NCBI GenBank assembly: GCA_934120135.1
Contig: CAKOTK010000003.1
Location: 83,691 to 147,690, forward strand
Source of the DNA: an uncultured Clostridia bacterium
GTDB lineage: Bacteria; Bacillota; Clostridia; TANB77; CAG-508
Direction: 5' to 3'
DNA: 64,000 bases
In this document: in pieces, positions 1 to 64,000 of the stretch
Layout: every line of letters begins with the position of its first letter
Position numbering within the stretch: the stretch's first letter is position 1
Notes under the pieces: model-generated
Databases searched by the model: none
Told to the model about the DNA's origin: nothing
The model's input: the letters and a program-made list of their open reading frames with translations, nothing else
Translations under genes and position numbers: made by a program

Positions 1-3000
1 GGTTTTGGTGGCAATCCTTTTTTGATTAAATAAAGCATAATATCGTCTCTACAACCTATTGCCTCACTTAATGTAACAATTCCTTGATTAACAAGTTCTT
101 GTCCATTGTTTAACCATACATCAGTACCATGTGAAAGTCCTGATATACTTATCAATTCATTAAATGTTGTTGGTTTTGTATCAACTAACATTCCTCTTAC
201 GAACTTTGTTCCAAACTCTGGTATACCAAATGTTCCTACCTCTGAATGTATTTGTTCTGGTGTTACACCTAATACTTTTGTTGAACTAAATATTGACATA
301 GTGTCTTTATCATCCAAAGGTACTTTAGTTGGGTCAATTCCTGTCAAATCAAAAAGCATACGAATCATTGTAGGGTCATCATGGCCTAGTATATCTAGTT
401 TTAATAAGTTTTGGTCAATTGAGTGATAATCAAAGTGTGTTGTTATAATATCTGAATTAGGGTCATCTGCTGGATGTTGTACTGGTGTGAATTCATATAT
501 TTCTCTGCCTTTTGGTACAACTATAATTCCACCTGGATGTTGACCAGTTGTCCTTTTAATTCCTGTACATCCTTGTGAAAGTCTTACAACTTCTGCATTA
601 CTAATAGGTATGCCTTTTTCTTCATAATATTTTTTCACATATCCATAAGCAGTTTTGTCAGCTACTGTACCAACTGTACCAGCCTTAAATGTTGTTCCTT
701 TTCCAAATATTACTTCTGTATATCTATGAGCCTTTGCTTGATATTCTCCTGAGAAATTTAAGTCAATATCAGGCTCTTTATCTCCATCAAATCCCAAGAA
801 AGTTTCAAATGGAATATCCATTCCATCTTTTGCTAATTTTTCTCCACAGTTTGGACAAGTCTTATCAGGTAAGTCAAATCCATTTTTTACTCCATAATCT
901 GTAAAATCTGAATATTTACACTTAGGGCATCTATAATGTGGTGGAAGTGAATTTACTTCTGTAATACCTGTCATATTTGCAACAAATGATGAACCAACAG
1001 AACCTCTTGAACCTACTATGTATCCATCTTCATTAGATTTCCATACCAATTTTTGTGCAATAATATACATAACTGAGAACCCGTTTGTAATAATAGAATG
1101 TAATTCCTTATCTAATCTTGCTTGTACTATTTCCGGTAATGGATCTCCATATAATTCATGTGCTTTATTATATGCTATATTTTTTATTGTTTCTTCACAT
1201 CCATCAATGTGTGGTGGACATTTTTCAGGTGAAATTGGGCTTATTTTCTCACACATATCAGATATTTTATTTGTATTAGTTACAACAACTTCATATGCTT
1301 TTTCTTCTCCTAAATAGTCGAATTCTTTTAGCATTTCTTCAGTTGTTCTTAAATATAATGGTGCTTGATCATCTGCGTCATCATATCCTTGTCCAGCCAT
1401 TAAAATTCTACGATAAATTTCGTCTTGTGGATCCATAAAATGAACATCACATGTTGCTACAACTGGCTTTTGTAGTTTTTCACCAAGAGCAACTATTTTA
1501 CGGTTAATATCTTTTAAATCTTCAACGCTTTTTACCGTTTCATTTCTAACCATAAACATATTATTTCCAAGAGGTTGAATTTCTAGATAATCATAATCTG
1601 CTGCTATTTCTTCTATTTCTTCATCTGTTTTACCAGCAATTATGGCTCTATATATTTCTCCTTGCTCACAAGCACTTCCAAGTATTAAACCTTCAGAATA
1701 TTTTTTATATAATGATTTTAATATACGAGGCTTTTTATAAAAATAATGTAGATGTGAAATAGATATCAATTTATATAAATTTCTAAGTCCAACATAATCT
1801 TTTGCCAATATAATAGCATGGTATGTTGGAAGTGATTTATAATCTGCTTTTCCACTTAATTTTTCATCTATATCGTCTAAGGTTTTAACACCTTTTTCTC
1901 TAAGCATATCAAACATTACATTTAATACTTTTACTGTTGTATCAACATCATCTAATGCTCTATGTGCTACATCTACTTTTATTCCTAAGTTTTCTGCAAT
2001 AATTCCTAATTTATATTTTTTATACTGTGGAAATAAATCTTTTGCTAGTCTTAATGTATCTAAATATGTATTTCCTAGTTTTAATCCTAATAATGTGCAG
2101 TTATATTTCAAAAATCCTATATCAAAATCTGCATTATGTGCTACAAGAACACTATCTCCAACAAATTCTATAACTTTTGGTAATATTTCTTCAATTTTAG
2201 GAGCATCTTTTACCATATCGTCAGTAATATTAGTAACTTCTACTACTCTTTGTGGTATTGGTTTTTCTGGGTTTACAAATGTACTAAGTTCATCAATAAC
2301 TTCTCCATTTCTAACCTTCATTATACCAATTTCTGTGATTTTTTCTGTTCTGAATGAGAAACCTGTTGTTTCTAAGTCCAAAACGCAATATGTAGTATCA
2401 TCTAAAAGTTGATTTTTTGAAAATGAAACACATGGTGTTTTATCTGGTGCCAAATATGCTTCAACTCCATATATAACTTTCAAATCAGGGTGGTCTTTTT
2501 CTAGGTATTTGTGTGCATCAGGAAATGCTTGTACAACTCCATGGTCTGTTATAGCTATTGACTTCATTCCCCATTTTACAGCTCGTTTTAATAGGTCTTT
2601 TGCAGCTGTCATACCATCCATCTGGCTCATTTGAGTATGCATATGAAGCTCAACTCTTTTAACTTTTGCTTCATCTTTTCTAACTTCTCTTTTAATTCCA
2701 GTTGATTCAATAATTACATTTGCAATTACTCCTAATTCTTTTGCAAATGGGTCAAATTGTGCAGTTCCATTTACTTTAACTCCACTAGCTGATTTCAACC
2801 TTTTTATTACTGCATCGTGTTTGTCTGCTTCAACAAAAGCTTTACATGTAATTGTACTTGAACCATCATATAAATCAAATGTTACTAAAAATTTACCTGA
2901 TTTCAATTCTCTTGAATCTGTATTTAAAATTTCTCCATCTAATAAAACTTTTCCACTATCAACCGACAAATCTATTACTTTGGATAATTCTTCTTTTATT

Positions 3001-3719
3001 TTCAGACTTCTACCATAAATTAAAGGTGAATTTTCCTCTTGTTCTGGTTCAAAAGGAATATCTGCCTCTGTAGGCATTGGTACATCTGGCATTGATGCAG
3101 ATTCAACTTGCATTTTCTTTTCTTTTTCTTGTCTTTTTTCTTCAGCCTGTTCCATTGCCTCTTTTTGAGCTAACATAATTGCTTGTTTTTCTAATTCTCT
3201 TGCATGTGCTTGGTATTGATCTATCATTTCTTGTGTAATTTCTTCTTGGTAAGAAACCACATAATTTTTATGATATAAATCTGCTAATTTAGAAGATAAT
3301 ATTTTCTCAAATCCTCTTGCTTCTAATACCATTTTGCCTTTCATTGCTAGTTTTACACTTATTCTATTATCCTCAATGCTAATTGTACTATTTTTCAATA
3401 ATGCTTTTGTTAATGGATGTTTGTATGCCATATATTCAACAATGTCAGCCCATTCAGCTTGAATTTTATTATTTACATTTTCATCTGTTCCATCAGATTC
3501 TATTTTTATATCAATATCTTTGAAATTAAATCTTTTAGCTAAATATTTTTCAAAATCAGCTAAATCTTTCATTAAAATAGAAGAAGTTACTTTAAGCTTT
3601 ATTTCTAAAACATTAGTCTTTTTGTATATATTTACACATACAACTTTAGCCTCGCTCAAAGCGAAGCTATTTGAATTGTAATCTCTAAATACTTGTTTTA
3701 CTGTTTTTAGTTCTTCCAT
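1..3719 (-). CDS. polC: DNA polymerase III PolC-type (Gram-positive replicative polymerase), N-terminal ~1240 aa; gene continues beyond window start
   Basis: Minus-strand translation from ATG at 3719 (RBS AAGAGGAAG) gives MEELKTVKQVF... with PolC N-terminal domain, DnaQ-like exonuclease motifs and PHP/polymerase core (HMHTQMS, DLETTG). Open frame runs to position 1. Not listed in ORF track because it is truncated. Confidence 0.9.
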   Translation of the reverse strand, partial: MEELKTVKQVFRDYNSNSFALSEAKVVCVNIYKKTNVLEIKLKVTSSILMKDLADFEKYLAKRFNFKDIDIKIESDGTDENVNNKIQAEWADIVEYMAYKHPLTKALLKNSTISIEDNRISVKLAMKGKMVLEARGFEKILSSKLADLYHKNYVVSYQEEITQEMIDQYQAHARELEKQAIMLAQKEAMEQAEEKRQEKEKKMQVESASMPDVPMPTEADIPFEPEQEENSPLIYGRSLKIKEELSKVIDLSVDSGKVLLDGEILNTDSRELKSGKFLVTFDLYDGSSTITCKAFVEADKHDAVIKRLKSASGVKVNGTAQFDPFAKELGVIANVIIESTGIKREVRKDEAKVKRVELHMHTQMSQMDGMTAAKDLLKRAVKWGMKSIAITDHGVVQAFPDAHKYLEKDHPDLKVIYGVEAYLAPDKTPCVSFSKNQLLDDTTYCVLDLETTGFSFRTEKITEIGIMKVRNGEVIDELSTFVNPEKPIPQRVVEVTNITDDMVKDAPKIEEILPKVIEFVGDSVLVAHNADFDIGFLKYNCTLLGLKLGNTYLDTLRLAKDLFPQYKKYKLGIIAENLGIKVDVAHRALDDVDTTVKVLNVMFDMLREKGVKTLDDIDEKLSGKADYKSLPTYHAIILAKDYVGLRNLYKLISISHLHYFYKKPRILKSLYKKYSEGLILGSACEQGEIYRAIIAGKTDEEIEEIAADYDYLEIQPLGNNMFMVRNETVKSVEDLKDINRKIVALGEKLQKPVVATCDVHFMDPQDEIYRRILMAGQGYDDADDQAPLYLRTTEEMLKEFDYLGEEKAYEVVVTNTNKISDMCEKISPISPEKCPPHIDGCEETIKNIAYNKAHELYGDPLPEIVQARLDKELHSIITNGFSVMYIIAQKLVWKSNEDGYIVGSRGSVGSSFVANMTGITEVNSLPPHYRCPKCKYSDFTDYGVKNGFDLPDKTCPNCGEKLAKDGMDIPFETFLGFDGDKEPDIDLNFSGEYQAKAHRYTEVIFGKGTTFKAGTVGTVADKTAYGYVKKYYEEKGIPISNAEVVRLSQGCTGIKRTTGQHPGGIIVVPKGREIYEFTPVQHPADDPNSDIITTHFDYHSIDQNLLKLDILGHDDPTMIRMLFDLTGIDPTKVPLDDKDTMSIFSSTKVLGVTPEQIHSEVGTFGIPEFGTKFVRGMLVDTKPTTFNELISISGLSHGTDVWLNNGQELVNQGIVTLSEAIGCRDDIMLYLIKKGLPPK

Positions 3720-3738
3720 TTCTTCCTCTTATAATTTA

Positions 3739-4338
3739 CTAGACTTTTTGTAAAATATAGTTTGCCCAAACTATATCTTGTATTCTTTTAGTGCTTGGCA
3801 ATGTTTCAAAATAATCAATTATTTTTACATTTAAATTATATTTCTCTATTATCTCTTCAAGTTTTTCTTTAGTTAGATAGTTATAATATTTTCCTTCTTT
3901 TATTTCATCTTTAACACCTTTTTTAAAAGATGTATAGATTATTCCTTTTTCTTTTAATGCTTTTATCATCTTCTCTAAAATACTGCCTAGTTGTTCTTTT
4001 TCCACATGTAATATTGATGAACATGCCCATATTCCATCATAAACATTTTCTTCATTCAACTCATCAAATTTCATACATTCAACTTCTTGTCCAATGTATT
4101 CACTAGCTAATTTACACATTTCAATAGAACCATCTATTGCTTTTACTTTATATCCATTTTCAATAAAATATTTACTGTCTCTACCTGATCCACATCCAAA
4201 ATCTAATATATATGCATTTCGTGGAATTCTATTTAAAAATCTTTCATAATTTTCAGCAAAATTTCCATTTAAGGTTTGTTCAAAATATTCACTTGCATTT
4301 TTATTATAATAATCTAGTGTATCGTATTTTTCTCCCAT
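3739..4338 (-). CDS. class I SAM-dependent methyltransferase
   Basis: 199 aa; motif I LDFGCGSGRD typical of Rossmann-fold SAM MTases. Confidence 0.65.
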   Translation of the reverse strand: MGEKYDTLDYYNKNASEYFEQTLNGNFAENYERFLNRIPRNAYILDFGCGSGRDSKYFIENGYKVKAIDGSIEMCKLASEYIGQEVECMKFDELNEENVYDGIWACSSILHVEKEQLGSILEKMIKALKEKGIIYTSFKKGVKDEIKEGKYYNYLTKEKLEEIIEKYNLNVKIIDYFETLPSTKRIQDIVWANYILQKV

Positions 4339-4449
4339 TTCTTCTCCTTTTTGTATTTTTGTATTTTTCCTAATAAGAAATTTATAATCAGATTTTCTTC
4401 CATTAAGTTGTCATATTTGTAAGGAATATAATTCATTTATAGCTTTCAA

Positions 4450-5079
4450 TTAATTTATTTGTTCTAAATCAATTAATTCATTTTTTCTAAAAGTTAACTT
4501 TAATAGACATGGAGACTTTATATTTAATATTGTTTTTTTGTTATATACAAGTTTAACGTCTTCATTTACTGTACACCAATTTAATAAAAAGAACTTTATT
4601 GAGCCTCCATGACTAATCACTGCAATTCTTTTTCCCTCATATTCTTTAAGCATTTGATCAAAAAATCTATTCATTCTTTCTCTAGTTTGCTCTGCACTTT
4701 CTCCATCTGAAGTTCTAAATGTTCTATCTAATAATTGTTCTTGTGAAGGATCTCTTGTCATTTTATCCTTCATAAATTCTCCTAATTCTTTCAAATTACC
4801 TAATTTTCTTTCACTTAGGTTGTTATCAAGGTTAAAATTTAAATTATTTATATTTGCAATGTATTTAGCAGTTGCTTTAGCTCTAGTATAACTACTCGAC
4901 CATATAACATCCAAATTTGTCAATTCTTCATTTTCACTTAATTTTTTAGCTTGTTCCTCTCCATCTACGGACAATATTTCTTTTTCATTAATCATTTGAG
5001 AATCTTCATTTGTATTTCTTATTCCCCTTTCATCAACAGTTTCCGCATGTCTTATCAAATAAACAATAGTATTTTCCAT
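4450..5079 (-). CDS. histidine phosphatase (phosphoglycerate mutase) family protein
   Basis: 209 aa; N-terminal LIRHAET (RHG-type catalytic His motif) and C-terminal SHGGSI motif. Confidence 0.65.
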   Translation of the reverse strand: MENTIVYLIRHAETVDERGIRNTNEDSQMINEKEILSVDGEEQAKKLSENEELTNLDVIWSSSYTRAKATAKYIANINNLNFNLDNNLSERKLGNLKELGEFMKDKMTRDPSQEQLLDRTFRTSDGESAEQTRERMNRFFDQMLKEYEGKRIAVISHGGSIKFFLLNWCTVNEDVKLVYNKKTILNIKSPCLLKLTFRKNELIDLEQIN

Positions 5080-5112
5080 AATTACAATTCCTTTCCACTA
5101 TTTAATATAATT

Positions 5113-5847
5113 TTAAAAAATCCTTAGCACATCATTATAAGTAACTAAGATAGAAAGTCCGATTAAAAGTGCAAATCCTGCCATTTGGATAGAAATTTCT
5201 AGCTTTTCACTCATTGGTTTTCTTCTAATTGCTTCTATAAGTAGAATAACAATTTTTCCTCCATCTAGTGGTGGAAATGGTAGTAAATTTGTAAAACCTA
5301 AAGATATAGATACTACCGCTAATATATAAACAAATTCTGCAAAGCCTGTAGTTTTTGCAACTATTTCGCCTATTCCAACTGGTCCAACCATTTGATCAAT
5401 TGATACATTTCCTGTGAATAGCATTTTTAAACTATCAACAATTGAAAATGCAAATCTTCCTGTTGCTGAAAAAGCATATGATATATCATTTCTCAGACAA
5501 GCTATTAAAATAAAGTATACTATTAAAGCAAAAACAATGTTTACAAGTCCACCTGCTGCTACTATTGCTATTCTTTTAGGAATACTTGCTTTACTAAAAG
5601 AGCCTTCATTTTCAGAACGCTCTTCTTCACCTTCCATATTAACAAATCCTCCTAAAGGAATAAGTCTTAGAGCATATTTAGTTTCTTTGCCTTGTTTTCT
5701 CCATATTGTTGGTCCAAATCCAATAGCAAATTCATTTACTTTAACTTTGCATGATTTTGCTACTACGAAATGTCCTCCTTCATGGATAAGAACAAGGAAA
5801 CCTAGTATAAATATAATTTTCAATATTGTAATAATTACTGAAATCAA
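5113..5847 (-). CDS. site-2 protease, M50 family (RseP-like), short PDZ-less form
   Basis: 244 aa multi-TM protein with HEGGH (HExxH) at N-terminus and NLLPFPPLDGG (LDG motif) near C-terminus; no PDZ domain between them. Confidence 0.7.
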   Translation of the reverse strand: MISVIITILKIIFILGFLVLIHEGGHFVVAKSCKVKVNEFAIGFGPTIWRKQGKETKYALRLIPLGGFVNMEGEEERSENEGSFSKASIPKRIAIVAAGGLVNIVFALIVYFILIACLRNDISYAFSATGRFAFSIVDSLKMLFTGNVSIDQMVGPVGIGEIVAKTTGFAEFVYILAVVSISLGFTNLLPFPPLDGGKIVILLIEAIRRKPMSEKLEISIQMAGFALLIGLSILVTYNDVLRIF

Positions 5848-5859
5848 TAGAATTCTCTC

Positions 5860-6675
5860 CTATAATAAAAACATAAATAAAAAGTAAGCAAATGGTGCTG
5901 TAAATATAACACTATCTATTCTATCTAACATTCCACCATGGCCTGGAATTAAATTGCTGAAGTCTTTAATTCCTGTATACCTTTTTACGCTTGAAGCTGC
6001 TAAGTCTCCAATTTGACTTAATATGCTTAACACTACTGTTATAAGTGCAACATATACATAGTTAAATTCTACATGGAACGCATATTTACATAGCACACTA
6101 TAAAGTATAGTAATTACTACTGCGCCTAATGTTCCTCCAATACATCCCTCTATTGTTTTTTTAGGGCTAATTTCTGTAAAATGATGTTTACCCAATGTTT
6201 TTCCAACAACATAAGCAAATATATCAGTGCCCCATGCTGTAAGGAATACAAACCAAATTAGTAATTTTCCATGTTCTAAATTCTCATGAATTACAGAAAT
6301 ATACATCAAAAATATTACTATGTAGAATATTCCAAAAAAGGTAACTGCTATATCTATTATATTAACTTTTAAATTTTTTATAATAACATATAAAAATAAA
6401 ATACATAAAGTTATTGGCAATAATAGCCCAATAGTTTTTACAGTCCAGTCTTTTGGTAATACATGAATTATAGAGATCATTCCTGCTAGAACATAGCCTA
6501 TCCATGTAATTGGATTTGCTTTTTCTCCTGTTCTAAACGCTTTATAAAATTCATGTAAACACATAATTGCTAGTATTGCTACTGCTACGTCAACTACATA
6601 TTTATTTCCTAAAATCAATATGGCTGCTGCAACTGGAAACAAAACTAATCCCGATACTACTCTTTTTACATTCAT
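5860..6675 (-). CDS. cdsA: phosphatidate cytidylyltransferase
   Basis: 271 aa polytopic membrane protein with CdsA signature SSVKRYTGIKDFSNLIPGHGGMLDRIDS. Confidence 0.85.
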   Translation of the reverse strand: MNVKRVVSGLVLFPVAAAILILGNKYVVDVAVAILAIMCLHEFYKAFRTGEKANPITWIGYVLAGMISIIHVLPKDWTVKTIGLLLPITLCILFLYVIIKNLKVNIIDIAVTFFGIFYIVIFLMYISVIHENLEHGKLLIWFVFLTAWGTDIFAYVVGKTLGKHHFTEISPKKTIEGCIGGTLGAVVITILYSVLCKYAFHVEFNYVYVALITVVLSILSQIGDLAASSVKRYTGIKDFSNLIPGHGGMLDRIDSVIFTAPFAYFLFMFLL

Positions 6676-6697
6676 ATAAAAATAACCTTTCTATTGT

Positions 6698-7405
6698 TTA
6701 CTTTCCACCAAACTTACGATTTCTTTTTTCAAAAACTGATATTGCTTCATCTAAATCTTGTTCTGAAAAATCTGGCCAATATTTTTGCACAAAATAGAAC
6801 TCTGTATAAGCAAGCTGCCACAAAAGGAAATTGCTAAGTCTTTGTTCTCCACTTGTACGAATTAACAAGTCTGGCTCTAACTGTCCTGCTGTATAAAGTG
6901 AATTTGAAATAGTTTGTTCATCAATGTCTTCAACATTTATTTTATCTTCTTTTACTTCTTCTGCTATTTTTCTAACAGCTCTTACTATTTCATCTCTTCC
7001 GCCATAATTAAATGCAATATTTAATACTAAACCTGTATTATTTTTTGTTTTTTCTATTATTTTATTTATACTTTTTTGAAGTCCTGTATCTAAGTCTACA
7101 ATATTTCCTAGCATATTAACTTTAATATTTTCAAAATCATCACTACTTAAAAATTCTTCTAAATATTTTTGAAGTAAAAGCATTAAAGCTCCAACTTCTT
7201 CTTTGGTTCTTTTCCAATTTTCTGTTGAAAAAGCATATACTGTTAAATATTTTATTCCAAGCTTATTGGCATATTTAGCAATTTTTCTTAATGATTCTGC
7301 TCCTTCTTTATGTCCTAATCTATAGTCTAAGCCTTTTTCTTTAGCCCATCTACGATTTCCATCCATTATAATTGCAATATGTTTTGGTAATAACTTCTCT
7401 TCCAT
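6698..7405 (-). CDS. uppS: undecaprenyl diphosphate synthase
   Basis: 235 aa; HIAIIMDGNRRWA motif, cis-prenyltransferase fold; conserved position after frr. Confidence 0.9.
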   Translation of the reverse strand: MEEKLLPKHIAIIMDGNRRWAKEKGLDYRLGHKEGAESLRKIAKYANKLGIKYLTVYAFSTENWKRTKEEVGALMLLLQKYLEEFLSSDDFENIKVNMLGNIVDLDTGLQKSINKIIEKTKNNTGLVLNIAFNYGGRDEIVRAVRKIAEEVKEDKINVEDIDEQTISNSLYTAGQLEPDLLIRTSGEQRLSNFLLWQLAYTEFYFVQKYWPDFSEQDLDEAISVFEKRNRKFGGK

Positions 7406-7474
7406 ATTCTTCCTTTCTTATTACGTAATTTCAATTCTAAAAAGAATTAGTAGATTGTAAGGCACAGTGCGCCC

Positions 7475-8023
7475 CTATATGCTCATAACTTCTCTTTCTT
7501 TATTAGCCAACATACTATCAATTTCTTCAACCTTTTTATCAGTTAGCTTTTGAATTTCATTTTCTTCATTCTTTAAATCATCTTCTGTTATTTCAGATTT
7601 TTTTTGCATTTCTTTAGCCTCATCCATTGCATCTCTTCTAATTGAACGAATTGCAACTTTAGCTTCTTCAGCTAATTTTCTTATATCTTTTACTATTTCT
7701 TTTCTTCTCTCTTCATTTAATTCAGGGAAGTTCAATCTTATTACTTTTCCATCATTATTTGGATTAATTCCTATATCAGATTTTAAAATTTCTTTTTCAA
7801 TTTCTTTTAAAAGATTCATATCCCATGGTTGAATTAAAATCATTCTAGCTTCTGGTACAGAAATACCAGCTACTTGGTTTATTGGTGTTGGAACACCATA
7901 ATAGTCTACTGTAATTTTGTTTAATATTGCAGGATTTGCTCTACCTGCTCTTATTTCTGATAAGTTTTCCTCAAAAACACTAATTGTTTTATTCATTTTT
8001 TCTTCATATACATTGTTTAACAT
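7475..8023 (-). CDS. frr: ribosome recycling factor
   Basis: 182 aa; strongly Frr-like sequence, pyrH-frr synteny. Confidence 0.9.
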   Translation of the reverse strand: MLNNVYEEKMNKTISVFEENLSEIRAGRANPAILNKITVDYYGVPTPINQVAGISVPEARMILIQPWDMNLLKEIEKEILKSDIGINPNNDGKVIRLNFPELNEERRKEIVKDIRKLAEEAKVAIRSIRRDAMDEAKEMQKKSEITEDDLKNEENEIQKLTDKKVEEIDSMLANKEREVMSI

Positions 8024-8042
8024 AATTTAATCTCCTTATAAT

Positions 8043-8759
8043 TTAATTTTTATTTCCAACAAAGGTACCTACTTTTTCACCTTTTATCGCTTTTATCATA
8101 TTTTCTGGTTCATCAATTGCAAATACTATAAGTGGTATATTATTATCTTTGCATAAAGATATTGCTGTTGAGTCCATTACTTTTAAATCTTTGTTTAAAA
8201 CATCCATATATGTAATTTCATCAAATTTAACTGCATTTGGATTTATTTTTGGGTCATCTGAATATACTCCATCAATAGTTTTTCCTACTAATATTGCATC
8301 TGCTCCAATTTCTGCTGCTCTTAAAGCTGCTGCTGTATCAGTTGTAAAAAATGGACTTCCAGTTCCTCCACTAAAAATAACTACTCTTTTATTTGCCAAA
8401 TGTTTATCAGCTTTTCTTTTTATATATTGCTCAGCAATAGTTCTCATTTCAACTGCTGTTTGAAGTCTAGCTGGAACTCCTTTAGCTTCTAGTGTATCTT
8501 GTAAAGCTAAACCATTCATACAAGTAGCTAACATTCCCATATAGTCAGAGGTAGTTCTTTCCATATCATGACCATTTTTCCCTCTCCAGAAGTTTCCTCC
8601 TCCTACAACAATTGCTACTTCTGCACCTAAGTCAACAAGTTCTTTTACTCGGTCACAGATTTTTCCTATTGTATCTGCATTTACTCCATGTTTTGTTTCA
8701 CCTGCAAGTGCCTCACCACTAAGCTTTAATAGCACTCTTTTATACTTTAACTCAGCCAA
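8043..8759 (-). CDS. pyrH: UMP kinase
   Basis: 238 aa; KRVLLKLSGEAL and amino-acid kinase fold motifs. Confidence 0.9.
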   Translation of the reverse strand: MAELKYKRVLLKLSGEALAGETKHGVNADTIGKICDRVKELVDLGAEVAIVVGGGNFWRGKNGHDMERTTSDYMGMLATCMNGLALQDTLEAKGVPARLQTAVEMRTIAEQYIKRKADKHLANKRVVIFSGGTGSPFFTTDTAAALRAAEIGADAILVGKTIDGVYSDDPKINPNAVKFDEITYMDVLNKDLKVMDSTAISLCKDNNIPLIVFAIDEPENMIKAIKGEKVGTFVGNKN

Positions 8760-8902
8760 TTATAAACACTCTCCTTAATATTAAATTTATATGCTCTATT
8801 CTATCATAGATTATTTACTTTTACACCTTTTTTTCAAAATTTTTTTATAAATTTTGAATTTTTTATTTAATAAATGATAATACTAATTTAAAAGGTGATA
8901 AA

Positions 8903-9596
8903 ATGAACCAAATTTTAGATAAAAGCTATAACTTTAAAAGAAAAATATCTGTTGAATTTAGTAATGACATAGCAGAAATTCCATATATTGAAACTAAAAA
9001 AAATTTAAAATCGAAGAAAAATAACTACAAAATGCAATTTCTTGTTTCTTCATTTATCGCATTGCTAGGCTGTTTTGTTTTTTTAGTAAATATTATAAAA
9101 TCACACTCTCAAGAAAAAATATCAAAAAAGTTGTTAAACAATTATAATTTAACAACTTTATATCAAACTGAAAACTCATCATTGCAAAGTTCTACCGATG
9201 TTCCATTTGTTATTGGCATTATAAAAATAAATAAAATAGATTTGAATTATCCAATTTTATCTCAAACAAATGATGATTTACTAAAATTGTCTGTTTGTAG
9301 ATTTGCTGGTCCAATGCCAAATGAAGTTGGAAATTTGTGTATTGTTGGTCACAATTATATTGATACTCGTTTTTTTAGTAGATTAAATGAACTTTATAAT
9401 CGGAGACGAAATTGAAGTATATGATTTAAACGGAAATTGTGTTGTATATGAAGTTTACAATAAATATGAAGTTAATTTTAATGATTTAACTTGTACGAGT
9501 CAAAAAGTTTATAACAAGAAAATTATAACTTTGATAACTTGTGATAACATAAACGATTTAAAAAGATTGGTTATACATGCCAAACAAAAAAAGTAA
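8903..9596 (+). pseudogene. sortase (class A/B-like) interrupted by a -1 frameshift near 9395-9415
   Basis: ORF 8903..9415 has N-terminal TM anchor and catalytic His region (LCIVGHNYIDTRFFSRLNEL). Overlapping ORF 9387..9596 in another frame continues with GDEIEVYDL... and catalytic Cys motif IITLITCDN. Shift is not at a long homopolymer. Confidence 0.6.
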
Positions 9597-9625
9597 GAAG
9601 ACTTAATACTTCTTACTTTTTTAAA

Positions 9626-9976
9626 TTAAATATTTCTATAATTTCTAATTTTTGTATAAGCATATATTGCAGATACTAAGCAGATACCTATAAATATGAA
9701 TAAAGTTGTATCTTCTGCTACACCTGTTTGAGGTAAATTATTTTCAGCTGCATTTGTATTTTCTGTATTAGGTTCATTATTTACAACTGGTGTCTCATTA
9801 TTAGTTGGTGTTTCATTATTTGTATTTGTTGTCTCATTATTTGGCACCTCATTATTTGCTTCTTCTTCATCTATAATATTCAAAGGATTTGAATTACTTG
9901 CTTTTACAATTGGAGTAACAGCTATAACTAATATAATCATTGCAACAAATATTAACATAATTTTTCTATTCTTCAT
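9626..9976 (-). CDS. small LPXTG cell-wall-anchored surface protein with N/T/E-rich low-complexity stalk
   Basis: 116 aa: signal peptide, NNETTNTNNETPTNNETP repeats, LPQTG sorting motif, hydrophobic segment and basic tail (KIRNYRNI). Confidence 0.7.
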   Translation of the reverse strand: MKNRKIMLIFVAMIILVIAVTPIVKASNSNPLNIIDEEEANNEVPNNETTNTNNETPTNNETPVVNNEPNTENTNAAENNLPQTGVAEDTTLFIFIGICLVSAIYAYTKIRNYRNI

Positions 9977-10130
9977 AATATTATCTCCTTTTTCAATACA
10001 TTTTTATATTATTTTCTCCTAACAAAAAAATAATATTCATTTTTCATACTATATTTATTTTATACTTATATTTGTTAATAGTCAAGTATTTTTGTTATTT
10101 TTTTTGATTTTTTGTGTTTTTTTGTTGTTT

Positions 10131-11222
10131 TTATACATTAAACCTAAATAATACGACATCTCCGTCCTGCATAACATAGTCTTTTCCTTCAGAACGCATT
10201 AGCCCTTTTTCTTTAACAGCATTTATAGAACCTTCTCTTATTAAATCATCATAAGACACTATTTCAGCTCTAATAAATCCTCTTTCGATATCACTATGAA
10301 TTTTTCCAGCTGCTTGTGGAGCTTTTGTTCCCTTTTTTATAGTCCACGCTCTTACTTCTGGCTCTCCTGCTGTTAAAAACGACATTAAGCCTAACAAATC
10401 ATAACTTGCCTTAATTACTTTATCAAGTCCAGACTCTTCAAGTCCTAATGCTTCAAGCATTTCTTTCTCCTCTGCTTCATCTAAACTTGCTAATTCTTCT
10501 TCAATTTTCACGCAAAGAGAAATAACCTCTGCTCCTTGCTTTTCCGCATACTCTTTTACTAAATTTACCTTTTCATCATTTTCAATATCATTTAATTGTT
10601 CTTCCGAAACATTCGCTACATACAATATTGGCTTCATTGTTAATAAAAATGCATCTTTAATTATAGTTTTTTCTTCATCTGTAAAAGATAAAGTTTGTGC
10701 CAACTTTCCTGCTTCTAAGGCCTGTTTAATTTTTTCAAAAACGTCTAATTCTTCTTGGTATTTTTTGTCTGCTTTTATTTTCTTTTTAGCATTATCAATT
10801 CTTTTGTCAACTGTTTCTATGTCTGCAAATATAAGTTCTAAGTTTATTGTTTCAATATCACGAATTGGATTTATACTTCCATCAACATGAACTATATTTG
10901 AATCTTCAAAGCATCTAACAACTTCAACAATACTGTCAACCTCACGTATGTGTGATAAAAATTTGTTTCCTAGGCCTTCGCCATGACTTGCACCTTTTAC
11001 TAATCCTGCAATATCAACAAATTCTATAACTGCTGGTGTTACTTTTTGTGGATTATAAATTTCTGCTAGTTTAGTTAATCGTTCATCTGGTACTGCTACC
11101 ACTCCAACATTTGGTTCAATTGTGCAAAATGGATAATTTGCACATTCTGCTCCTGCTTTTGTTATTGCATTAAATAGTGTGCTTTTTCCTACGTTTGGTA
11201 GACCAACTATCCCCATTTTCAT
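10131..11222 (-). CDS. ychF: redox-regulated ATPase/GTPase YchF
   Basis: Start chosen at MKMGIVGLPNVGKSTLFNAIT (RBS GGGAGG 8 nt upstream); G1-G4 motifs and TGS C-terminal domain. Confidence 0.9.
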   Translation of the reverse strand: MKMGIVGLPNVGKSTLFNAITKAGAECANYPFCTIEPNVGVVAVPDERLTKLAEIYNPQKVTPAVIEFVDIAGLVKGASHGEGLGNKFLSHIREVDSIVEVVRCFEDSNIVHVDGSINPIRDIETINLELIFADIETVDKRIDNAKKKIKADKKYQEELDVFEKIKQALEAGKLAQTLSFTDEEKTIIKDAFLLTMKPILYVANVSEEQLNDIENDEKVNLVKEYAEKQGAEVISLCVKIEEELASLDEAEEKEMLEALGLEESGLDKVIKASYDLLGLMSFLTAGEPEVRAWTIKKGTKAPQAAGKIHSDIERGFIRAEIVSYDDLIREGSINAVKEKGLMRSEGKDYVMQDGDVVLFRFNV

Positions 11223-11299
11223 ATATATAGCCTCCCTTATCTGTAAAAAAATGAATAACTTTTCATTATTCACTTTTTACTGTTAAATATTAAGATTTT

Positions 11300-11375
11300 T
11301 GGAGCTTCCAGACGGAATCGAACCGTCGACCCCAGCCTTACCATGGCTGTGCTCTACCTACTGAGCTATAGAAGC
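11300..11375 (-). tRNA. tRNA-Thr (anticodon GGU)
   Basis: Minus strand GCTTCTATAGCTCAGTAGGTAGAGCACAGCCATGGTAAGGCTGGGGTCGACGGTTCGATTCCGTCTGGAAGCTCCA: 7-bp acceptor stem, D and T arms (GGTTCGATTCC), anticodon loop AUGGUAA, encoded CCA. Confidence 0.85.
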
Positions 11376-11414
11376 ATATTTACAAGAATTCCTAATATAG
11401 AAATTCTTGATATT

Positions 11415-12068
11415 TTAAAATTGTTCATTTGGTATTTCTTTAATAGCTTTTTTGCGAATTCTTTGAATTGCATTGTCTATTGACTTAACGGGTGTATTTA
11501 ATTTTTCTGCAATTTGAACATAACTTGCACCTTGCATATAAAAGTTTAATACTTGTTTTTCAAAATCGCTTAAAGTTTTATCAATTGTATTTTCTATTAT
11601 TTTATAATATTCTTTTTGTGTTATAGTATCTAGTGGATCTTCTACCAAATTAGCATTAAACACTTCTAATAAATCTGCATCATTTTGATTATCTTCACTA
11701 GTATCATATGCATTCATATTAAGAGACAAATATGAATTTAATGGCATATGTTTTTGCCTATTTGAGCTTTTTATAGCTGTAATTAGTTGTCGTTCTATAC
11801 ACATATTTGCAAAGTTCTTGAAAGAGCTTTGTTTGTCTGGCTGATAGCTTTTAATAGCTTTAAATAAACCTATTAGTCCTTCTTGCACAATATCTTCTCT
11901 TTCTGCACCAATTATATAATATTTGCCAACCTTCATATTAACCAACCCTTTATAGCGGTCAATAAGGTGTTCAAGTGCATATTTATTGCCATCTCTAATG
12001 ATTTCTATTAACTCTTCATCATTTTTATGTGCATAATCTACTGAATAATATACATTTGCATTGCTCAT
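11415..12068 (-). CDS. sigH: RNA polymerase sigma factor, SigH (sporulation sigma-H) type
   Basis: 217 aa sigma-70 family regions 2 and 4 (VQIAEKLNTPVKSIDNAIQRIRKK); small size and position next to tRNA typical of clostridial sigH. Confidence 0.7.
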   Translation of the reverse strand: MSNANVYYSVDYAHKNDEELIEIIRDGNKYALEHLIDRYKGLVNMKVGKYYIIGAEREDIVQEGLIGLFKAIKSYQPDKQSSFKNFANMCIERQLITAIKSSNRQKHMPLNSYLSLNMNAYDTSEDNQNDADLLEVFNANLVEDPLDTITQKEYYKIIENTIDKTLSDFEKQVLNFYMQGASYVQIAEKLNTPVKSIDNAIQRIRKKAIKEIPNEQF

Positions 12069-12112
12069 AGTTTTTAAGCTACCTCCTATGTTGTAGTTGC
12101 CTCTATGCCTGT

Positions 12113-12141
12113 ATTATATATACTTAACATTTTTCTGTCAA
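12113..12141 (-). promoter_or_regulatory. near-consensus sigma-A promoter (TTGACA-17-TATAAT) upstream of sigH
   Basis: Minus strand reads TTGACAgaaaaatgttaagtatataTAATAC; -35 TTGACA at 12141-12136, 17-nt spacer, -10 TATAAT at 12118-12113. Confidence 0.6.
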
Positions 12142-12186
12142 TAGAATTTGTATAAAAAATTTGATTTTTTATTGAAATATTGCATA

Positions 12187-12220
12187 AAAAAGACCTCCAC
12201 CGAAGTGAAGGTCTTTTCAT
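12187..12220 (-). terminator. rho-independent terminator after the 12228..12500 gene
   Basis: Hairpin AGACCTTCAC-ttcg-GTGGAGGTCT (one mismatch) followed by TTTTTTAT on minus strand. Confidence 0.6.
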
Positions 12221-12227
12221 GTCTTTA

Positions 12228-12500
12228 TTAAAAGACTTTTTTGGGGAGGGGCCAAATCTTTTGTCCCCGGAAGTAGATTTCATCTACCTCCTTGAAGGAT
12301 TCATTTTCTGTGATTCTTCTGCCCAACATTTGGGTGTTTACAGTTGCTGCAGACCTAGTGTCAAAATCGACATAGATTCTGTAGATTCCTTCGTCAGTCA
12401 ACTCCTGACTGCCGTGGTTTCTAAAAAAGAAACCATGTCTCTTTGCGATATTCCGCAAAGCATTTTGTTGATCAGTATTAAATTTTTGTACAAAAGACAT
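12228..12500 (-). CDS. hypothetical small protein (about 90 aa) with elevated GC and atypical codons
   Basis: Start chosen at MSFVQKF (GGAGGT RBS 7 nt upstream). Uses CCC/CGG/GGG codons rare in this genome. Own terminator. Confidence 0.4.
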   Translation of the reverse strand: MSFVQKFNTDQQNALRNIAKRHGFFFRNHGSQELTDEGIYRIYVDFDTRSAATVNTQMLGRRITENESFKEVDEIYFRGQKIWPLPKKVF

Positions 12501-12582
12501 TGGATAAACCTCCATTTAAAATATTGTACCTTTATTATACCACCATTTCCTCTAAAAGTCAAAACTTTGTTTTTATTTACAT

Positions 12583-12822
12583 TTAAATTCCTGTTTTGTA
12601 CTCGATTTCTTCCATATGCGGAAACATTTCTTTTACTCGTTTAAAAGTAATCATAGAATGCCTTGGTTGAGGATTTTTATCATGTAATGTTAATAGTTGT
12701 TGCGTATAGCAATTTTCTGAAGTTTTAAATAGCAAATATCTATTACGTACATAAGTAAAATATATTTGGTACCCGTCTTCTAGGTTCTTATAAAACTCTT
12801 CAAATGTGTATTTTCCATCCAT
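12583..12822 (-). CDS. hypothetical protein (79 aa)
   Basis: Intact ORF with host-like composition; no recognisable motif. Confidence 0.3.
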   Translation of the reverse strand: MDGKYTFEEFYKNLEDGYQIYFTYVRNRYLLFKTSENCYTQQLLTLHDKNPQPRHSMITFKRVKEMFPHMEEIEYKTGI

Positions 12823-12841
12823 ATAATTTATTTCCTTTTCA

Positions 12842-15359
<2,518 letters not shown>

Positions 15360-15395
15360 CTAGTTTCCTCCTGATATTTGAATTATATATTAAAA

Positions 15396-15445
15396 TAAAA
15401 TAAAAAACAAGATTAGGTGCTAAATAAAATTTACGCCCCTAATCT
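15396..15445 (-). terminator. intrinsic terminator between antitoxin repeats and toxin gene
   Basis: Minus strand AGATTAGG-ggcgtaaattttatttagca-CCTAATCT followed by TGTTTTTTATTTT; position matches the ToxI-ToxN internal terminator. Confidence 0.65.
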
Positions 15446-15446
15446 T

Positions 15447-15551
15447 CTTTTTTAAGTTCCCATTTATGGCTGGAATCACCGCTTTTTTAAGTTCCCATTT
15501 ATGGCTGGAATCACCGCTTTTTTAAGTTCCCATTTATGGCTGGAATCACCA
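15447..15551 (-). ncRNA. ToxI/AntiQ-like antitoxin RNA: 3 perfect tandem 35-nt direct repeats
   Basis: cttttttaagttcccatttatggctggaatcaccg x3 (15447-15481, 15482-15516, 15517-15551; only the last base differs), directly upstream of and co-oriented with the ToxN-like gene. Confidence 0.75.
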
Positions 15552-15616
15552 CTTTTTTTGCTATATAGCAATATTATTATATGTATCTTTTATAATAATA
15601 TTGCATTTATATATAA

Positions 15617-15645
15617 ATAATAGCATATTTTTTTCAAATTATCAA
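15617..15645 (-). promoter_or_regulatory. candidate promoter for the toxIN-like operon (TTGATA-17-TATTAT)
   Basis: Minus strand TTGATAatttgaaaaaaatatgcTATTAT about 65 nt upstream of first repeat; followed by perfect 14-bp palindrome TTGCTATATAGCAA (15558-15571). Confidence 0.45.
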
Positions 15646-15678
15646 TAATATAATTGAAATTTAAACACATTTTTGGTA

Positions 15679-16290
15679 CTACATTGAATCTTTGAATAGT
15701 TCTTTTCCGTTTTTTATGTATTCCCATCCTGAGAATATTGTTGCTACTACTGATACACTCATCATCAGTGTAACTAGTAAATTGATTCCAAATGCATAGC
15801 CTGTCAAGTTTCCACCAAATATTGTTCCATATGGATTTGGATCAATAAATGCTAATATAACTGCTACCATTTGTGTTACGGTTTTCATTTTGCCCCATAT
15901 ACTTGCAGCTATTACATTACCATCTTTTTGCACTGCTACTAGTCTGTAGCCAGACACAATGAATTCTCTAAATATAACTATAATTGGAATCCATGCTGGT
16001 AGGTGTCCAAATTCCACTAACATAATCATTGCTGCTATTACTACTATTTTATCAGCAATTGGGTCTAAAAATTTTCCAAATGTAGTTATTTGATTTTTTG
16101 ACCTTGCAATATATCCATCAAGTTTATCTGTTATAGCTGCTATTATAAATATTAGGTCTACCAGCAAATATGTTATTGGTATACCCCATAAATCTCCTTT
16201 TATTCCTAAAAATGGAATTATTACCATTATTGGTACTAAAATAATTCTTAATATTGTTAATTTGTTTGGTAAATTCATAATTTCCTCCAT
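15679..16290 (-). CDS. pgsA: CDP-diacylglycerol--glycerol-3-phosphate 3-phosphatidyltransferase
   Basis: CDP-alcohol phosphatidyltransferase motif DKLDGYIARSKNQITTFGKFLDPIADK; about 200 aa, multi-TM. Confidence 0.8.
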   Translation of the reverse strand: MEEIMNLPNKLTILRIILVPIMVIIPFLGIKGDLWGIPITYLLVDLIFIIAAITDKLDGYIARSKNQITTFGKFLDPIADKIVVIAAMIMLVEFGHLPAWIPIIVIFREFIVSGYRLVAVQKDGNVIAASIWGKMKTVTQMVAVILAFIDPNPYGTIFGGNLTGYAFGINLLVTLMMSVSVVATIFSGWEYIKNGKELFKDSM

Positions 16291-16378
16291 AAAAAATATA
16301 ATGTACTAATTTTTACTTAGTACATTATATATATAATTTTCAAAAAAATAAATAGATTTTTAATTTTTTTATCATCTT

Positions 16379-17260
16379 TTATGCTCTTGGGTGTGCTTTT
16401 TGATATATATCTTTTAAACCTGGGTCTTGAAATTGCATATATACTTGTGTTGAAGAAATATCAGAATGTCCAAGCATTGTTTGAATTGCTTTTAAGTCTG
16501 CACCATTTTGCAATAAGTGTGTTGCAAATGAATGTCTTAATACATGTGGCGTAATATCTTTTGTAATGTGAGCTTGTTCTTTATAATATTTAACTATTTT
16601 CCAGAATCCTTGTCTCGTTAATCTTTGACCATTTACATTAACAAATAGTGCCTTTTCTTTTTCACTTTTAATTAATATCGGTCTTGCTTCTTCAATATAT
16701 TCTTTTAATGCTTTTAAAGACAATGAACCTAAAGGAATATTTCTTTGTTTTGAGCCCACTTTGCAAACTACATACTCTTCTGCTAAGTTCACATCTTCTA
16801 TATTTAAATTTATTATTTCTGTTACTCTCATTCCTGTTGCATAAGCAAATTCTAACATTGCTTTATCTCTAGTTCCCTTTAAATCAACGTCTTTTGGTTG
16901 TTCTAATAATAATTCTACTTCTTGTGCTGTAAGAACACTTGGAACTCTTTTTTCTATTTTTGGTGATTGAACATCTTCTGTTGGATCATTTTTTATTTTT
17001 TTATTTCTTATTGAAAATTGGTAAAAAGATCTAATTGATGCTAAATTTCTAGATATTGTAGATGGCTTTTTGCCAATTTGTTTTAAGTAAGTAAGATAGG
17101 CTTTTACATCTTCTTTTGATACTTTTGCGTAGTTTATCCCATTTTCTTCAAGGTAATTTTGATATTGTAATATGTCTCTTTTGTATGATTGTAATGTATT
17201 GTCTGATAATTTTTTTTCATTTTGTAAAAATTCTAAAAAAAGTTTAATTTGTTTTTCCAT
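16379..17260 (-). CDS. xerD: tyrosine site-specific recombinase XerD/XerC family
   Basis: 293 aa; C-terminal catalytic HVLRHSFATHLL...LGHSDISSTQVY (R-H-R-Y family); adjacent to spoIIM as in Clostridia. Confidence 0.8.
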   Translation of the reverse strand: MEKQIKLFLEFLQNEKKLSDNTLQSYKRDILQYQNYLEENGINYAKVSKEDVKAYLTYLKQIGKKPSTISRNLASIRSFYQFSIRNKKIKNDPTEDVQSPKIEKRVPSVLTAQEVELLLEQPKDVDLKGTRDKAMLEFAYATGMRVTEIINLNIEDVNLAEEYVVCKVGSKQRNIPLGSLSLKALKEYIEEARPILIKSEKEKALFVNVNGQRLTRQGFWKIVKYYKEQAHITKDITPHVLRHSFATHLLQNGADLKAIQTMLGHSDISSTQVYMQFQDPGLKDIYQKAHPRA

Positions 17261-17382
17261 TTCTAGCTCCCCTATCTTGTATATTTAATTTTTAAAAACA
17301 TATTATGTCGATTTACATAAGTTATATCAAAATAATTAACAATTGTAAATAGATTTATTAAAAATTCTTTAACTTTTTAATT

Positions 17383-18039
17383 TTAGAAATATGATTTGCA
17401 TAACATTAGTAAATTAGCTGATAAATATGTCTCTATAATTGACGAGATTGCTAATATTGCTAGCATTACTAGTGAAAATATTGTATGTCTAATGATTTCT
17501 ATTTTTATATTTTCTCGTCTCTTATCTTTCATTATTGATTTATATAATTTTATTCCACTTACTGCTAATGCAATAATGCATGGAATTGCTATCAAATTTT
17601 GTAGTAACATACTAGTTGCAAAGAATAACATTCCTTTGCCAGTGCCCCATATTTTAATAACTGCTGAAATTGTATATCCTAAGCAAAATCCTCTAAATGC
17701 CACTATGCCAAGTACTACTGGTATTCCTATAACTGTAGAACCTACAAACCACATAAGAAAAACTAATAACAAGTTGTTACCTAGTGATTTTTTAAGTAGT
17801 TCTCCACTGTTTACAGATTTTCCATTTTTTAAAGCCTCAGTAAAGCTTTGTATATATTTTTTTATATCTTGTGTTTGTGTTTCACTCATATTATTTACAA
17901 ATATTACTCCTAGAGTAATTCCTATTAATAATATAATAGAAACTATTATGTATGCTTTTAAATTTTCTATTATGTGTTTTTTTATAACCTCAGTGACTCT
18001 AGATGTTTTCTTAGGTATTACTCTCATTTTTAACCTCAT
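17383..18039 (-). CDS. spoIIM: stage II sporulation protein M
   Basis: 218 aa polytopic membrane protein with SpoIIM/DUF95-like topology and conserved xerD neighbour. Confidence 0.65.
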   Translation of the reverse strand: MRLKMRVIPKKTSRVTEVIKKHIIENLKAYIIVSIILLIGITLGVIFVNNMSETQTQDIKKYIQSFTEALKNGKSVNSGELLKKSLGNNLLLVFLMWFVGSTVIGIPVVLGIVAFRGFCLGYTISAVIKIWGTGKGMLFFATSMLLQNLIAIPCIIALAVSGIKLYKSIMKDKRRENIKIEIIRHTIFSLVMLAILAISSIIETYLSANLLMLCKSYF

Positions 18040-18101
18040 TTCATTGTAAGTATTTTATACATAATGTCTATTCAATAAAATGAAATTTAGAACTAATTAT
18101 A

Positions 18102-19313
18102 TTAACCTACTGTCAACTTGCCATATACTCCGCCACCACCTGCTTGAATAGTGGCTTTGCCCTCTCTTGCTGCTACTATTGTTTTTGCAACTTTTTCTCC
18201 TACAACTGCTTCTATATCGTCTTCTGATAATTTATGTAGAATGTTCATTTCTGTCTCAAATGTGTTTAATAGCTTGTCTATTGTTTTACTTCCTAATCCA
18301 GGAATAAATGTTAATGGCACTTGGTAAACATATGGTGGTCTATTTGCGGGACTTATACTCTTTTCTTTGTCTCTAATACTTACAATTCTATCTAGTACTC
18401 CCATTGTAATATTTGTTCCATGGCATTCCGGACATTCAAATACTGGTGGTTCTCCCTCAATTGGTTTATCACAAGTTTCACAATATGTTCTGTGATATTT
18501 ACCAAGTTTTGGGTCTAACCCATAATTGCATAATATTTTTCTACCATCTTCATTTTTCAAAGCTTTTAATAGCTCTTTAAATGAAATATCTTCTACTAAT
18601 ATTTTATTGTATTCTCTAGCTATTTTAGGCAAAGAGTGTGCATCAGAATTTGTTATAAATGTTCTAGTTTCTAATTCTGATATTTGATCTGCAAGTTCGG
18701 TATCTGCACTTAGCCCTAGTTCTATTGCAAATATCTTGTTAAATTTTTCTTTGAAAATTCTTTCTAAACGACTTGTACAATTTCCATAAAAGCTTTTATG
18801 TGGTGTAAAAGCATGTGCTGGTATTAGTACTCCATTAAATTTTTCTACTATATCAACCAATTCATATGCAGATATACAAGCTCTTTGAGAACTTAATGTT
18901 ATATTTTTAATGTATTTGCTCATTTCTTTTGAAAATGCTTTTATATCTGCCAAGCTTGGAAAATAGCATAGATTGTGTGCACTACCAGTTTTGCCATTGT
19001 CATTTATCTCTGATGTTTCTATTTCACTACCTAAAATTATACATACTTTGTCTTTATATATAATTCCACCATCTTTTATTTCATACGCTTCACCAGTTTT
19101 TAAAAATTCTTCTATATCTTCTATAACATAAGGTGATGCACAATCTATAATTCCAACTATTTGTATGCCTTTTCTCTCAGCACATTCTTTTGCAATATTA
19201 GCAAAGTTTAAGCTCCTTGCTGCCGTTATTTTTATTGGTTTTCCTTTTTCACTTCTTCCTATGTGCACATGTAAATCTGCAAACATTTCTTGCATCATAT
19301 ATCCCTCCTCCAC
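18102..19313 (-). CDS. PHP-domain nuclease with C-terminal zinc ribbon, endonuclease Q-like (TIGR00375-type)
   Basis: N-terminal FADLHVHIG PHP metal-binding motif; C-terminal CETCDKP...CPECHG Zn-finger; about 400 aa architecture matches EndoQ. Confidence 0.5.
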   Translation of the reverse strand: MEEGYMMQEMFADLHVHIGRSEKGKPIKITAARSLNFANIAKECAERKGIQIVGIIDCASPYVIEDIEEFLKTGEAYEIKDGGIIYKDKVCIILGSEIETSEINDNGKTGSAHNLCYFPSLADIKAFSKEMSKYIKNITLSSQRACISAYELVDIVEKFNGVLIPAHAFTPHKSFYGNCTSRLERIFKEKFNKIFAIELGLSADTELADQISELETRTFITNSDAHSLPKIAREYNKILVEDISFKELLKALKNEDGRKILCNYGLDPKLGKYHRTYCETCDKPIEGEPPVFECPECHGTNITMGVLDRIVSIRDKEKSISPANRPPYVYQVPLTFIPGLGSKTIDKLLNTFETEMNILHKLSEDDIEAVVGEKVAKTIVAAREGKATIQAGGGGVYGKLTVG

Positions 19314-19377
19314 TTAATTTTCCTCAAAAAAAGATTGGTATATAGCCAATCTTTTTAGCTTTTTTCTTTAGTAAACT

Positions 19378-19611
19378 TTAGTCAACGATTTCTCTATTCA
19401 TCTCACTACGTATTTCATCACCTGTGACAATGATATTTTCATTAGTTTGAGAAGCCATATCTTTTTGTTTTTTCTCTAAATGTGTTTGCATTGCCTCTTG
19501 CACATTTTTATCTATAACAGCCATAGCCTTTATCGCTGAAATATTATCAGATATTATAGGATCATTTATTCTATCTGCTGTATCTTGAATCACACCCTTT
19601 AATTGTCTCAT
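19378..19611 (-). CDS. hypothetical protein (77 aa)
   Basis: ORF overlapping upstream gene by ATGA (translational coupling); no recognisable motif. Confidence 0.3.
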   Translation of the reverse strand: MRQLKGVIQDTADRINDPIISDNISAIKAMAVIDKNVQEAMQTHLEKKQKDMASQTNENIIVTGDEIRSEMNREIVD

Positions 19612-20147
19612 ACTAGCACCTCCTGCATTTCATTTACAAACTGTTTAAACTTTGTCAAATATCTATTATTTTTGTCTTTTAAGTTCCTGTATTCTAATAA
19701 AACTAAAGCCTCATCTACTTTAAATGCTATTCTTTCTGGTCTATCTAAAAGCATGCCCCCAAAATTATCAACCAATTCTAGCACATCGCTCTCTTTTTCT
19801 CTTATAGTATTTCCACTATATCTATTAACCTCTTCACATATTTTACAAAATCTACTTGAGAAACCTAATTTTGATAAGTACATCGCCCCTTCTTTAGCAT
19901 ATGTTTTTATCTGTTCTAACTCTTGTGGCCCTTTTGTCTTTTTACAATTGCATAATAAACAAGCTGTTAAAACAAGGTTTTCATCTAAGTCTATATCTGT
20001 ATTTTCTAAAAATAGCTTAGCAAGGTATGTTTTAAATATAACAGACTTATCAAAAAATATTCCTGTTTTAAGCTGTAGATAATGCATTATTTCCATTTTC
20101 TTTATCCAATCTTTTTCAGATAAAATATAATCTGCAAAGGTTTCCAT
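19608..20147 (-). CDS. hypothetical protein (179 aa) with two Cys clusters
   Basis: LTACLLCNCKK and RFCKICEE motifs; first gene of a two-gene overlapping pair. Confidence 0.3.
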   Translation of the reverse strand: METFADYILSEKDWIKKMEIMHYLQLKTGIFFDKSVIFKTYLAKLFLENTDIDLDENLVLTACLLCNCKKTKGPQELEQIKTYAKEGAMYLSKLGFSSRFCKICEEVNRYSGNTIREKESDVLELVDNFGGMLLDRPERIAFKVDEALVLLEYRNLKDKNNRYLTKFKQFVNEMQEVLV

Positions 20148-20311
20148 GTAAATTACTCCTTTTTTATGGAATTTTCTTGCGTAAATTAAATGTTCTTTAT
20201 TAGTTATGATTATATGTTAGTTTGCCATTTATTTCAATATTGTTACACAAATGTAATACAAATGTAAACTAATTGTAAAAAAATATTTTTTAAGAATATA
20301 AAAAACCTCTA

Positions 20312-20887
20312 TTAGTTTTTGCTAAATAGAAGTTTTTCAATCTGTTGTTCTAGAGTTTCATCATTTATAAGAGTATCATCACAGTTTTGTATATAGAACT
20401 CATTTGGATGTTGCGCGTTAAGCCTTGCAATTGCATGTTCTTTATCAATACTATCTCTTTTAATAATTCGTTGAATTTGTAAATCTCTATCTTCTGAAAT
20501 TACAGCAATTGTTTTGTCACATATTTCTTGTAAGTTTGCCTCTAAGAGAAGTGGTGCATCTATTGCAATTATATTATTCTCACTTTTTGTAATTTGATCT
20601 TTTATTTCATTTTTTATATATTTGAATGTTATATTGTTTAATTCATCTCTTTTATCTGAGTTTGAATAAATAATGTTAGCTAGTTTTTTTCTGTCTAATT
20701 CACCATTTTGCAATAAAATATCATTTCCAAAGTTTTGTACAATTTCTTGTAGATAGCTTGTGCCTTGCTTTGATAATTGCTTTGCAATTTTATCTGCATT
20801 TATAGTTTGAGAATTATATTTTCTCTCTAATATTTCGCATACAGTGCTTTTTCCTGCACCTGAACTGCCTGTAATACCTAAAATCAT
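20312..20887 (-). CDS. coaE: dephospho-CoA kinase
   Basis: 191 aa; P-loop ILGITGSSGAGKST at N-terminus, CoaE length. Confidence 0.85.
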   Translation of the reverse strand: MILGITGSSGAGKSTVCEILERKYNSQTINADKIAKQLSKQGTSYLQEIVQNFGNDILLQNGELDRKKLANIIYSNSDKRDELNNITFKYIKNEIKDQITKSENNIIAIDAPLLLEANLQEICDKTIAVISEDRDLQIQRIIKRDSIDKEHAIARLNAQHPNEFYIQNCDDTLINDETLEQQIEKLLFSKN

Positions 20888-20888
20888 T

Positions 20889-22145
20889 TTACTTTTTTAC
20901 CTCTTTCAAATCTGTACTAGTTACTATTTTACTAGTATAATCCAAGTTAGACCATGAATCTTTTTCATATCCTAAAGTATATACATTTGTTGCATAAATA
21001 TCTGTTGCCAACATTTCTTTTAGAACTTTATTTTTATTGTTATCCATAAAATCCTTAACAGATGTTACTAAATTTATTTTAGGATTTTTTGCTTTTATCT
21101 CAGAAATCAGTTTTTTGCCTCTATCACTATACCCCAAAATTCTTGTATATGGCACCGTCTTTCTTGCTGTTTCCATCATTTTTTTATCTATGCCGAGTAA
21201 TGCATATATTAGCACTCTTTGTATTCTAGTTTGTGTATATCTTTTAGACTTAACCATATTAACTAAGTCTACTATATTGTTACATGAATTGGCAGCATTT
21301 TTAATAGCATTTTCTAAGCCTTCTGAAACATCTGGTAATTGCTCTATTTCTTTTACAGACATTTTTCTTAATATATATATGATTTCCTTTTGAAATTTAG
21401 ACAAGTCTAATACATAATGTCCCTTTCTTAACTCTTGAGCCAACAAAATATATGAACTTCTTGGAATAACTTTAATAATATCATCAAATTGCCTTGTTGC
21501 AATCATTTTACGTATTGCAGTGGCACTAGCGAAATCATCTACTATGATTTTATCGTGGTATAAAACTTTTTCTCTCTTTATTCCAATTGGTTTTAATGGG
21601 CTTTTTAATTTTTTTAGTGCTTTTAAATATTCTATTCCTAATATATTATTTGAACCATTTAAAACATTTGCATATCTTTTAATATCATTTAAATACATCA
21701 TTAGAGCATTTTCTCTTGCTCTTGGGAAAGATACTCCTTTACTTAATTCATGATTCAACATGGTAACATATTCTTTTGGTTCTTGGTATAAAACATTTGC
21801 TATATTATTTAGTGTTGCCAAATCTTTTGCTTCTATTCCAAAAGAAAGTGTATCAACAATTCCTAATGAATCTAGTATTTTTATAGCACCTTCAGCAAAA
21901 TTCTCAGCACTTGAAGTAGCATATATTGTAGGCAATTCAATTACTAAGTCTGCGCCTTGTGCAATAGCCATCTTAGCTTTAGTCCATTTATCTATTATAG
22001 AAGTGTTTCCTCTTTGAACAAAATTTCCTGAAATTACGCATACTACATAATCAGCTTCAGTTTGTTCAACAGATTCTCTTATGTGATACAAATGTCCATT
22101 ATGAAATGGATTATATTCTGCAATAATTCCAAGTACCCTGCTCAT
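20889..22145 (-). CDS. tmcAL: tRNA(Met) cytidine acetate ligase / YlbM-type nucleotidyltransferase
   Basis: 418 aa; N-terminal [13 protein letters not shown] (HxGH) motif and UPF0348/DUF795 architecture. Confidence 0.6.
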
Positions 22146-22244
22146 TTTTACACCCCTTTTTCTATTTTATTATTGACTTGTCTCAGTTTATGTTATAATA
22201 TCATAAAAAGTAATAATTTACAATGTTTAAAGGAGAATTTATTA

Positions 22245-22679
22245 ATGGATAAAGTTATAATTTATACTGATGGAGCTTGTAGTGGAAACCCTGGTCCAGG
22301 TGGATGGGGCTCTATTTTAATGATTGGTGAAAATAAAAGAGAAATTTCTGGTGGTAAAAAAGATACCACTAATAATGTTATGGAGTTAACTGCTGTAATT
22401 GAAGCTTTAAAACTTTTGAAAAGGCCTTGCAAGGTGGATTTATATAGTGACAGTGCTTATGTAGTAAATGCATTTTTACAAAATTGGATTTGGGGCTGGA
22501 TTAAAAATGGTTGGAAAAATTCTAATAAAGAAGAAGTTAAGAATAAAGAACTTTGGCAAGAGCTACTTTCTTTAACTAAAACTCATAATGTTACTTTTCA
22601 TAAAGTAAAAGGTCATGCTGATAATGAATATAATAATCGTTGTGATGAGCTTGCACGTAATGCAATTAAAAACTTATAA
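22245..22679 (+). CDS. rnhA: ribonuclease HI
   Basis: Start at ATG 22245 (RBS AAAGGAGA); [22 protein letters not shown]... with DEDD catalytic residues. Confidence 0.85.
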
Positions 22680-22697
22680 TTTATAACGCTCAAAGCT

Positions 22698-22728
22698 AAA
22701 AGCCAGTTAGTGATACCAACTGGCTTTT
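22698..22728. terminator. bidirectional intrinsic terminator between rnhA and convergent membrane-protein gene
   Basis: AAAAGCCAGTT-agtgatacc-AACTGGCTTTT perfect 10-bp stem with flanking A/T runs. Confidence 0.7.
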
Positions 22729-22735
22729 GATTTTA

Positions 22736-23563
22736 TTATTTGTTTTTTTCTTTTTTTAACTTTCCCTTGACTTTATCAGCTTGTTTCGCCATCTTTCCTT
22801 TTAGCTCTCCTGCTTTATCTGTTATATCACTTCTTACTTCATTTGCTTTATTAACTATATCTCCTTTTATTTCTTTTGTCTTTTGTTTTATTTGTTCTTT
22901 TCTTTCTTTTATTATTGCTGTCAATTCTGGAAAGGCTTCTACTAATCTTCTATTTAATGGTGATTTACTCTTTAAGAATTCTCTTACCTTTCTAGATATT
23001 TCATCTGTGCTGTCTTTTGGATTTTCCTTATCAAATTTCTTAGTTGCCTTTTTTACATTAGATATTACAGTAAGTGAAATTATTAAATCTAATGTAAATA
23101 GTATAGCTACAATTATAGCTATGATATTTAATACATTTGTTGGAATTTTAGATAAATTATCAAATACAAATGGATTTATTACATATATTAAAACCAGTCC
23201 CAAAATTCCAAAAGGAACTATCGTTTCTAGGCAAACTCTTCCATTTATATTGAATTTGTTATTGCTATAATCCCACCAACGTGCATTAAATATTTTTTCC
23301 ATTAAATAACTTGTTAAGTATTCTAGTACAGCGCAAATAAGTATTGCTGTACTGAATAACGCTACAGGATGGCTAGATAAGTTAGATAAAGTTAGTGTTA
23401 TTAAAACTCCTCCACATCCATATATTGGACAATATGGACCAATTAAAAATCCTCTGTTTGAAAATTTATGTTTTTGTACTAATTGAAGTGTTACTTCCAT
23501 TATCCATCCTATTATTGCTAAAATTATGAAATATAAAAAATATATACTTATACTGTATTGCAT
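22736..23563 (-). CDS. membrane protein (putative ABC-transporter type IV/PF06541-like N-domain) with lysine-rich YtxH-like amphipathic C-terminal tail
   Basis: N-terminal TM helices with GPYCPIYGCGGV motif; C-terminal about 100 aa of K/E-rich repeats (KGDIVNKANEVRSDITDKAGELKGKMAKQADKVKGKLKKEKNK). Confidence 0.4.
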   Translation of the reverse strand: MQYSISIYFLYFIILAIIGWIMEVTLQLVQKHKFSNRGFLIGPYCPIYGCGGVLITLTLSNLSSHPVALFSTAILICAVLEYLTSYLMEKIFNARWWDYSNNKFNINGRVCLETIVPFGILGLVLIYVINPFVFDNLSKIPTNVLNIIAIIVAILFTLDLIISLTVISNVKKATKKFDKENPKDSTDEISRKVREFLKSKSPLNRRLVEAFPELTAIIKERKEQIKQKTKEIKGDIVNKANEVRSDITDKAGELKGKMAKQADKVKGKLKKEKNK

Positions 23564-23728
23564 GTTTTATCTCCTTATTATTATGATAGACTATATTATA
23601 ACCAGTTATTGCAAAAATTACAATACCTAAATTTATTTTGCAATTTTGTTTACTTTTGTCGAAAATTGTAGTATAATAAACTTTATGATGCTAGAAGCGT
23701 CAAATTTTATATTTTGGAGGAAAAAAAG

Positions 23729-24040
23729 ATGCAGTCAGGTAAGCTGACCATTCTAGAACGGTTAACAAACCGTTCGCAACACGGCAGTACATCTGCTGAG
23801 CTGAACCTGTACAAACGGCAGGCTAAAAAGTTGGTCTCTGAGGGCTTTAAGCTCGAAAAGCTCTCCCCGATTAGTGGGAGATTTGGTCAGTATCGGTACG
23901 CTATTTCTTGGCGTCATGCTGTCATCAATACTACTGCCCATGATCTTCTCATGGTAGCAGTGGAAAACAACGAACAGCTTCGTGAAGAACTTACTTCACA
24001 GGCATCTAATCCTGTGAAGCCGCCTTACAGTTATTCGTAA
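23729..24040 (+). CDS. compositionally foreign ORF (103 aa, about 50% GC, CTG/CGG-rich codon usage)
   Basis: ATG at 23729 with host-type RBS GGAGGA; MQSGKLTILERLTNRSQHGSTSAELNLYKRQAKKL...; GC about 50% versus about 28% flanks; flanked by AT-rich promoter-like sequence and a perfect 10-bp GC hairpin terminator. Confidence 0.5.
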   Translation: MQSGKLTILERLTNRSQHGSTSAELNLYKRQAKKLVSEGFKLEKLSPISGRFGQYRYAISWRHAVINTTAHDLLMVAVENNEQLREELTSQASNPVKPPYSYS

Positions 24041-24060
24041 GGTTCACTCCAAAAAACTTT

Positions 24061-24085
24061 CCCCTCTGGATATTTCCAGAGGGGA
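24061..24085. terminator. bidirectional intrinsic terminator shared by the foreign ORF (+) and asnS (-)
   Basis: CCCCTCTGGA-tattt-TCCAGAGGGG; T-runs on both strands. Confidence 0.75.
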
Positions 24086-24097
24086 ATTCTTATATTT

Positions 24098-25489
24098 TTA
24101 AAATTCACAATTTTTTGGTGTTCTTGGGAATGGAAGTACATCACGAATATTTTGCATACCTGTTAAATACATCATCATTCTTTCAAAACCTAAACCAAAT
24201 CCAGCATGTGGACATCCACCATATCTTCTTAAATCTAAGTACCACCAGTAGTCTTCTTTTCTTAAGCCAAGTTCTTCTATACGAGCACTTAATTTTTCGA
24301 AGTCATCTTCTCTTTGGCTACCTCCAATTATTTCTCCAATTCCAGGAACCAAAAGGTCAGTAGCAGCAACTGTTTTGCCATCTGGATTTAATTTCATATA
24401 AAATGCCTTAATCTCTTTTGGATAATCTGTTACAAAAACAGGTCTTCCAAATACCTTTTCACTCAAATATCTTTCATGTTCTGTTTGAATATCAACACCC
24501 CAGCTAACAGGATATTCGAAATTATCATTGTTTTTCTCTAATTCTTTTATAGCATCTGTATAAGTAATTCTTCCAAATTCTGAATTTAATACATTGTGTA
24601 ATCTATCAAGTAGTCCTGTGTCAATAAATTGATTAAAGAATGCCATTTCTTCAGGTGCGTTTTCTAGAACATACGAAATTATATATTTAATCATATCTTC
24701 AGCTAAATCCATATCATCATGTAAATCAGCAAAGCAAATTTCAGGCTCGATCATCCAAAATTCAGCAGCATGTTTTACAGTATTTGAATTTTCAGCTCTA
24801 AATGTAGGACCAAATGTATAAACATTTCGGAATGCATGTGCATAAGTTTCTACATCTAATTGTCCACTTACTGTTAAGTGAGATTCTTTTCCAAAGAAAT
24901 CTTGAGAATAATCTACTTTACCATCTTCAGTTTTTGGCAAGTTTTCCATATCTAATGTAGTTACTCTAAACATTTCACCAGCACCTTCACAATCACTTCC
25001 TGTAATGATAGGTGTATGAACATATACAAAACCTCTCTCTTGGAAGAATTTATGAATTGCAAAAGAAAGTATACTACGAACTCTAAAAACTGCATTAAAA
25101 GTGTTTGTTCTAGGTCTTAAATGAGACACAGTTCTTAAATATTCAAAAGAATGTTTTTTCTTTTGAAGTGGATAATCTAAATCTGCTACATTTAAAATTT
25201 CAACATTAGAAGCCTTTATTTCAAATGGTTGTTTAGCATTTTCAGTTTTTACAACTTCTCCTATAACTGAAATAGAAGAGCTAATACTTAATTTTTTTAC
25301 TTCATCAAAATTATTTAAACAGGTATCAAATACAACTTGAACATTCTTAAAAAAGCTTCCATCATTTAATTCGATAAAACCAAAGCTTTTTGAATCACGA
25401 ATAGTTCTTACCCAACCAGAAACTGTTACAGTTTGATTTGTGTAATTATTTGTATTTCTGTATAAATCCTTTACTAATACTTTGTTTTC
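24098..25489 (-). CDS. asnS: asparaginyl-tRNA synthetase
   Basis: Class IIb aaRS: N-terminal OB anticodon-binding domain, motifs 2 and 3 ([23 protein letters not shown]); start taken at [10 protein letters not shown]. Confidence 0.9.
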
Positions 25490-25702
25490 CATAATTATCA
25501 CAATCCTTTCTTTAGGTATAAATTGCTTGGAAAAGTAACATTTTCCAGTAATTTGAAACCTTTAAATATTTATGCCCAATATTATATAAAAAAATACAGT
25601 AAAATTCAACAATTTTGGCAAAAGTTTTCTCAAAATTTATATTGCAAACAAATGTGCTGTATGATATAATTATAATGTATTTTAAAAAAGATTGGAGTTA
25701 CA

Positions 25703-27658
25703 ATGTTTAAATTACATTCAGAATATAAGCCAACTGGCGACCAACCACAGGCAATTGAATATTTATCAAATGGTATAAAAGAAGGTAAAAAGTTTCAGAC
25801 TCTATTAGGTGTAACAGGCTCTGGAAAAACTTTTACTATGGCAAACATAATTGAAAAAGTTCAAAGACCAACACTTGTTTTAGCTCATAATAAAACTTTA
25901 GCTGGTCAACTTTATTCAGAGTTTAAAGAGTTCTTCCCTGAAAATAATGTTGAGTATTTTGTATCATATTACGATTACTACCAACCTGAAGCATATATAC
26001 CTCAGTCAGATACTTACATTGAAAAAGATGCTTCTATAAATGACGAGATAGATAAGTTGCGCCACTCTGCAACCGCATCTTTGTTCGAAACTAGAGATAC
26101 AATAATAGTTGCATCAGTTTCATGCATTTATGGTTTGGGTGACCCTATTGATTACGAAAATTTAATAATATCTTTAAGACCAGGAATGAAAATTGAAAGA
26201 AACGCTGTACTTAAAAAGTTAATAAACATGCAATACACTAGAAGTGAACTTGAATTTAAAAGAGGTACTTTTAGAGCTAAAGGTGATATTGTTGAAATAT
26301 ATCCATCAGACCAAAGTGAAACTGCAGTTAGAGTTGAGTTCTGGGGAGACGAAGTTGAAAAAATCTCTGAAATAAACCCTTTAACAGGTAAAGCTATAAG
26401 TACAAGGCAACATATTATGATATTCCCTAACTCTCACTATGCTACAACTGCAGATAAAATGGAAAAAGCAATAGTTACAATTCAAGAAGAATTGAAAGAA
26501 AGAGTAAAATATTTTAAAGATAATAACAAATTGATAGAGGCTCAAAGAATAGAAGAAAGAACAAACTTTGATATTGAAATGATGAGAGAAACTGGCTTTT
26601 GTCAAGGTATAGAAAATTATTCAAGACATATAAGTGGTAGAGAGCCTGGAAGTGCCCCCTATACTTTGTTCGATTATTTTCCAAAAGACTTTTTGTTACT
26701 AATAGACGAATCACATGCTACAATTCCTCAAGTAAGAGCAATGTATAACGGAGACAGAGCTAGAAAAGAATCTTTAGTAAACTATGGTTTTAGACTTCCA
26801 TCAGCATTTGACAATAGGCCTTTAAAATTTGAAGAATTTGAACAAAGACTAAATCAAGTTATATTCGTTAGTGCTACACCAGCAGAATATGAAAAAGAAC
26901 ATTCAAAAGAAAATGTTGTTGAACAAATTATTAGACCAACAGGCCTACTCGACCCTAAAATAGATGTTAAGCCTGTATCAAATCAAATAGATGATTTAAT
27001 AGAACAAATTCATGAAAGAGTTGAAAAACATGAAAGAGTACTAGTGACAACATTAACTAAAAAAATGGCAGAAGATCTAACTGCTTATTTATCAAGTTTA
27101 GATATAAAAGTTAAATATATGCATTCAGATATTAAAGCATTAGAAAGAATGGAAATTATACGTGACCTAAGACTTGGCGAATTTGATGTTTTAGTTGGAA
27201 TTAACCTCTTAAGAGAAGGTCTAGATATTCCCGAAGTTTCATTAGTAGCTATATTAGATGCAGATAAGGAAGGCTTTTTACGTTCAGAACGTTCATTGAT
27301 TCAAACTATTGGACGTGCTGCTAGAAATACAGATGGAAAAGTTATAATGTATGCAGACGAGTTAACTGATAGTATGGAAAAAGCGATTAGTGAAACTAAC
27401 AGAAGAAGAAAAATCCAAATGCAATATAATGAAGAACATGGAATTACACCTCAAACAATACAAAAATCTATTAGAGATACTATTAAAGCAAGTTATGTGG
27501 CTGATATACAAGAAGAATACAAACTAGATAAAGAAGCAAATGTTCAAGATATAATTAACAAACTTACAGATGAAATGCTTAAATATGCTGCTGAAATGGA
27601 ATTTGAAAAAGCAGCTGAAATTAGAGACAAAATAAGAGAACTTGAAAAAATGTTATGA
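25703..27658 (+). CDS. uvrB: excinuclease ABC subunit B
   Basis: 651 aa; helicase motifs [13 protein letters not shown]-terminal UvrB/UvrC interaction helix. Confidence 0.95.
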
Positions 27659-27660
27659 GA

Positions 27661-27688
27661 AAAAGCAGTAGAATTTCCTACTGCTTTT
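27661..27688. terminator. bidirectional intrinsic terminator between uvrB and convergent ABC permease gene
   Basis: AAAAGCAGTAG-aatttc-CTACTGCTTTT perfect inverted repeat. Confidence 0.75.
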
Positions 27689-27692
27689 AAGT

Positions 27693-30600
27693 TTATTCTA
27701 CACTTTTTAAGCTTTCTATCATATCTATTTTTTTCAATACAAAATGTATTATAAAATTAACTATTATTGAAAATACCAATGTTATACCTGCTGAATACAC
27801 ATAACTTATCGGTAATATATTTTTCATAAATCTCAATGAATCTATTTCAATACTTGATATAATTCCACTTGTTAAAAATGTTCCTAATACTAATCCAATT
27901 ACAATAGCAATTATTGTAAATATTATATTTTCTTTGTTTATATAGTTATCTACTTCTTTATCATAAAAGCCTAATACTTTTAATGTTGCAATTTCTCTTT
28001 GTCTTTCTGCAATATTTATATTTGCCAAATTGTATAATACTACAAACGCAAGTAATGCTGATGCAACTATTAAAATTATAACAACATAATTCATAGTATT
28101 AAGCATATCACTTACTGATTTCATTAAGCTACTTATTACAGATACAGATGCAACACCTTCTATATTTAATATTTCCTGTGATATATTATTTTGAACATCC
28201 TCACTCAAATTTTCATTTGTATTTGCAAAAATCATATTTGTTTTATATTGTTTTATATTATTTTCATAAAATGTCTTTGACATAAATACATAATGTCCAA
28301 CATAATTTTTCATTATGTCTTTTACTTTAAATTTATAACTTATGTCATCTCCATCTATAAAATTAACTTCATCACCTATATTTGCTCCTATCATGTCTGC
28401 AATTTTATCAGATATAATAATTCCATCATCATCTAAACTTACCTTTTCCCCCGTTTCAGGATTTGTTAAATTAAAGGCATTATTTAGGTCTTCAGTATTT
28501 TTCGGTACAAATACAGTAACATTATAATTCTTTTCTCCAAGTTTGGCTGTAGTTGCACATATTTCAGTATGATTTTTTATATTTTCATTATTTGAGAAAT
28601 ATTCACTTAATTCGTCTAACCCTTTAGTATTTGTTAAGGATATTGATAAATCATAACTAAATATTTTTCTAAATTGTACTGATGGAATGTCAATTACTGA
28701 ATCCCTTATTCCAAATCCTGTTAACATAAGTGCTGTGCATCCTGCAATACCTATTATTGTCATAATAGCTCTCTTTTTATACCTAAATATGTTTCTTGCA
28801 GTTACCTTTTGAGAAAAATTAAATCTTTTCCATATAAATTTTATTCGCTCTAGTAGTATTCTTTTTCCTTTTTTAGGTGGCTTTGGTCTCATCAAAACAG
28901 CTGGCATTTGTTTTAATTCATTTGTTGCAACTATTATTGTAGCTCCACCTATACATATAAATGCAATTATTATTCCAATCAATCCAATTTCTACTCTATA
29001 TATGCAATAAAATTCAGGCAAATTATATATCATAGAATATAACATCCAAACAATGTTGGGTAATAAATATAATCCAACTGTCATTCCTAGAACTCCACCA
29101 ATTATACAAGCAAATAATGAGTAAATTATATATTTTGAAATTATTTGCATATTGGTATAACCCATTGCTTTTAATGTACCTATTTCTACTCTTTCTTCTT
29201 CAATCATTCTGGTCATAGAAGTTAAACTTATTAAAACTGCAACTAAGTAGAATATTACTGGGAACATTTTAGAAATATTTGACATTGTTTTTATTGCATC
29301 AAATATATTGTTATATCCTGTATTATCAAGTCTATCTTGAACATACCACTTACCTTTTTCTATTTTCTTAACATCTGCTTTTGCATCATTTAGTTTATCT
29401 TGAGCCTCTTGTATTTTAGTATTTGCTTCTTTTTTAGATTTTTCAAATTCTTTTTTATTTTTTGCTAATTCTGATTTTGCATTTTGTATTTTAGTTTTAC
29501 TTGAATTTATTTCTTTTTGTGAAGCCTCAAATTTTGCATTAGCAGTCTTTTTATTATTTTCTAATTCTGTTTTTTGTTTTTGTAATTCTGTTTTAGTTAC
29601 TTCTATTTCTGCTAATCCGCTTCTTAATCTGCTCTTGTACTTCCTGTGGCAAAAACTCCATCTGTTCTTTTTGACTATTAAGCTCTTTTTCTTTTTGCAA
29701 TAAAGCTTCTTCTGCTTGTTTTAATTTCTCTTCCGCTTCTTTAAAAGTCTTCTCTGTTTCCTGTTTCTTTTTAGCTAATTCCGCTTCTCCATTTTTTATG
29801 CTATTTTCAGATGACGCGATTTGGTTCTCAGCATTTTTTATTTTCTTTTCAGCATCATTTAATTCCTTTTGTACTTCTGCTTTTTTATCATCAAGTTCTT
29901 TTTGAGCATCATTTATCTTTTCATTTGCTTCGTCAACTAAAGAATTATATCTTGCATCTTCTCTTTCTTGTTTTATACCTTCTATTTTATCAATTACAGG
30001 ATTAACTAATTCTAAGTAATCATCACTATTAGTTACTTGTTCTTTTGCTCCAGCAACAGTAACATACATTCCTGTATAATAGTCTAAGTTTATTACATTA
30101 TCTTTAGTATAAATATAGAAATTAACTGTTCCATTACCTATTGATGTATTCCCTCTTTCACTAGATATATACATAGGTGAATCTACTATTCCAACTATCT
30201 CAAATTCTTTTTTAGTAAATATATCATTATCGTCAGAATCTTTATCATTATTTTCTAATACTATTTTTTTACCTATATATTTTTCTGCTCCTGTACCTGT
30301 ACGAACAATAGCATTATCTAATAAACACTCATTATCATTTTCTATTTGCCTTCCTGCTATCACTACAGGAGTATTAACATTTTCATTGTACTCAATTACT
30401 TTACAAACACTTTCTTTATCATCTATTTTTACCATAGAATCTTTAGTTTGTATTCCATAAGCATTTTCAACACCATCTATATTTTTAATAGCTTGTATGT
30501 CATCATCTGTAATTCCTAATGTTGATATTATGTTTATATCATAAAAATTACTTTTGTCTGCATACTTATCTAAGCTATCTAGCATATCTGGACTTGTTGC

Positions 30601-30729
30601 AACTAAACCTGCAAAAAATCCTACTCCTAAAAATGCCATAACAAGCATTGATATAAATCTTCTTTTATTTTTACTTATCTCTCTAAAATTATTTTTCAAT
30701 AAAGATTTTTTCATTTTCTTCCTTACCAT
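27693..30729 (-). pseudogene. large FtsX-family (MacB-like) ABC transporter permease with central coiled-coil, split by a frameshift near 29595-29640
   Basis: ORF 29593..30729 gives N-terminal TM and extracellular domain running into heptad-like coiled coil. ORF 27693..29285 frame is open back to about 29640 (…LAEIEVTKTELQKQKTELENNKK…KGKWYVQDRLDNTGYNN…) and continues into the C-terminal FtsX 4-TM domain. The two halves are in different frames. Confidence 0.6.
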
Positions 30730-31424
30730 TCTATATTATCTATTGAAATTGGATTAGCATTTGTTTCAATACTTTCTGCTTTTCCATTTTTAAAACGTAT
30801 AACTTTATCTGCCATAGGTGTAATTGCAGCATTATGAGTTATAATTATTACAGTCATATTTTCACTTCTCGCCATTTCTTGTAATAGCTTTAATATGCTT
30901 TTTCCTGTTTTGTAATCTAATGCACCTGTTGGCTCATCACATAATAATAATTTTGGATTTTTAGCAATTGCTCTTGCTATTGCAACTCTTTGTTGTTCTC
31001 CACCTGATAATTGAGATGGGAAATTATCTTTTCTATCTGTTAATCCTACTTTTTCTAGTATAGTATCTACATTTAATGCATCTGCACACATTTGTGTTGC
31101 AAGTTCTACATTTTCTTTTGCTGTTAAGTTTTGAACTAGATTATAGAATTGGAATACAAATCCTATATCATTTCTTCTATACTCTATTAACTTTTTATTA
31201 TTTAATTTTGATATTTCTTTATCATTTACAAATATTTGACCAGATGTAGCTTTATCCATTCCTCCAAGTATATTTAGAGTAGTAGTTTTACCTGCTCCAC
31301 TAGGTCCTACTATAACAACAAGCTCTCCTTTATCAATACTAAAGTTAGTATTATCTAATGCTTTTATAGTTACTTCTCCCATTTTGTATTCTTTAACAAC
31401 ATTCTTAAATTCAATATATGACAT
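30723..31424 (-). CDS. ABC transporter ATP-binding protein (MacB/LolD-type)
   Basis: 233 aa; Walker [10 protein letters not shown], signature [14 protein letters not shown], Walker B LLLCDEPT; overlaps permease start by 7 nt. Confidence 0.85.
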
Positions 31425-31563
31425 ACAAAATTTTCTCCTTCTTTTAAACTAGTTCTATATTTTATCATATAATATTCTAATTATAAACAACTTTCACAAT
31501 CTTTTCACAAAATTAAGAAAAAACTCCGTCCTAAAAACAGAGTTTCTTTCCTACTGACATATA

Positions 31564-32340
31564 TTATTTTATTGATAAAAATTGTTCCTTTGCTGATTTT
31601 CTTATTTCATCATCAGTTTGTATAGAAGCATTGTGTGGTAAAATAAAATTATCATTATATTTTATATAACTTTCTACTATAATTTGTGGATATGACATAT
31701 ACTTTCTAAATTTTATTATCGTTTCTGTTGCCTCTAACAATTCCTCATAATTATTTACTTCAATATAAGTTTTAAATTTTAGAATCCAATTCTTCTTTGT
31801 ATGCAATTTATATGTATAGTCTTCATAGTATTCTTCGACTTTAAACTTATTTTTGTCTAAGTCATTCCAAACATCAAAGAAATATTTATATATTCTTGCT
31901 TCTGTATCTTCTATAAAGACATTATTATCTTTTTTAGATATAGCATGCACTTCTATTTCCGGTATTTCTGCAATTTTGTATGTGAGAAATCCATTGCCAG
32001 TTATATCTGTATTGATTGCTTTTTCAGTGAAATCTAACTGATAAATATCTTCTAAGTTACTAATTCTACGTCTTTCATATTTAAATCTCATTGAACTAGA
32101 CCAACTACTTACTAGTATAGTAATTATAATAACTATACCAATTATTATTGTAGCTCGTTTTATAATAATTCTTTTTCTAATCGCCTCTTTTGAGTTTTGC
32201 TTTTTAAACTTTTCATATATGTCAAACCCATATTTATCTATTATGTCTGCTTTTTTATTTTGTTCAGATATTTCGATTTCTTTCCATTCTTCATTATTAT
32301 TTATCATTTTTTCTCCTATATAAGCAAATTTATTTTTCAA
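31564..32340 (-). CDS. hypothetical single-pass membrane protein (258 aa)
   Basis: Cytoplasmic N-terminus, one TM (IIIGIVIIITILV), large extracytoplasmic domain without recognisable motifs. Confidence 0.3.
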   Translation of the reverse strand: MKNKFAYIGEKMINNNEEWKEIEISEQNKKADIIDKYGFDIYEKFKKQNSKEAIRKRIIIKRATIIIGIVIIITILVSSWSSSMRFKYERRRISNLEDIYQLDFTEKAINTDITGNGFLTYKIAEIPEIEVHAISKKDNNVFIEDTEARIYKYFFDVWNDLDKNKFKVEEYYEDYTYKLHTKKNWILKFKTYIEVNNYEELLEATETIIKFRKYMSYPQIIVESYIKYNDNFILPHNASIQTDDEIRKSAKEQFLSIK

Positions 32341-33124
32341 AATATTTTTCTCTTACATACTCATATATCATTATGCTTGCTGCTACTGAAGCATTTAAAC
32401 TTTCTGTTTTTCCTAGCATTGGTATTTTAACTCTTTGGTCTGCTAAGTCTTGTATCTCTTTTGATACTCCTTTTGCTTCATTTCCAATTATTATTACTTT
32501 TTTATTATATTTTATATCATATACACTTTTATCGGTGTCTAATGATGTTGCTACTACTTCAAATTTATGTTTTTTTATCATTTGCAATGTTTTAGTCAAA
32601 TTATCAGTTGTTATTATATTCATTCTAAATATAGCTCCCATTGTTGAACGTACAACTTTTGGGTTATATGGGTCTGCACTATCTGATGATAGTATTATTT
32701 GCTTTAAGTTTGCACTATCTGCAGTTCTTAAAATTGTTCCTAAGTTACCTGGATCTTGTATTCCATCTAATGCAAGTATAATATCTTCTTTGTAATCTAT
32801 TTTGTCTATGCTATCCCCTTTTTCAACTACTGCAAGAATTCCTTGTGGATTAACAACATCTGTTATAGAAAGGAATAGTTTTTTAGTTACATATATACAA
32901 TTATATTTTGCAATTTCATATAGAAGTGATTGCTCAAAACTTTCAGTATATTCGCAATCTTCACATACAACAATAGTTTTTATATTTACCGCTTCTTCAA
33001 TTGCTTCTCTTACTAATTTTATACCTTCAACTATATATTCGTTTGTTTCATCTCTAAACTTTTTGTCTTTTAGCTTTTTAATATATTTAATTTGTTCATT
33101 ATCTTTACTTGAAATTACTTGCAT
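32330..33124 (-). CDS. TrmH/SpoU-family RNA 2'-O-methyltransferase (RlmB-like)
   Basis: 264 aa; SPOUT motifs LDGIQDPGNLGTILRTADS and GNEAKGVS. Confidence 0.75.
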   Translation of the reverse strand: MQVISSKDNEQIKYIKKLKDKKFRDETNEYIVEGIKLVREAIEEAVNIKTIVVCEDCEYTESFEQSLLYEIAKYNCIYVTKKLFLSITDVVNPQGILAVVEKGDSIDKIDYKEDIILALDGIQDPGNLGTILRTADSANLKQIILSSDSADPYNPKVVRSTMGAIFRMNIITTDNLTKTLQMIKKHKFEVVATSLDTDKSVYDIKYNKKVIIIGNEAKGVSKEIQDLADQRVKIPMLGKTESLNASVAASIMIYEYVREKYFEK

Positions 33125-33136
33125 AACTTTTCCTTT

Positions 33137-36100
33137 CTAAATTTCAATTACAGTATTCAAAAATTCTTTAGCTTTTTCTATGATGTTCTCATTTTCTTTA
33201 ATTCGTAGTGTGACATAAGGTTCTACTGCATTAGAGAACTTAACTAGCATAGGGTATTTTGTAATTAAAGTGTTTACCATTTCTGGTTTGATTTTTTCTT
33301 TTACAAAATAGAATACAATTCCGTTTTCTCTTTGAGCTATTTTTAAGATGTTTGCTTTTCTTGCAAGCTGTTTTATTCTTGCAATATCTATTAAGTTTTC
33401 TAATTCTTTTGGAAGTCTACCATATCTATCAATAACCTCATCAATAACATTTTGAAGTTCTTCTTCTGTTCTACATAAAGCAATATTTTGGTATATTTCA
33501 ATTTTTTGACTACTATTTTCAATAAAGTTATCTGGTATATAGCTAGAAACAGCTAAGTCGATTTGTACATCTTGTTCTTCTACTACTTCTATTCCTTGCA
33601 TCTCTTTTATAACTTCATCTAACAATTTACAATATGTATCATATCCAACTTGTTCCATGTGTCCATGTTGCATTTCTCCAAGCATACTTCCTGCTCCACG
33701 AATTTCCAAATCTCTCATTGCTATTTTAAATCCTGAACCAAATTCAGTAAATTCCTTAATAGCTTTTAAACGTTTATCTGCAACTTCTGATAATAGTTTA
33801 TCTCTTTTATATGTTATATATGCATATGCTTGTTTGTCGCTTCTACCAACTCTACCTCTAATTTGGTAAAGCTGTGCTAAGCCTAATCTGTCTGCATTTT
33901 CTACTATTATAGTATTAGCATTTGGTATGTCTATTCCAGATTCTAATATTGTAGTACATACTAGTACATTTATTTCGTGATTTATAAAGCTTTCCATTAT
34001 TTCTTCTAGTTCTCTACCACTCATTTTTCCATGAGCAAATCCTACTTTAGCTTCTGGAACTAACATTGATATTTCATTTGCTTTTTTCTCAATACCTTCT
34101 ACTTGGTTAAATAGGTAAAATACCTGTCCGCCTCTTTCAATTTCTTTAGTTATTGCCTCTGTTATTACTTCTTGATCATATTCAAGAACATAAGTTTGTA
34201 CTGGTTTTCTGTTATGAGGTGGTTCATATATAACTGACATATCTCTAACGCCAACTATTGACATGTGTAGTGTTCTTGGTATTGGTGTTGCTGTCATTGT
34301 TAAAACATCTATATTTGTTCTTAATTTTTTTATTTTTTCTTTATCTTTAACTCCGAAACGATGTTCTTCATCTATTATTAAAAGACCTAAATCCTTGAAA
34401 TTAACATCTTCACTTAGTAGTCTATGTGTTCCAACAACTACATCAACTTCACCTAATTTAAGTTTCTTTATAATTTCATCTTGCTCTTTTTTAGTTTTAA
34501 ATCTATTTAATAACTCAACATTTATAGCAAATTCTTGCATTCTAGTTTTAAATTCTTCATATTGTTGATTTGCAAGTATTGTAGTTGGCACCAAATATGC
34601 AACTTGTTTTTGGTCCATAACAGCTTTAAATGCAGCTCTTATTGCAACTTCTGTTTTACCATATCCTACATCTCCACATAAAAGTCTATCCATTGGTTGT
34701 GGTTTTTCCATATCTTTTTTTACATCTTGTATACATCTTAATTGATCATCTGTTTCTGTATATGGAAAACTATCTTCAAATTGTTTTTGCCAAGGAGTAT
34801 CTGGTGAAAAGCTAAATCCTTTTATTTTTTGACGTTTGGCATATAGCTCTATTAAATCTTTTGCAACCGCTTCTATGTTTTTCTTTACTTTGCTAGTTGT
34901 TGCACTCCATTCTTTTCCACCTAGCTTATTTAGTCTAGGAGATGAATTATCTCCTCCACCTATATACTTTCTAACACTGTCTAAGCTATTTGTAGGAACA
35001 TATAGAATGTCATCATTTCTATATTTAATTTTAATATAGTCTTTTGTTACACCATCTGCTGTAATTGTATTTACCCCTATAAATTGTCCTATACCATGTG
35101 TTTGGTGTACCACTATATCACCTGGTTTTAAATCTGCAAATACAATTTTTTCACTATCTTTAAATGTACTAGATAATTTCTTTTTTCTTTTTACAGGTTC
35201 TTCAAAATTATTTTGTAGGCTAACTACTATTAAGTTTAAATCATAATTTTCAAATCCAGAAGAAAAGCCTCCAATTATTACTATAATTTCTCCTGGTTTA
35301 ACATTTTCCGCTTCTTGTTCATATTTATAGTTTATTTGATTTTCTTTTAAAATGTCACATAGTTTTTTAGCACTTATTTCATTACCAGCAAGTAATACTA
35401 CTTTCTTTTTATTTTTTTGATATGTTACAACATCTGCAAGTAATAAATCTAATTGTAGATTATAAAAGTTGATTTCTCTGGTTTCAAAATAGTATTTTTG
35501 AATGTTTTTAATTGAGTCATTTTGTTCTAAATATATTATTTGTTTTTCTTCAAAGTTATATTCAAATTTACTAATGTTTTCAATTGCTTCTGGCACAAAT
35601 TTTTCTTTTTCAACTAATGATGCAATTAGTTTGTTGTTATCTTCTATTATGTTTGTTTTTCTTTGATTTATCTTAGACTTTTCATCTAATAAAAGTAAAT
35701 ATTCATCTGACATATAGTCTAAAAATGAAGCTTGATTTTTATAAAATTCATTAAAATATTTATTTATTTTAGAAATATAATCTCCATTTTTTATAAGTTC
35801 TATATCTTCTATTTCTTCAGGATATTTTTCTTGTATATTTTTTACCGCTTCTGATAAATCTTGTACTATCAATTCATGTGCTGGAAATATAGTTATTTCT
35901 TTTAGCATTTCTGTTGATCTTTGTGAAGATATTTGAAAAAACCTAATTGAATCAACTTCATCTCCCCAGAATTCAATTCTAACACCAATTTTTTCTGATA
36001 ATCCTACATCTACTATTCCACCACGAATACTAAATTGTCCTTTGTTTTCAATTAGGTCACTTCTTTCATAACCAAGTCCAACTAGTTTTTCTTTAATTCC

Positions 36101-36556
36101 ATCTAATAAATATGTTTTTCCAACTTTAAAATCTATAACATTTTGATACAAAGTATCTTTAGCAATCATTTTTTGCATAACTGCTTCTATTGTTGTAACT
36201 ATTATTATTGGTTCTTTTTGCTGTTTAGCTAAATACATTTTGTTTAATACGTCAATTCTTTTATATTCAATTTCTTTACTTTGTGCAACATAGTCATAGC
36301 TTGTTATTTCTTTTTTAGGGAAGAAATATGTTTGTTTTATAAGTTTCTTTAAGTCTTGATATAACTTACGTGCCTGTATCTCATTATATGTTACTAACAC
36401 CATTGGTCTTTTAGTTTCATTAAAAATACCTGCTAGTACATGTAGTTTTTCAACGTCAACCAAGCCCGATATAGCTATCGGGCCTGTTTTACTAATTTGT
36501 TTTGTGAGTTCTTGGAACTTTTTATTTTCTTCCAATGTTTTAATTAAAAAGTTCAT
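33137..36556 (-). CDS. mfd: transcription-repair coupling factor
   Basis: 1139 aa; UvrB-homology N-domain, RNAP-interacting domain, superfamily-2 helicase motifs (GDVGYGKTEVA, DEEHRFG) and TRCF C-domain. Confidence 0.9.
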   Translation of the reverse strand: MNFLIKTLEENKKFQELTKQISKTGPIAISGLVDVEKLHVLAGIFNETKRPMVLVTYNEIQARKLYQDLKKLIKQTYFFPKKEITSYDYVAQSKEIEYKRIDVLNKMYLAKQQKEPIIIVTTIEAVMQKMIAKDTLYQNVIDFKVGKTYLLDGIKEKLVGLGYERSDLIENKGQFSIRGGIVDVGLSEKIGVRIEFWGDEVDSIRFFQISSQRSTEMLKEITIFPAHELIVQDLSEAVKNIQEKYPEEIEDIELIKNGDYISKINKYFNEFYKNQASFLDYMSDEYLLLLDEKSKINQRKTNIIEDNNKLIASLVEKEKFVPEAIENISKFEYNFEEKQIIYLEQNDSIKNIQKYYFETREINFYNLQLDLLLADVVTYQKNKKKVVLLAGNEISAKKLCDILKENQINYKYEQEAENVKPGEIIVIIGGFSSGFENYDLNLIVVSLQNNFEEPVKRKKKLSSTFKDSEKIVFADLKPGDIVVHQTHGIGQFIGVNTITADGVTKDYIKIKYRNDDILYVPTNSLDSVRKYIGGGDNSSPRLNKLGGKEWSATTSKVKKNIEAVAKDLIELYAKRQKIKGFSFSPDTPWQKQFEDSFPYTETDDQLRCIQDVKKDMEKPQPMDRLLCGDVGYGKTEVAIRAAFKAVMDQKQVAYLVPTTILANQQYEEFKTRMQEFAINVELLNRFKTKKEQDEIIKKLKLGEVDVVVGTHRLLSEDVNFKDLGLLIIDEEHRFGVKDKEKIKKLRTNIDVLTMTATPIPRTLHMSIVGVRDMSVIYEPPHNRKPVQTYVLEYDQEVITEAITKEIERGGQVFYLFNQVEGIEKKANEISMLVPEAKVGFAHGKMSGRELEEIMESFINHEINVLVCTTILESGIDIPNANTIIVENADRLGLAQLYQIRGRVGRSDKQAYAYITYKRDKLLSEVADKRLKAIKEFTEFGSGFKIAMRDLEIRGAGSMLGEMQHGHMEQVGYDTYCKLLDEVIKEMQGIEVVEEQDVQIDLAVSSYIPDNFIENSSQKIEIYQNIALCRTEEELQNVIDEVIDRYGRLPKELENLIDIARIKQLARKANILKIAQRENGIVFYFVKEKIKPEMVNTLITKYPMLVKFSNAVEPYVTLRIKENENIIEKAKEFLNTVIEI

Positions 36557-36562
36557 TTTGAA

Positions 36563-38392
36563 TTATCCTTCTACGAAATATTGCCTATACCAAATCAAGA
36601 AACAATATATTGTATAAACTTTTCTATGTGTCATTGCTTTTCCTTCATAATAGTCATTTAAAAGTTTAACTATTTTATCTGTATCAAAGAATTTTGCTGC
36701 ATATTCACTTTCAAAAGTTTCTTTTACTTTATTATACCATTTTTCTTCTTTTAGCCAATATTTGAATGGAACCATAAATCCTTTTTTCTCTCTTTGTGCC
36801 CATTCTTTTGGAACTATTTTAGCTGCTGCTTTTCTTAGTGCATATTTTGTTGTGTCTTTTCCAACTATTTTATATTCTCTTGGTAGCTTAGAAGCGGTAT
36901 CAAATACGACTCTATCTAATATAGGAACTCTTAATTCAAGTGATGCTGACATAGTCATTTTATCTGCTTTTAATAAAATATCATTTGGTAACCATAAATG
37001 CATGTCTAAGTATTGCATTTTGATTAAGTCATTTTGATCTTTTACTTTTGCAAATATTGGAGCTGTAACATCTTTAAAACTAATATTAGTTTTGTATTCT
37101 GGTTTTAACACATCATTTGCTTGTTCATCATCAAATATAAATGCTTGACCAATATAGCTGTCTTCAATTGGTGTTCCTTCTGAAATTAAGAAGTTCTTTC
37201 CTTTTATGTTTGGTAATTTCTCAGCAAATTTTTTCATTTTTGCTCTAAATGAAAGTGGTAGTTTTTCATAAGCATTATAAAATTTTGTTCTGTGGTATGT
37301 TTGGTAACCTCCAAATAATTCGTCTGCTCCCTCACCAGATAAAACTACTTTTACATCTTTTGCAGCTAATCTTGATAAATGATATAAAGGAACTGCTGAA
37401 AGATTTGCATGTGGCTCATCTGAATAATATTGCACGTCTTCTAATGAATCAAAAAATTCTTCATCAGATATAATTTTGCTTGTATTTTTTATCTCTAAAA
37501 TTTTTGATAAATCTTTAGCATAAACTGTTTCGTCAAAATTATCATAATTAAATCCTACTGTATATGTTTTGTCTGGCTTTGCATAAGATACAACATAACT
37601 TGAATCTACACCAGAAGATAAAAATGAACCAACCTCAACATCTGCTATTCTATGATAATCTATTGAGCTTGTTATTGTTTCATGTATACTATTTACAGTT
37701 TCTTCAAAATTTTTCTTTTCTTCTATAAAGTTAAATGTATTGTATTCTGTTACTTCTAATTTGCCATCTTTATAAGTAAATTGATGACCTGGCTTTAGCC
37801 TATATACTCCTTTGAAAAATGTTTCGTCTAATGCAGAGTATTGGAAAGTTAAATATGTTTTTAAAGCCTCTTCATTTAATTCCTTTTTAAATTTTGGATG
37901 TGGTAAAAAGCTCTTTATTTCTGAGCCAAATATAAACATACCATCTCTATTGTAATAATAAAATGGTTTAATTCCAAAATGGTCTCTTGCACCAAAAAGA
38001 ACTTTGTTTTTAATATCCCATATTACAAAGGCAAACATTCCTCTAAGTTTTTTAGTAATTTCTTGTCCATATTCTTCATATCCATGAAGAATAGTTTCTG
38101 TATCAGAATTATTGGCAAAAACATGTCCTTTTGCCATTAAGTCTTCTTTTAATTCTTGATAATTATATATTTCTCCATTGAATAAAATAACCATTGAGCT
38201 ATCTTCATTAAACATTGGTTGATGTCCATTACTTAGGTCTATTATACTTAATCTTCTAAATGCTAGAGAGATTTTATCATCTTCATAAAATCCTTCATCA
38301 TCTGGTCCTCTATGTTTTATAGTATCTGACATACTTTTTATTATTTTTCTATCTTTTTCTCCATCTTCAACATATCCTACAAATCCACACAT
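36563..38392 (-). CDS. asnB: asparagine synthase (glutamine-hydrolysing)
   Basis: 609 aa; N-terminal MCGFVGY Ntn glutaminase nucleophile, SGGVDSS PP-loop. Confidence 0.85.
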   Translation of the reverse strand: MCGFVGYVEDGEKDRKIIKSMSDTIKHRGPDDEGFYEDDKISLAFRRLSIIDLSNGHQPMFNEDSSMVILFNGEIYNYQELKEDLMAKGHVFANNSDTETILHGYEEYGQEITKKLRGMFAFVIWDIKNKVLFGARDHFGIKPFYYYNRDGMFIFGSEIKSFLPHPKFKKELNEEALKTYLTFQYSALDETFFKGVYRLKPGHQFTYKDGKLEVTEYNTFNFIEEKKNFEETVNSIHETITSSIDYHRIADVEVGSFLSSGVDSSYVVSYAKPDKTYTVGFNYDNFDETVYAKDLSKILEIKNTSKIISDEEFFDSLEDVQYYSDEPHANLSAVPLYHLSRLAAKDVKVVLSGEGADELFGGYQTYHRTKFYNAYEKLPLSFRAKMKKFAEKLPNIKGKNFLISEGTPIEDSYIGQAFIFDDEQANDVLKPEYKTNISFKDVTAPIFAKVKDQNDLIKMQYLDMHLWLPNDILLKADKMTMSASLELRVPILDRVVFDTASKLPREYKIVGKDTTKYALRKAAAKIVPKEWAQREKKGFMVPFKYWLKEEKWYNKVKETFESEYAAKFFDTDKIVKLLNDYYEGKAMTHRKVYTIYCFLIWYRQYFVEG

Positions 38393-38522
38393 ATTTTATC
38401 TCCTCTTTTCCTTTTTGTAGTATACACAAAAATGCCGTTATTTGCAAGATATATTTATGATTTTTTGCAAGAATAAAAGCCTAAACAAATCAGGCTCTCA
38501 TTCTTTAACCTCTATTAAAAGG

Positions 38523-38789
38523 CTATTGTATTGAATTGGATTCTCTCATAAGGCGATACTTCTCTTTTGTAGCATTTCCACCTCTAATGCTACGTTCTTT
38601 CAAGTTGAATGCGAGTACATCGCAGACGGCTTGTGCCATAGGTAATGAAATTTCAGGAAGTCTTTTGGTCAAGTCATTGTGCACTGTAGTTTTACTAACT
38701 CTGAAAATATCTGCCAATTCCCGCACAGTCACTTGGTTTTCTATTATATACCAAGCCAAATCTAACGTCCGTTTTTCAATTCTATCCAT
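38523..38789 (-). CDS. spoIIID: stage III sporulation protein D (mother-cell transcription factor)
   Basis: 88 aa; highly conserved SpoIIID HTH (TVRELADIFRVSKTTVHNDLTKRL); downstream hairpin terminator at about 38470-38495. Confidence 0.8.
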   Translation of the reverse strand: MDRIEKRTLDLAWYIIENQVTVRELADIFRVSKTTVHNDLTKRLPEISLPMAQAVCDVLAFNLKERSIRGGNATKEKYRLMRESNSIQ

Positions 38790-38882
38790 TACAGATTCTC
38801 CCCTTCAAAATTAATTATAGCCATATTAGGCTATGCACTTTATATTATACTCTCAAATTATGTCAATGTCAAATTCTGGATT

Positions 38883-40052
38883 TTATTTAACCACTTCACT
38901 TAATACTTTTGCTAGGTATTTCATGCTTACTAAAGTTTGGTCTAGGGTGTTGCCTGTTGCACCAACTTCTATTATTGTTGCTGCTTTGGTTACATGTTGA
39001 TTATATGTAGTTCCTCTTAATATTATTGGTTTAAACAAACCTGGATATAGTTCATTCGCTTTTTCTTGTACTTTTATTGCAAATTTTAAATTTTGCGCCC
39101 AAGTTTCATGTTTTGTGCTTCCTTCATTCCCCCCTATTACAAACATAAGTTGTGCAGCATATTCTTCTCCGATTTTTACTGTTGGAGCATATGTACTGTC
39201 TCCTATTGCATCTCTATGTAAATCAATTACTACATCCGTATTTTTGTTTTCGTCTAATAACTTAGTTATAGTTTTTAAAGAGTTTGCATATGACCCAGTA
39301 TATGATGGATAGTCATGATAACTTTCATCATGTATAACATTATATCCATATGTTTTGAGTTGTGCCTCTAACTCATTTCCTACTCTTATTACTGAGTAAT
39401 TTTTATCTGTCGTTCTAAAGTTTCCTGTTTTTTTATATTGATATTTTTCACTTGGTGTATAGCTCTCACATGAGTGTGTGTGATATATTAAAATGTTATC
39501 TTTTTTTACTGTAATATCTGGTTTTAATATTTCTTCAGTTAGTTTATATTTAACTTCATTTTTTATTTTTACTCCATTATATTGTGTTGTGTATTTATTT
39601 GGCACATTTGAGCTTTGTACTTCTGTTTTTAGTCCTGTTTGGGCTTGTTCTACTTTTGTTGCATCTTCTTTTGATTCACTACTAGTTGGTTGTTCATCTT
39701 TTGTTTCTTCTAAAGAATTTATTACTTTTAATTCCATCCCTAAAGCTAATTTTAGTGGATTAATTGATGCTAATTTTGTTGAAGTCTCGTTAATACTTTC
39801 TGTGTTTGTTACAGGCAAGGCAATATTGATAAAAGATGTCATCAACTTTTTGTTGTTGGTTTCTTGAATTTGATTTTTTATATTACTTTGATTTTGTGAA
39901 AGATATTTAGTTATCCCTATAACTACAGTTACTAATATTGTGATTTTTACAATATATTTTATTATGTCTTTTAAATTTAATACTGCCATATTTATCATAA
40001 TAAAAATTTCTCCTTTGTCCAATTTACTATTAACTAGTATATTCTTGGACAA
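38883..40052 (-). CDS. spoIIP: stage II sporulation protein P (engulfment cell-wall hydrolase)
   Basis: 389 aa; N-terminal TM, conserved ILIYHTHSCESY block and amidase-like C-domain. Confidence 0.65.
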   Translation of the reverse strand: MSKNILVNSKLDKGEIFIMINMAVLNLKDIIKYIVKITILVTVVIGITKYLSQNQSNIKNQIQETNNKKLMTSFINIALPVTNTESINETSTKLASINPLKLALGMELKVINSLEETKDEQPTSSESKEDATKVEQAQTGLKTEVQSSNVPNKYTTQYNGVKIKNEVKYKLTEEILKPDITVKKDNILIYHTHSCESYTPSEKYQYKKTGNFRTTDKNYSVIRVGNELEAQLKTYGYNVIHDESYHDYPSYTGSYANSLKTITKLLDENKNTDVVIDLHRDAIGDSTYAPTVKIGEEYAAQLMFVIGGNEGSTKHETWAQNLKFAIKVQEKANELYPGLFKPIILRGTTYNQHVTKAATIIEVGATGNTLDQTLVSMKYLAKVLSEVVK

Positions 40053-40067
40053 AGGAGATTATGATTT

Positions 40068-41381
40068 TTAGTTTTTAATTACTTCGCAAATTTTCTTTGC
40101 ATCTAGTTCTGTAGGAGTTTCTTCTCCTGTTTCCATATTTTTAACTTTTACTGTATTAGAACTTATTTCGTCTTCTCCAATTACAGCAACATAAGGAATT
40201 TTTAGTTTGTCTGCATATTTAAATTTCGCTTTTAATTTTTTGTCATTTAAATATACTTCTGTATTTATTCCTTCTTTACGCAAATCACTTGCTAATTCAA
40301 TTGATTTTGTCATATCTTCTGTCATTGGTATTATTAAAATATCTGACATAGAATATTTATCTGATTTGATAAGTTGTAATTCATTTAGTTTATAGAATAG
40401 TCTGGTTAGACCAATTGAAATTCCAACACCAGGCAACTTTTTGTCTGTGTAATATTCAGCTAAGTTTTCATATCTTCCTCCTGAACATACACTTCCTAGT
40501 TCTTTATAATCATTTAAAAATGTCTCATATACTGTTCCTGTGTAATAGTCTAATCCTCTAGCAATTGTTAAATCTATTTTAAAGTGAGTATCTGGTACAC
40601 CAAATATTCTAATATATTTTACAACTTGTTTTAGCTCTTCTAAACCTTGTGTAAACATTTCATTTAGAATACCTAGGTTTTCTAATTTACTAATCTTTTC
40701 GTCTGTTGTACCATCAATTTCAATAAAAGTTAATATTCTTTCAATTGCTTGGTCATCAACACCAATTTCTTTTAGTTCTTCTACTACTTTTTCTTTTCCT
40801 ATTTTGGCAAGTTTATCAATAGTTCTCATAATGTCAACTGCATTTTGCTCTTGATTTACTTCTCTAAATAATCCATTTAATACTTTTCTGTTATTTATGC
40901 ATATAGTGAAATCATTGAAGCCTAAATCTGATATTAGGTTATATATAACACTTGGAATTTCTGCGTCATTAACTATTCCAAGTTCTCCATCTCCAATAAT
41001 GTCAATATCGCATTGATAAAATTCACGAAATCTACCTTTTTGAGTTTTTTCTCCTCTATATACTTTACCTATTTGATATCTTCTAAATGGGAAACTTAAA
41101 TTACCATAGTTTTTAGCTACATATTTTGCAAGTGGTACAGTTAAGTCAAATCTCATTGAAATGTCTGTATCTCCTTTTGTGAAGCGGTAAATCTGTTTTT
41201 CAGTTTCTCCACCTGCTTTTGCTAATAGCACTTCTGATAGTTCTAGTATTGGTGTATCTAATGGTAAAAATCCAAATCTTTGGTATGTTTTTTCTATTGT
41301 TTGTTTCATTTGCTCAAATAATATTTGTTCATTTGGCAATAGTTCCATGAAACCAGCCAAAGTTCTTGGTTCTATATTCAT
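40068..41381 (-). CDS. hisS: histidyl-tRNA synthetase
   Basis: 437 aa class IIa aaRS with HisRS motifs and C-terminal anticodon-binding domain. Confidence 0.9.
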   Translation of the reverse strand: MNIEPRTLAGFMELLPNEQILFEQMKQTIEKTYQRFGFLPLDTPILELSEVLLAKAGGETEKQIYRFTKGDTDISMRFDLTVPLAKYVAKNYGNLSFPFRRYQIGKVYRGEKTQKGRFREFYQCDIDIIGDGELGIVNDAEIPSVIYNLISDLGFNDFTICINNRKVLNGLFREVNQEQNAVDIMRTIDKLAKIGKEKVVEELKEIGVDDQAIERILTFIEIDGTTDEKISKLENLGILNEMFTQGLEELKQVVKYIRIFGVPDTHFKIDLTIARGLDYYTGTVYETFLNDYKELGSVCSGGRYENLAEYYTDKKLPGVGISIGLTRLFYKLNELQLIKSDKYSMSDILIIPMTEDMTKSIELASDLRKEGINTEVYLNDKKLKAKFKYADKLKIPYVAVIGEDEISSNTVKVKNMETGEETPTELDAKKICEVIKN

Positions 41382-41438
41382 GTCTTCTCCTCCTAATCTT
41401 CTCTTGGTTTTAATTCATCATAAATTGGTTTTTCTTCT

Positions 41439-42047
41439 TTAATCATAGTTGATTTGCCATGTCCGTGGATATACTATTGTGTCATCTGGAAGTTTTAATA
41501 TTTTTTCTGTTATTGAATTCATTATATCCATAAAATTACTTGTTGGCAAATCTGTTCTACCCCAAGTTCCATGGAATAAAGTATCTCCTGAAAATACAAG
41601 TTTTTCTTCTTCACAATATAGTGAACTTCCACCTTTTGTATGGCCAGGCGTATGAATTACCCTAAACTCTATATTTCCTATATGTATTTTATCCCCATCA
41701 TCTACTATTGAATCTGGGTCTAAATGTACATCCTCAACTCCAACATAATCTGTTAAACTAATATTTTTATCTTGTAGGCCCTCTTTTTCCAATCTATGAA
41801 TTAATATTTTTCCGCCTTTTGCGTTTTTTAATTCTACTAATGCTCCAATATGGTCTCCATGGCAGTGAGTTATGTATATATATTTTAGTTTTGCTTGTAA
41901 TATATCTAGCATTTCGATAATTTTATTTACTTCTCCACCCGGATCTATAACCATTGTTTCTTTTGTTTTTTCATCTTGAACAATGTAGCAATTTGTTGGC
42001 TCACAAATCGCTCCACTGTTTACTCTCAACTGCTTTAGTATCATCAC
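41439..42047 (-). CDS. MBL-fold metallo-hydrolase
   Basis: 202 aa; THCHGDHIGAL (HxHxDH) metal-binding motif; occupies the usual position upstream of hisS. Confidence 0.7.
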   Translation of the reverse strand: MMILKQLRVNSGAICEPTNCYIVQDEKTKETMVIDPGGEVNKIIEMLDILQAKLKYIYITHCHGDHIGALVELKNAKGGKILIHRLEKEGLQDKNISLTDYVGVEDVHLDPDSIVDDGDKIHIGNIEFRVIHTPGHTKGGSSLYCEEEKLVFSGDTLFHGTWGRTDLPTSNFMDIMNSITEKILKLPDDTIVYPRTWQINYD

Positions 42048-42100
42048 TATTTTTTCCTTTCCGTACTGTTCTTATTGTTTCAATATCCGATTTTGAAAAA

Positions 42101-42213
42101 AATTGGTATATTACTAGGCAAAGTAAATTAAAAAGGCAAGGGCGCAACCTCTTGGTTGTAACCGCGTTTTTAATTCACTTTAACGACGTAAGATGCTAAT
42201 TATTTTCGAAATC
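42101..42213. other. conserved structured intergenic element, copy A (about 110 nt; second copy at 59484-59590)
   Basis: Shares core attNgtatatt..agg.aa.gt..attaaaaag.caagggcgca[5-bp stem]gtaaccgcgtttttaat..acttt.acga...aagatgct.attatttt with copy B. Inner GC hairpin (GCG-CAACC/GGTTG-CGC) nested in a 15-bp A/U-rich outer stem. Confidence 0.6.
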
Positions 42214-42216
42214 GCT

Positions 42217-44415
42217 TTATTTCTTTCTTTTAACTTCATAAACACTATCAACTTTTCTAATCTGTTTAAGTATTTTATTCAACTCTTCAATATTCTCAAC
42301 CTCAACAGTTACTTCTGTAATTGAAATCTTTTCTTTATTCGCTCTTGAAGTTACAGCTAATAGTTTGCTTTTCGTTCCTTCTATTTCTCTAATAATGTCT
42401 GCTAAAAGTCCACTTCTTTCATTTCCATAAACCTCTATATCAACACTATATCTAGTCTTTTCCGCTTCATACCAGTATACATCTATCATTCTGTTTTCTT
42501 CTGATAATAAATTATTTACATTTGCACAATCTTTTCTGTGTACTGATACACCTCTACCTTTTGTAATATATCCAACTATTTCGTCACCAGGAACTGGGTT
42601 ACAGCATTTTGATAATTTTACCAAGCAATTATCTATTCCTTTTACAACAATACCTGTTTTAGTTGCTTTTGGTTTATATGCTCTATCTTTAGAAAGCACC
42701 TCTAACTTTTCTTCTAGGTTTTCAGTTTGATGGTCTTTTCTATATTCTTCTAACATTCTAGCGACAACTTTACCAGCTGAAATAGCACCAAATCCAACAC
42801 TTGCATACATTTCATCTACTTCTGAATATTTGTATCTATCCAAAGCTGCTTGTATGTATTCCGACTTAGCAATTTCAGCATGTGTCATACCTATTTTCTT
42901 TATTTCTTTTTCTATTAAATCTTTACCTTTAACAATGTTTTCTTCTCTATCGTTTTTCTTGTACCAAGCTAAAATCTTATTTTTAGCTGTTGAACTTTTA
43001 ACAAATTTAAGCCAGTCTCTACTAGGTCCTTTTGACTGGTCTGAGGTGATAATTTCAACAATGTCTCCATTTTTTAATTGAGTTACTATTGGCATCATCT
43101 TACTATTTATCTTAGCACCAGTCATATGGTTGCCTATTTCAGCATGGATATAATATGCAAAATCTATTGGTGTACTACCTTTAGGTAAGGCAATAATTTT
43201 TCCCTTTGGAGTAAATACATAAACTTCGTCTTCAAAAAGCTCTGTTTTTAGTGTATTCAAAAACTCGTCTGGGTCTTGCATATCTTTTTGCCACTCTAAT
43301 GTTTCACGAAGCCATGAAAGTTTGTCTTCCTCGACTTTAACATTAGCTTTTTTATTTCCCATAAAGCTAGCCTCTTTATATGCCCAGTGTGCAGCAATAC
43401 CATACTCTGCTATACGGTGCATGTCCCATGTACGAATTTGCACCTCAAATGGTGTTCCTTTTGGTCCAATTAAAGTAGTATGCAAAGACTGATACATATT
43501 AGGCTTTGGCACTGAAATATAGTCTTTAAATCTTCCTGGCATTGGGCTATATAACTCATGTACTATACCTAATACTGCATAACAGTCTTTTATAGAGTTA
43601 ACTATTACCCTTAATGCAAACAAGTCATATACTTGATCTAAGGTAATATTATCTCTTTTCATTTTGCGGTAAATACTATATAAATGTTTTGCTCTTCCTG
43701 TAATTTCTGCTTCAATATGTTGTTTTTTTACTGACTGTTTTATTTGTTCCATAATCATATCAATAAATTGTAAACGTTCTTCTCTTTTACGGTCGATTCC
43801 TTCTACTAGTTCACGATATTCTTCTGGATATAGGTATTTAAAAGCTAAATCCTCTAGCTCCCATTTTAAAGAATACATACCTAAACGGTTTGCAAGTGGT
43901 GCATATAGCTCCATTGTTTCATTTGCATTAGCAATTTGTCTATCACGTGTTAGGAATTTTAATGTTCTCATATTATGAAGCCTATCAGCAAGTTTAATTA
44001 GTATAACTCTTATGTCTTTTCCCATTGCCAAGAACATTTTTCTATAATTTTCTACTTGTTGCTCTTCCATACTAGCATATTGAAGTTTACTAAGTTTAGT
44101 AACTCCATCTACTAGTTCTGCAATTTCTGCCCCAAATTCATTTTCCAAATCTTGTTTTGTAGTTTCTGTATCTTCTACTACATCATGCAAAAGGGCTGCA
44201 CATATTGTACTGTCATCCAAACCTAGAGTTGACAATATGTATGCAACTTGCACTGGGTGAATGATATATGGTTCTCCTGATTTTCTTAATTGCCCTTCGT
44301 GATGCGCCTTTGCATAATTATATACTTTTCTTATAAGTTTACTATCTGATTTTCTATTGTTCTTTTTAGTTGTATTTATTACATCTTCTATTGTCTTTTC
44401 TTGTATTTCTGACAT
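42217..44415 (-). CDS. relA: bifunctional (p)ppGpp synthetase/hydrolase RelA/SpoT homologue
   Basis: 732 aa; HD hydrolase domain, synthetase domain, TGS and ACT domains. Confidence 0.9.
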   Translation of the reverse strand: MSEIQEKTIEDVINTTKKNNRKSDSKLIRKVYNYAKAHHEGQLRKSGEPYIIHPVQVAYILSTLGLDDSTICAALLHDVVEDTETTKQDLENEFGAEIAELVDGVTKLSKLQYASMEEQQVENYRKMFLAMGKDIRVILIKLADRLHNMRTLKFLTRDRQIANANETMELYAPLANRLGMYSLKWELEDLAFKYLYPEEYRELVEGIDRKREERLQFIDMIMEQIKQSVKKQHIEAEITGRAKHLYSIYRKMKRDNITLDQVYDLFALRVIVNSIKDCYAVLGIVHELYSPMPGRFKDYISVPKPNMYQSLHTTLIGPKGTPFEVQIRTWDMHRIAEYGIAAHWAYKEASFMGNKKANVKVEEDKLSWLRETLEWQKDMQDPDEFLNTLKTELFEDEVYVFTPKGKIIALPKGSTPIDFAYYIHAEIGNHMTGAKINSKMMPIVTQLKNGDIVEIITSDQSKGPSRDWLKFVKSSTAKNKILAWYKKNDREENIVKGKDLIEKEIKKIGMTHAEIAKSEYIQAALDRYKYSEVDEMYASVGFGAISAGKVVARMLEEYRKDHQTENLEEKLEVLSKDRAYKPKATKTGIVVKGIDNCLVKLSKCCNPVPGDEIVGYITKGRGVSVHRKDCANVNNLLSEENRMIDVYWYEAEKTRYSVDIEVYGNERSGLLADIIREIEGTKSKLLAVTSRANKEKISITEVTVEVENIEELNKILKQIRKVDSVYEVKRKK

Positions 44416-44431
44416 GTGCTTCCCTCCTTTA

Positions 44432-46117
44432 TTAAATAGTTTTTCTTAAATCTTTTAAGTTTACTTGAATATTTTCATTTCCTCCAAATTGATTTACTTC
44501 TAAACTTCCAACAATATCAACTTTATCTCCAATTAAATATTTATCTGCTACTTCTCCCATATTAAATCCGATAGCATCTATCATATAATTGTCAATTCCA
44601 AGTTTCATTTTTATATGTTTTCCTTCAGACAAACTTCTTATTGATAATATTTTTAAGTTTTTAATTAAAAATACTGGCATTTTATTGCCTTCACCATATG
44701 GCTCTAATAGCTTTAATTCATTAACTTCTTGTATGTTTATTTTTTTTATATCTACTTGTTTATCAATTTGTATAATTGGTATTATATCACTAATATGGCT
44801 ATTTTGTGTATATTCTTCAAATTCTTTTTTAAATTTTTCAAAATTTTCTCTTTTAACATTTATGCCTATTGCCATACTATGTCCACCAAATTTTTCTACA
44901 TATGTATCACAATTCATTACAGCATCATGCAAGTTAAATCCTGGAATGCTTCTTCCTGAGCCTTTTCCTTCTTCTCCTTCAAAACAAATTAAAATACTTG
45001 GCTTAAAATATATATCTGTTACTTTTGATGCAACTATTCCAATTATTCCATGATGCCAACCTTCTTGTCCTAAAACAATACAAGATTTATCCTTTTCTCC
45101 ATTTTCAATTTGTTCTAAAGCTTGTTTAAATATTCTTTTTTCTGTTTCTTGTCTTTCTAGGTTATAATTGTTTAATCTTTCTGTTATTTCTTTAGCTTCA
45201 TGTAAGTCATTTGTTAGGAATAATCTTAAAGCTTCTTTTTCTTCTCCCATTCTACCACAAGCATTTATTCTTGGAGCTATACCAAAAGATATTGTAGTAG
45301 AATTTACTTCTTTATATCCTGTAGATGCAAGTAAAGTCCTTAAACCAATATTTTTTGATATTGGTACTAGCTTTAATCCTAATTTAGTAATTACTCTGTT
45401 TTCATCTACTAGTGGTACTATATCTGAAATAGTTCCAACACATACAATATCTAAATATTTTAAATATTCTTTATTATCTAAATTTAATTTAATTGAAATT
45501 GCCTGTATTAGCTTAAATACTACTCCAACACCTGCTAATTGATTAAATGGATATTGATTATCTTTTCTTTTTGCATCTACTACTGCTAAACATTTTGGCA
45601 ATTCTTCTGCTGGTTCATGGTGATCTGTAACTATTACTTCTAGTCCTAATTCTGTTGCATATTTAATCTCTTCTATACATGAAATTCCACAGTCTACGGT
45701 TATTATTAGTTTATACCCTTGTTCTGCAATTTTCTTTACAGCTTCTTTATTTAGTCCATAGCCTTCATTTAATCTATTTGGAATGTACTCTCCAACTTGT
45801 AAATTTCTTTCTTCTAAGAATTTCTTGAGTACAGTAATACTTGTTATTCCATCTACATCATAGTCTCCATATATAATGGTCTTTTCTTGTGTTTGTATTG
45901 CTTTTAAAATTCTATCTACTGCTTTTTCCATATCTGGCATTAGAAATGGATCATGAAAATCATCTCTTGTAGGATTTAAAAATTCTCTTACGTCTTCTTT
46001 TTCAATAATTCCTCTACTTGCTAATATACTACTAATTAAATTACTTAGCCCGTTCTCTTTAAATATTTTATCTATATCATTTTTATTTTCTTTGCATACT
46101 TCCCATTTTTTATTCAT
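44432..46117 (-). CDS. recJ: single-stranded-DNA-specific exonuclease RecJ
   Basis: 561 aa; DHH (IVTDHHEP) and DHHA1 domains; recJ-relA synteny. Confidence 0.9.
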   Translation of the reverse strand: MNKKWEVCKENKNDIDKIFKENGLSNLISSILASRGIIEKEDVREFLNPTRDDFHDPFLMPDMEKAVDRILKAIQTQEKTIIYGDYDVDGITSITVLKKFLEERNLQVGEYIPNRLNEGYGLNKEAVKKIAEQGYKLIITVDCGISCIEEIKYATELGLEVIVTDHHEPAEELPKCLAVVDAKRKDNQYPFNQLAGVGVVFKLIQAISIKLNLDNKEYLKYLDIVCVGTISDIVPLVDENRVITKLGLKLVPISKNIGLRTLLASTGYKEVNSTTISFGIAPRINACGRMGEEKEALRLFLTNDLHEAKEITERLNNYNLERQETEKRIFKQALEQIENGEKDKSCIVLGQEGWHHGIIGIVASKVTDIYFKPSILICFEGEEGKGSGRSIPGFNLHDAVMNCDTYVEKFGGHSMAIGINVKRENFEKFKKEFEEYTQNSHISDIIPIIQIDKQVDIKKINIQEVNELKLLEPYGEGNKMPVFLIKNLKILSIRSLSEGKHIKMKLGIDNYMIDAIGFNMGEVADKYLIGDKVDIVGSLEVNQFGGNENIQVNLKDLRKTI

Positions 46118-46203
46118 TAATTTCTCCTAATATATTTACAGTTTGTATTATTTTACAACAAATTTAAGACTTTTTAAAGAGAAAGTATAAAATTTGCATA
46201 ATT

Positions 46204-46905
46204 TTAGGTAAAAATTATGCAAATAACTGAATAAATTATTATTTTTATAAGATTTTTTGTGATTAAGGTATAGTTATATAGTTTTATTCCTATATTGTTT
46301 ATTTCGTCATAATTGTTTAATATTGTTTCTTGTTCTTTTTCTGTAAGATTTCCTTCTCTTTTTAAATATTGTTCTGCTAATGGTTTTGCTTTTGTCATTG
46401 CATCCATTTCTAAATAGCTTCTAATTATGTAATTTATAAAGCTAAATATAGCTAAAGCAAATAAAGCTATATTTGGAAGCGGATTTATTTTTAATATTGC
46501 TAAAATGCATATTACAATAAAATATATAAAATAAATGTTAGAAAATATGAAGTTAAAAAGCAAAGTTCTTTTATTTTGAATAGAATGTAAACATTCATGT
46601 GCTACTGTTTGAACTCTTGTAAAGGTATTTTTTATGTTTGCTATTATGATTGAATTTGAAAGTACCATATATAGACTTGCTTGATTACTTTCACTTTCTT
46701 CTATTTTCACATTTTCATTATTAAGCATTTTTAAGATACTTTTGCAAATTTCTTTATTTTCAGGTAGTTTATTTGTTATATCATTTAATTTTTTATCATA
46801 CCCTAATTCTTTTAACTTTTTTATATCTTTTATTTTTATGCTCCATGCAAATTTTAAAATTATCATAGTAAGCACACATATACAAATTATAAAAATATAT
46901 TCCAT
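46204..46905 (-). CDS. polytopic membrane protein with HExxH motif (putative zinc metallopeptidase)
   Basis: 233 aa; AHECLHSIQN between TM helices; no further family assignment possible. Confidence 0.35.
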   Translation of the reverse strand: MEYIFIICICVLTMIILKFAWSIKIKDIKKLKELGYDKKLNDITNKLPENKEICKSILKMLNNENVKIEESESNQASLYMVLSNSIIIANIKNTFTRVQTVAHECLHSIQNKRTLLFNFIFSNIYFIYFIVICILAILKINPLPNIALFALAIFSFINYIIRSYLEMDAMTKAKPLAEQYLKREGNLTEKEQETILNNYDEINNIGIKLYNYTLITKNLIKIIIYSVICIIFT

Positions 46906-46982
46906 TTTCTTTCCTCTTTTCTATACAATAAAAAAGTCGTTAAAAAAGCCTTTATTTATAGCTTCCTTAACGACAATTTTTC

Positions 46983-47315
46983 TTATAATACATCTTTTAT
47001 TGCTTCAGCAATTATTTTATTTACATCTGCTATCATAATATTAAACTTCACTTCTAAATCAAAGTATTCTTTAATATCTTTGTTTTCTACTAAGGTCATA
47101 TACATCTCTTCTAGTTTTTTATTTTTCTCTTCATCTTTTGCTTCTCCTGCATATGCCATTAGTTGAACTTCATATCTTAGTTTTTCAAAATCTTCTACTT
47201 TTTGCTTTTTTTCTGGATCATTGTGTATTTCGTCTTTTCTCTTTTTGTATAATTTGAATTCTTCGGAATCTCTTATCTCTTGTGCTAAACGGTTTGCTGT
47301 ATCATATACTTGCAT
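46983..47315 (-). CDS. UPF0342 (YheA/YmcA-like) family protein
   Basis: 110 aa; MQVYDTANRLAQEIRDSEEFKLYKK... matches YheA-type pattern (xxYDxAxxLxxxIxxSEEY). Confidence 0.6.
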   Translation of the reverse strand: MQVYDTANRLAQEIRDSEEFKLYKKRKDEIHNDPEKKQKVEDFEKLRYEVQLMAYAGEAKDEEKNKKLEEMYMTLVENKDIKEYFDLEVKFNIMIADVNKIIAEAIKDVL

Positions 47316-47333
47316 AACTCTTCCTCCTTATAT

Positions 47334-48626
47334 TTATGCATAAGCATGTTTCTTCTGAAAACTAAGTAAATTTGTAATTTCTGTTTCTGTGTTGCCTGCT
47401 TTTTTAGCCTTTTTAGCATTTTCTTGTGCAATTTCTTGTTTTTGTTTTTCAGCAACAGTTTTGCAAATTGCTTTTTCATATATATAATGTGTATCTTGAG
47501 CAATTTTAGTCCAGTTAAATTCTTCCTTAACTTTTTGTTTAGCTTTTTTAGCCATATTAGTTGCTAATTGTTTATCATATAATACTGTTAACACTGAATC
47601 GGCTATTGAGTTTGGATTTCCAGCATAGCTTTTCATTCCATTTACTCCGTGGTCTACTATTTCATCCAAACCACCAACATCTGAAACTACTGTTGGAACT
47701 CCTGCTAACATTCCTTCTAATGCAACAATTCCAAATGGTTCATATGTACTTGGGAATACTGCTACATCAGCACATTTATATATTTTTTGTACTTGTTTTG
47801 AATTTAAATATCCTGTAAAATATACCTTATTTGCAATACCCATTGCTTCAGCTTGTGCTTTTAAATCATCTAGCATTCCTCCTTTTCCTGCAATTACAAG
47901 TTTTACATCATTATATCCTTGTAATATTTTTGGCATTGCTGATATTAAATGTTGAATTCCTTTTTCATATACTAATCTTCCAACATATAGAATAATTTTT
48001 TCATTATCCATTGCATATTGTCTTCTAAATTCGTAATCTCTTTCAATTCCATTAAAGTTAGTTAAGTTAATTCCATTTGGTATTACATTTATTTTATCAA
48101 AAGGAAGTCCAAATAGGCTTTGAACATGTCCTTTCATAAAATTACTGTTTACTATTACTTCTGTTGCTTCATATGTTAATAACCATTCTGTGTCATTTAT
48201 ATATCTTTGTGATTCATTATGAATTCCAGAATTTCTTCCAGCTTCTGTTGCATGTATTGTTGCAACTAGTGGTATTCCAAATGATTGTTTTAAAGTTTTA
48301 GCACTTGATGCAACTAACCAATCATGTGCATGTATAACATCAAACTTTCCATTTTTATTTATTAGTTCTGTAGCTTTTGCTACCATGTTGAAGTTTAATT
48401 GTAATGTCCAGTCTATAAAGCTATTTGGATGTATCATGTAATTTTCTACACGATATACCTCTACTCCTTTATCATTTTCGTACTCTGGTAAGTCACCTTC
48501 TTTATATGTAATAACTGTTACTTCATGTCCATCTTTAATCAATCTTTTTGATAAATCGTGGACAACTCTAGCAATTCCTCCTACTATTCTTGGTGGATAT
48601 TCCCATGTTAACATCAATATTTTCAT
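47334..48626 (-). CDS. glycosyltransferase family 4 (alpha-glucan/glycogen synthase-like)
   Basis: Start at MKILMLTWEYPP; GT-B fold with EYPPxxGG and E-x7-E-like C-terminal motifs; K/A/Q-rich C-terminal extension. Confidence 0.7.
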   Translation of the reverse strand: MKILMLTWEYPPRIVGGIARVVHDLSKRLIKDGHEVTVITYKEGDLPEYENDKGVEVYRVENYMIHPNSFIDWTLQLNFNMVAKATELINKNGKFDVIHAHDWLVASSAKTLKQSFGIPLVATIHATEAGRNSGIHNESQRYINDTEWLLTYEATEVIVNSNFMKGHVQSLFGLPFDKINVIPNGINLTNFNGIERDYEFRRQYAMDNEKIILYVGRLVYEKGIQHLISAMPKILQGYNDVKLVIAGKGGMLDDLKAQAEAMGIANKVYFTGYLNSKQVQKIYKCADVAVFPSTYEPFGIVALEGMLAGVPTVVSDVGGLDEIVDHGVNGMKSYAGNPNSIADSVLTVLYDKQLATNMAKKAKQKVKEEFNWTKIAQDTHYIYEKAICKTVAEKQKQEIAQENAKKAKKAGNTETEITNLLSFQKKHAYA

Positions 48627-48766
48627 TGGAAAACTAGCCCCTTTCTCCATTACTTTTTTCTTTTGATATACATTATTTTTCTTTTAACTATTTTATATAA
48701 TTTTTTAACAAAAGTAAACATTTTTTTACAAAATATTTCATTATTTATGTTTTTTTAATTAAAATT

Positions 48767-48787
48767 AGCCAAGTACTTTACTTGGCT
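48767..48787. terminator. hairpin terminator downstream of pilin-like gene 1
   Basis: AGCCAAGTA-cttta-CTTGGCT with flanking T-runs. Confidence 0.5.
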
Positions 48788-48811
48788 TTTTTATATAAAA
48801 TATATAAATTA

Positions 48812-49465
48812 TTATTTTCCTTTTAAAATTTCAATATTAGCAGTTTGAGCAAAATTTTTAATTAATATTAAACCGTCCTCTGTAACTTCTGCATCTATTG
48901 CTGTCCAGCTATTATCTATTAGTACTTTGCATATTACAGAATCCCCCTGTTTGAAGCCTGGAACATCTATGTATAATTGATTTATAAAAATTCCTTCAGC
49001 TAATTTTATTTTAATTGTTCCAAAAATGTCGTATCCATTGATCTTTTCTACTTTAACATTTTCGTCTGTTTTCTCTATTGTAGCATATGGTTCAGAATTA
49101 TTAATTTCTATAGTTGTCCCATCAGTTGTTGTTATTGTTCCATTTAGCAGCTTTAATACTTTAGTTATTCCATATCCCTGTCCGAAGCCTTCACTAATAT
49201 CATAATCTTCTTTTTCTTCTGTATACTCATTCATCCAATTTTCCAATGCATTTATTTCATTCATGTCTTTTTGTACACTTTCATTTGCTTTGTTTTGTGC
49301 TGATTGTGCTTTTTTTATTATTCCACTGTCACTAAATACTGCGTTTATTGTTACTCCTGCTAGTATTAAAAGCACCACAATGGTTACAACTAAAGCTATT
49401 AGTGTGATACCTGATTGCTTTGAATAGCATTCTTTACTGCTTATTAATTTTGAACTTACTTTCAT
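48812..49465 (-). CDS. prepilin-type N-terminal domain protein (pilin/pseudopilin-like) paralogue 1
   Basis: Start at MKVSSK (RBS GGAGGA). N-terminus KQSG-ITLIALVVTIVVLLILAGV resembles class III prepilin signal (G at -1, hydrophobic helix) but Ala replaces Glu at +5. N-terminal about 80 aa near-identical to paralogue 2. Confidence 0.5.
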   Translation of the reverse strand: MKVSSKLISSKECYSKQSGITLIALVVTIVVLLILAGVTINAVFSDSGIIKKAQSAQNKANESVQKDMNEINALENWMNEYTEEKEDYDISEGFGQGYGITKVLKLLNGTITTTDGTTIEINNSEPYATIEKTDENVKVEKINGYDIFGTIKIKLAEGIFINQLYIDVPGFKQGDSVICKVLIDNSWTAIDAEVTEDGLILIKNFAQTANIEILKGK

Positions 49466-49658
49466 TTTTTCTTTTTCCTCCTTCAATTTTTTTAAATCCA
49501 TTTTTACCCCTCCCTTTTGTTTTTAATTTTTAAAGAAGCACATTTTATTTTTCAATACAAAAAGGACAGGTTGCCTAAACAATTTCATGTTTAGGACCTG
49601 TCCTATGTATGCTAAATAAAGCTAATTTCTTAGCTTGGTTGTTATTTATTAATGTTGT

Positions 49659-49695
<37 letters not shown>

Positions 49696-49864
49696 CCTGC
49701 AAAGGTTTTAGCTTTTTTCATTTTTCGTGCCTCTTTCTTACTTTTCTTTGGATTTCGTTCTGTGATTATGATAATATAACTTTCCCAATTTTGCAATAGT
49801 TTCTATTAATTTAATCTAAATAATTTTTTTGAAGCTTTTCGTTTTACTATTACTATTTTCTACG

Positions 49865-50356
49865 TTATACTAATTTTTCTATCTCTTCTTTTGTTAATCC
49901 TGTAATTTCAATAATGTCCGATATGCTCATTCCTTTTTTTAGCATATTTTTTGCTATTTGTATTTTTTCCTCTTTCACTCCCTTTACAATGCCTTCTTTT
50001 ATTCCCTCTTTTTTACCATCTCTTTTTGCTTCATACATCATTTGCTCATGGTTTATTCGTTCTAATTCTGCTTTAAATGCCATTCTTCTCAATACATCAT
50101 CTTGACTCATTCTGTCTAGTTCTTTTTTTGCTTCTTTGATATTTTCGTTCTCTTCCATTTTTCGTGTCACCCTCTCACTCTCCAGTTTTTCTAAAAATAC
50201 TAGCCAATCTAATAGCTGATCTTTTTCGTTTTCTCTACCCTTTATCTTTAACAATTCAATTATATCAAGCTCGAATTTATCTGTCAATATTAATCTTTTT
50301 GTTATATTATACTTAATTGCATTTTGCAAGTAAAATCGTATGTCAAATTTCGACAT
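49865..50356 (-). CDS. Rpn/YhgA-like (PD-(D/E)XK transposase_31 family) C-terminal fragment; nuclease domain missing
   Basis: 163 aa ending in KEGIKEGIVKGVKEEKIQIAKNMLKKGMSISDIIEITGLTKEEIEKL, the characteristic Rpn-family C-terminal region. Full-length members are about 300 aa. Confidence 0.5.
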   Translation of the reverse strand: MSKFDIRFYLQNAIKYNITKRLILTDKFELDIIELLKIKGRENEKDQLLDWLVFLEKLESERVTRKMEENENIKEAKKELDRMSQDDVLRRMAFKAELERINHEQMMYEAKRDGKKEGIKEGIVKGVKEEKIQIAKNMLKKGMSISDIIEITGLTKEEIEKLV

Positions 50357-50360
50357 ATTT

Positions 50361-52019
50361 TTACAGATTGTTCATTTGTTCTAAGGTTACTACTTCTACT
50401 GTTGTTTTACTCGTGTCATAGCAACCTTCTAGTTTCGCTTTTATTTCTTCACTTAAGACATATATTTTTGAATTTGAAGCTATGTTATTAAATACATTAT
50501 TTTCAACCTCAAACTTATTAGCATCTGTTGCAAGTATTTTTACTTTTGTTAGGTTAGCACATCCTGCAAATGCATCATAGCTTATTTTTGTTATTGTACT
50601 TGGTATTGTTATAGTTTTTAAATTAGAGCAAAACCTAAACATACTCATTGCAATTTCTGTTATATTCCAATTTAATATTGCTGACACGTCTTCGAGTTTG
50701 ATACAATTATAAAATATACCAGTCATATCAGTTACATTTCCTACATTCCAATTTGATATTGCAGACAGATTTGTAAATGCACATCCAGCATCATCACCAT
50801 CTCCAAACATACTCTCCATGTTAGTAACATTAGATGTATTCCAATTTCTTAGACCATCTATATTAGTCAAATTATCATTTCCTGCAAACATGCCACTCAT
50901 ATTTTTAACTTTAGAAGTGTCCCAATTTAATAATGCATTCACATTTGATAAACTCTGTCCATTCCCCCATCTATAAAACATACAACTCATATTTTCAACT
51001 TTACTTGTATTCCAACCAGATAATGCGTCTATATTACTTAATTGTGTTCCTACTGAATAAAACATATGACTCATATTCACAACATAATCTGTTTTCATAT
51101 CTTTTAGTCCATCTATATTAGTTAAATATGGAAGACCTGCAAACATTTGTGAACTATCTGTATTTAGATACACACTATTCCCTTCACTCCACCAGTATAT
51201 TTTTCCTGTTTCTACTTTTTTATTATTTGTATCTTCTTCCAGTCCTAATTGTCCAACTTCGTTTCTTATTTCTGTTTTTCCACTCTTTTCAGCCCACATA
51301 TATATTGGAAAGCTTGATTCTTCTAATGATACTATATTTGCTTCTGTTAGTTTAGTTAAATCTGGAACACCATTATATTTTTCTATTGCATTTATCGAAA
51401 GATTACAACTATAATCCAAATTCAAAACGTTACTAATCGTTCCTTCAGGCATAAGATTATACATTTTGTCCCTTACATTTTTTCCAGTATCAAACATTGC
51501 TACTTTGCTTACTGCTATTAATGTTTTTGTTATCCATGTTGTTGAATCTACAATAACTATATATTCAGAATCTTTATATGTAAATTCTATCTTTATATTA
51601 TTATTATCTTGTGAATATTCCTTAAAGCTTATACTTGTCTCTGCATCTGGTATTATATCATTTCCAATAAACTTAAAACTTGTAGGCGCATTAGAAATAT
51701 CTACTATTGTTGTTCCTAATATTCCTTTTTTATCTTCACCTAAGAAATATCTTTCTAATTCGTCTGGTACTGCTTCTTCTGTTGTTTTATCTGTTAAGCT
51801 ACTTATTAATTTTTCTAAATTATTTAGTCCTTCTAAATCATTATTTCGTGCTTCATCCATTTTGTTTTGAGCATCTTTTGCCTTTTGAATTAATCCATTT
51901 TCTCCAAATATTGCATTCAAGCTCACTCCCGCTAGAATTAACAAAACCACAATTGTTACTACTAGAGCTATTAGTGTAATACCTTTTTGCTTTGAATAAT
52001 TCTTCTTGTTTAATTTCAT
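50361..52019 (-). CDS. prepilin-type N-terminal domain fused to DUF285/BspA-like repeat surface protein, paralogue 2
   Basis: Start at MKLNKK (RBS AAGGGAG). Same KQKG-ITLIALVVTIVVLLILAGV N-terminus. C-terminal half has at least 6 repeats of the W(N/D)TSxVxNMSxMF motif typical of DUF285/Mycoplasma-type LRR adhesin repeats. Confidence 0.55.
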   Translation of the reverse strand: MKLNKKNYSKQKGITLIALVVTIVVLLILAGVSLNAIFGENGLIQKAKDAQNKMDEARNNDLEGLNNLEKLISSLTDKTTEEAVPDELERYFLGEDKKGILGTTIVDISNAPTSFKFIGNDIIPDAETSISFKEYSQDNNNIKIEFTYKDSEYIVIVDSTTWITKTLIAVSKVAMFDTGKNVRDKMYNLMPEGTISNVLNLDYSCNLSINAIEKYNGVPDLTKLTEANIVSLEESSFPIYMWAEKSGKTEIRNEVGQLGLEEDTNNKKVETGKIYWWSEGNSVYLNTDSSQMFAGLPYLTNIDGLKDMKTDYVVNMSHMFYSVGTQLSNIDALSGWNTSKVENMSCMFYRWGNGQSLSNVNALLNWDTSKVKNMSGMFAGNDNLTNIDGLRNWNTSNVTNMESMFGDGDDAGCAFTNLSAISNWNVGNVTDMTGIFYNCIKLEDVSAILNWNITEIAMSMFRFCSNLKTITIPSTITKISYDAFAGCANLTKVKILATDANKFEVENNVFNNIASNSKIYVLSEEIKAKLEGCYDTSKTTVEVVTLEQMNNL

Positions 52020-52280
52020 TCTACTTTCTCCCTTCTTTCTATGGAGCATATTGTGCTCCGCTATAATTTCTCATAGATTATTTAACACTATCATTTATTT
52101 TTAAAATTTAAAAATCCTTTTTCTTTTTCCCTCCTTCTTTTTTGTTTTAAAAAGAAGCACATAAATTAGTTATAACAATACAAAAAGACAGGTACTAAAT
52201 ATTTTCATATTTAATATCTGTCTTTAATATGCTTAATAAAGCTAATTGCTTAGCTTGGTTGTTATTTGTTAATGTTGTGG

Positions 52281-52302
52281 CTCTCTCTCTCTCTCTCTCT
52301 CT
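52281..52302. repeat. (CT)11 / (GA)11 dinucleotide microsatellite in conserved leader upstream of pilin-like gene 2
   Basis: 22-nt perfect CT repeat; see 49661-49692. Confidence 0.9.
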
Positions 52303-52495
52303 ACTCCTACAAAGGTTTTAGCTTTTTTCATTTTTCGTGCCTCTTTCTTACTTTTCTTTGGATTTTATTCTGTGATTATGATAATATAACTTTTAAAAAT
52401 TTTCAATACTTTTTTGCAATTTTCTCTTGAATTTATTTGCGTTTTGATATAGTATAATATAGATATAAATGTTCGAAATATAAACGGAGGATAAG

Positions 52496-53287
52496 ATGCC
52501 AAGAAAAGCTAAAGAAGAAATAATTGAAGAGAAAAAAATAGGTACTAAGAATCCTGCTAAAGTTACCACCTCAAAGGCTGTAGACAAAAAAAGTACTACT
52601 AAAAAAGCCAGTGCTAAGAAATCTACTGCTAAAAAAACTACAAGTTCAAAAACAACTGCTAAGAAATCTACCACAAGAAAAACAACTACTAAAAAATCTT
52701 CAAGCAAAAAGTTACCTATTTTAGAATATTATGATTTGCCTAATTTATACAATCAAACTATTGTAAAAATATTAGCACAAACTCCTACTATACTATTTGT
52801 ATATTGGGACATTTCTGATGAAGATAGACAAATGTATTTAGAAAAATATGGAGAAGATTTTTTTAATAACACTATTCCATATTTAACAGTAACAAATCAA
52901 ACTAAAAACTATTCTTTTGAAGTAGAAATAAATGATTATGCTAACAGTTGGTATATCAATATTCCAGATAGCGATTGCAAATATGATGTGGTTTTATTTA
53001 GAAAGCCTAAAAATGCAGAAATTCATCAAGAAAATGTTTATATAACTTCTTCTAATGATTTACAAACACCTAATGATCATATTTTATTTGATACTTTAGG
53101 AAAAACTGTATTTTTTAAAAATGTAAAAACTAATGAAATTACATCAAAAGATACTTCTTCTTTATCATTTATGAATAACATTGGTAGAATATATAACATT
53201 TATGATTTATATAAAGAGATTTACAAAAATGAATTATTAGAAGACAAATTAAATGCACATTTAACTTCTTCTAAAATGTCTTCTTAA
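52496..53287 (+). CDS. DUF4912-family protein with K/T/S-rich histone-H1-like N-terminal tail
   Basis: 263 aa; N-terminal KKSTTKKASAKKSTAKKTTSSK low-complexity region then a globular domain; immediately followed by and translationally coupled to a GH57 gene, as DUF4912 genes often are. Confidence 0.5.
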   Translation: MPRKAKEEIIEEKKIGTKNPAKVTTSKAVDKKSTTKKASAKKSTAKKTTSSKTTAKKSTTRKTTTKKSSSKKLPILEYYDLPNLYNQTIVKILAQTPTILFVYWDISDEDRQMYLEKYGEDFFNNTIPYLTVTNQTKNYSFEVEINDYANSWYINIPDSDCKYDVVLFRKPKNAEIHQENVYITSSNDLQTPNDHILFDTLGKTVFFKNVKTNEITSKDTSSLSFMNNIGRIYNIYDLYKEIYKNELLEDKLNAHLTSSKMSS

Positions 53288-53289
53288 GA

Positions 53290-54900
53290 TTGGAGAAAAT
53301 AATGACTAAAGAAAAAGGCTATGTTAGTTTTATACTACATGCTCATTTGCCCTTTATACATCATCCTGAAAGTGAAGATTACTTAGAGGAACAATGGTTG
53401 TATGAGGCAATTTCGGAGACCTACTTACCTTTATTAACAAACTTTGGAAAATTAGAGAAGGAAAAAGTTGACTTTAGAATAACAATGTCACTTACTCCTC
53501 CTCTTTTAAATATGCTTGATAATAAGCTATTGCAAAAAAGATATATTAAATATTTAAATACTCATATTGAACTTGCTAAAAAAGAAATAGAAAGAACTAA
53601 GGATAACGCAAAAGAAAATGAACTTGCTCATTATTACTTTAATCGCTATTCTAATGATTTGCATTTATTTAAAGAAATATATAATTGTAACTTAATTGAA
53701 GCTTTTAAGCATTTTCAAGATATTGGAGTGTTAGAGATTATAACTTGTGGTGCAACACATGGATACTTCCCTATTTTATATGTAAATGAAAAAACTGTAA
53801 GAGCACAAATAGCAGTTGGTGTTCAAACATATAAAAAGTATTTTGGTAAGACACCTAATGGAATATGGCTTCCTGAATGTGGATATATTCCTGAGGCTGA
53901 TAAATATTTAAAAGAATTTGGAATTAAATATATAATTACCGAAACACATGGTATTTTATATGCTAACCCTACACCTATTTATGGTACTTTTGCTCCAATT
54001 GTTTCTCCTGAAGGCGTTATTGCTTTTGGTAGAGATATTGAATCTTCAAGGCAAGTGTGGAGTTCTATCAACGGTTATCCTGGTGACTTTAATTACAGAG
54101 AATTTTACAGAGATATTGGATATGACGCTCCTTATGATTACATTAAGCCATATATTGCTTCAAATGGAGTTAGAGTTCATACTGGTATAAAATATTATAG
54201 AATTACTGGTAAAGACTGTGAGAAAGATTACTACAATGTTCAATGGGCTCAAGATAGTGTTGAAAAACAAGCTGGACACTTCTTTGATAGTAGAGTAAAA
54301 CAAATTGACGAATTATCAAAATTAACTTCTAACCCTCCTATTATCACTTGTCCTTATGATGCAGAGTTGTATGGTCACTGGTGGTATGAAGGTCCAGATT
54401 GGCTATATGTTCTATTCAAAAAGATTTACTATGATAAATGTAATTTTAAGTTAATTACTCCTAGCGAATATATTGATAAATACCCTTCTATGCAAGTATG
54501 TACTCCTTGTCGTTCTAGCTGGGGTGCTAATGGTTATAGTGAAGTTTGGTTAAATCATACAAATGATTATGCTCACAAATATTTGCACGATATTGGAAAT
54601 AAAATGGTCGAACTTGCTAATAAATTTCCAAATGAAAAAGATAAAACCAAAAAGAAAGCTTTAAACCAATGTGCTAGGGAAGTATTGTTAGCTCAAAGTA
54701 GTGACTGGTTGTTTATTATTACAAATGGAACTATGGTTGATTATGCTAAAAAGCGTATTAAGGACCATGTTGGTAGATTTAATAGGTTATATGATGGTAT
54801 TATGAATGATAAAATTGATGAGGAATATATAGAGTTCTTAAAAGATGTTTCTAAAAAAGACTGCATATTCCCTGAAATTGATTATATGATTTATAGATAG
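53290..54900 (+). CDS. glycoside hydrolase family 57 (1,4-alpha-glucan branching enzyme-type)
   Basis: 536 aa; N-terminal FILHAHLPFIHHPE and conserved GH57 blocks (WLPECGY, HGHWWYEGPDW). Confidence 0.75.
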   Translation: MEKIMTKEKGYVSFILHAHLPFIHHPESEDYLEEQWLYEAISETYLPLLTNFGKLEKEKVDFRITMSLTPPLLNMLDNKLLQKRYIKYLNTHIELAKKEIERTKDNAKENELAHYYFNRYSNDLHLFKEIYNCNLIEAFKHFQDIGVLEIITCGATHGYFPILYVNEKTVRAQIAVGVQTYKKYFGKTPNGIWLPECGYIPEADKYLKEFGIKYIITETHGILYANPTPIYGTFAPIVSPEGVIAFGRDIESSRQVWSSINGYPGDFNYREFYRDIGYDAPYDYIKPYIASNGVRVHTGIKYYRITGKDCEKDYYNVQWAQDSVEKQAGHFFDSRVKQIDELSKLTSNPPIITCPYDAELYGHWWYEGPDWLYVLFKKIYYDKCNFKLITPSEYIDKYPSMQVCTPCRSSWGANGYSEVWLNHTNDYAHKYLHDIGNKMVELANKFPNEKDKTKKKALNQCAREVLLAQSSDWLFIITNGTMVDYAKKRIKDHVGRFNRLYDGIMNDKIDEEYIEFLKDVSKKDCIFPEIDYMIYR

Positions 54901-54935
54901 AAAAACGCCAATGGAATTTACCATTGGCACTTTTT

Positions 54936-55907
54936 TTATTTGTTTAAATGTTCATTCGTTTCTTTTGTTTCATTATATCTTTCAATAAAATATAAAGGTC
55001 TGTGTTTGCTTTCATTAAATGTTCTTCCTAAATATTCTCCTATAATTCCTAAGAATATTAGTTGAATTCCACCTAAGAATAATATAACTACCATTAGTGA
55101 TGCATAACCAGGTACATCTATTCCTGTTACTATTGTTTTTATAATTATATATAACATATAAATAAATCCAATAACAGAAACTCCACATCCTATAAGTGCT
55201 GCCCATCTTAATGGTGATGTTGTAAATGATGTAATTCCATCAATTGATAAATCAATTAATTTTCCATAATTCCATTTAGTTTGTCCAGCTGCTCTAGGGT
55301 CTCTATCGTATAGAATTTCTTTTTTGTTATATCCTATTATACTAAATAATCCTTTAGTATATCTTTGATTTTCTCTCATTGATTTTAACGCTTCTACGCA
55401 ACGTCTATCTAATAGTCTAAAATCTCCTGTATCTTTTTGTATTTCAATTCTTGTAAAACCTTGTAATACTCTATAATACATTTTAGAAGTGAACTTTTTA
55501 AGCCAAGTTTCTCCTTCTCTAGATTTTCTTTTTGCGTATACATCATCATAGCCTTCTTCCCAGTATTTTATCATTTCTGGAATTAGCTCTGGTGGATCTT
55601 GTAAGTCTGCATCAATTATAACTACTGCATCACCCTTGCAATAATCTAAACCTGCTATCATTGCTGTTTCTTTACCAAAATTTCTAGATAAGTTTAAATA
55701 ACAAAATCTTTTATCCTTTTCTCTTAACTCTTGCATAATCTCAAAAGTTTTGTCTTTACTTCCGTCATTTACTAATAATACTTCAAAGTCATAATTAGTA
55801 TTTTCATTCATTAGTTTTTCTAGTCTATCATATAACAAATGTAAAACTTCTTGTTCATTATATGCTGGTACTAATATTGTGACTAACTTCTTTTTTTCTT
55901 GTTCCAT
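54936..55907 (-). CDS. GT2 polyprenyl-phosphate glycosyltransferase (GtrB/DPM1-like) with C-terminal TM helices
   Basis: 323 aa; LVTILVPAYNEQE…DGSKDKT…DADLQDPP GT-A motifs and two C-terminal TM segments. Confidence 0.75.
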   Translation of the reverse strand: MEQEKKKLVTILVPAYNEQEVLHLLYDRLEKLMNENTNYDFEVLLVNDGSKDKTFEIMQELREKDKRFCYLNLSRNFGKETAMIAGLDYCKGDAVVIIDADLQDPPELIPEMIKYWEEGYDDVYAKRKSREGETWLKKFTSKMYYRVLQGFTRIEIQKDTGDFRLLDRRCVEALKSMRENQRYTKGLFSIIGYNKKEILYDRDPRAAGQTKWNYGKLIDLSIDGITSFTTSPLRWAALIGCGVSVIGFIYMLYIIIKTIVTGIDVPGYASLMVVILFLGGIQLIFLGIIGEYLGRTFNESKHRPLYFIERYNETKETNEHLNK

Positions 55908-55968
55908 AATAACCTCCGATTATTTTGATACTATAGTTATATCACATTTTTCGAAAATAGTAAATAGG

Positions 55969-56820
55969 TTATTTGTTATGGCTTATTTTTGCATTGTTTA
56001 GTATTTTATATGTTTTACATATATCACAATCTTTGCATATAGTTACTCTTCCTTCAAAGATTAGCTTTAAAGTGTTTATAAATTCATCTTCGTCATCAAT
56101 CAAATGTATTTCTATCCTTCTTGGTAAAAGGCATAGTAATGTATTTAGTGCAAAATCATTAGATGAAAAAGAAATATCTGATAAATATTTTGCATTATAT
56201 ATATTTTCCGAAACAGATACTATATTTCTTTTTTCATCTAATAAAATTGATTCTCCATTTATATAAATCAAGTGTAGTAAATTATATTCTGGCATCTTTG
56301 ATTCAACATATACTCTAAGCAAACTAATAAATTCTCTGTATTCTTTTTCTATAATAAACTGATTTACTCCATTGTCTACTATTTCATCTAAATATTCTAG
56401 ATATGCTTTTAATCTAAAATATACAAAACCATCTAAAATCATAGCTTTATTTTCTTTGACATATTCTTTTATATTTTTATTATCAAGTAATTTTGTATTA
56501 TACATTTCTGATTCTATCAGTTGCATACAATTCTCTAATATTTTGTTCTTTTCATATTCATCAAAATAGAAATAGTTGTAGTTTATAAGTTGTTTCAACA
56601 TTTTTTCTTCATAAAACTCAATTACAACTTCTCCTATTAGTTCTGTTAAAAAATCATAAAATTTATTGTTGTTATTTCCTATATAATGAATAGTTATATT
56701 TTTATATATCTTAAATTGATTTTGAGAATATATTAAATTTTCAAAGTCAATTTCTTGAATTCTATTTAGTAGATAATTTAATATTTGGGTATTATTAGTT
56801 TTAAAGCAAAATGATTTCAT
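55969..56820 (-). CDS. putative sporulation protein YtxC-like
   Basis: 283 aa; weak resemblance to YtxC-like family (size, C-terminal Cys cluster CKDCDICK); tentative. Confidence 0.35.
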   Translation of the reverse strand: MKSFCFKTNNTQILNYLLNRIQEIDFENLIYSQNQFKIYKNITIHYIGNNNNKFYDFLTELIGEVVIEFYEEKMLKQLINYNYFYFDEYEKNKILENCMQLIESEMYNTKLLDNKNIKEYVKENKAMILDGFVYFRLKAYLEYLDEIVDNGVNQFIIEKEYREFISLLRVYVESKMPEYNLLHLIYINGESILLDEKRNIVSVSENIYNAKYLSDISFSSNDFALNTLLCLLPRRIEIHLIDDEDEFINTLKLIFEGRVTICKDCDICKTYKILNNAKISHNK

Positions 56821-56917
56821 TTGATTTTTAGCTCCTCTCTACAATATTATCCACTAAAAACTTGTTAGATATACATATTTTATTCTAAATGACTTCAATT
56901 GGTAACATGTTCCAAAT

Positions 56918-57295
56918 TTATTTATTACGAAATCTGCAATATATTCCTTCTTTTAAGTTATATACATTTAAATATCCTAATTGCCACAAAATTTGTTGAG
57001 CTTGTTTGCTACGAATACCACATGAGCAATATACAATTATTGTTGTTCTTTTATTTGGTATTCGAATTTGAATTTCATTTTGTAAATTGTATAAATCAAT
57101 GTTTATAGCATTTGGTAAATGTTCTTCATCGTACTCTTGATGGCTTCTAACATCTAGTAATACTCCATTAGTTTGTCTTAAAATTTCTTGTGCTTGTTTA
57201 TAATTTACTTCCATATCATATATGCTTCGATAAAGAATTTCTTTTATTCTTCCCAATATTTTCACTTTCCTTTCAAATAAAAAAACAATATTCAT
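56918..57295 (-). CDS. rhodanese-domain sulfurtransferase (single domain)
   Basis: LLDVRSHQEYDEEHLPNAINI… VYCSCGIRSKQA with catalytic Cys loop; true start may be internal (MEVNYK or GTG). Confidence 0.7.
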   Translation of the reverse strand: MNIVFLFERKVKILGRIKEILYRSIYDMEVNYKQAQEILRQTNGVLLDVRSHQEYDEEHLPNAINIDLYNLQNEIQIRIPNKRTTIIVYCSCGIRSKQAQQILWQLGYLNVYNLKEGIYCRFRNK

Positions 57296-57327
57296 ACTAT
57301 ATTTTATGAATATTGTTTTATTTTGGT

Positions 57328-57996
57328 TTATTTTTTGTCTGCTAATTTAGCAATTTCTAATTGTTTTTCTTTTAAAATTGTTACAGTTACGATAGATACT
57401 GCATAAACTAGCAATCCTATTGGTGCAACAAATTTATTTACTGGAATTCTACAAATTACTAAAACACTTGCATATACTAATTCTGGAACTATTATAGCTA
57501 ATAAGTATTTTCCTACTGTTTTAAAGCTTCCTAACTCCATGTAACGAATAAATGCATATATTAAAATAATAATAGCGCTTATTGTAACTGGCATAATATA
57601 TGGTTTTAAAATACTTGTAAGTTTTACTCTTGGTTCATATTTTATAATTATGTCATCTGTAGTATTTTGTAGTTCGTATTTTTCATTCATTTTTGTGTTT
57701 AATTGTTCTACTAAGTCTTTTAACTCTGCATTTATATTGTTTACATCTTTTTGTTTTATTGTAATTACTGCCATGTCTTTATAAACTTCTACTTTTTGTA
57801 CTATTATCTCATCTGTCCCAAATACTTCTTTTGCAATTTGTTTTACATCATTGTTTTCAAATTCTTTTTGTATATATACATATAATCTAACATTTTCTGT
57901 ATATATAGTGTCTACTTTAAAACCTTTTACACATGTCATAATTGCTCCAGCTACTATAATTAAAGCTAGCAATATATAAATAATTTTTTTGCTCAT
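57328..57996 (-). CDS. membrane protein, possibly degenerate SecF-like partner of the upstream SecD-like protein
   Basis: 222 aa; N-terminal TM, about 110-aa extracytoplasmic domain, 3 C-terminal TM helices; lacks canonical SecF motifs. Confidence 0.3.
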   Translation of the reverse strand: MSKKIIYILLALIIVAGAIMTCVKGFKVDTIYTENVRLYVYIQKEFENNDVKQIAKEVFGTDEIIVQKVEVYKDMAVITIKQKDVNNINAELKDLVEQLNTKMNEKYELQNTTDDIIIKYEPRVKLTSILKPYIMPVTISAIIILIYAFIRYMELGSFKTVGKYLLAIIVPELVYASVLVICRIPVNKFVAPIGLLVYAVSIVTVTILKEKQLEIAKLADKK

Positions 57997-58043
57997 TTTT
58001 TATCACATTCCTTTACTATAATTTTAATAATGTTAAATAACAA

Positions 58044-59402
58044 CTATTTTGTAAATAATAATGGTTTTGTAAGAATAACGTTATATAGCATTATTAAAAC
58101 AATTCCCCAAAACATTGTCATTCCAAAGCTATAAATTGGAATCCAACTTATAAAGCTAAAGATTATTGTTGTAACTGCTATTGGAATTAATATAAATAAG
58201 AATTTAACAAATCCTTGTTTGTAAGTAAATTCTTGCTCTTCTTTTTTCATTCCATTTAATAGGTATACTATAAACGCATAATTTAGAGCTATAGATATTA
58301 AAATTCCAACCATTCCCTCGATTGATACAACTACATTTGTTAATCTAATTATAATTAATAATGAAGCTATATATCCTATAAAGGTAAGTGCTCCTAATAT
58401 TCCCTTTGCTTTATATTTAAAGATTATAAATAATACTGCGATTACTATTAAACTTAATACAATTATTGCTGGTATAAAGAAATTTTCAGTATTAACATCT
58501 GGTAATATATAGCGGTTATCGTCAACAGTATATGCTAATGGTAAGTTTCCTGTATTCAATAATGTTGCTAAGTTATTAGCCTCTTGTACATAATTTCTTA
58601 AATCCTCACCTTTAGAACTTGCTGTTCCAAATGACAATTGTATCATACCATTAGAGATTTCTTCTGAAAAATATGTGCTAAGTACTGTTGTGTCGTCTAT
58701 TTTAATACTAATTTTTTTAGTTGTTTCATTTCCATCTGTATCAGTAGTTTTAATATATGTATTTGAAATATCTTTTAATTTTTGTGTTCCTTCTTTGTTA
58801 AATTGAATTGTTAAGTATACTGATATTCCACTATCTGTGCTGTTATATGCTACTTGTGCTTTTTTTATGTCGCTATTATTCATTAGAACGTTATCTTGTT
58901 CATCAACAATATTAAAAGTTCCTTTAATAGCCATATATTGTAATGCCATATCAGTATTGCTGTTTTCAGGTATTTTTACTATTATATCTCCATTTTGTTC
59001 ATTTTGTTTTATTTCATAATAGTCAATAGCTCTTTTTACATTCAAATTTACATCTACTGCTTTTAAACTATTTAATCTTTCTTCTATTATTTCTTTTGCT
59101 TTTTTATAGTTTTCTTCTGATAATGCTTCTGTTGGATTTACAGGTACTTCTTGTTTAGTAGTTCCTTCTCCTTCTTTCTCTACCACATTACCATCCTTAT
59201 CATAAATAACAGTATTGGTAGCTGTACTTACTACTAGTCCAATATTTCTTGTTCCTGATAAGTTAGCTCCTAATTTAAATTCTGGTAAAATATTTTCTAC
59301 AAATTTAGTCTTTTGTATAAAAATTCCTCCAAATGAGATTAGTACTAATAAAATTATTATTAAAATTATTAGTGTTCTTTTTAGTCCTTTCATTTTTTTC
59401 AT
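58044..59402 (-). CDS. divergent SecD-like membrane protein
   Basis: 452 aa; N-TM + about 270-aa extracytoplasmic domain + 5 TM. Motif echoes of SecD (FKLGANLSG vs LGLDLxGG; ERLNSL; LNTGNLP vs LxSGALP) but highly diverged. Confidence 0.4.
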   Translation of the reverse strand: MKKMKGLKRTLIILIIILLVLISFGGIFIQKTKFVENILPEFKLGANLSGTRNIGLVVSTATNTVIYDKDGNVVEKEGEGTTKQEVPVNPTEALSEENYKKAKEIIEERLNSLKAVDVNLNVKRAIDYYEIKQNEQNGDIIVKIPENSNTDMALQYMAIKGTFNIVDEQDNVLMNNSDIKKAQVAYNSTDSGISVYLTIQFNKEGTQKLKDISNTYIKTTDTDGNETTKKISIKIDDTTVLSTYFSEEISNGMIQLSFGTASSKGEDLRNYVQEANNLATLLNTGNLPLAYTVDDNRYILPDVNTENFFIPAIIVLSLIVIAVLFIIFKYKAKGILGALTFIGYIASLLIIIRLTNVVVSIEGMVGILISIALNYAFIVYLLNGMKKEEQEFTYKQGFVKFLFILIPIAVTTIIFSFISWIPIYSFGMTMFWGIVLIMLYNVILTKPLLFTK

Positions 59403-59429
59403 TTCCTTTCTTTATTTATTTGTTGTTTT

Positions 59430-59590
59430 TAATATGCTTTGATGAATCAAGATGTTAATTATTTTTTTGTAATTTTAAAAATAATTAGTATATTGCGAGG
59501 AAAGGTGCATTAAAAAGTCAAGGGCGCATACGTTTGTATGTAACCGCGTTTTTAATGTACTTTTACGAAACAAGATGCTGATTATTTTTA
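59430..59590. other. conserved structured intergenic element, copy B, with a partial tandem second copy (B2, 59430-59468)
   Basis: Core 59484-59590 matches copy A (42101-42213), including inner hairpin GCG-CATAC/GTATG-CGC and outer A/U stem. The about 35-nt 3' tail motif recurs upstream at 59430-59468. Confidence 0.6.
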
Positions 59591-59594
59591 AAAT

Positions 59595-60254
59595 TTAGAG
59601 TAATTTTGTGTCATTAATAACCAACTCAAACCAAATTCCTAAATACTTAGCTGCATATTTGCTCATCATAGTTCTATCCATAAATATTTCAAAATAGTCT
59701 AGCACTGGAGATATTTTAGTATCAATTGTTAAGTCTAAAGTAACTTTTCTATTTTCTTTATCTATTATAAATTTTGAATCAGTAACTGCATAATTAACTT
59801 TATCATGTTTATCAAATGTAGAAATATTTTTATTTACTACTCTACTACGATGTGCATCAGACTTGTCCGCTAATATTAAAGCAGCTGATATATCACTTAC
59901 CGCAGTTCCAGTTTGTTCATCATGATTTCCTATTGCCATCATTATTTCGGTTCTTTGCTCGACGCTCATTCCCATATCTTTTAATATTTGATATGCAAGT
60001 ATTGCTCCTGTATGAGCATGATCTACTCTGTTAATACAGTTTCCTATATCATGCATATAACCAGCTATTTTAGCAAGTTCTATTCTTTCTTCTGGATAGT
60101 CTAGTGTTTGTAGTAATTCTCCTGCACGCTGTGATACAATACTCATATGTCTTATTGAGTGTTCTGTGTATCCTAAGGCATTTAACTGTTTTTGTGAACT
60201 TAATATTAATTGAGTAAGTTCTTCATTTTTCTTTACATCTTCTAAAGTAATCAA
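59595..60254 (-). CDS. HD-domain metal-dependent phosphohydrolase
   Basis: 219 aa; H…HD (MHDIGN) …H…H…D pattern. Confidence 0.6.
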   Translation of the reverse strand: MITLEDVKKNEELTQLILSSQKQLNALGYTEHSIRHMSIVSQRAGELLQTLDYPEERIELAKIAGYMHDIGNCINRVDHAHTGAILAYQILKDMGMSVEQRTEIMMAIGNHDEQTGTAVSDISAALILADKSDAHRSRVVNKNISTFDKHDKVNYAVTDSKFIIDKENRKVTLDLTIDTKISPVLDYFEIFMDRTMMSKYAAKYLGIWFELVINDTKLL

Positions 60255-60373
60255 TTAGTTTCCTCCTACTGCATAATTTACCTTTAAATTTTATATTAAA
60301 AAACAAAAAATAGCAACCATTTTTTAGAATTTCTTCTTAAAAAATGTTGCCATTTTTCGACTTTATTTACGTT

Positions 60374-60781
60374 TTACTTTCTATTTGTATTAACTCCTAT
60401 TATCCCACCTATCATTCCTGTAACAATTCCAACTACCAGCATTATAAAGGAATTAAATGTTAAAGAAAAACCTGCTAAAAACAAACTTGATATTAAGTAT
60501 AAGATTATAATATATATAAGTCCAACCATTCCACCATTTAAAATTCCGTTTTTTCTTATTTTTCTTGTACTGATCATACTACCTATTAAAATACTAATTC
60601 CTGTAATTACTAGAATAACTGGTAACATTGTATTTTCTGACAAATTAGTATAGCATAATAACACTGCAAAAATTAACAGTAAGATAGCTGACGCTATAAC
60701 AGCAAACAAACTGCCTTTTATAATTCTAATTGAATTCTTTTTAAATTCACTTTCATCAGTAATAATACTATCTTTTTCCAT
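60374..60781 (-). CDS. small polytopic membrane protein (135 aa)
   Basis: 4 predicted TM helices, G-rich last helix; no family assignment. Confidence 0.3.
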   Translation of the reverse strand: MEKDSIITDESEFKKNSIRIIKGSLFAVIASAILLLIFAVLLCYTNLSENTMLPVILVITGISILIGSMISTRKIRKNGILNGGMVGLIYIIILYLISSLFLAGFSLTFNSFIMLVVGIVTGMIGGIIGVNTNRK

Positions 60782-60888
60782 ATTTAAATTCCTTTCTTTT
60801 ACTAAATTTTATGTTTGTTTTGCTGTTTTAGAACATAACTTTCAAAAAAATAGAAGCTAGAATTTTAAAATTCTAACTTCTGCTTTTC

Positions 60889-62457
60889 TTATTGTTGTGT
60901 ATTATTAGTTGTTGTGTTGCTATTTGTGTTTGTAGTACTACTAACCGCGTTTTCACTTGTTTGTGTGGTGTTTTCTACTGTATTTGTGCTTGTTTGTGTA
61001 GTATTTCCTGCTGTTTCATTATTTTGTGTTTGTGTATTTGTATTTGTTGTTTCATTGTTTGTATTTTCTGTGTTTGTATCAGTATCTTCAGTACTTGTCT
61101 CTGGATTCTTTTCTGGTCTTACCCATTTCTTTATGTAATCAATTATATTCATTAATTGATTATTATATAGCATATAATAAATTTCTTCTCCTTCAGAAGT
61201 TATTGAATATATTGATTGTAAAGCTATTGGTAATAGAGATTTACCATCACTATCTATTAATCCATATACATTATTTCTACATACAACAATTCCTTCATAC
61301 TGTGGTATTAGTAAAACGCTATTTGAATTCTTGTCGTTATTATTACCTCCTATACTACATCCTAAATCTTGATATGTAGTTCCATTTTCTACTATATTTT
61401 TTCCTGTTTTATCAAATATTTCCCATGTTCCATTCTTTTTAGCTGGAATACATTTGTTATATAACAAGTATTGATTTTTTATCTTATTGTTTATATATTG
61501 GTTTGAATTTACTCCTATTTGATCATATTCTAGATAAAGTACAATACTTCCATTTGAGTTAATAACACCTTGCTTTTTATTCTTAGTTGCTAGGTATAAA
61601 CCACTATCTTTGTCAATTTGCTTAATCGCATCATATTCTGGGGCAATTTTTATTTTTGCATCATATGACATAATTCCTACTTTCTTTTCCATTGTAGTTA
61701 CTATAAATTCTTTGGCACTTTCAACGAACTTAATATTAGCATACTTCGTTCCTAATACTTCTTGTCCATCTAATGTTTGTACTCCATAACTTCCATTTTC
61801 ATTTTTTACGATAAGCATATTATATAATAATGCTTTTTGATTGCTAAAGCTTGCATCTTTGTCTGCAATACCTGCATTTTGGAATTTGGTAGTATACCAA
61901 CTAACCAAATATGGCAATGTATAAATATTAATTTGATTTTGCTCTTGATTATAGGCCATAGAAATATTAAAAGCAATTTGTGCTCCCTCAATAGTAGTAT
62001 ATAGTTGATTATCAAACATTTTTATTGGTTCATTTATTTCATAATATTCATAATCATTATTTCCATCTAGTATTATTTTATAAATTTTATTAGATCCTAA
62101 ACTAAATGATGCTATTTCATTTTTTGATTCCACATAGCATTTAGTTATATCTTCTGCATATTCTTTATATTCTCCATTTCCAGAACTATAACCCACATAT
62201 TCAGCAAAAGCTCTAATTGGAATATATAAATTATTATTCTGATCAAACACAAAAATATTTTTCATTTTAGAATTTGATTTTGCATCTACATAAACCTTTA
62301 GTTGTGTAGATTGAATATAATATATTAAAGCTATTAATCCAATTATCAACAATAATAAAAGTACCAAAATAATTCCTATAACCTTCATCATTTTTTTTGC
62401 TTTTACTTGTTCTTCTGTCGGCCTATTATAGCCTGCACTACCAATAAAATCATTCAT
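60889..62457 (-). CDS. membrane-anchored extracytoplasmic protein with T/N/E-rich low-complexity C-terminal tail
   Basis: 522 aa; N-terminal TM anchor, globular region, C-terminal about 70 aa of TNTENTNNETTNTNTQTQNNET…; overlapping plus-strand ORFs are artefacts of this low-complexity stretch. Confidence 0.4.
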   Translation of the reverse strand: MNDFIGSAGYNRPTEEQVKAKKMMKVIGIILVLLLLLIIGLIALIYYIQSTQLKVYVDAKSNSKMKNIFVFDQNNNLYIPIRAFAEYVGYSSGNGEYKEYAEDITKCYVESKNEIASFSLGSNKIYKIILDGNNDYEYYEINEPIKMFDNQLYTTIEGAQIAFNISMAYNQEQNQINIYTLPYLVSWYTTKFQNAGIADKDASFSNQKALLYNMLIVKNENGSYGVQTLDGQEVLGTKYANIKFVESAKEFIVTTMEKKVGIMSYDAKIKIAPEYDAIKQIDKDSGLYLATKNKKQGVINSNGSIVLYLEYDQIGVNSNQYINNKIKNQYLLYNKCIPAKKNGTWEIFDKTGKNIVENGTTYQDLGCSIGGNNNDKNSNSVLLIPQYEGIVVCRNNVYGLIDSDGKSLLPIALQSIYSITSEGEEIYYMLYNNQLMNIIDYIKKWVRPEKNPETSTEDTDTNTENTNNETTNTNTQTQNNETAGNTTQTSTNTVENTTQTSENAVSSTTNTNSNTTTNNTQQ

Positions 62458-62484
62458 AAATAAAAATCCTCCATCTCTTTTGTA

Positions 62485-63628
<1,144 letters not shown>

Positions 63629-63660
63629 TTAATTTTTTTAAAAATATATAATATTAAAAG

Positions 63661-63800
63661 AAAGCGCAGTCCGCGTAAGGTGGAGCGAAGCGTAACGGTT
63701 GGAGAGTTCCGTCCGATAGTGTCCAAAAACAAATTTATTTGTTTTTGTGACATCCAAGGGAAGGAAGCTCGACACCAAGGACAAGCGATTTTAATATTAT
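63661..63800. other. GC-rich structured element of unknown identity between queA and tgt (candidate ncRNA/leader)
   Basis: About 140 nt at about 50% GC in an AT-rich intergenic region; contains a 15-bp A/U hairpin (CAAAAACAAAT-tt-ATTTGTTTTTG), direct repeat CCAAGG x2 and GGAAGGAAGC; strand undetermined. Confidence 0.35.
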
Positions 63801-63817
63801 ATATTTTGTATAACAAT

Positions 63818-64000
63818 TTAATGTATAAACATTGCATCACCAAATGAGAAAAATTTATACTGTTCTTTCACAGCTTCCTCATAAGCCTTCATTATAAAAT
63901 CTTTTCCAGCTAATGCTGAAACTAACATTATTAAAGTTGATTCCGGCAAATGAAAATTAGTAATTAACGCATCTAAGCATTTAAATTTATAGCCGGGATA
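63818..64000 (-). CDS. queA: S-adenosylmethionine:tRNA ribosyltransferase-isomerase, C-terminal fragment (gene continues beyond window end)
   Basis: Minus-strand translation ends …[47 protein letters not shown], the conserved QueA C-terminus; queA-tgt synteny. Confidence 0.7.

What the first reader, a model, noticed from the sequence alone, without database searches (positions are those of the whole stretch)
42101..42213. About 110-nt structured intergenic element present twice in the window with compensatory base-pair changes (copy A, downstream of relA)
Copy A and copy B (59484-59590) share a long conserved core. Both fold into an inner GC hairpin nested inside a roughly 15-bp A/U-rich outer stem. 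In the inner stem the paired bases differ between copies but remain complementary: CAACC/GGTTG in A versus CATAC/GTATG in B (two compensatory pairs). There is a further compensatory change in the outer stem (A-T versus C-G). Covariation of this kind indicates selection on RNA structure. On the plus strand the inner hairpin is followed directly by GTTTTTAAT (terminator-like), and an upstream TATATT -10-like box is conserved. This is consistent with a small plus-strand sRNA antisense to the flanking minus-strand operons. Alternatively it is a 3'UTR or leader element of relA or the MBL-hisS operon. Copy A occupies the position where dtd normally sits in recJ-relA-dtd-hisS clusters.
Basis: seen in the sequence. 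Interest (0 to 1): 0.65.

Follow-up and report, generated by a model that had tools for sequence, protein, structure and literature searches.

The report
Dispersed palindromic hairpin repeat, not sRNA
The two look-alike intergenic hairpins are real and their structure is under selection, but they are two copies of a widespread ~125-base palindromic repeat of uncultured low-GC gut Clostridia that most strains of this species lack at these sites, not a regulator of relA or hisS.

Summary
Copy A (42089-42215) and copy B (59471-59597) are 80% identical.

They are not a local regulatory RNA. The same element occurs in more than 230 places in animal-gut Clostridia assemblies, several copies per genome. 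It sits between unrelated housekeeping genes such as groES|groEL, pheS|pheT and mnmG|rsmG. Across 102 copies, 36 of 45 stem pairs show two-sided compensatory changes.

Three different apical modules sit on identical arms. The feature shared by every variant seen is an asymmetric internal loop (5' YGTY / 3' KCCTWG).

The window's + strand, antisense to the genes, folds about 14 kcal/mol better in 101 of 102 copies. Between co-directional genes the orientation is 134:6.

In the window's own species, most sampled strains with identical flanking proteins lack the full element at both loci and keep only fragments of it.

There is no Rfam match, no consistent promoter or terminator, no target-site duplication, and no transposase nearby.

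Best reading: a new family of REP/ERIC/Correia-like palindromic repeats that spreads through a single-stranded hairpin. How it moves, and any effect on the mRNAs that carry it, remain inferred.

The parts
42089..42215 (-). Copy A, the full element. The family 'sense' orientation is the window - strand, co-directional with relA and MBL-hisS. It starts 2 nt after the relA stop codon (42217-42219) and ends 44 nt before the MBL ATG (42044).
   Evidence: Covariance model match, 105.8 bits, model positions 1-129. Sequence. Gene identities.
42188..42212 (-). Copy A, 5' strand of the outer stem P1 (ATTTCGAAAATAATTAGCATCTTAC).
   Evidence: Alignment to the model. Family pair counts.
42182..42187 (-). 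Copy A, 5' side of the conserved asymmetric internal loop (GTCGTT; with the preceding C it reads CGTC).
   Evidence: G and T are at least 90% conserved in 102 copies. The loop is kept with all three apical module types.
42167..42181 (-). Copy A, 5' strand of the A/U-rich middle stem P2.
   Evidence: 13 of 15 P2 pairs show two-sided changes in the family.
42135..42166 (-). Copy A, type I apical module: CGCGGTTAC, 5-bp hairpin P3 (CAACC AAGA GGTTG), CGCCCTTGCC.
   Evidence: P3 covaries in 4 of 5 pairs. The module is replaceable by types II and III on the same arms.
42120..42134 (-). Copy A, 3' strand of P2.
42115..42119 (-). Copy A, 3' side of the internal loop (GCCTA; family consensus KCCTW followed by G).
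   Evidence: C, C, T at least 90% conserved and the following G invariant.
42090..42114 (-). Copy A, 3' strand of P1.
   Evidence: The last ~15 nt (ATTCTTTTCAAAAT in relatives) are all that remains in strains lacking the element.
59471..59597 (-). Copy B, the full element, same architecture and length as A. It starts directly after the stop codon of the HD-domain gene (59595-60254). Sub-parts: P1 59570-59594 with 59472-59496; loop 59564-59569 with 59497-59501; P2 59549-59563 with 59502-59516; apical module 59517-59548.
   Evidence: Covariance model match, 105.5 bits. Sequence. Gene identities.
59425..59466 (-). 3'-truncated second copy next to B. It keeps only the 5' half (AAAAATAATTAACATCTTGATTCATCAAAGCATATTAAAAAC) and breaks off where the apical module would begin, just before the RBS of the secD-like gene.
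   Evidence: 83% match to copy B's 5' half. Alignment gap. The same layout, a complete copy plus a truncated copy before an RBS, occurs in L055, L071, L148, L201 and L208.

Best explanation
The family is the same kind of thing as ERIC, Correia, REP/REPIN and RUP elements.

Anatomy (shown):
- A 25-bp A/T-rich outer stem with fixed mismatches and one bulge.
- A conserved asymmetric internal loop (5' YGTY / 3' KCCTWG on the gene-sense strand).
- A 15-bp stem.
- An exchangeable apical module.

Behaviour (shown):
- Copies are more alike within a genome than between genomes.
- They are gained, truncated and lost.
- They are dispensable at both window loci.

Mechanism (inferred): the element multiplies through a single-stranded hairpin intermediate formed by the strand that is the window's + strand. 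This intermediate is most likely DNA. An enzyme encoded elsewhere probably recognises it at the conserved internal loop. Selection on that intermediate would produce the covariation.

Orientation (inferred): resident copies are co-transcribed inside operons in the orientation that puts the weaker-folding strand into the mRNA. Either the other orientation is selected against, or insertion is coupled to the replication strand. Any effect on neighbouring genes, such as mRNA processing, stability or ribosome stalling just after the stop codon, would be a by-product and was not tested.
For: Copy number and distribution:
- 114 core-anchored copies (116 loci, five of them chance hits in GC-rich genomes) in species-representative genomes, nearly all gut Clostridia assemblies.
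- 121 more copies in metagenomes, found from the arms alone.
- Neighbours are unrelated housekeeping genes: 131 and 134 Pfam families among 91 downstream and 96 upstream genes. No transposase was among the families listed.

Structure:
- 36 of 45 pairs have two-sided changes and 89.8% of cells are paired. No shuffle out of 500 reaches this. Slid controls pair 28-52%.

Strand asymmetry:
- A.C/C.A mismatches outnumber G.T/T.G 207 to 35.
- The antisense strand is more stable in 101/102 copies with RNA parameters and 102/102 with DNA parameters.
- The asymmetry holds whatever the orientation of the neighbouring genes.

Orientation:
- 134 to 6 between co-directional gene pairs.
- The upstream gene is co-oriented in 97/105 copies and, in the independent sample, 101/111.

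Modularity and decay:
- Three apical modules sit on identical arms. The core shows GC-to-AT decay, and truncated and mini versions exist.

Within-genome similarity:
- 0.86-0.96 identity within genomes against 0.79 overall.

Polymorphism in the window's own species:
- The full element at locus A is in L120 and one unshown similar place, among the 24 contigs read that carry the identical MBL protein. At locus B it is in L139 only, among 24 contigs carrying the identical HD protein. The other alleles keep fragments of the 3' arm.
Against: - No target-site duplication and no TA termini.
- No autonomous partner or transposase in about 380 fetched loci.
- The polymorphisms seen at A and B look like deletions, not fresh insertions.
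- Some sites are occupied in five or more species, for example downstream of rpoD in L027, L044, L077, L086 and L104. That fits long retention, and possibly usefulness.
- The strand that folds best is the leading-strand template here. IS200/IS605-type single-strand transposons use the lagging-strand template instead (abstract of PMC6006769).
- No expression data could be consulted.
Confidence: 0.6

Rival explanations
1. A host-serving cis-acting RNA element within polycistronic mRNAs. The hairpin just after the stop codon would set relative expression of neighbouring cistrons through a processing site, a 3' stabiliser of the upstream segment, or ribosome stalling. ERIC and REP are reported to act this way.
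For: - The element starts within -13 to +5 nt of the upstream stop codon in about 65% of co-oriented cases. 22 upstream genes end on the element's own TGA or TAA.
- Orientation is 134:6 in operons.
- It lies inside tightly linked operons such as groES|groEL and pheS|pheT.
- Some sites are occupied across several species.
- ERIC is co-transcribed and alters mRNA stability in an orientation-dependent way (PMC2229807).
Against: - Most strains of the window's species do without it at both loci.
- The strand present in the mRNA is the poorer folder by about 14 kcal/mol, and that asymmetry does not depend on transcription direction.
- The genes served share no function.
- Apical modules are swapped and decay.
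- The position next to the stop codon is also expected simply because the downstream RBS must stay intact in very short spacers.
Confidence: 0.2
2. One reading: each copy is a small RNA gene on the + strand, antisense to the operons, with its own promoter (TATATT) and terminator (hairpin plus GTTTTTAAT).
For: - The + strand folds far better, with G.U pairs where the other strand has A.C.
- Copy A has TGGTATATT, an extended -10-like string.
- On that strand the apical GC hairpin is followed by a short T run.
Against: - No + strand promoter is found at A, and B has only a chance-level 9/12 match. No terminator-like site is found on either strand.
- TATATT is one strand of P1. In the main subfamily it is replaced by AATTTT, which has no -10 character.
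- The T run is paired to an A run in P2.
- Apical modules II and III have different sequences.
- Copies are truncated or absent in most strains.
Confidence: 0.1
3. A DNA-level site not tied to mobility: a folded single-strand recombination site like an integron attC, or a binding or structural site for a chromosome-organising protein.
For: - Fixed mismatches and a bulged base mark one strand, as extrahelical bases do in attC sites (my own knowledge).
- Strong orientation bias.
- The internal loop is the most conserved part.
Against: - The ends read GTTG...CAAC, not RYYYAAC...GTTRRRY (by inspection).
- Neighbours are core operons, not cassettes.
- No integrase was found nearby.
- Copies are dispensable and decay.
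Confidence: 0.05

Closest known systems
ERIC / IRU elements of enterobacteria (127-bp imperfect palindromes)
   Same: - Same size and a single long imperfect hairpin.
- Intergenic within transcribed operons.
- High sequence conservation between species.
- Co-transcription with orientation-dependent effects is reported for ERIC (PMC2229807).
- Size variants with internal insertions (for ERIC this rests on my own knowledge).
   Different: - No sequence similarity: no match in 5,426 E. coli genomes.
- No TA termini or target duplication.
- 25-bp arms versus about 7 contiguous pairs.
- Exchangeable apical modules.
- Strong single-strand folding asymmetry.
- A different phylum.
Correia / NEMIS elements of Neisseria
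   Same: - Arms of about 24-26 bp.
- Two size classes that differ by a ~50-bp internal segment (PMC2229807). Here a ~50-nt hairpin is present or absent between orthologous copies.
- Transcripts form long stem-loops.
   Different: Correia elements have TA duplication, an IHF site and promoter motifs. None of these was found here.
REP / REPIN elements, especially CGTC-tagged REPs (Di Nocera et al. 2013, PMC3733652)
   Same: - No target duplication and no transposase of their own.
- An unpaired CGTC or TGTC tag 5' of a stem that begins with A-T pairs, and a CC-containing 3' tail. Here the loop reads CGTC|AA...TT|xCC.
- Mostly downstream of genes, between co-directional or convergent ORFs.
- REPINs are also hairpin-forming units about 100 nt long (PMC3116915).
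   Different: - REP stems are 8-9 bp and the units 20-40 bp; here the tagged palindrome is about 65 nt, A/T-rich, and enclosed by a further 25-bp stem.
- CGTC REPs were reported in five phyla, none of them Firmicutes.
- No RAYT gene is seen beside any copy.
RUP / BOX / SPRITE repeats of Streptococcus pneumoniae
   Same: Small non-coding interspersed repeats of a Gram-positive host. They are A/T-rich and about 107 bp (RUP).
   Different: RUP shares its ends with IS630-Spn1 and inserts at TA. No parent insertion sequence or TA target was found here.

Membership tests
Bacterial MITE (as summarised in PMC2229807) | Small (<200 bp), non-coding, multi-copy | tested here: met
   About 125 bp. The apical loop varies between 4 and 7 nt, so no reading frame is kept. 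More than 230 copies were found.
Bacterial MITE (as summarised in PMC2229807) | Terminal inverted repeats | tested here: met
   25-bp arms. 34 arm positions are exact in 52 of 114 core-anchored copies.
Bacterial MITE (as summarised in PMC2229807) | Target-site duplication and 5'-TA-3' termini | tested here: not met
   The longest shared flank words match the shuffled-pair control, apart from one locus (L080, 16 nt). Flanking dinucleotides are identical in only 18 of 124 copies, and there is no TA pattern.
Bacterial MITE (as summarised in PMC2229807) | A parent insertion sequence with the same ends | tested here: inconclusive
   No pair of arms encloses a transposase in about 380 loci. Solo arms flank ordinary genes. 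Whole genomes could not be scanned.
Bacterial MITE (as summarised in PMC2229807) | Filled and empty sites between strains | tested here: inconclusive
   Presence/absence was seen at both window loci. However, the 'empty' alleles retain pieces of the element, so these events are deletions.
REP / CGTC-tagged REP (PMC3733652) | Unpaired CGTC (or TGTC) tag, stem starting with A-T pairs, short CC-containing tail | tested here: met
   The loop reads (T/G)RCGTC or TGTC, then AA...TT, then (T/G)CCT. Compared with the description read.
REP / CGTC-tagged REP (PMC3733652) | 20-40-bp unit with an 8-9-bp stem and a 4-5-nt loop | tested here: not met
   The tagged palindrome is about 65 nt with a 15-bp stem plus an apical module, nested inside a further 25-bp stem.
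REPIN | Associated single-copy RAYT (Y1 transposase) gene flanked by the repeats | not testable with these tools
   Only 8-15-kb pieces around copies could be read, and none holds such a gene. The scan of species genomes was already used.
ERIC / IRU | Sequence homology to the ERIC consensus | tested here: not met
   No blastn match of the family consensus in any complete E. coli genome.
Any Rfam 15 family (including T-box, expected upstream of hisS) | Covariance-model score at or above the gathering threshold | tested here: not met
   The only hit in the window is a tRNA. At E up to 10, only chance matches to plant microRNA hairpins appear.
Intrinsic terminator | G+C-rich stem immediately followed by a T run | tested here: not met
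   No terminator-like site on either strand at A or B.
Integron attC site | RYYYAAC ... GTTRRRY ends, cassette array, integrase nearby | tested here: not met
   The ends are GTTG...CAAC in the opposite arrangement. The neighbours are core operons.

The most novel reading that the evidence does not exclude
The element is a strand-specific folded nucleic acid whose working form is the window's + strand, either single-stranded DNA or an antisense RNA. An as yet unidentified enzyme reads it at the conserved asymmetric loop (CWAGGM ... RACR on that strand). That would make it a Firmicutes branch of the CGTC-tagged REP world with a new, much larger, modular architecture. Part of the family may have been co-opted to punctuate operons directly after stop codons.
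Probability: 0.2. Interest if true: 0.65.

Novelty: new member of a known kind. Interest (0 to 1): 0.4.

Why it matters
Covariation is usually taken to mark a functional RNA. Here it marks a repeat family, so scans for structured RNAs in gut Clostridia will keep flagging these copies unless the family is filed.

The family itself is unrecorded: it has no Rfam, plasmid, phage or E. coli match. It is abundant in very small (~1.2-Mb contigs), uncultured gut genomes, where 125-bp inserts inside essential operons are unexpected.

Three features give handles on how palindromic repeats that have no transposase of their own spread:
- the intrinsic strand asymmetry;
- the 134:6 orientation rule;
- the exchangeable apical modules on constant arms.

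The filled, truncated and empty alleles are also usable strain markers.

Tried and rejected
- T-box or other riboswitch upstream of hisS: no Rfam hit, and the downstream genes are unrelated.
- Small peptide gene: the apical loop length varies, so no frame is preserved.
- + strand sRNA promoter and terminator: not found beyond chance.
- 'Invariant GC core' as a ligand or protein site: this was an artefact of how I searched. When copies are found by their arms, only 38 of 121 keep the exact core, and two other modules replace it.
- Target-site duplication and TA ends: absent.
- Transposase, RAYT or integrase next to copies, or between inverted copies or solo arms: only housekeeping genes.
- Phage or plasmid origin: no match in IMG/VR, INPHARED or PLSDB.
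- In-place weakening of the mRNA-strand hairpin as the cause of the strand asymmetry: rejected, because the asymmetry is the same in the six reversed copies and next to divergent genes.
- Mutation bias as the cause: cytosine deamination on the leading or sense strand would give G.T, not the observed A.C, on that strand (inference).
- Literature search by sequence string and by keywords: nothing on this family.
- Exact look-up of the secD-like protein: not on record.

Full report
**1. What is in the window**

The region is 28.6% G+C, and all nearby genes lie on the minus strand.
- Around copy A: recJ (44432-46117), relA (42217-44415), an MBL-fold hydrolase (41439-42047), hisS (40068-41381) and spoIIP.
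- Around copy B: an HD-domain gene (59595-60254) and a secD-like gene (58044-59402).

Copy A fills the relA|MBL spacer and copy B fills the HD|secD spacer. They are 80% identical over 117 nt. The shared core pattern occurs exactly twice, against 0.00 expected by chance.

A covariance model built later from the family places the copies at 42089-42215 and 59471-59597 and finds no third copy in the window.

Each copy is one long hairpin, not a small hairpin with flanks. The terminal ~25 nt on each side also pair.

**2. It is a dispersed family**

Apart from five chance hits in GC-rich genomes, all are uncultured Clostridia from human, rabbit, chicken, mouse and ruminant guts. Examples are Clostridium sp. 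CAG:245, 28_12 and 26_21. Single assemblies hold at least 8 copies.

The consensus on the gene-sense strand is:

GGTTGAAAAATAATTACAATTTTGGC / TGCGTC / AAATTTCATTTAAAA / CGCGGTTAC-ATAC-loop-GTAT-GCGCCCTTGCC / TTTTAAATAAAATTT / TCCTT / GCCAAAATTTAATTCTTTTCCAACC

The window's copies belong to a minority subfamily with different arms (AATAATCAGCATCTTGCGTCGTT ... GCCTAGCAATATACTAATT), as in L036, L068, L091 and L115.

Nothing in Rfam 15 matches, even at E up to 10. There is also no match in viral contigs, phages, plasmids or E. coli genomes.

**3. Structure and covariation**

On 102 distinct copies (alignment A3) I scored a hand-drawn structure of three stems: P1 (25 pairs), P2 (15 pairs) and P3 (5 pairs). 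Results:
- 89.8% of cells are paired.
- 36 of 45 pairs have changes on both sides, in 388 cells.
- None of 500 shuffles reaches any of the measures.
- Sliding the partner by 1-3 columns drops pairing to 28-52%.

Covariation reaches the outermost pairs (GGTTG/CAACC, GATTG/CAATC, GTTTG/CAAAC). One copy, L015, changes three neighbouring pairs together (GGCTCAAG/CTCGAGCC) while keeping the fixed A.C mismatch.

So the hairpin is under selection. One caveat applies. Copies within a genome share the same compensated variants. Identity is 0.86-0.96 within genomes against 0.79 overall. Much of the covariation therefore lies between subfamilies. It need not have arisen in place at a given site.

**4. 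Which strand folds**

The mismatches in the stems are strongly one-sided. On the gene-sense strand there are 207 A.C/C.A against 35 G.T/T.G, plus fixed U.C and C.U mismatches and a bulged C. On the opposite strand these become G.U, G.A and A.G, and a bulged G.

Energies agree:
- The antisense strand is more stable in 101 of 102 copies with RNA parameters (mean -44.9 against -31.0 kcal/mol) and in 102 of 102 with DNA parameters.
- For the window copies the + strand gives -43.3 and -44.5 kcal/mol (z -7.7 and -9.0). The - strand gives -30.3 and -22.1 kcal/mol.
- The arms-anchored metagenome sample gives 101 of 104.

The asymmetry does not depend on the neighbours. It holds for copies between co-directional genes, for the six reversed copies, and for those next to divergent or convergent genes. 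It is therefore a property of the element, not something that accumulated in the mRNA.

The window's + strand has strongly negative GC skew. I therefore infer that the minus strand is the leading strand and that the well-folding strand is the leading-strand template.

**5. Context**

- Between co-directional gene pairs the orientation is 134 to 6.
- The upstream gene is co-oriented in 97 of 105 copies, and in 101 of 111 in the independent sample.
- The element begins within -13 to +5 nt of the upstream stop codon in about two thirds of co-oriented cases. 22 upstream genes use the element's own TGA or TAA.
- Neighbours are unrelated housekeeping genes, often halves of tight operons: mnmG|rsmG, groES|groEL, pheS|pheT, priA|def, rplW and rpoD. 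There are 131 and 134 Pfam families among 91 downstream and 96 upstream genes, and no transposase was among the families listed.

This rules out a regulon-type riboswitch or leader. It also shows that the element is read through as part of operon mRNAs in the weak-folding orientation.

**6. Modularity, and a correction of my own bias**

The 'invariant' GC-rich core in the first sample came from the search pattern itself. I repeated the search in metagenomes using only the arms. Of 121 copies, 38 kept the exact core.

The arms carry three different apical modules:
- Type I: ACGCGGTTAC..GCGCCCTTGCC (85 copies).
- Type II: ATCAACGTAC..GTACGCCTCAT (25 copies).
- Type III: ATGCTCAC..GCTCCGC (11 copies).

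Type I cores often show CG-to-TG/CA decay. One core pair covaries (G to A together with C to T). Per site, the arms are at least as conserved as the core: 52 of 114 copies are exact over 34 nt, against 38 of 121 exact over 20 nt.

The feature kept in every variant, including distant ones found by the model, is the asymmetric internal loop, 5' YGTY / 3' KCCTWG.

**7. Rearranged copies**

- Decayed copies, arm-only minis, solo arms and tandem arrays occur.
- One layout recurs: a complete copy, 15-25 nt of spacer, then a second copy truncated at its 3' side just before the next gene's RBS. It occurs at window copy B (59425-59466) and in L055, L071, L148, L201 and L208.
- A ~50-nt extra hairpin (CTGAGGCTGTAAC...TTAACAGCCTCAG) sits at the same point of the 3' loop in four loci. 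It is absent from the orthologous copy in three related species pairs: L010/L028, L054/L067 and L066/L018.

**8. Polymorphism in the window's own species**

Locus A. The MBL protein is found with identical sequence in 4,901 index blocks. In the 24 longest contigs read, the relA|MBL spacer comes in three lengths:
- 48 nt in most contigs.
- 57 nt in one (L125).
- 171 nt, carrying the element, in L120 and one similar place.

The short alleles keep ATTCTTTTCAAAAT, the last ~15 nt of the element's 3' arm, directly after the stop codon. L120 and the window differ at several arm positions and in the relA codons, so the insertion is old.

Locus B. Most strains with the identical HD protein have a 111-nt spacer. 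It holds only the 3' 38 nt of the element plus the adjacent truncated copy. The full element is in L139 and in window-like strains. The missing 90 nt are bounded by TAA on both sides.

Both loci therefore show loss by deletion. The full element is dispensable at both sites.

**9. Mobility signatures that are missing**

- There is no target-site duplication beyond one locus (L080, 16 nt), and no TA ends.
- No arms enclose a transposase, and the genes near inverted copies or solo arms are ordinary.

In this respect the family resembles REP-type elements more than classical MITEs.

The loop fits the published description of CGTC-tagged REPs. These have an unpaired CGTC or TGTC, a stem that begins with A-T pairs, a CC-containing tail, no transposase of their own, and a position mostly downstream of genes (PMC3733652). 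However, the unit here is three times larger, A/T-rich, and wrapped in a second stem, and those REPs were not reported from Firmicutes. I treat this resemblance as a lead only.

**10. Conclusion**

Its main claim is wrong. This is neither an sRNA gene nor a relA/hisS element.

The best-supported account is a new family of palindromic interspersed repeats of the ERIC/Correia/REP kind (PMC2229807; PMC3116915).
- Shown: the copy number, architecture, covariation, strand asymmetry, orientation rule, modularity, and loss alleles.
- Inferred: propagation through a single-stranded hairpin of the + strand recognised at the conserved loop, and the reason for the orientation rule.
- Not tested: expression, effects on neighbouring genes, and the mobilising enzyme.

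Noticed in passing
L018 2715-2840, L028 3235-3410, L067 679-805, L084 3171-3345 (related loci): A ~50-nt extra hairpin (…CTGAGGCTGTAAC…TTAACAGCCTCAGTG…) is inserted at the same point of the element's 3' internal loop. Orthologous copies in related species (L066, L010, L054) lack it. It looks like a small mobile hairpin that targets this element.
   Followed up: partly
window 59425-59466; also L055 ~2639, L071 ~6016, L148 ~3962, L201 ~10486, L208 ~4940: A recurrent layout: a complete element, 15-25 nt of spacer, then a second copy cut off at varying points of its 3' side just before the RBS of the next gene. The 3' arm of the first copy and the 5' arm of the second can pair as an alternative hairpin.
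   Followed up: partly
L117-L126 around 2950-3000; L133-L142 around 1860-1972: In both window loci the deletion alleles begin exactly at the upstream stop codon, which is the element's 5' end, and stop at different internal points. One breakpoint therefore coincides with the element terminus.
   Followed up: partly
L080 1730-1925: One copy is flanked by a 16-nt direct repeat (AAAGGAAGGACAGTAA) that includes the RBS of the downstream gene. No other copy shows such a duplication.
   Followed up: partly
L246 1060-1500: A tandem array of three ~135-nt units. Units 2 and 3 lack the 5' arm.
   Followed up: no
L017 2152-2267; L157 2451-2495; L080 949-1012: A decayed copy whose stems are intact but whose GC core has mutated to A/T, and two 'mini' copies made of the two arms with only a few bases between them.
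   Followed up: no
Several loci, e.g. distances -6 and -13: Upstream genes often end on the TGA or TAA inside the element's first 13 nt. Insertion has therefore replaced the last codons or the stop codon of those genes.
   Followed up: partly
window 41439-42047: The MBL-fold protein between relA and hisS also carries a precomputed Pfam hit to PF23023 (Anti-Pycsar_Apyc1) in the collection's annotation. It is identical in thousands of gut assemblies.
   Followed up: no
window 11303-11375 (-): A tRNA gene, the only Rfam match in the window.
   Followed up: no
Many subfamily-1 copies, e.g. L013, L035, L009 3' flanks: A conserved stretch follows the element (…ATTTGTGCCTTGAGAAAGGAATG). In it CCTT can pair with the AAGG of the downstream RBS across a GAGA loop.
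   Followed up: no

Follow-up and report, generated by a model that had tools for sequence, protein, structure and literature searches.

The window analysed here, a 64-kb stretch of DNA from an uncultured Clostridia bacterium, carries queA and tgt on its minus strand, separated by a spacer of 204 nt (63614-63817) that runs from its upstream boundary, the queA stop codon (63818-63820, minus strand), to the ATG start codon of tgt (63611-63613, minus strand), just 5′ of which lies an AGGAGA ribosome-binding site. The initial annotation had pointed to a long spacer with a block of about 50% GC in AT-rich flanks, and the measurements agree: a 129-nt core (63660-63788) has a GC content of 48.8%, compared with 28.6% on average in the window, 18-20% in the immediate flanks and 0% in both clamp arms, which form a perfect 19-bp A/T inverted repeat (63641-63659 and 63789-63807) that closes the core. 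Clamps and core together make an element of about 167 bp. The clamp, which like the minus-strand position of the two genes had been overlooked at first reading, is the sole perfect 19-mer inverted repeat with a spacer of at most 300 nt in the 64-kb window, and none of that kind appeared in 40 Markov-1 simulations. The region folds far more stably than shuffled sequences: z-scores for 63640-63817 were -8.1 (minus strand) and -7.3 (plus strand), and those for the core alone -4.2 and -4.1, respectively. The better-folding strand is the G-rich one, which is the plus strand of the window and here antisense to queA and tgt. The window core scored 205 bits with covariance model R1 and 186 bits with covariance model R2, and no second copy was found in the 64-kb window by blastn-short or with R1. 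As a separate observation, tgt carries a fixed +1 frameshift yet stays under strong purifying selection, which may match the repeat family in interest.

The core is asymmetric: a 5′ side branch precedes a long rod whose apex is A/T. The closing helix, P1, pairs the left clamp arm AAAATATATAATATTAAAA (63641-63659), 27 nt past which lies the tgt start codon, with the right clamp arm TTTTAATATTATATATTTT (63789-63807), which ends 10 nt from the queA stop codon; it showed double changes at nine pairs in alignment A1 and at 19 of 19 in alignment A4. Coordinates and letters of the core are those of the plus strand. The consensus fold predicts a helix P2 between GTCC (63669-63672) and GGAC (63779-63782), in place of which the divergent copies from L010, L013 and L022 have GCACC/GGTGC. 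The side branch (63672-63693) contains CGCGTAAG (63672-63679) and a GCGAAGC mini-hairpin (63685-63691); CGCGTA(A)G is common to the window family and the L069, L010 and L013 types, the length of the branch differs among types, and its invariance within the family at 63679-63698 is there by construction because these positions were the search pattern. At the base of the rod lies a conserved TTGGAG motif (63699-63704), found in the window family, L069, L013 and site F of L010, with TTGAAG or TTTGAG at this position in site E of L010 and in L022. The rod helix, AGTTCC.../...GGAAGCT (63704-63770), is capped by an A/T apical hairpin (63719-63753) with a TTTA loop, within which we located the A/U hairpin described from the first reading (63724-63734 with 63737-63747, clamped by TGTC at 63720 and GACA at 63749); the direct CCAAGG repeats (63754 and 63775) and the GGAAGGAAGC motif (63759) reported with it are also present. 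Both sides were changed in 20 of the 25 pairs of rod helices 7 and 8 in A4, with swaps among AGTTCC/GGAAGCT, GCACC/GGTGC and CAACC/GGTTG as examples. A hypervariable dinucleotide in a 2x2 internal loop (63711-63712) is GT in the window and AA, AT or AC elsewhere; L002 and L003, contigs of the same species, have AA. On its 3′ side, the rod carries the conserved motif CGACACCAAGG (63770-63780), whose CCAA can pair with TTGG at 63699-63702; its position is occupied by CGACA(C/A)CAAGG in the window family, L069, L010 and L013, and by ...AGCAAGG in L022, L031 and site F of L010.

The initial annotation had called the block a structured element of unknown family, to be checked against Rfam and for structural conservation across species. 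Neither the window copy nor two divergent relatives matched any family of Rfam 15 at E<=10, and a scan of the whole window at gathering thresholds and of the element at E<=10 returned generic hairpin (miRNA-precursor) noise only; structure was conserved across species, as described below. The reminiscence of SRP RNA helix 8, noted at first reading together with the reservation that it did not match, is superficial, and the reservation holds: no SRP model matched at E<=10, the helix-8 loops are absent, and GGAAGGAAGC is a plain helix strand that pairs with AGTTCC..CC. A K-turn in the UUGGAG/CGACA internal loop was rejected by eye, the tandem G-A being arranged in a way that does not suit such a motif. 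Small open reading frames over the element were rejected as well: they lack ribosome-binding sites, extend into flanks that are specific to each site and are disrupted where copies differ by indels. In the five loci scanned, no terminator-like site was called at the element and no consistent sigma-70-like promoter was found 5′ of the G-rich strand; divergent members carry T-tracts 5′ and A-tracts 3′ of the core, a polarity reversed for a terminator. The literature gave no match by sequence strings and, by keyword, nothing relevant on clostridial MITEs.

A search with an exact 20-mer from the core recovered 59 human-gut metagenome loci and one IMG/VR contig, and with the window included 49 complete copies were counted. 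Among these, 19 different cores were distinguished, none of them less than 95% alike, and cores at least 95% identical were recorded in 47 complete copies from metagenomes and IMG/VR besides that of the window. Intergenic sites taken by the family in this species group number at least four, queA|tgt, dacB-like|ylbJ-like, ffh|rpsP and mraY/tagO-like|ruvB. At every one of sites A-D, some lineages have the element in one orientation and others in the opposite one, and each lineage keeps to a single orientation, as seen at site B across 8-10 independent assemblies of different samples and also at sites C and D. Two copies are present on each of four contigs, and many matches lie at contig ends, as repeats would give. 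A perfect inverted repeat of 13-24 bp surrounds every intact copy, and the elements measure 143-198 bp; the arms are site-specific and differ by compensated changes, with the inner 10-13 nt common to sites. Every copy follows a gene, in the spacer 9-31 nt past the stop codon where measured, between co-directional or convergent genes, and housekeeping genes (e.g. rpsP, ruvB and tgt) flank the element at 10 or more loci. From these arrangements we infer that orientation is free relative to the neighbouring genes; within genomes, the three antisense copies of genome X and the two sense copies of genome Y are too few to judge (P about 0.1-0.25). With one copy in the 64-kb window and seven matches in 1.4 Mb of related genomes, extrapolation gives roughly 4-8 copies per genome. 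Target-site duplications, sought as direct repeats of at least 2 bp next to the clamps, were absent from all of about 20 distinct sites or lineages, and no transposase, recombinase or reverse transcriptase gene adjoined the copies in the flanks of 10 or more distinct loci. Plasmid and phage collections held nothing relevant. In viral contigs, the single match to the 18-mer GGAAGGAAGCTCGACACC lay inside a phage portal gene (L097) and was attributed to chance, and the motif scan TTGGAG N{45,75} CGACACCAAGG gave at least 120 matches, with R1 confirming none of the 79 new loci examined. All in all, comparison of these loci shows the GC-rich block to be one copy of an undescribed dispersed repeat, a predicted clamped hairpin, of uncultured gut Clostridia.

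The queA-tgt spacer is 11 nt long in the nearest relatives, whose Tgt is 95% identical, and measures 11, 16 and 30 nt in the closest relatives (L090-L094), in which the element is absent. Co-linear queA-tgt spacers were no longer than 100 nt in 48 of 72 cases, and blastn found no match to the element in the queA-tgt spacers of 80 related species. Given its absence from close relatives and from these 80 species, the element is an insertion and not a leader or riboswitch of tgt. On this genome comparison, the window copy is shown to be a lineage-specific insertion into an operon junction otherwise 11-30 nt long, which accounts for a junction ten times longer than that of its relatives.

Models R1 and R2 also recovered divergent members from five other species of uncultured gut Clostridia (two copies each in L069 and L010, and L013, L022 and L031), located after ytxC, ileS, pyrG and queA. 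In alignment A4, which comprises 12 sequences, 47 of the 59 pairs were changed on both sides, a level reached by none of 500 shuffles, with a maximum of 23 pairs in slid-partner controls; this is the cross-species conservation of structure that the first reading had proposed to look for. Paired cells made up 96.9% of A4 and 67.4% after shuffling, a fraction inflated by the fitting of A3 and A4 to the structure of the model. Within the near-identical family, 2 of 13 polymorphic core columns were paired, compared with 80 of 130 expected (P = 9e-4). Between L010 and L013, the orthologous copies show 2 differences in 163 positions, whereas third codon positions next to them show 24 in 286 and 11 in 171. 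By this measure, the conservation of orthologous copies exceeds that of synonymous sites several-fold, which indicates purifying selection, and the pattern of paired changes suggests that the fold itself, beyond the sequence, is maintained by selection. One L013 copy is largely deleted, so individual copies are dispensable. The consensus fold energy of nine sequences was -45.8 kcal/mol for the G-rich strand and -28.6 kcal/mol for its complement, and single-sequence energies were lower on the G-rich strand in 8 of 9 sequences and for each of the four independent types, in a comparison whose alignment and model were both built on the G-rich strand. In divergent copies lying between co-directional genes, the G-rich strand was antisense in 4 of 4 (two sites of L069, site F of L010, and L022).

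The family has the features of the ERIC, bcr1 and Correia class, a functional class and not one homologous family, in being an imperfect palindrome of 100-170 bp that lies in spacers inside transcription units or at their ends, in either orientation and with compensatory changes. The bcr1 repeat of the Bacillus cereus group (about 155 bp) is interspersed and co-transcribed, has a cruciform-like structure kept by compensatory changes and differs in distribution between close strains (PMC3184786). The present family resembles it as an interspersed intergenic repeat of similar size in Firmicutes with compensatory changes; in contrast, bcr1 has 5-bp flanking direct repeats and two independent stem-loops and shares no sequence similarity with the clamped-hairpin repeat, in which a site-specific perfect clamp surrounds an asymmetric core and no duplication is seen. 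ERIC, or IRU, an imperfect palindrome of about 127 bp in transcribed intergenic regions and gene 3′ ends of Enterobacteriaceae, occurs in either orientation with highly conserved sequence, is co-transcribed, keeps its structure through compensatory changes and can alter mRNA processing or stability (PMC3184786). It differs in its terminal inverted repeats with a TA motif at both ends, belongs to another phylum and shows no similarity to the clamped-hairpin repeat, whose arms differ from copy to copy around a constant core. Correia elements (CREE/NEMIS) of Neisseria form RNA hairpins that are bound by RNase III and then cleaved or protected; their inverted repeats enclose a conserved core, the elements can make promoters at their ends, and they are mobile between close strains (PMC2649163). 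In Correia elements, however, the inverted repeats are conserved in sequence, TA is duplicated on insertion and copies number hundreds, whereas the clamped-hairpin repeat has site-specific arms, no duplication and few copies. REPs are found 3′ of ORFs, in spacers of unidirectional and of convergent genes, as hairpins with an unpaired tag, GTAG or CGTC; they cause no target duplication and are thought to act as RNA hairpins, in an account that does not mention Firmicutes or Clostridia (PMC3733652). Several divergent members have a GTAG at the core edge, and the window family has GCAG there. REPs are highly repeated sequences of 20-40 bp, and the clamped-hairpin repeat is larger and has few copies; no RAYT gene was seen in the flanks examined. 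Terminal inverted repeats, dispersed copies and insertion polymorphism (at least four sites, an empty sister site and the L013 deletion remnant) recall MITEs, from which the lack of target-site duplication at about 20 distinct sites or lineages sets the family apart.

The selected fold, the free orientation and the lack of a consistent promoter, terminator or target-site duplication therefore make an action of the ERIC, bcr1, REP or Correia type the most likely, and we give about even credence to the block being a new structured repeat of this kind, its probable action being that of a hairpin in transcripts. On transcription of the host operon, either strand would fold into a long hairpin closed by a perfect A-U helix of 13-24 bp. 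Such a hairpin could be a target of a double-strand RNase of the RNase III type or a barrier to 3′ exonucleases, and would thereby define the ends of transcripts or uncouple them, in this case between queA and tgt. The antisense position of the G-rich strand in all four co-directional divergent copies is not predicted by a pure cis mRNA hairpin. Also, the conservation across genera of the loop and junction motifs TTGGAG, CGACACCAAGG and CGCGTAAG suggests a specific partner and not a generic hairpin. The low copy number, unlike that of REP- or ERIC-rich genomes, counts against this reading, as do the lack of target-site duplication and the variation of the arms by site, unlike in classical MITEs.

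Several of these observations bear on a stand-alone small RNA family, in which the G-rich strand would give an RNA of about 130-170 nt with a specific protein or RNA partner and the A-U clamp would be a processing stem. We regard this as unlikely, although fold energies favour the G-rich strand in each of the four independent types, conservation across genera extends to unpaired purine-rich motifs and to a GNRA-like loop (CGC-GUAA-GCG in L069), the orthologous copies are under purifying selection, and an orientation independent of neighbour genes fits an autonomous unit. Structural RNA genes in AT-rich genomes typically have a high GC content, and the high GC of the element within an AT-rich genome conforms to this. 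However, the five loci offered neither a consistent sigma-70-like promoter nor an intrinsic terminator after the G-rich strand. A promoter would have to sit within the clamp arms to survive the observed inversions, and a start within an arm would remove the 5′ arm from the RNA and leave the covariation of P1 unexplained; moreover, the strand comparison leans on an alignment and a model of the G-rich strand.

The fold might instead be kept for propagation and not for the host, as in a selfish single-stranded DNA element whose hairpin and unpaired tag would serve as substrate for a HUH/Y1 (RAYT-like) transposase encoded in trans, or for some other enzyme specific to the structure, its clamps being kept perfect by template switching or conversion from arm to arm. 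The lack of target-site duplication at about 20 sites or lineages is as with HUH-mobilised elements, and an unpaired GTAG lies at the 5′ core edge in the L069, L010, L013 and L022 types, GTAG being the tag of RAYT-associated REPs (PMC3733652). Presence or absence varies between close relatives, copies are nested within other palindromes (at queA|tgt in L069 and, with double arms, at site D), polymorphisms form a mosaic across the copies, the flanks of junction contigs are chimeric, and the inversions at every site show that arms recombine. Against these points, the window family has GCAG and not GTAG, the element, at 130-185 bp, is far above REP size (20-40 bp), copies are few, no transposase gene adjoins any of them, and long-held orthologous copies under purifying selection are unusual in decaying selfish DNA. 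REPINs have, for their part, been argued to persist under long-term purifying selection. We consider this explanation rather improbable.

Invertible switches such as the RecV sites of C. difficile and the polysaccharide promoters of B. fragilis have inverted repeats of about 20 bp around 130-200 bp and both orientations in nature, a geometry matched by the 15-21 bp inverted repeats around about 130 bp and the two orientations at all four family sites. The inverted repeats would then be recombinase sites, and the core would carry an outward promoter that switches the downstream gene; a promoter-like site spans the right end, with a -35 TCGACA at 63769, a 17-nt spacer and a -10 TAATAT/TAACAT in the arm. 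This promoter-like site is not conserved in the divergent members, though, and an inverton is very unlikely given a single, lineage-fixed orientation across 8-10 independent assemblies, arms that differ by site around a conserved core needless for a recombinase, housekeeping flanking genes (rpsP, ruvB, tgt) and the lack of a recombinase gene adjoining any copy.

The order of parts on the G-rich strand (clamp, one or two small 5′ hairpins, long rod) and the G conserved directly after the 5′ arm in the family and four divergent types fit a retron-like ncRNA, with the clamp as a1/a2, that G as the priming G, the side branch as msr and the rod as msd, but no reverse transcriptase gene lies by any of 10 or more distinct loci, retrons are not known to have several copies per genome that depend on a single enzyme acting in trans, and we think this highly improbable. 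Least credible of all is the initial suggestion of a tgt leader or riboswitch, sensing for example preQ1 or queuine, for while the element is directly 5′ of tgt and folds stably, the reading is already contradicted by the comparative data: the position is not conserved, the same core lies upstream of ylbJ-like, rpsP and ruvB genes, divergent copies follow ytxC, ileS and pyrG with no consistent class of downstream gene and no fixed orientation, the element is downstream of queA in the opposite orientation in another lineage (L107), both orientations occur at the same site among unrelated neighbours, and no Rfam 15 riboswitch family, preQ1 included, matched at E<=10. Dropping it removes a false lead.

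The clamped-hairpin repeat is a new family of structured repeats from a little-known, uncultured lineage of the gut, and a covariance model that works is available for it; its covariation support is comparable to that of curated RNA families, and its site-specific perfect clamps are unusual. Such elements break metagenome assemblies and yield chimeric contigs, as seen here, and the model is of practical use in this respect. We tentatively extend the proposal to a so far unrecognised class of functional structured RNAs, or of modules recognised as single-stranded DNA, in uncultured gut Clostridia, in which the GC-rich core with its junction motifs CGCGUAAG, UUGGAG and CGACACCAAGG would bind a specific partner, the freely evolving perfect A-U clamp would be a processing stem, and several copies per genome would colonise new 3′ spacers. 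If this is true, the core types of L012, L066, L031 and window positions 59471-59595, each an AT clamp plus a GC core, would form a wider superfamily. Should the junction motifs mark a specific partner, the family would be a candidate new class of non-coding RNA; should they mark the recognition site of an enzyme, it would be a new kind of structure-dependent mobile element in Firmicutes.

The spacer between queA (minus strand, stop codon at 63818-63820, the gene extending past the end of the window) and tgt (minus strand, ATG at 63611-63613) is 204 nt long (63614-63817). Within a window of 28.6% GC, it holds the GC-rich block described in the initial annotation, with a core at 63660-63788 of 48.8% GC between flanks of 18-20%. 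The internal features listed there were also found: the A/U hairpin at 63724-63734 / 63737-63747 with TGTC and GACA as its clamp, the CCAAGG motif twice (63754 and 63775) and GGAAGGAAGC at 63759. That listing had missed the perfect 19-bp A/T inverted repeat enclosing the core (63641-63659 / 63789-63807), the only one of its sort in the window, with no comparable repeat in 40 Markov-1 simulations. Fold z-scores against dinucleotide shuffles were -8.1 (minus strand) and -7.3 (plus strand) for the element region, and -4.2 and -4.1 for the core alone. A contig from a Hadza human-gut metagenome (ERZ4567950 NODE_67, uncultured Clostridia bacterium) was identical to the window. GC content in the window peaks at 53% over the 100 nt at 23770-23869, within a 103-codon ORF (23729-24040, plus strand) that has no Pfam match and is probably a foreign gene.

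Scanning the whole window with Rfam 15 at gathering thresholds returned one tRNA only. At E<=10, the element and two of its divergent relatives gave nothing but generic hairpin noise, and thus no catalogued family. Neither the SRP nor the preQ1 models of Rfam 15 matched the element, and the resemblance to SRP RNA raised earlier is superficial. Plasmid and phage collections contained nothing resembling it, and its sequence had no match in the literature searched.

Comparison of the queA-tgt junction among relatives showed that three other assemblies of this species carry the element, two of them with a 2-nt variant. In contrast, in the closest other lineage (Tgt 95% identical, gene order unchanged) only 11 nt separate the queA stop from the tgt ATG, and in two more close relatives the gaps are 16 and 30 nt. 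Among related uncultured Clostridia with Tgt 84-94% identical, a blastn search of 80 species-level genomes left the element unmatched, and co-linear queA-tgt spacers were <=100 nt long in 48 of 72 cases. These short or element-free spacers show that the block is a lineage-specific insertion into the operon junction, and its lack upstream of tgt in relatives rules out the conserved tgt leader or riboswitch that had been proposed. A separate palindrome family, GGGGACGG...CCGTCCCC, repeatedly occupies the same spacer in related species (loci L051, L075, L069, L065, L086, L048, L043 and L058), in some cases in tandem (three copies in L065) or surrounding another element (L069). These palindromes resemble the CGTC-tagged REPs of a study that does not mention Firmicutes (PMC3733652).

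The tgt gene (62485-63613, minus strand) carries one extra C at about 63388, with the frameshift at about 63385-63395 (TTAAGACCA-C-GGACAC), which divides it into ORFs of 84 and 289 codons. The frameshift is common to four independent assemblies (L001, L002, L003 and L147), which diverge by up to 3.4%. With the frame corrected, 34 synonymous and 2 non-synonymous codon differences separate L001 from L003, so tgt is still under purifying selection despite the frameshift. Candidate explanations are a split but functional gene, or programmed +1 frameshifting at CCA-CGG-A, CGG being presumably rare among the codons of this AT-rich genome.

The block proved to be one copy of a dispersed repeat that is now and then inverted, lost or gained. 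A core 20-mer matched 59 loci in human-gut metagenome assemblies, and complete copies numbered 49 including that of the window, with 19 distinct core sequences, all >=95% alike. Their flanks define at least four sites: queA / tgt (site A), dacB-like / ylbJ-like (B), ffh / rpsP (C) and mraY/tagO-like / ruvB (D). An exact core 21-mer matched one IMG/VR contig (IMGVR_UViG_3300030381_000264, our loci L095 / L096), where the copy sits amid host-like genes for a dacB-like carboxypeptidase and a ylbJ-like membrane protein; this contig, listed as viral, is probably a prophage plus host flank. Four contigs carry two copies each, many family matches lie at contig ends, and in seven contigs (L107, L126, L137, L141, L147, L150 and L152) the left-hand flank belongs to one site and the right-hand flank to another, with L137 running on into Nextera adapter sequence. 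Mixed flanks reflect genuine recombination between copies or else chimeric assembly at the repeat; together with the contig-end matches, they are what a repeat exceeding the read length produces.

A perfect inverted repeat, 15-21 bp in length, flanks every intact family copy. Between sites the arms are homologous and ~80% identical (inner consensus TRTAATRTTAAAA), and every such change is matched in the opposite arm, giving double changes at 9 pairs of the clamp helix P1 in the near-identical family alone. Recombination or template switching between the two arms could keep them perfect. The core is ~97% identical across sites, and its frequent polymorphisms all lie in predicted loops: 2 of 13 polymorphic columns are paired against an expectation of 80 of 130 (P = 9e-4; P = 5e-4 without search-pattern columns). 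The internal-loop dinucleotide at 63711-63712 is hypervariable (GT, AA, AT or AC). Relative to co-directional flanking genes, both orientations occur at each of sites A-D in different lineages, and orientation is unchanged inside a lineage across 8-10 independent assemblies. The inversions between the arms are therefore rare events in evolution and not a fast phase switch. At site D (L103-type and L116-type loci), a second, outer arm pair (ACAATATTAAAA / TTTTAATATTGT) lies 13-16 nt outside the inner clamp, and the inversion between lineages has its breakpoints within the arms of this pair; in L121, also at site D, the outer arm stands directly against the core.

More distant copies were recovered by running a covariance model of the family (R1) and its second-round successor (R2) over 1.4 Mb of related genomes. 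All on the minus strand of their loci, they lie directly after ytxC (L069, 10416-10599; L010, 16610-16772; L013, 16700-16862), 9 nt past the ileS stop (L010, 7309-7457), 31 nt past the pyrG stop (L022, 18173-18339), between a convergent ABC-permease gene and ytxC (L031, 2954-3151) and within a queA-tgt spacer, nested in another palindrome (L069, 2546-2694). The element occupies spacers 3' of genes, 9-31 nt past the stop where measured. Each divergent copy has its own perfect clamp of 13-24 bp, and CGCGTA(A)G, TTGGAG, the apical AAATTTATTT and CGACA(C/A)CAAGG are present in most types; only part of this set is kept in L031 and in the second L069 copy, which gave the weakest matches. Inter-motif helices vary with compensation (AGTTCC/GGAAGCT, GCACC/GGTGC, CAACC/GGTTG). 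In alignments fitted to the covariance model's own structure, which inflates the paired fractions, 96.9% of cells were paired with 12 sequences (67.4% when shuffled) and 98.1% with nine, and both sides had changed in 47 of 59 and in 37 pairs, respectively. The 47 were matched by 0 of 500 shuffles, and slid-partner controls gave <=23 such pairs. The cross-species covariation sought for the block is therefore present, and secondary structure and junction motifs are kept by selection.

In other species (L012, L031 and L066), the ytxC 3' site carries A/T inverted repeats of 16-23 bp around GC-rich cores of 80-150 nt. At 33.8 bits, L031 ranks as a distant member of the family; GGTCCCCAC is common to L066 and the nested L069 copy, and L012 appears unrelated. 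The window holds a second clamped module (59471-59595) with 25-nt A/T arms, 88% complementary, and a GC-richer 75-nt core (CGAGGAAAGGTGCATT...), without similarity to the queA-tgt element or a match in Rfam at gathering thresholds. Such clamped modules with different cores point to a wider class of AT-clamped GC-core elements.

After ytxC, the orthologous copies of L010 and L013 show 2 differences over 163 positions, compared with 24 of 286 and 11 of 171 third codon positions in the two adjacent genes. Gene conversion cannot account for this similarity, because paralogues in these genomes are only ~65% alike (by eye), and the element is under purifying selection. Deletion has nevertheless occurred, since the ileS-site copy of L013 (about 7336-7375) is reduced to one arm and ~12 nt of core relative to that of L010. 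In the window genome, ileS is followed by an ordinary hairpin and ytxC by a 61-nt spacer; single copies are dispensable.

Consensus folding favoured the G-rich strand (plus in the window) over its complement, at -45.8 versus -28.6 kcal/mol for nine sequences and -30.9 versus -21.8 kcal/mol for the four independent types, and 8 of 9 sequences folded singly had the lower energy on it, the folding model having been built on the G-rich strand. The asymmetry is moderate evidence that the G-rich strand takes a single-stranded form, either RNA or ssDNA. A stand-alone small RNA from this strand is a main rival reading, less likely than the co-transcribed hairpin considered below; it would fit the folding asymmetry and the conserved purine-rich loops but is disfavoured in that no consistent sigma-70-like promoter was found on either strand, nor a canonical terminator at the element loci scanned. 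The family right end has an outward TCGACA-17-TAATAT that divergent members lack, the latter having a T-tract 5' and an A-tract 3' of the core. For the window copy and the four divergent copies between co-directional genes, the G-rich strand is antisense to its neighbours. The other main rival, slightly less likely again, is a selfish ssDNA element that a structure-specific enzyme would recognise, with which the missing target-site duplication at all sites, a GTAG tag carried by several types and the nested positions inside other palindromes agree. No transposase, recombinase or reverse transcriptase gene lies beside any copy. Fixed orientation makes an inverton very improbable, a retron-like RNA has poorer prospects yet for want of a reverse transcriptase, and a tgt leader has the poorest.

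The identity of the block as a dispersed structured repeat, not specific to tgt, is near certain. It is not a classical MITE, because target duplication is absent and the arms are not conserved; size, copy number and an only partly present tag separate it from REPs, and the lack of a U-tract rule from terminators. We know of no earlier description of a constant asymmetric core combined with a site-specific perfect clamp, nor of low copy number with long-term retention under purifying selection in such a repeat.

Structured intergenic repeats as a class resemble the element in appearance and, by analogy, may resemble it in how it works. The published picture of ERIC, bcr1, REP and Correia elements is of hairpins transcribed together with their neighbours, which either supply RNase sites or block them and determine where transcripts end (PMC3184786, PMC2649163, PMC3733652), and we give an even chance that the clamped-hairpin repeat acts likewise. 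As a co-transcribed hairpin it would make or block RNase sites and fix transcript ends, and the copy at the queA-tgt junction would uncouple queA from tgt.
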